Origin: a phage
Length of the DNA: 862 nucleotides
Sequence record: AF039873.1
Reading direction: 5' to 3' (one strand)
In this document: positions 1-862 of the stretch, in pieces
Numbering within the stretch: the first letter of the stretch is position 1
How the letters are laid out: each line of letters starts with the position of its first letter
The notes under the pieces: model-generated
The model's input: the letters and a program-made list of their open reading frames with translations, nothing else
Told to the model about the DNA's origin: nothing
Databases searched by the model: none
Made by a program: the position numbers and the translations under genes

Positions 1-5
1 TACCG

Positions 6-320
6 TCAGTGCGTTAAAACCACAGCGTACCCTGAAACACGGATAGTTAATTGAGGGTATTTTTCAGGATGTTTCTGTGCATCCAAAAGCTGATCACGAC
101 TTAACACATTGACATTTAGGTGTTGACCACCTTCAATTTGAGGGGCGACTTCCACTTTGACTTCACGAAAGGATTCGGGGTCAAAATGAGGTGTAATACC
201 TTCTAGATCTTCAACTAGAACTTTTTGTTTAAGTTCACCATCTTTAGAATATAATTGAGTAATCTGATTATTATGAACAATATTAATTACGCCAGATTTA
301 AGATTTTGATACGCTTTCAT
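6..320 (-). CDS. grcA: GrcA/YfiD-like autonomous glycyl radical cofactor (pyruvate formate-lyase C-terminal glycyl-radical domain protein), 104 aa, unusually short C-terminus
   Basis: Minus-strand ORF from the six-frame track. The segment [11 protein letters not shown]...[18 protein letters not shown] matches, from memory, the conserved glycyl-radical domain of E. coli GrcA and the PflB C-terminus, including the RVSGY signature (Gly codon at 30-32). Start placed at ATG 318-320 (Met26 of the track ORF) because AGGAG sits 5 nt upstream and 334-395 is occupied by a tRNA. Alternative starts GTG 393-395 and ATG 387-389 lack a convincing RBS. Stop TGA at 6-8. Confidence 0.85.
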
Positions 321-324
321 TAGA

Positions 325-330
325 TCTCCT
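325..330 (-). promoter_or_regulatory. Shine-Dalgarno (AGGAGA) for the GrcA-like CDS
   Basis: Minus-strand sequence ACC-AGGAG-ATCTA-ATG: AGGAG at 326-330 with a 5-nt spacer to ATG 318-320, beginning 3 nt after the CCA end of the upstream tRNA. Confidence 0.6.
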
Positions 331-333
331 GGT

Positions 334-409
334 TGGTAGTTAGTAGTGGATTTGAACCACTGTAGTCGCTCCGTATGAAGGAGGTGCATAACCACTCTGC
401 CAACTAACT
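334..409 (-). tRNA. tRNA with anticodon CAT (elongator Met, or Ile2 if C34 is lysidine-modified), 76 nt, CCA encoded
   Basis: Hand-folded cloverleaf on the minus strand: acceptor AGTTAGT/ACTAACT (7 perfect bp), D-loop containing GG, anticodon loop TTCATAC (U33, CAT, A37), T-arm AGTGG-TTCAAAT-CCACT (5 perfect bp, canonical T-loop), discriminator A, encoded CCA at 334-336. Irregularities: D-stem has only 3 Watson-Crick pairs (G13.A22) and C.C at 27:43. Not initiator-like: 1:72 is paired and the anticodon stem lacks three consecutive G-C pairs. Confidence 0.8.
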
Positions 410-425
410 ATTATGTTTTACTAGG

Positions 426-453
426 CTAAGTAAGTATTCTTTGTACTCCTTAG
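426..453 (-). other. Hairpin in the 98-nt spacer between the two tRNAs; possible processing or structural element
   Basis: Minus-strand RNA CTAAG-GAGTA / loop CAAAGAA / TACTT-A-CTTAG: about 10 bp including one G.U, with a 1-nt bulge. The same region on the plus strand has an A.C mismatch in place of the G.U, so the structure is better as minus-strand RNA. No U-tract follows it on the minus strand. Confidence 0.3.
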
Positions 454-507
454 ACCAACTAGCTTTTTTAAACTTTCCTGGGACGCATAAGTCTTAATTC
501 CTAGATT

Positions 508-584
508 TGGTACTCCGGGAGGGATTTAAACCCCCGATCTCTCGGTTATCAGCCGAGTGCTTTAGATCGCTAAGCTACCGAAGT
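508..584 (-). tRNA. tRNA-Ile (anticodon GAT), 77 nt, CCA encoded
   Basis: Hand-folded cloverleaf on the minus strand: acceptor ACTTCGG/CCGGAGT (7 bp, one G.U), U8, D-stem GCTT/AAGC, anticodon stem CTCGG/CCGAG (5 perfect bp), anticodon loop CTGATAA (U33, GAT, A37), variable loop AGATC, T-arm GGGGG-TTTAAAT-CCCTC, discriminator A, encoded CCA at 508-510. Confidence 0.85.
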
Positions 585-627
585 ATTAAAATATTACATC
601 ACACACTGTCTAAGTAAGAAGTATAAT

Positions 628-643
628 GGGAACTTAAGTTCCC
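628..643. repeat. Perfect 16-bp palindrome GGGAACTTAAGTTCCC (6-bp stem, 4-nt loop if folded)
   Basis: The sequence equals its own reverse complement. It lies about 45 bp upstream of tRNA-Ile in the minus-strand sense. No U/T-tract follows on either strand, so it is not a canonical intrinsic terminator. Confidence 0.6.
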
Positions 644-834
644 AGCCCTAACTACTTCTACTCAGTTCGAGGTACTTGACGAACACACCATAAATCATCC
701 TAAATCGGGTGCCCTAGCTGGTCATGATCCTTTGGGAAATACCTGTTGGACCGTTACTACTTTAACCCTCAAGCGATCTTACTAATTGTGTAACGAATCC
801 ACCGGTTTTACACACCTCTTGGGTCCCATCATAG

Positions 835-840
835 ATTATA
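835..840 (-). promoter_or_regulatory. Candidate -10 hexamer (TATAAT, within TATATAAT) for minus-strand transcription toward the tRNAs
   Basis: Minus-strand TGATGGTATATAATCTATG contains a perfect TATAAT. The expected -35 position falls at or beyond the window edge, so it cannot be assessed. A perfect hexamer in AT-rich DNA is weak evidence on its own. Confidence 0.2.
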
Positions 841-860
841 TACCATCAATGACGGTGCGA
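841..860. repeat. Right copy of an imperfect direct repeat shared with window positions 1-13
   Basis: 1-13 taccgtca+gtgcg versus 841-860 taccatca+atgacgg+gtgcg+a: 7/8 identity in the first block, 5/5 in the second, with a 7-bp insertion in the right copy. The insertion plus the next base (850-856 tgacggt) is the reverse complement of 2-8 accgtca. Confidence 0.3.
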
Positions 861-862
861 TT

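Follow-up and report, generated by a model that had tools for sequence, protein, structure and literature searches.

A tRNA-Met gene immediately upstream of a grcA-like gene in a fragment of the phage T5 tRNA region, and the longest-ORF artefact at their junction

The stretch of DNA analysed here (862 nt, sequence record AF039873.1; hereafter, the window) carries all of its genes on the minus strand, among them a tRNA-Met gene and, 13 nt behind its encoded CCA, a gene for a protein related to the autonomous glycyl radical cofactor GrcA. As judged from sequence comparisons, the grcA-like gene starts at the ATG at 318-320, behind a Shine-Dalgarno (SD) sequence, and the 5′ end of the ORF that a mechanical listing gives for this gene (6-395, minus strand, GTG start, 129 aa) is a longest-ORF artefact. 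The start is assigned to that ATG because the T5 annotations, the N-termini of homologues and the upstream stop codons of related phages agree, and the extension is open only because the tRNA contains no stop codon in that frame. The result is the correct diagnosis of an ORF-calling artefact and not a discovery. The T5 reference annotation has included the tRNA and the gene, side by side and with this start codon, since 2004-2005; in NC_005859 and AY692264, tRNAM(CAU) is placed 13 nt upstream of a 369-nt CDS that begins at the same ATG.

Source of the window and the tRNA-Met gene

In a blastn search of the phage collection, the window matched the region of tRNA genes in Escherichia phage T5 (Demerecviridae, Tequintavirus), with 96.6 % identity over 4-781 and 99.6 % identity over 1-467. 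The T5 records concerned are NC_005859, AY543070, AY692264 and AY587007, in which the grcA-like gene is named T5.056 or T5p055. The order of transcription in NC_005859 is T5.058, tRNAI1(GAU), T5.057, tRNAM(CAU), T5.056 and T5.055. T5.058 and T5.055 are both labelled hypothetical protein, T5.057 is a doubtful 28-codon ORF between the two tRNA genes, and T5.056 bears the product label 'putative acetyltransferase-related protein', with a glycine-radical domain.

The upstream neighbour of the tRNA-Met gene in the window, apparently in the same transcription unit, is a tRNA-Ile(GAU) gene at 508-584 (minus strand), which was identified by ARAGORN and Rfam (65.5 bits versus a gathering score of 29) and corresponds to T5 tRNAI1(GAU). 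Further upstream, 599-862 (minus strand) holds a copy of T5.058 that has decayed or diverged; it continues beyond the end of the window, and its frame is broken by several single-base indels. The window differs from T5 in a 1-nt deletion within the grcA-like ORF, described below, in further indels upstream of the tRNA-Ile gene, and in the unmatched segment 782-862. At least eight single-base indels relative to T5 were counted between 430 and 781; the T5.058 frame is split into three and T5.057 is destroyed. Searches with 782-862 gave no match to T5, in the phage collection or in IMG/VR, and the conceptual translation of this segment had no tblastn match among phages. Very probably, the window derives from the tRNA region among the early genes of phage T5 or of a near-identical Tequintavirus.

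A near-canonical tRNA on the minus strand at 334-409 had been proposed from the letters of the window alone (hereafter, the sequence-only reading), and both programs applied here found it. ARAGORN called a tRNA-Met (anticodon CAT) at 334-409, and Rfam RF00005 matched 337-409 with 51.5 bits (E=5e-10; gathering score 29). The anticodon, CAU, lies at 375-377, and the CCA is encoded, at 334-336. Seven Watson-Crick pairs form the acceptor stem of the cloverleaf, the T-loop is UUCAAAU, and the sole non-standard pair is 13:22, a position that is commonly non-Watson-Crick in tRNAs. The sequence is identical to that of T5 tRNAM(CAU) (T5t01). One T5 record, AY587007, misplaces the tRNA by 68 nt, onto the CDS; the CDS itself is the same there as in the other T5 records.

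Compensatory changes were sought in an alignment of three orthologues from three Demerecviridae genera, namely the window tRNA and those of Klebsiella phage GZ8 (Sugarlandvirus) and Pectobacterium phage DU_PP_V (Hongcheonvirus). Standard pairs filled 95 % of the cells when these three sequences were laid on the cloverleaf, and both sides had changed in 6 of the 21 pairs (four of the five anticodon-stem pairs and two acceptor-stem pairs). As controls, structures slid by 1-3 columns gave 21-62 % paired cells, and none of 500 shuffles equalled the observed values. Because the pairing and the compensatory changes exceed these controls, the region can be said to evolve as a set of RNA helices and not as codons.

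Both a tRNAfM(CAU) and a tRNAI2(CAU) are annotated separately in T5, and each aligns poorly with the tRNA at 334-409. Since these two are distinct from it, the tRNA in the window is most likely, on sequence grounds, an elongator tRNA-Met. T5 is reported to encode both Met and fMet tRNAs (Chen et al. 1975).

Start, product and 3′ end of the grcA-like gene

Read on the minus strand, the junction is ...CUAACUA-CCA(336-334)-ACC(333-331)-AGGAGA(330-325)-UCUA-AUG(320-318). The SD sequence AGGAGA (325-330) is followed by 4 nt (UCUA) before the AUG, and the three bases ACC (331-333) are all that separates it from the encoded CCA, as direct reading confirms and as is also the case in T5. The sequence-only reading had described both the ATG behind AGGAGA and the ACC correctly; its statement that the gene starts 15 nt after the CCA needs correction, the spacer from CCA to ATG being 13 nt and the A of the ATG the 14th base after the CCA. 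The tRNA, spacer, SD and ATG are identical between the window and T5, and in phages 8sent1748, LmqsSP1 and HZ_ZJUN2 ACC is replaced by AAC.

The long ORF, with its GTG at 393-395, traverses the tRNA as had been proposed: the overlap, counted base by base, is 62 nt (334-395), so that about its first 21 codons are tRNA sequence. Together with the 13-nt spacer, these 62 nt make up a spurious N-terminal extension of 25 codons (321-395, minus strand), and the true start codon is Met26 of the long ORF. Three T5 records begin a 369-nt, 122-aa CDS at the equivalent of ATG 318-320 (T5.056, T5p055 and AAX11991). Six proteins were aligned (the window ORF, T5.056, an Epseptimavirus homologue, GrcA of Vibrio phage KIT04, T4-like vs.6 and E. 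coli GrcA), and the N-termini of all five homologues fall at the Met26 column or one column earlier; no residue of any of the five lies opposite positions 1-25 of the long ORF.

Related phages give the same answer. In all seven relatives in which the tRNA does not adjoin the SD, an in-frame stop stands five codons before the same ATG. In six of these (L004-L009) the tRNA and the gene are 183-600 nt apart, and in the seventh, phage EC104 (L013), 23 nt. All seven still encode the same 122-aa protein behind upstream DNA that is unrelated to the tRNA. The SD region, GGAGATCTAATG, is present in 12 of 12 relatives examined, regardless of the DNA upstream of it. That the long ORF is genuine, its protein beginning at GTG 393-395 (or ATG 387-389) and 334-395 coding doubly for tRNA and peptide, is extremely improbable: the frame is open across the tRNA, and one public record, PP216084, annotates a 438-nt CDS from within the tRNA and no tRNA, but dual coding is ruled out by where the homologues begin and by the in-frame stops of related phages, the compensatory base-pair changes are those of an RNA, and GTG 393-395 has no SD and lies within the folded D-arm/anticodon-arm region.

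The product, as read in the window, is a GrcA-like CDS of 104 aa at 6-320 (minus strand) with an early TGA at 6-8, and it is 97 % identical to T5.056. It matches Pfam PF01228, Gly_radical (InterPro IPR011140), with 61.8 bits versus a cut-off of 22.2 (E=1e-16). The best match among solved structures is E. coli GrcA (PDB 6OWR, E=1.9e-19), and the next is the C-terminus of pyruvate formate-lyase (PFL). The glycyl-radical motif RVSGYAV (21-41, minus strand; radical glycine codon GGG at 30-32) is invariant in the six aligned proteins and aligns to residues 731-737 of PFL and 99-105 of GrcA. The sequence-only reading had stated that, counted from Met26, the distance to the F/Y-REV motif agrees with that of E. 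coli GrcA to within about three residues, and this was borne out: phage F51-R-E-V pairs with GrcA Y54-R-E-V in the alignment (E49-S-F-R-E-V versus I52-E-Y-R-E-V), an offset of three residues. By these sequence criteria, the gene product is a 'spare part' protein of the GrcA/YfiD glycyl-radical type.

Proteins of this type are reported to repair oxygen-cleaved PFL, as described for GrcA/YfiD and T4 Y06I in Wagner et al. 2001, as cited in PMC8683613. After activation by PFL-activating enzyme, YfiD and Y06I replace the cleaved PFL C-terminus, and both activation and PFL rescue have been demonstrated only for E. coli YfiD and T4 Y06I (PMC8683613). The structured, functional half of YfiD consists of residues 61-127, comprising a beta-strand, the radical loop and, at the C-terminus, a helix (PMC8683613). 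The phage protein resembles E. coli GrcA/YfiD and T4 Y06I (vs.6) in size class (116-127 aa), in an identical core (11-residue ... 17-residue blocks) and in a start that aligns at Met26; its N-terminal half is poorly conserved relative to GrcA/YfiD, as expected for the disordered half of YfiD. It differs from them in that overall identity is 51-55 %, with the function of the T5 protein a predicted one, and in that the window copy lacks the C-terminal helix region.

That region is lost through a frameshift. One C is missing relative to T5 between 20 and 21 (minus strand), directly after the RVSGYAV codons, where the window reads GCTGTG-GTTTT versus GCTGTGCGTTTT in T5. The deletion swaps a 22-residue tail, RFNALTREQQNDVISRTFTQAM, for VLTH and the stop codon at 6-8, giving a window protein of 104 aa versus 122 aa in T5. 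The tail is conserved in all five homologues of the six-protein alignment; the C-terminal segment RFNxLTxEQQxDVIxRTFT, which belongs to the structured half of YfiD and which the window ORF lacks, occurs in T5 and in all of the relatives examined. The sequence-only reading had taken the stop at 6-8 as it stood and missed its origin in a frameshift.

The frameshift allele was absent from phage records and from the IMG/VR and JGI metagenomes. The only phage hits at 99 % identity or above were the four T5 records, all of which carry the C, and no protein of 129, 127 or 104 aa corresponding to the window products is on record. The deletion could be a real, private mutation. Probably, however, it is a sequence error, since an allele unseen elsewhere, the indels at 430-781 and the matchless segment 782-862 together point to an error-prone sequence read. 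Because the tail is lost by the deletion, yet FNALT can still be read in the shifted frame, the grcA-like copy in the window is best regarded as a damaged or mis-sequenced member of its family.

The tRNA-mRNA junction and its processing

The NC_005859 annotation has a promoter, P11, upstream of T5.058 and, after T5.055, a rho-independent terminator. Both can be recognized in the sequence: P11 reads TTGCTT-17-TATAAT and has an A-rich tract upstream, and the terminator reads CCCCAG...CTGGGGTTTTT. It is plausible from this arrangement that the tRNA-Met and grcA-like genes are co-transcribed from P11. Host RNA polymerase, starting at this early promoter, would transcribe T5.058, tRNA-Ile, tRNA-Met, the grcA-like gene and T5.055 and would stop at the terminator, and RNase P would then free the 5′ ends of the tRNAs.

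How the 3′ end of tRNA-Met is separated from the message behind it bears on a further claim of the sequence-only reading, namely that the 5′ end of the grcA-like mRNA would be created at 331-333 by tRNA 3′ processing. A search of the literature found no T5 transcript-end data. Two sets of comparisons, with the other tRNAs of T5 and with related phages, are relevant to it.

Among the 25 tRNA trailers of T5, that of tRNA-Met (ACCAGGAGAU) is alone in having no U in the first 7 nt after the CCA; its first U is at +10. A U occurs within 4 nt of the CCA in 21 of the 25; in the three whose first U is at +6 or +7, the next element is another tRNA, where RNase P can cut. Twelve T5 tRNAs have an annotated CDS start 13-25 nt behind them, typically in the form CCA-AAUU/ACUU-(N)-SD-(N)-AUG. 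For junctions of this type a 5′ end derived from tRNA processing is a reasonable proposal, because after an RNase E cut behind the CCA the downstream RNA would still carry its SD. The junction at tRNA-Met departs from this pattern.

The conservation of the junction was surveyed with a 76-nt probe spanning it, which gave hits in 442 phage records. The ungapped 13-nt junction was found in 22 of these (RefSeq/GenBank duplicates counted), to which a few records of lower identity may add. The phages concerned are T5, 8sent1748, 3sent1, HildyBeyeler, HZ_ZJUN2, VAH1, HdH2, MET_P1_100_107, phB7, phC17, LmqsSP1, ESCO40, Kenya-K44 and DT57C. In a small class (EC104, Kenya-K18, Kenya-K20 and PK7) the spacer is about 10 nt longer; in EC104 its length is 23 nt and its sequence CCA-AATTCTAACATCGGGGAGATCTAATG. 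The tRNA and the gene are 170-600 nt apart in most records, frequently with an ORF of 58-76 codons in the interval, and in these long-spacer phages an A/U-rich trailer (CCAUUAAAAUAGC, CCAUAAAAAAGAGC or CCAAAGAUAAG) comes directly after the 3′ end of the tRNA. In these relatives the bases right behind the tRNA read CCAUUAAAA, CCAUAAAAA or CCAAAGAUAA, or CUAAACAGAGG where the CCA is not encoded. More distant genera have tRNA-Met followed by tRNA-Val or tRNA-Arg and no grcA gene behind. The distribution suggests that the 13-nt junction is a derived, lineage-specific deletion, the shortest of a deletion series, and not a conserved device.

In the model now current for E. coli, RNase E cuts 1-3 nt downstream of the encoded CCA (PMC2190699). 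Those RNase E sites that have been mapped in E. coli tRNA precursors occupy A/U-rich sequence immediately behind the CCA, and the U-less trailers of leuQ (CCAAACGAG) and leuP (CCAAAAACC) are not RNase E substrates (PMC2190699). The dominant signature of RNase E is a U at +2, two bases past the cut (PMC5222698). No recognizable endonuclease site is apparent in ACCAGGAGAU between the 3′ end of the tRNA and the ribosome-binding site; the nearest cuts that fit U(+2) would fall either in the interval from the SD core (AGGAG) to the AUG or within the first codons, which are AU-rich.

The single account to which most weight is given, at somewhat less than an even chance, is that the RNA is translated while linked to the tRNA, and that the tRNA 3′ end matures after cleavage within the mRNA and 3′ exonucleolytic trimming. 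Ribosomes would initiate at the SD and AUG directly behind the tRNA. Because the U-free trailer, ACCAGGAGA, would offer no usual entry site for RNase E, the message would be translated with the tRNA still joined at its 5′ end, and only after a downstream cut in the mRNA would 3′ exonucleases trim back to the mature 3′ end of the tRNA.

Rather unlikely is the model of the sequence-only reading, made explicit as a cut by an endonuclease, with RNase E as the obvious candidate, 1-3 nt past the CCA within ACC 331-333. The same cut would free pre-tRNA-Met and produce a short-leader grcA-like mRNA that keeps its SD and has a 5′-monophosphate end. RNase E is able to enter tRNA precursors by structure-guided direct entry, and for this reason a cut at 331-333 would still be compatible with a U-poor trailer. 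The position agrees with the E. coli model just cited, the twelve T5 tRNAs with a CDS 13-25 nt behind them are arranged such that a cut of this kind spares the SD, and those tight-junction phages that were examined keep the grcA-like ORF intact. With a folded tRNA 4 nt away from the SD, 30S binding might also be impeded, and the processed form would then be the likelier one to be translated. Against the model stand the position of ACCAGGAGAU as the one T5 trailer with no U near the CCA, the behaviour of the similarly U-less leuQ and leuP trailers, the location of the nearest U(+2)-fitting cuts beyond the SD core, and the lack of conservation of the junction, which occurs in only about 22 of 442 records. 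Whatever weight these two accounts leave falls to mixtures of both routes or to other nucleases.

A more specific form of translation with the tRNA attached, doubtful and a little less likely than cleavage at ACC, is that a tRNA-mRNA chimera is the translated species: in T5 and its nearest relatives the deletion would have fused the ribosome-binding site to the CCA of tRNA-Met, removing the RNase E entry site, and the tRNA would serve as a 5′ stabilizer and timer. If so, the base-paired 5′ end of the tRNA, once cut by RNase P, would shield the message from 5′-end-dependent decay, and the steps that mature the tRNA 3′ end would be tied to the message's destruction.

Sequestration of the SD was considered separately. 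When the precursor and the processed 5′ end were folded, the result was a hairpin of -5.6 kcal/mol, in which CCAGGAGAU pairs with codons 8-13 and which is too weak. The minimum free energy structures did not favour pairing between the SD and the anti-SD-like CACCUCCUU of the tRNA anticodon arm.

It is very improbable that the grcA-like gene has a promoter of its own inside the tRNA-Met gene, with an mRNA 5′ end that is a primary start unrelated to tRNA processing. T5 promoters can overlap tRNA 3′ ends, as P11 does with tRNA-Thr. A simple consensus scan of the minus strand between 862 and 321 revealed no promoter-like site, which is weak evidence, as the scan is insensitive and misses the annotated P11 and P10a. 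In addition, no promoter is annotated there in three T5 records that name at least 10 promoters in the region, and the -10 element would fall in the T-arm/acceptor stem, with a start site at most 13 nt from the AUG.

Relation to mixed tRNA-mRNA units and to T5 biology

Mixed tRNA-mRNA units and their processing by RNase E and RNase P are textbook E. coli biology. The T5 arrangement resembles E. coli mixed operons such as secG-leuU in that a tRNA and a protein gene would share one transcript, in that the CCA is encoded and in that the parts would be separated by nucleases of the host (PMC2190699, PMC2241853). It differs from them in that the SD begins 4 nt after the CCA and in that the trailer has no A/U-rich RNase E motif. 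A second parallel is the 'tRNA punctuation' of polycistronic mitochondrial transcripts, reportedly described by Ojala, Montoya and Attardi in 1981. There, excision of a tRNA sets the end of the neighbouring mRNA, and the tRNA-CDS layout of T5 (12 cases) resembles it; T5, by contrast, has a bacterial host and SD-dependent initiation, and for its transcripts such punctuation would be a putative parallel. The enzymes differ as well, RNase P, RNase E and 3′ exonucleases being expected for T5 and RNase P and RNase Z acting in mitochondria.

Phage homologues of GrcA were known already, T4 Y06I having been validated biochemically. Both they and the interleaving of T5 tRNAs with small ORFs have been on record for two decades, and the biology is ordinary. 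For annotation, the lesson is that longest-ORF tracks can traverse tRNA genes, an error that is present in at least one public T5-like genome (PP216084). For T5 itself a modest question follows, namely how the phage parts its tRNAs from the roughly 12 CDSs that start 13-25 nt behind them. The tRNA-Met junction, with its U-less trailer, is the extreme and least canonical case among the tRNA-CDS junctions of T5, and it may behave differently from the others.

The 3′-end of the GrcA-like gene and the T5.058 region

In comparison with T5, the GrcA-like gene in the window carries a 1 nt deletion between positions 20 and 21, immediately 3′ of the RVSGYAV codons. This deletion frameshifts the gene, so that the stop codon of the supplied ORF (positions 6–8) is premature, and it costs the GrcA-like protein its conserved 22-residue C-terminal tail. 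The deletion allele was found in none of the other collections searched (phage records, IMG/VR and JGI metagenomes).

Further along the window, positions 430–781 show eight or more indels of a single base when aligned with T5, and the T5.058 homologue is broken across three reading frames, while positions 1–467 are 99.6 % identical to T5. This pattern suggests uneven sequence quality rather than divergence. Positions 628–643 form a perfect 16 nt palindrome, GGGAACTTAAGTTCCC, which is followed by a T-rich tail and has a terminator-like score on the minus strand; the T5 counterpart, GGAGAAACTAAGTTCC, is not palindromic and lies within the T5.058 coding sequence.

Positions 782–862 occupy the place expected for the N-terminal third of T5.058. 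As DNA, this segment had no match in the phage collection, its conceptual translation had none in tblastn, and an exact match was absent from IMG/VR. Possible explanations are a new allele, a chimeric terminus and low-quality sequence.

T5.057 and the annotation of public records

A 28-codon ORF, T5.057, is annotated in NC_005859 between the genes for tRNA-Ile and tRNA-Met (3402–3485 of the T5 locus L001; equivalent within window positions 410–507). The copy in the window is frameshifted. Among the Epseptimavirus relatives examined, three (loci L007–L009) lack the entire T5.057 spacer, and their tRNA-Ile and tRNA-Met genes are 6 nt apart (e.g. L007 607–614). T5.057 is probably not a gene. Two public records also contain annotation errors: AY587007 places the tRNA (L003 1764–1839) approximately 68 nt away from its true position, on the CDS of the GrcA-like gene, and in PP216084 (L014 483–920) the long ORF is annotated through the tRNA, which is itself unannotated.

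Possible pairings of the Shine–Dalgarno region

In the anticodon arm of tRNA-Met, the 5′-side (window 378–386) reads CACCUCCUU. These nine bases match the anti-Shine–Dalgarno 3′-end of 16S rRNA and could pair with the complementary AGGAG situated 48 nt downstream. This pairing was not used in the minimum free energy folds, and the resemblance is probably a coincidence. A weak hairpin (−5.6 kcal/mol) is predicted at positions 292–333, in which CCAGGAGAU, containing the Shine–Dalgarno sequence, would pair with AUCUU...CUGG in codons 8–13 of the GrcA-like gene.

tRNA 3′-ends in T5 and its relatives

In T5 (27.6–40.9 kb; loci L001 and L010), all 25 tRNA genes encode CCA, and for 12 of the 25 the annotation places the start of a CDS within 13–25 nt downstream. 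The trailers almost always begin with AAUU, ACUU or AUUA, tRNA-Met being the sole outlier. Some relatives, namely LmqsSP1 (L012), vaffelhjerte (L006) and AKM_ECS (L008), have tRNA-Met genes without an encoded CCA, in which TCA or CTA directly follows the discriminator A. Such phages must depend on trimming and on the CCA-adding enzyme of the host.

Follow-up and report, generated by a model that had tools for sequence, protein, structure and literature searches.

The activity of pyruvate formate-lyase (PFL) that has been cleaved by O2 can be restored by small 'spare part' proteins. For YfiD (GrcA) of Escherichia coli and Y06I of phage T4, PMC8683613 (citing Wagner et al. 2001) describes how the PFL-activating enzyme (PFL-AE) installs a glycyl radical on the spare part and how the activity of the cleaved enzyme is regained. 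The article also covers the role of the radical glycine and assigns the structured half of YfiD to residues 61-127, a region that includes the C-terminal helix and docks into damaged PFL.

A protein of this type is also known from tequintaviruses. T5.056 of phage T5 (YP_006884.1, 122 aa) contains a Gly_radical domain and is annotated as 'putative acetyltransferase-related protein', and its homologs in DT57C, DT571/2 and Gostya9 appear as 'putative autonomous glycyl radical cofactor GrcA'. It is small and stands alone like GrcA/YfiD and Y06I, the latter being the phage-encoded case already known, and differs from both in its N-terminal half, which is poorly conserved or unrelated. A glycyl radical protein of the GrcA/YfiD type occurs in T5-like phages as it does in T4; it is already annotated in many genomes, and the gene is not new. 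By homology with these proteins, the T5 protein would be expected to act as a spare part that replaces the oxygen-cleaved C-terminal part of the host PFL.

Here we describe the copy of this gene in an 862-base stretch of phage DNA (AF039873.1), analysed over its whole length and referred to as the window. Judged from its sequence, the gene is the tequintavirus homolog of the autonomous glycyl radical cofactor. As written, its reading frame stops shortly after the predicted radical glycine, a feature that is most probably a sequencing artefact.

The window and its glycyl radical reading frame

The window consists of tequintavirus DNA and covers T5.056, tRNA-Met, tRNA-Ile and the start of T5.058. 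All 440 records matched by megablast among 50,697 phage records are T5-like (Tequintavirus), and the best match is phage T5 itself, with 96.8% identity across window positions 4-775 and more than 99% over 22-592. The genes follow one another in the order and orientation seen in T5, namely T5.056, tRNA-Met, the small ORF T5.057, tRNA-Ile and T5.058. We took identity and synteny with T5 27.7-28.5 kb as the mark of the tequintavirus tRNA region; the window shows both and, by this comparison, is a piece of that region from bacteriophage T5 or a nearly identical tequintavirus.

The genes for tRNA-Met (CAU; 334-409) and tRNA-Ile (GAU; 508-584) lie on the minus strand and are identical to T5 tRNAM and tRNAI1. 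Rfam also reported 'Plastid-ycf2 5'UTR' matches on the plus strand at 336-409 and 510-584; these score about 26 bits against a gathering threshold of 65.7 bits, lie antisense to the tRNAs and were discarded as spurious. In T5, the tRNA region at 22.7-33.5 kb is dense in HNH homing endonuclease genes (hegC, hegD, hegE, hegF) and also contains the stable RNAs RNAI, RNAIII, RNA1, RNA2, RNA2H and RNAIV, to which no function is assigned. None of the heg genes or stable RNAs of this T5 region is found in the window.

The GrcA-like reading frame, the homolog of T5.056, occupies positions 6-320 of the minus strand, from an ATG at 320 to a TGA stop at 8-6, and encodes 104 aa as written. Its RVSGYAV motif begins with Arg94 (codon 41-39) and contains Gly97 (GGG, 30-32), the predicted radical glycine, whose counterparts in the alignments are G102 of E. 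coli GrcA and G734 of PFL. V100 (23-21) is followed by VLTH (20-9) and the stop, after which 5 bases remain to the end of the window. A previous reading of this DNA, made from the sequence only, had placed the end of the protein 7 residues after the radical glycine, and the codon positions bear this out. Compared by tblastn, T5.056 and the window ORF share 99 of 100 residues up to V100, the sole difference being I21T, which the window has in common with phB7. Beyond this point the two are out of frame, the window lacking one base after codon 100 and thereby reading VLTH-stop.

Among solved structures, the best match is E. coli GrcA/YfiD (6OWR, 127 aa; E 1.9e-19), whose glycyl radical domain is nearly identical. 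Residues 61-100 of the window ORF align to residues 698-737 of PFL (PflB; 1H16, 2PFL; 759 aa), the Gly734 loop included; set against PflB, the window protein is the radical-domain module alone and no full enzyme. The matches end at chain residue 105 of GrcA (6owr_A) and at residue 737 of PFL (1cm5/1h16), leaving 22 residues unmatched in each, in agreement with the earlier statement that both proteins run for about 20-25 conserved residues (RFNSLT...) past this point. Of the 106 positions in the Pfam profile Gly_radical (PF01228), 65-103 match the window ORF with 61.8 bits (E 1e-16) and 65-106 match T5.056 with 66.5 bits; the curated gathering threshold is 22.2 bits.

We defined the architecture shared by GrcA, YfiD and Y06I as a stand-alone protein of about 120-127 aa that joins a variable N-terminal half to a PFL-like radical domain. 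The window gene shows this small stand-alone layout with RVSGYAV, at 104 aa as written and 122 aa in close homologs. What the ORF as written lacks in comparison with GrcA/YfiD is the C-terminal segment of 22 residues, consisting of RFNSLT... and the C-terminal helix. This absence counts against the sequence record and not against the phage gene, the one-base gap being most likely an error.

A missing base at the start of the C-terminal segment

Alignment with T5 places the frameshift at window positions 20-21, where a plus-strand G is absent between c20 and c21, corresponding to the C of the Arg101 codon CGT. On the coding strand T5 reads GCT GTG CGT TTT AAC GCA CTG ACG CGT GAA and the window GCT GTG GTT TTA ACG CAC TGA CGG TA; on the plus strand, ...AAAAC-CACAG... 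of the window is aligned to AAAACGCACAG of T5. The junction is GTGGTTTTAAC in the window, with the C absent, and GTGCGTTTTAAC when a C stands between GTG and GTTTT. Because the missing C shifts the frame, the ORF ends in VLTH-stop and not in the normal 22 residues. A frameshift was among the options put forward earlier, and it is the one that the comparison upholds, with one base absent relative to T5 and the coding sequence colinear in another frame.

The earlier reading had held that the window does not show whether the missing segment is encoded further downstream. In fact its normal start, FNALT, is encoded on the minus strand at 18-4, one frame away (-1) from that of the ORF, where it was matched by tblastn; read in minus-strand frame 0, the first 45 nt give ...GFNALTV. 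Directly after YAV, the window contains the T5 coding sequence GTTTTAACGCACTGACG (FNALT), one base short, and the codons that remain after FNALT would fall outside the window. T5 goes on with CGT GAA, which the first three bases of the window (tac at 1-3; minus strand, gta) do not match. Two further one-base deletions would bring the sequences into agreement, TCACGCGTCAG against T-AC-CGTCAG, 3 nt being too few as proof.

Over positions 4-110, the window is separated from T5 and 11 further records by one gap alone (99.1%, 107/108), and the T5 gene has the same neighbours, tRNA-Met, tRNA-Ile and T5.058. Exactly one gap relative to the window is found in all of the best 60 listed phage records, and the deletion column is a G in 8 out of 8 tequintavirus genomes.

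A truncation next to a catalytic motif may also arise when a mobile element, such as a group I/II intron or a homing endonuclease gene, splits a gene at or after the glycine motif, as had been proposed for this one. The many HNH homing endonuclease genes of the T5 region (hegC-F) and the lack of colinearity at window bases 1-3 would fit such an event. However, what follows YAV is colinear T5 coding sequence, one base short and with no foreign DNA, and merely 3 bases are left unexplained, too few to point to an insertion. Rfam, searched with E values up to 1, finds the two tRNAs and no intron. The gene is also unbroken in T5 and 7 other tequintavirus loci, and the junction is continuous in 1580 of 1582 phage records. 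An insertion is very improbable on this evidence, and the earlier proposal can be set aside.

Differences from T5 along the window

Differences were counted after the window had been aligned to T5 globally, over its full length. Positions 1-21 contain three one-base gaps, two of them reconciling the ambiguous first bases. From 22 to 592 there are a single substitution (259) and two insertions of one base each (480 and 489), with zero indels in 22-479, and both tRNA genes sit inside this clean middle. A one-base deletion at 593 marks the beginning of a degrading tail (593-862), which contains the T5.058 homolog on the minus strand and departs increasingly from T5, with 9 differences in 601-700 and 26 in 701-800. 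From about 780 onward the comparison is near noise, with a weak residual colinear similarity to T5 (z = 2.9, 41 of 2000 shuffles). Under a uniform spread, finding at least 3 of 6 indels within the first 21 of 592 nt has a probability of P ~8e-4, the count including the two inferred gaps. Nearly all differences in the window are private and fall at columns where 8 tequintavirus genomes do not vary; the exceptions that occur in a relative are 259G (phB7), 727 and 765 (vB_StyS-LmqsSP1) and 768 (LmqsSP1 and ESCO40).

All three protein ORFs annotated in this stretch of T5 are out of frame in the window. T5.057 reads MRPRKV* as compared with MRPGKFKKASW... in T5, a frameshift caused by the first of the insertions at 480 and 489 (the ORF starts near 487). 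On the minus strand these turn CC into CCC and T into TT, and they are absent from T5 and 7 other tequintaviruses. Both lengthen short runs, which is a frequent form of base-calling error. T5.058 is scattered over three frames of the minus strand (596-862) in the pieces HYTSYLDSV, VRQVPRTE, MIYGV, FPKDH and VKVVTV; the intact protein has 96 aa and is called 'primosome assembly protein' in the annotation of some relatives. A recombinant or divergent right end was considered for this part of the window and rejected in favour of read decay, the best match to 590-862 being T5 (88.5%, with gaps) and the differences lying at invariant columns.

The U-shaped density of differences looks like that of one untrimmed single-pass read of Sanger type, a likeness we infer from the error pattern alone, and ORF anomalies near either end are therefore suspect. 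Because of this pattern over the whole window, the frameshift in the glycyl radical gene is most likely a sequencing artefact, and it appears highly probable that the early stop reflects a base miscalled close to where a read begins, at low quality, and is no property of the phage. In an untrimmed single-pass read of this kind, about the first 20 bases would be poor, some 570 clean bases would follow, and the remainder would decay progressively, mostly through one-base indels; in the poor part, base-calling could have dropped the C of CGT (Arg101) right after YAV, whereupon the frame would shift and the ORF would read VLTH-stop. The true gene product would in that case be expected to be the normal 122-aa protein. 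Two observations run counter to this explanation. Homopolymer runs are the commonest site of indel errors, and the deleted C lies outside any such run; moreover, position 20/21 adjoins the clean, indel-free sequence of 22-479.

The same observations would favour a real one-base deletion, private to this phage, that leaves either a pseudogene or a product of 104 aa which lacks the C-terminal helix and could probably not serve as a spare part. The sequence as given does contain the deletion, and under laboratory conditions the phage can presumably do without the gene. However, it lies 20 nt from the end of a sequence in which both ends are error-rich, possibly with two more gaps at 1-5, and two other ORFs within the same 862 nt are frameshifted as well, at columns invariant in all relatives. 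Added to this, no break occurs in about 425 near-identical records and no shortened protein among the 32 closest clusters. We thus regard a private mutation as unlikely, although it keeps some weight next to the base-calling error. Both explanations predict that T5 CGTGAACAGCAGAACGACGTTATTAGTCGTACATTTACTCAGGCGATGTAA and then the T5.055 homolog continue past window position 1.

Neither T5 nor any of the five closest clusters read (P0001-P0005) has the substitution at 259 (A to G, I21T), and searches for the 259G variant found nothing; it is present in Salmonella phage phB7. It is probably a genuine polymorphism and suggests that the source was a T5 variant and not the reference strain.

The C-terminal segment in homologs

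Homologs show whether the short form occurs elsewhere. In a collection of 5.8 billion proteins, the closest 32 clusters, with 84-97% identity, are all 122 aa long (32/32), and their alignment to the query, which takes in 96% of it, ends at YAV. The few shorter clusters that rank below them retain the RFN..../KFNSLT... C-terminal segment; P0039 (67 aa) and P0109 (95 aa) are shortened at the N-terminus, and P0033 and P0055 are internally duplicated. The junction itself was searched with a query of 45 aa across YAV|RFN, starting at L78. Coding runs through it in one frame in the 1580 of 1582 matching phage records mentioned above, T4-like and jumbo phages included, and none of the roughly 425 records that reach 95% identity to the query or more has a break. 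At the level of individual loci, an uninterrupted 369-nt CDS is called or annotated in 7 of 8 tequintaviruses; in the eighth, phB7, the gene is unannotated, with reading frame and C-terminus intact.

The frameshifted form was also looked for directly. Neither the junction GTTAAAACCACAGCGTACCC nor a longer 42-mer has an exact match in IMG/VR, JGI metagenome contigs or GTDB genome contigs, a lookup of the exact 104-aa product gave no match, and megablast against E. coli genomes and plasmids did not show the deletion elsewhere.

A naturally short GrcA variant had been suggested earlier together with its own test, the C-terminal lengths of the closest homologs, and it fails on the uniform 122 aa of their clusters. 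Related to it is the idea that programmed -1 ribosomal frameshifting at G GUU UUA completes the protein. Slipping back by one base on GUU UUA would bring the ribosome precisely into the T5 frame and yield a full-length protein with ...YAV-V-FNALT..., and A-site slippage from UUA to UUU is known in other systems. On the other side, in the collections searched no homolog is short and none has the sequence of the window. GGUUUUA is also not a canonical X XXY YYZ heptamer, as the P-site GUU cannot re-pair on GGU, and the T run is inherited from T5 CGT TTT AAC, with no conservation for a programmed event. Short variant and programmed shift are hardly credible at all.

Taken more broadly, a natural T5 variant that has kept the glycine loop and lost the C-terminal helix (or, more remotely, completes the protein by a -1 slip at the same site) is quite unlikely. 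If the deletion were true, it would mean either a decaying gene or a truncated module, one that might, for example, accept the radical from PFL-AE and not dock into damaged PFL; even so, an accessory gene would have lost its function through a mutation private to this phage. The case for a base-calling error carries a caution, in that the absence of a single base, 20 nt inside the sequence end, accounts for a truncation right after a catalytic glycine. Anomalies of gene structure near the ends of short records should be compared with near-identical reference genomes before mobile elements or short variants are invoked.

The cluster search also returned two metagenomic GrcA-like proteins, P0033 and P0055, in which the HLNVNV...PQLTIRVSG segment is internally repeated in tandem. 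The repeat may have arisen during assembly, or the radical loop may truly be duplicated.

What the first reader, a model, noticed from the sequence alone, without database searches (positions are those of the whole stretch)
6..320. Glycyl-radical spare-part gene sitting directly behind a tRNA pair, suggesting a phage auxiliary metabolic gene
Established knowledge: GrcA (YfiD) can stand in for the oxygen-cleaved C-terminal fragment of pyruvate formate-lyase, and I recall a phage T4 homolog being described with the same role. Here a GrcA-like gene follows two tRNAs on one strand in AT-rich DNA, an arrangement typical of phage tRNA clusters. A phage copy would help maintain host anaerobic energy metabolism during infection. 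The phage origin is inferred from context only.
Basis: inference. Interest (0 to 1): 0.45.

Follow-up and report, generated by a model that had tools for sequence, protein, structure and literature searches.

The report
Phage T5 GrcA-like spare-part gene
The window is a stretch of the well-known coliphage T5 tRNA region, and the small gene behind the two tRNAs is T5's already annotated copy of the glycyl-radical "spare part" that is thought to repair oxygen-damaged pyruvate formate-lyase, so it is real but ordinary.

Summary
On the minus strand, tRNA-Ile(GAU) (508-584) and tRNA-Met(CAU) (334-409) are followed 13 nt later by an ATG (320) that opens a glycyl-radical-domain ORF (Pfam PF01228, E=1e-16).

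The phage guess is also correct. The window is 96.6% identical to phage T5 (NC_005859.1, 27707-28489), and the ORF is gene T5.056. That gene is conserved as a 122-aa stand-alone protein in about 440 T5-like phage records. It is homologous over its full length (53% identity) to T4-type vs.6, which I equate from memory with T4 Y06I, the only biochemically validated phage spare part.

One correction is needed. The stop codon at 6-8 is not the true gene end. A single missing G between window positions 20 and 21, found in no other record, shifts the frame after RVSGYAV and removes the last 22 residues. The real 3' end lies about 50 nt beyond the window.

Differences from T5 pile up at the window's right end as indels that break the neighbouring ORF into three frames. 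The window therefore looks like a single-pass read, and the frameshift is most likely a sequencing error.

Function is inferred by homology only: activation by host PflA and complementation of O2-cleaved PflB. The finding is already known and of low interest.

The parts
1..320 (-). 5' 85% of the T5.056-type gene for a stand-alone glycyl-radical (GrcA/Y06I-like) protein. The ATG is at 320-318 and the radical glycine G97 lies in RVSGYAV. The true 3' end is about 50 nt beyond window position 1.
   Evidence: Pfam PF01228 at 1e-16. Alignment to T5 and VAH1. T5 annotation of T5.056 as a 122-aa protein. GrcA structure 6owr at 1.6e-30.
6..21 (-). Out-of-frame tail (VLTH*) and false stop codon, caused by a missing G between window 20 and 21 relative to T5. 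Most likely a read error.
   Evidence: Alignment A1. The best matches among 335 phage records are 99.3% identical, the difference being this gap. The exact 104-aa product is not on record. The 26-mer carrying the deletion is absent from IMG/VR.
326..330 (-). Shine-Dalgarno AGGAG, 5 nt upstream of the ATG and only 3 nt after the encoded CCA end of tRNA-Met.
   Evidence: Read directly from the minus strand.
334..409 (-). tRNA-Met(CAU) with encoded CCA. Identical to T5 tRNAM (T5t01).
   Evidence: ARAGORN. Rfam RF00005 at 51.5 bits. T5 annotation. Alignment A2.
508..584 (-). tRNA-Ile(GAU). Identical to T5 tRNAI1 (T5t02).
   Evidence: ARAGORN. Rfam RF00005 at 65.5 bits. T5 annotation. Alignment A2.
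598..862 (-). Degraded copy of the T5.058 hypothetical gene (PHROG 4760, 96 aa in T5). The reading frame hops among three frames, and from 782 onward the sequence no longer aligns convincingly.
   Evidence: 22 differences from T5 in 600-781, including 9 indels. Frame-hopping translation, and a tail alignment only marginally better than shuffles, 21 of 500. PHROG match of intact T5.058.

Best explanation
The window is a piece of the early-region tRNA cluster of coliphage T5 or a near-identical Tequintavirus, probably a single-pass read with errors at both ends.

On the minus strand it carries, in order: the 3' part of T5.058, tRNA-Ile(GAU), tRNA-Met(CAU), and the first 85% of T5.056. T5.056 is a 122-aa stand-alone glycyl-radical-domain protein of the GrcA (YfiD) / T4 Y06I (vs.6) kind.

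The proposed mechanism is inferred from homology:

1. The gene is co-transcribed with the tRNAs from the annotated promoter P11. It is translated from its own AGGAG-ATG, which starts 13 nt after the tRNA-Met CCA end.
2. The host radical-SAM activase PflA installs a radical on Gly97, the equivalent of GrcA G102 and PflB G734.
3. The activated protein docks onto PflB that oxygen has cleaved at G734, replaces the lost C-terminal radical domain, and restores conversion of pyruvate to acetyl-CoA plus formate.
4. This would keep fermentative energy and formate supply running in a micro-aerobic gut host whose own gene expression T5 has shut off.

The premature stop at 6-8 is a 1-nt sequencing deletion, not biology.
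For: **Shown**
- The window is 96.6% identical to T5 over 4-781, lying on T5.056, tRNA-Met, tRNA-Ile and T5.058.
- Pfam Gly_radical matches at 1e-16.
- GrcA 6owr matches at 1.6e-30 and PflB 698-759 at 4.6e-27. The radical loop region [10 protein letters not shown]...[16 protein letters not shown] is invariant.
- The C-terminal 62 aa are 79% identical to PflB and 77% to E. coli GrcA.
- T5.056 is a full-length homolog of T4-type vs.6: 53% identity, E=1e-39. It also matches PHROG 1209 end to end.
- The gene is conserved at 122 aa in all of the closest database proteins, and about 440 phage records match at 80% identity or more.
- It has no similarity to T5's own glycyl-radical enzyme NrdD (E=5.1).
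- The spare-part mechanism has been biochemically validated for YfiD and T4 Y06I (PMC8683613, citing Wagner 2001).

**Evidence that the frameshift is a read error**
- Differences from T5 per 100-nt bin are 1, 0, 1, 0, 2, 1, 9, 13, and alignment is lost after 781.
- Many of the differences are indels that break conserved T5.058 into three frames.
- The deletion is seen in no other record.
Against: - No experiment on the T5 protein was found. No paper in the searchable library combines phage T5 with glycyl radical.
- T5.056 scores 121.5 bits on TIGR04365, below the equivalog cutoff of 170. Its N-terminal 50 residues do not align with bacterial GrcA. T4-type vs.6, which I equate with the validated Y06I, also falls below that cutoff at 155.7 bits.
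- Co-transcription from P11 rests on the T5 record's annotation. My simple promoter scan did not recover that promoter.
- The read-error interpretation of the frameshift cannot be proven without the source record.
Confidence: 0.85

Rival explanations
1. The frameshift is real. The source is a T5 variant in which the GrcA-like gene, and the neighbouring T5.058, are decaying pseudogenes, or the gene makes a 104-aa protein truncated 7 residues after the radical glycine.
For: The sequence as given does carry the deletion. From my own knowledge, not tested here, the T5 tRNA region is dispensable in laboratory deletion mutants, so loss would be tolerated.
Against: - The central 460 nt are virtually identical to T5, with one substitution. 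The errors are mostly indels and rise steeply towards one end, ending in unalignable sequence. That is the profile of read-quality decay, not of evolution.
- No other record or contig carries the deletion or the truncated product.
- The 22 lost residues are nearly invariant across the family.
Confidence: 0.07
2. The T5 protein is not, or not only, a PFL repair part. It could serve another host glycyl-radical enzyme such as TdcE, or act mainly to secure formate as the reductant for the phage's own anaerobic ribonucleotide reductase NrdD. It could also titrate PflA.
For: - T5 encodes NrdD, T5.099.
- From established knowledge, class III RNR uses formate as reductant.
- The N-terminal half is unrelated to bacterial GrcA, and the protein is below the GrcA equivalog cutoff.
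- Some records annotate it as 2-ketobutyrate formate-lyase.
- PMC8683613 notes that spare parts for other glycyl-radical enzymes are conceivable.
Against: - The C-terminal domain is 79% identical to PflB itself and shows no similarity to NrdD.
- The formate-for-NrdD idea is a downstream consequence of PFL repair rather than a different mechanism.
Confidence: 0.08

Closest known systems
Phage T5 gene T5.056 (YP_006884.1), annotated 'putative acetyltransferase-related protein', 'pyruvate formate-lyase related protein' or 'autonomous glycyl radical cofactor' in T5-like phages
   Same: It is the same gene. It has the same position behind tRNA-Ile and tRNA-Met. The DNA over window 4-340 is identical to T5 except for one substitution and one 1-nt deletion, and the protein is 99% identical over residues 1-100.
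   Different: The window copy has a 1-nt deletion that shifts the frame after RVSGYAV and gives a false stop. It also has one I21T substitution, G for A at window 259.
Phage T4 Y06I (which I equate from memory with gene vs.6), the biochemically validated phage spare part for PFL (Wagner et al. 2001)
   Same: Both are stand-alone proteins of about 120 aa. They align over their full length at 53% identity with the same MKAYQ start, the same C-terminal glycyl-radical domain, and the same PHROG 1209.
   Different: - In the T4-type phage RB14, the C-terminal 62 aa of vs.6 are identical to E. coli GrcA, whereas T5's are 77% identical.
- The genomic context differs: the vs/regB/lysozyme region in RB14 versus the tRNA cluster in T5.
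- The T5 protein has not been tested.
E. coli GrcA (YfiD), PDB 6owr
   Same: The glycyl-radical domain is shared at 74% identity over 74 residues, with the radical glycine and flanking loop invariant. Size is similar, 122 versus 127 aa.
   Different: The N-terminal ~50 residues do not align. The score is below the TIGR04365 equivalog cutoff, 121.5 against 170. The gene is phage-encoded.
C-terminus of pyruvate formate-lyase PflB (residues 698-759)
   Same: 79% identity over the last 62 residues. This is the segment the spare part is thought to replace.
   Different: PflB is a 760-aa enzyme. The T5 gene encodes only the radical domain plus a short unrelated N-terminal part, with its own start codon and ribosome-binding site.

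Membership tests
Glycyl-radical domain proteins (Pfam PF01228) | Match to the Gly_radical profile above the gathering score. | tested here: met
   61.8 bits against a cutoff of 22.2, E=1e-16, even for the truncated window product.
Glycyl-radical domain proteins (Pfam PF01228) | Radical-bearing glycine in the RVxG[FWY] fingerprint. | tested here: met
   TIRVSGYAV is present, with G97 aligned to GrcA G102 and PflB G734. The column is invariant in alignment A3.
Autonomous glycyl radical cofactor GrcA (NCBIfam TIGR04365, equivalog) | Whole-protein score at or above the curated equivalog cutoff of 170 bits. | tested here: not met
   Intact T5.056 scores 121.5 bits and the window product 77.6 bits. 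Only residues 50-122 align. T4-type vs.6 also falls short at 155.7 bits.
Autonomous glycyl radical cofactor GrcA (NCBIfam TIGR04365, equivalog) | Small stand-alone protein of about 120-127 aa, not the C-terminus of a full-length glycyl-radical enzyme. | tested here: met
   A 122-aa ORF in T5 with its own SD and ATG, 13 nt after a tRNA. All close homologs are 117-125 aa.
Phage spare-part proteins of the T4 Y06I/vs.6 type (PHROG 1209) | Full-length homology to T4-type vs.6. | tested here: met
   BLASTP gives 53% identity over 1-122, E=1e-39. PHROG 1209 is matched 1-122 against 1-121/121 at E=5.8e-48.
Phage spare-part proteins of the T4 Y06I/vs.6 type (PHROG 1209) | Radicalisation by PFL activase and restoration of activity to O2-cleaved PFL. 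| not testable with these tools
   According to PMC8683613, this has been shown only for YfiD and T4 Y06I. No study of the T5 protein was found.
Phage T5 / Tequintavirus genome | Nucleotide identity and synteny with the T5 tRNA cluster. | tested here: met
   96.6% identity over window 4-781 to four T5 records. The order T5.058, tRNA-Ile, tRNA-Met, T5.056 is the same.

The most novel reading that the evidence does not exclude
The T5 GrcA-like protein has an N-terminal half unrelated to bacterial GrcA, and T5 also carries an anaerobic ribonucleotide reductase (NrdD). The protein might therefore be a phage-tuned device whose main purpose is to keep formate flowing to the phage's own class III reductase for dNTP synthesis under micro-aerobic gut conditions. 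This would link two glycyl-radical systems, rather than being a generic energy-metabolism helper.

A separate and less interesting possibility also remains open: the frameshift is real and the source is a T5 variant with a truncated or dead gene.
Probability: 0.12. Interest if true: 0.35.

Novelty: already known. Interest (0 to 1): 0.1.

Why it matters
It matters little beyond confirmation. The gene is annotated in the reference T5 genome and in hundreds of T5-like, T4-like and jumbo phages of enterobacteria. The spare-part concept for a phage protein was shown for T4 Y06I in 2001.

Two small points are useful.

- The T5 version has apparently never been tested biochemically. A recent review-level statement still lists only YfiD and Y06I as validated, so T5.056 would be an easy third case with a divergent N-terminal domain.
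- The apparent short ORF in this window is a reminder that read-end errors can create false gene ends.

Tried and rejected
- **Other RNA families.** An Rfam scan for RNAs other than tRNAs found only two sub-threshold 'Plastid-ycf2' hits, at 25 bits against a gathering score of 65.7. Both lie antisense to the two tRNAs, so I treated them as tRNA-shaped artefacts.
- **Bacterial or prophage origin.** Rejected. No E. coli genome holds the window. The only match is to host grcA, at 74% over 132 nt.
- **Other copies of the frameshift.** The 104-aa product is not on record. The deletion-bearing 26-mer has 0 hits in IMG/VR. The intact-sequence control found only T5 itself, so this particular test is weak. 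The phage BLAST is the stronger evidence.
- **Window tail 782-862.** No significant match in phages beyond the T5 overlap. A lenient alignment to the T5 sequence downstream is only marginally better than shuffles, with 21 of 500 reaching the score. I take the tail to be unreadable read end, but I did not search other collections for it.
- **Promoter check.** The simple sigma-70 scan did not recover the annotated promoter P11 or any convincing minus-strand promoter near the gene, and its counts were below the shuffle expectation. Co-transcription therefore rests on the T5 record's annotation.
- **Spare part for T5 NrdD.** Rejected, because there is no sequence similarity (E=5.1).
- **GrcA versus PflB by phylogeny.** The C-terminal domain does not discriminate: 79% identity to PflB against 77% to GrcA over 62 aa. 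I relied instead on gene architecture and on full-length homology to phage vs.6.
- **Literature.** Searches for a T5-specific study found nothing.

Full report
**What is in the window**

The minus strand carries tRNA-Ile(GAU) at 508-584 and tRNA-Met(CAU) at 334-409. ARAGORN finds both, and Rfam RF00005 scores them at 65.5 and 51.5 bits.

The encoded CCA end of tRNA-Met is at 334. It is followed by ACC-AGGAG-ATCTA-ATG, so a Shine-Dalgarno sequence and a start codon at 320 lie within 13 nt of the tRNA.

The ORF from 320 reads MKAYQNLK...[42 protein letters not shown] and stops at 8-6. It matches Pfam Gly_radical PF01228 at E=1e-16.

**Where it comes from**

BLASTN against 50,697 phage records gives 96.6% identity over window 4-781 to four records of Escherichia phage T5. 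There are about 1,400 further matches, mostly to T5-like phages of Escherichia, Salmonella, Klebsiella and Shigella.

In NC_005859.1 the matched stretch is 27707-28489. It covers T5.056 ('putative acetyltransferase-related protein', InterPro IPR001150), tRNAM(CAU), the tiny ORF T5.057, tRNAI1(GAU) and T5.058. This lies at one end of the large T5 tRNA cluster.

Other records name the same gene in several ways:
- 'pyruvate formate-lyase related protein'
- 'glycine radical'
- '2-ketobutyrate formate-lyase'
- 'autonomous glycyl radical cofactor'

A search of 5,426 complete E. coli genomes finds no copy of the window. The only match is 74% identity between window 5-136 and host grcA. The phage origin is established.

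**The gene end is an artefact**

T5.056 is 122 aa and ends ...[29 protein letters not shown].

The window lacks one G between positions 20 and 21: AAAAC-CACAG against AAAACGCACAG in T5 and VAH1. This shifts the frame right after RVSGYAV and yields VLTH*. The true stop lies about 50 nt left of the window.

Three results show that the deletion is unique to this window:
- None of 335 phage records matching window 1-140 shares it. The best are 99.3% identical, and the single difference is this gap.
- The 104-aa product is not on record in the large assembly collection.
- The 26-mer carrying the deletion is absent from IMG/VR. The intact control found only T5 itself, so that test is weak.

The distribution of differences from T5 is telling. 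Per 100-nt bin they number 1, 0, 1, 0, 2, 1, 9, 13, and after 781 the alignment is lost. Nine of the 22 differences in 600-781 are single-base indels.

The conserved neighbour T5.058 (96 aa, PHROG 4760) can only be read by hopping among all three frames. The two tRNAs and the centre of the window are identical to T5.

This is the signature of a single-pass read whose quality is poor in the first ~20 bases and decays after ~590. It is not the signature of evolutionary divergence. I therefore treat the premature stop as a sequencing error, with about 0.9 confidence. A genuine pseudogene in a T5 variant remains possible but unlikely.

**What the protein is**

- **Solved structures.** The best sequence relative is E. 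coli GrcA (6owr, E=1.6e-30, residues 49-121), followed by PflB residues 698-759 at E=4.6e-27.
- **C-terminal domain.** Over the last 62 residues T5.056 is 79% identical to PflB and 77% to E. coli GrcA. It is 84-85% identical to stand-alone homologs in jumbo Salmonella/Klebsiella phages and a Vibrio phage. This domain cannot decide between GrcA and PflB ancestry.
- **Architecture.** The gene architecture does decide the question. T5.056 is an autonomous 122-aa protein, and all close homologs are 117-125 aa.
- **T4 relationship.** It aligns over its full length with T4-type vs.6, tested on phage RB14: 53% identity, E=1e-39, with a shared MKAYQ N-terminus. It matches PHROG 1209 end to end.
- **Spread among phages.** tblastn finds the gene in 1,584 phage records. 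About 440 match at 80% identity or more (T5-like). Most of the rest are T4-like phages, together with other large phages such as Aeromonas phage Aeh1.
- **Family threshold.** On NCBIfam the best model is TIGR04365 'spare_glycyl' at 121.5 bits, below the equivalog cutoff of 170. The N-terminal 50 residues do not align to bacterial GrcA. T4-type vs.6 also falls below the cutoff at 155.7 bits. The threshold failure therefore argues against labelling the protein a strict bacterial GrcA equivalog, not against the function.
- **Not related to NrdD.** T5.056 has no similarity to T5's own glycyl-radical enzyme NrdD (E=5.1).

**How it most likely works (inferred)**

According to PMC8683613, citing Wagner et al. 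2001, E. coli YfiD and T4 Y06I are radicalised by the PFL activase. They then complex with O2-cleaved PFL and restore its activity, and they are the only two validated spare parts.

I equate Y06I with gene vs.6 from memory, and this was not checked here. The vs.6 sequence tested comes from phage RB14, not from T4 itself.

T5.056 keeps the region [10 protein letters not shown]...[31 protein letters not shown] nearly invariant. The same mechanism is therefore the best-supported reading:

1. Host PflA puts the radical on G97.
2. The domain docks on cleaved PflB.
3. Pyruvate conversion to acetyl-CoA plus formate resumes.

In T5 the gene lies downstream of annotated promoter P11 together with T5.058 and the two tRNAs, and upstream of an annotated terminator beyond T5.055. 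It is thus probably made from a tRNA-mRNA co-transcript. My simple scan did not independently recover P11.

T5 also encodes an anaerobic class III ribonucleotide reductase, NrdD (T5.099). From established knowledge this enzyme class uses formate as reductant. Sustaining PFL could therefore also serve phage dNTP synthesis. That link is speculation.

**Novelty and verdict**

The gene, its phage location and its likely role are already in the public annotation and literature.

No experimental study of the T5 protein was found. That is the only open point. Interest is low.

Noticed in passing
window 590-862: Error density relative to T5 rises sharply here: 22 differences in 600-781, 9 of them indels. 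The last 81 bases do not align convincingly to T5 or to any phage record. The conserved ORF T5.058 is broken into three frames. It looks like the decaying end of a single-pass read.
   Followed up: yes
window 480 and 489: Two single-base insertions (G and A) relative to T5 and VAH1 in the spacer between the two tRNAs. They fall in the 5' part of the annotated 27-aa ORF T5.057, which is not recovered as an ORF in the window. T5.057 may be a spurious annotation in any case.
   Followed up: partly
window 259: The only substitution in the well-read part of the gene is G for A on the plus strand. It changes Ile21 to Thr in the GrcA-like protein relative to T5. VAH1 also differs from T5 just next to it.
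   Followed up: no
L003 2501-2860 (phage RB14 vs.6) versus L004 552-932 (E. coli grcA): The C-terminal 62 residues of the T4-type vs.6 protein are identical to E. coli GrcA, while the N-terminal halves differ. This suggests a recent exchange of the radical domain between host grcA and T-even phages. The T5 copy is clearly more diverged, at 77%.
   Followed up: partly
window 336-409 and 510-584, plus strand: Rfam 'Plastid-ycf2 5'UTR' hits at about 25 bits (gathering score 65.7) lie exactly antisense to the two tRNAs. They are tRNA-shaped false positives.
   Followed up: yes
L006 19962-21686 (T5 record 53961-55685): T5 encodes an NrdD-like anaerobic ribonucleotide reductase, a second glycyl-radical protein. 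No activase (nrdG or pflA) is annotated in the 21.7-76 kb of the T5 record inspected, so both phage glycyl-radical proteins may depend on host activases.
   Followed up: partly
L001 8578-11377 (T5 record about 30284-33083): The T5 tRNA cluster also holds several annotated 'stable RNAs with unknown functions' (RNAI, RNAIII, RNAIV, RNA1, RNA2, RNA2H, RNA3). They lie outside the window and were not examined.
   Followed up: no

Follow-up and report, generated by a model that had tools for sequence, protein, structure and literature searches.

The tRNA's elbow serves as a contact surface for several partners, as RNase P, the ribosomal L1 stalk and T-box leaders stack on its face and ribosomal protein L5 contacts it (PMC4810234, PMC3664808). 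It is already established by mutagenesis that the near-universal tertiary pair G19:C56, which locks the elbow, can be exchanged for other Watson-Crick pairs. Human mitochondrial tRNA-Ser(UGA) with the mutation G19C regains serylation when the pair is made A19:U56 or C19:G56 (PMC10412605), in Aquifex tRNA-Leu U19:A56 restores leucylation (PMC2377443), and in Thermus pre-tRNA-Gly A19:U56 leaves cleavage by the protein-only RNase P PRORP3 unchanged (PMC4797305). The TruB consensus, GUUYRANYC, permits U56 (PMC7912444). The literature that we searched, with the T5 tRNA sequencing papers of the 1980s outside its scope, contained such engineered mutants and general reviews only, and no description of a natural A19:U56 pair in T5 or other phage tRNAs.

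We analysed a stretch of phage DNA of 862 bases, referred to as the window, that encodes a tRNA-Ile(GAU) with A19 and U56. The gene is the previously annotated tRNA-Ile1 of phage T5. We consider it probable that this is a functional tRNA-Ile gene of a T5-like phage (Tequintavirus), situated in the early tRNA cluster, and that its A19:U56 is a compensatory, near-neutral and structure-preserving swap which was fixed in the ancestor of the T5-like phages.

The tRNA-Ile gene and its surroundings

The window aligned to phage T5 (NC_005859 27707-28483) with 96.8% identity over positions 4-775, and some 440 records of T5-like Escherichia and Salmonella phages matched it. Every feature of interest, namely the tRNA-Ile(GAU), a tRNA-Met(CAU) and a 104-codon ORF, lies on the minus strand (table 1). 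The tRNA-Ile gene runs from 584 to 508, and the letters quoted for it in the first-pass annotation are the reverse complement of the plus strand, with no strand stated. All 77 nucleotides are identical (100%) to T5 tRNAI1(GAU), locus tag T5t02 (NC_005859 28210-28286). This identity and the gene order, with tRNA-Met(CAU) and a GrcA-like gene next to it, place the gene in the orthologue group of T5 tRNAI1. A host origin was rejected, as BLAST of the tRNA-Ile against 5,426 E. coli genomes returned no match.

Table 1. Positions, strand and supporting evidence of features in the 862-base window.
Feature	Position	Strand	Evidence or remark
tRNA-Ile(GAU), 77 nt, 3' CCA encoded (508-510)	508-584	-	ARAGORN, Rfam tRNA, T5 identity and annotation
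D loop AGCGAUCUA = A14 G15 C16 G18 A19 U20 C20a U20b A21; no GG; G18 = 568, A19 = 567	563-571	-	ARAGORN and Infernal
Anticodon GAU in loop CUGAUAA	548-550	-	ARAGORN; loop identical to E. coli ileV
T loop UUUAAAU = U54 U55 U56 A57 A58 A59 U60; U54 = 530, U55 = 529, U56 = 528	524-530	-	ARAGORN, Infernal
tRNA-Met(CAU), 409 to 334, encoded CCA, canonical elbow (D loop GG, T loop UUCAAAU)	334-409	-	Rfam 51.5 bits; = T5 tRNAM (T5t01)
104-codon ORF, glycine-radical domain PF01228, C-terminal RVSGYAV motif	9-320	-	61.8 bits
Terminator-like hairpin UGGGAACUUAAGUUCCCA, then U-rich tail	627-644	-	about 40 nt upstream of tRNA-Ile 5' end

The window and the T5 locus thus have in common the sequence and orientation of the tRNA-Ile, its neighbours tRNA-Met(CAU) and the GrcA-like glycyl-radical gene, and the T5.058 region. 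While the tRNA-Ile itself does not differ, the flanks are 96.8% identical, and ten indels of one base each set the window apart from T5 in the T5.058 region (window 585-775, about 220 nt). Stop codons occur there in every frame and the T5.058 ORF is not intact; it may be a pseudogene in the phage of the window, T5.058 may be no real gene at all, or the sequence may be of poor quality at this place. T5 has no match to the window past position 775: the last 87 bases (776-862) did not align to it, and with 740-862 as query the phage collection gave no match at blastn sensitivity. The 104-codon ORF, whose start lies 14 nt downstream of the tRNA-Met, corresponds to T5.056, the GrcA-like 'autonomous glycyl radical cofactor' gene. 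The tRNA-Ile would then sit between a small upstream region and the tRNA-Met(CAU) with the GrcA-like gene, within the early tRNA cluster. No convincing sigma-70 promoter was found on the minus strand just upstream of the tRNA-Ile, nor any convincing promoter between it and the hairpin at 627-644. Two matches to the 'Plastid-ycf2 5'UTR' RNA on the plus strand (336-409 and 510-584, about 25 bits at a cut-off of 65.7) were dismissed as an artefact, being the antisense image of the two tRNAs.

Evidence of activity comes from the GenBank record of T5, where an experimental note states that anticodon replacement converts tRNAI1 into an amber suppressor. Such activity implies that tRNAI1 is transcribed, processed, folded, charged by some synthetase and used on the ribosome. 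This in vivo activity is taken from a database annotation, which says 'suppressor' and not 'effective suppressor', and the suppressor derivative would probably not be charged by IleRS.

Fold of the tRNA-Ile and register of its elbow

ARAGORN called tRNA-Ile(gat) at c[508,584] and drew a regular cloverleaf with a 7-bp acceptor stem (one U4.G69), a 4-bp D stem and 5-bp anticodon and T stems (one G50.U64 in the latter). Its loops are a D loop of 9 nt, the 7-nt anticodon loop CUGAUAA with U33, a variable loop of 5 nt (AGAUC) and the 7-nt T loop UUUAAAU, followed by A73 and the encoded CCA. The Rfam tRNA covariance model (RF00005) matched over its full length (model 1-71) with 65.5 bits (E = 7e-14, gathering cut-off 29), a higher score than that of the adjacent canonical tRNA-Met (51.5 bits). 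The first-pass annotation had described an otherwise well-formed tRNA-Ile(GAT) at 508-584 and proposed covariance scoring as a check, and both programs indeed call the tRNA at these positions, neither of them scoring it as a pseudogene.

The elbow departs from the conserved set G18 G19 / U55 C56, since G18 and U55 are present while position 19 is A and position 56 is U. In the T loop the near-invariant C56 is replaced by U56, and U54, U55, the purine at 57 and A58 are retained. The remaining tertiary positions are standard (U8, A14, G15/C48, A21, U54/A58, U55, purine 57 and G53:C61). ARAGORN and Infernal agree on the T loop, which had been read as TTTAAAT with T at position 56. Infernal also gives the register that had been proposed for the 9-nt D loop without GG: it aligns the D-loop G to G18 of the model and the following A to G19, and treats 'cu' as an insertion. 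With a free energy of -23.6 kcal/mol the cloverleaf is at most 1.1 kcal/mol above the unconstrained minimum free energy fold. Gaps of this size are usual for unmodified tRNA sequences. An alternative fold that places a canonical GG/C56 pair, which would have spoken against the swap, is impossible, as there is no GG in the D loop and no C in the T loop; the difference of 1.1 kcal/mol is uninformative in this respect.

The register of the D loop calls for caution. When aligned position by position to the 9-nt D loops of E. coli ileV or of the metagenomic tRNA-Ile L071, the T5 loop reads G17, A18, U19, and A19:U56 then needs a slip of one nucleotide in the D loop. Slippage of this kind was demonstrated in yeast SUP4, where U17G rescues G19U (PMC4117946). 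The D loops in our survey of phage tRNAs (see below) are mostly 7-8 nt long with unambiguous register, which supports the assignment of the T5 'GA' to positions 18 and 19.

Conservation, origin and covariation of positions 19 and 56

Across 17 T5-like loci the per-site divergence from the window was 1.4% for the tRNA-Ile and 0.3% for the tRNA-Met, the most conserved segment of the window, as compared with 7.1% for both the spacer between the tRNAs and the GrcA-like ORF. Beyond nucleotide 1, all differences in the tRNA-Ile come from a single phage, DT57C. Every copy whose T loop is intact (16 of 17) has U56, the exception being DT57C with a deletion in the T arm. The restriction of differences to nucleotide 1 and DT57C indicates that both swapped positions are held by selection. 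Nucleotide 1 (window 584) is the sole polymorphic site outside DT57C; it is A in T5 and the window (A1-U72) and G in 13 of the 17 loci (G1.U72). The tRNA-Ile copy of Escherichia phage DT57C (L122:1500-1574), which is annotated as tRNA-Ile, carries U33G, G49A and a U-to-C change in the D loop, and a deletion of 2 nt has reduced its T stem to 4 bp and its T loop to 6 nt. From its sequence it is likely a pseudogene.

This copy raises the question whether the gene is decaying, or a tRNA-like gene without a role in translation, with an elbow that is just broken, having A18 and U19 in the usual register and lacking a 19:56 pair. Besides the damage in DT57C, such a reading could draw on the dispensability of the T5 tRNA region (PMC11464382), on the A and U found at positions 18 and 19 in a position-wise alignment to ileV, and on the smaller number of phage records matching the tRNA-Ile (263) than the whole window (440), by which some relatives may lack the gene; this last comparison is rough, since a window match may span just the GrcA-like ORF or the tRNA-Met. 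Yet beyond nucleotide 1 the sequence is invariant in 16 of 17 T5-like loci next to a spacer that diverges by 7.1%, it outscores the neighbouring canonical tRNA-Met in the Rfam model, its remaining tertiary positions are all intact and suppressor activity is annotated. The strict link between U56 and GA in unrelated tRNAs, given below, is a further argument for a real pair. We regard decay as very improbable, and a pseudogene reading of the copy in the window was rejected on conservation and model score.

The canonical state was found in more distant relatives. Our orthologue set comprised five lineages: Eos and Erwinia phage KEY (Markadamsvirinae), KpGranit (Klebsiella, Sugarlandvirus), Proteus phage M4H10_20 (Novosibvirus) and Vibrio phage Achelous (Ermolyevavirinae). 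These Demerecviridae orthologues resemble the T5 gene in their anticodon, a near-identical acceptor stem (GCUUCG./.CGGAGU), A73, the encoded CCA and their position in a phage tRNA cluster. In contrast to the GA of the T5-like clade, they have an 8-nt D loop, AGUYGGUA, with G18 and G19; in place of UUUAAAU their T loop is UUCGAGU in three of them, UUCAAGU in Eos and UUCGAUC in Proteus; and their T stem is ACUGG/CCAGU, which on the T5 branch was rebuilt to GGGGG/CCCUC. With GG and UUC in the orthologues, the A:U state is derived on the branch to the T5-like phages. In the tRNA-Ile(GAU) genes compared, positions 19 and 56 are both swapped in the T5-like copies with an undamaged T loop and both canonical in the orthologues of the other Demerecviridae. 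The MAFFT alignment of the orthologues misplaces the D-loop gap, and we did not draw column-wise pair counts from it. Among the 21 T5 tRNAs called by ARAGORN only the tRNA-Ile lacks GG and C56. The metagenomic tRNA-Ile L071 matches T5 almost exactly over nucleotides 10-65 but has the D loop AGUUGGCUA and the T loop UUCAAAU. A second scan of IMG/VR that left the D and T loops free returned 21 loci, 20 of them with the D and T loops of T5 and the remaining one being this canonical relative. In one of the 20 (L003) the T stem contains one additional G.

For a wider view, we fetched IMG/VR loci with the anticodon-arm pattern CTCGGCTGATAACCGAG and obtained 1181 unique phage tRNAs with ARAGORN. Of these, 1156 have C at position 56, 17 have U and five have A. 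All 17 U56 tRNAs lack GG and carry GA instead, as compared with 28 of 1156 C56 tRNAs without GG (Fisher p = 3e-26), and three of the five A56 tRNAs carry GU, which would give U19:A56. The association was not selected by the query, as 14 of the 17 U56 tRNAs are unrelated to the T5 tRNA-Ile; altogether the U56 tRNAs represent about 11 lineages and eight amino-acid specificities (Ile, two or three Arg, two Cys, Glu, Thr, Gly, Ala and Met). A direct double substitution is seen in a pair of tRNA-Met genes that are identical at 67 of 72 positions, with AGUGAUA/UUUGAUU in L072 and AGUGGUA/UUCAAUU in L002. The surveyed elbow variants scored 43-67 bits with the Rfam tRNA model and are thus not artefacts of ARAGORN. 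The swap usually affects one or two of about 20 tRNAs per fetched phage locus, and no G19.U56 intermediate occurs among the 1181 phage tRNAs. The first-pass annotation had put forward both that divergent elbows occur in phage tRNAs and that A19/U56 is a compensatory change; the former is borne out by the variants in this survey, and the latter gains support from the identity with T5 tRNAI1, the canonical orthologues, the conservation and the covariation across 1181 tRNAs. From the association in 17 of 17 U56 tRNAs we infer that the 19:56 pair of the T5 tRNA-Ile was replaced by a Watson-Crick pair of the same shape and not lost.

The loss of GG and the change of C56 to U could also be unrelated events, with only the other contacts keeping the elbow together. 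Yeast tRNA-Asp has been stated to do without G19-C56 (PMC4117946), and some T5-like tRNA-Val variants place A19 opposite A56. Against this stand the coupling itself (GA in 17 of 17 U56 tRNAs, GU in three of five A56 tRNAs, p = 3e-26), matched sequence pairs that differ at exactly both partner positions, and engineered compensatory pairs that restore activity (PMC10412605, PMC2377443). Of all readings considered here, coincidence appears to us the least probable.

The tRNA-Val(UAC) variant occurs on two T5-like contigs (L045:4329-4402 and L063) and has the D loop AAUGAGA and the T loop UUAGAUU. It is identical at 70 of 74 positions to the canonical T5-type tRNA-Val (AAUGGGA / UUCGAUU) and scores 53 bits. 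Its elbow is non-compensated or differently paired, so that within the T5 group the pairing is not always kept. A tRNA-Tyr(GUA) on another T5-like contig (L075) has GU for GG in the D loop AAUGUCUA and the T loop UUCAAAU, an apparent U19/C56 mismatch.

Other elbow positions varied as well. In the phage locus L010 (IMGVR_UViG_3300032397_000008) 14 of 15 tRNAs have G55, with T loops of the form UGCRANY (AGC in two), and the 13 D loops examined have AG for GG (A18 with G55), so that across this phage the universal U55 (pseudouridine 55) is lost. Loci L011, L053 and L044 belong to this observation as well, and over the whole survey AG is present in 21 of 25 G55 tRNAs. A swapped reverse-Hoogsteen pair, A54 with U58 (T loop AUCGUUA), was present in 21 tRNAs of the survey, for instance in tRNA-Ile of L010-type contigs, and seven further tRNAs have A54 with A58. 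Beside the phage tRNA clusters we observed matches at Rfam gathering level to a ROOL RNA (L068:7816-8346, 250.6 bits, ending at the contig edge), a wcaG RNA (L072:10911-11008, 102.6 bits) and an abiF RNA motif (L018:8281-8317, 44.5 bits).

A cellular control fetched with the same pattern yielded 377 unique tRNAs, a small set of bacteria and archaea mixed. U56 was found in 17 of 1181 phage tRNAs and in one dubious case among the 377 cellular tRNAs (one-sided p = 0.045 with a small control), or in 14 of 1178 versus 0 of 377 when the T5 tRNA-Ile sequences and the dubious case are left out (p = 0.02). The enrichment of U56 in phages over this small control is suggestive. It would be unexpected under pure neutrality, and relaxed constraint together with an A+T bias could explain it. 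The control also contained a tRNA-Arg(UCG) with encoded CCA on a Pyrinomonadaceae MAG contig (L187), with the D loop AAAGUAUA and the T loop UUAGAGU (U19:A56), which may be part of a prophage tRNA cluster.

Possible significance of the swap and comparison with known systems

The host counterpart of the phage gene, E. coli tRNA-Ile1(GAU) ileV, is likewise 77 nt long and shares the loop CUGAUAA, A73, U12-A23, C29-G41, the 9-nt D loop and the 5-nt variable loop; 48 of 77 positions are identical without gaps. It differs in having the D loop AGGUGGUUA, the T loop UUCAAGU (G19:C56), C4-G69 and G16, where the phage tRNA-Ile has A19:U56, U4.G69 and C16. The anticodon stems differ too (CUCGG/CCGAG in the phage, CACCC/GGGUG in ileV), as they do in many unrelated tRNA-Ile genes. 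The identity set of E. coli tRNA-Ile for IleRS comprises GAU, A37, A38, A73, C4-G69, U12-A23 and C29-G41 and, in the D loop, G16, D20 and D21, with G16 reported as a determinant of IleRS editing (PMC9976931). The phage tRNA-Ile has all of the main elements (G34, A35, U36, A37, A38 and A73). Among the minor stem determinants it has U12-A23 and C29-G41 but U4.G69 for C4-G69, and in the D loop it has C16 for G16 and a U at position 20 only in the shifted register. As most of these elements are present, the tRNA would probably be charged with isoleucine.

With gene identity, fold, conservation, derived state and the statistical link between positions 19 and 56 demonstrated, the swap can be put into a structural model. 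The RNA would fold as a normal cloverleaf and L shape in which the remaining core contacts (U8:A14, G15:C48, G18:U55, U54:A58 and G53:C61) can form. The D loop would place one nucleotide before G18 and three after A19, and the outermost elbow pair would be A19 and U56, Watson-Crick paired and with the same shape as G19:C56. As the shape is the same, the elbow would retain its flat outer face, the one in contact with RNase P, the ribosomal L1 stalk and L5. The tRNA-Ile would then be processed, charged by the host IleRS and read AUU and AUC. The swap may have arisen by two compensatory changes, each a transition towards A/U, in a sequence of 40% G+C, and may have been fixed once in the ancestor of the T5-like clade, with purifying selection acting on the pairing and not on base identity. 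No special function of the swap would be needed.

We favour near-neutral, sporadic compensatory evolution because there are only one or two swapped tRNAs per locus, the T5 tRNA region is dispensable and the DT57C copy has decayed. Pointing away from neutrality are the rarity of U56 in the cellular control, the lack of a G19.U56 intermediate and the remodelling of the whole elbow on the T5 branch. The swap might be adaptive, that is, A19:U56 and the remodelled D loop might have been selected because they change how a host factor reads the elbow. Candidates for such a factor would be a defence or toxin nuclease acting on the T or D loop, a modification enzyme that requires C56, or IleRS editing via the D-loop nucleotides, given that the T5 D loop lacks the editing determinant G16 (PMC9976931). 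It is in favour of such a role that T5 tRNAs counter tRNA-cleaving defences, with tRNA-Lys acting against PARIS and tRNA-Tyr against retron Eco7 (PMC11464382), that U56 has a somewhat higher frequency among the phage tRNAs sampled than among the cellular controls, that the swap is invariant over hundreds of T5-like genomes, and that on the T5 branch D loop, T stem and T loop were all remodelled, with the acceptor and anticodon arms left unchanged. However, none of our results implicates a nuclease or defence system that acts on tRNA-Ile or on the elbow, and we found no defence nuclease cleaving tRNA-Ile in the literature searched (PMC11464382, PMC13056530). Known evasion changes lie in the anticodon stem-loop, and the anticodon loop of the tRNA-Ile is that of the host. 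Only one T5 tRNA carries the swap, as is typical for the fetched phage loci with one or two each, and an A:U pair of the same shape retains the stacking face used by elbow readers. Moreover, the TruB consensus accepts a pyrimidine at position 56 (PMC7912444), A19:U56 made no difference to a protein-only RNase P (PMC4797305), the DT57C copy is degenerate, and deletion of the T5 tRNA region is possible (PMC11464382). On balance an adaptive origin seems unlikely. The speculation in the first-pass annotation that the divergent elbow affects recognition by processing or modification enzymes or by tRNA-targeting nucleases found no support, given the anticodon loop of ileV, the tolerance of TruB for U56 and the indifference of a protein-only RNase P.

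A more specific idea, which we rate as quite improbable, is that the elbow is a second surface of escape, where A19:U56 would leave the L shape intact and yet hide the tRNA-Ile from, or make it resistant to, a host protein recognising C56, G19 or the D loop, with the candidates named above. The elbow variants U19:A56, phage-wide A18 with G55, and A54:U58 would then belong to the same pattern. If the swap was selected, the elbow would be a target to examine in the conflict between phages and hosts over tRNAs.

Under the preferred reading of a near-neutral compensatory swap, the tRNA-Ile is a modest variant of a known molecule, and the change looks like a real compensatory one. The added value is small and lies in natural evidence: in phages the 'invariant' G19:C56 covaries, as A:U 17 times and as U:A three times in 1181 sequences, which confirms that the constraint is on pairing geometry and not on base identity. 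Because of this covariation, a U56 accompanied by GA in place of GG should not count against a gene in tRNA finders and pseudogene filters. For the window itself little changes, and the recurrent elbow covariation over phage tRNAs is a useful by-product.

Two groups of described tRNAs allow a direct comparison. The nuclease-evading tRNA-Lys (against PARIS AriB) and tRNA-Tyr (against retron Eco7) belong to the same T5 cluster and also depart from the host sequence (PMC11464382). However, their protective changes are located in the anticodon stem-loop and were shown by rescue, whereas the tRNA-Ile is changed in the elbow and has the anticodon loop of the host. The engineered 19:56 swaps in tRNA-Ser, tRNA-Leu and pre-tRNA-Gly kept activity with another Watson-Crick pair, as we propose for the phage tRNA-Ile. 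In contrast to those laboratory mutants, which were studied in vitro, the swap in the phage is natural, fixed in the T5-like clade and recurrent in other phage tRNAs.
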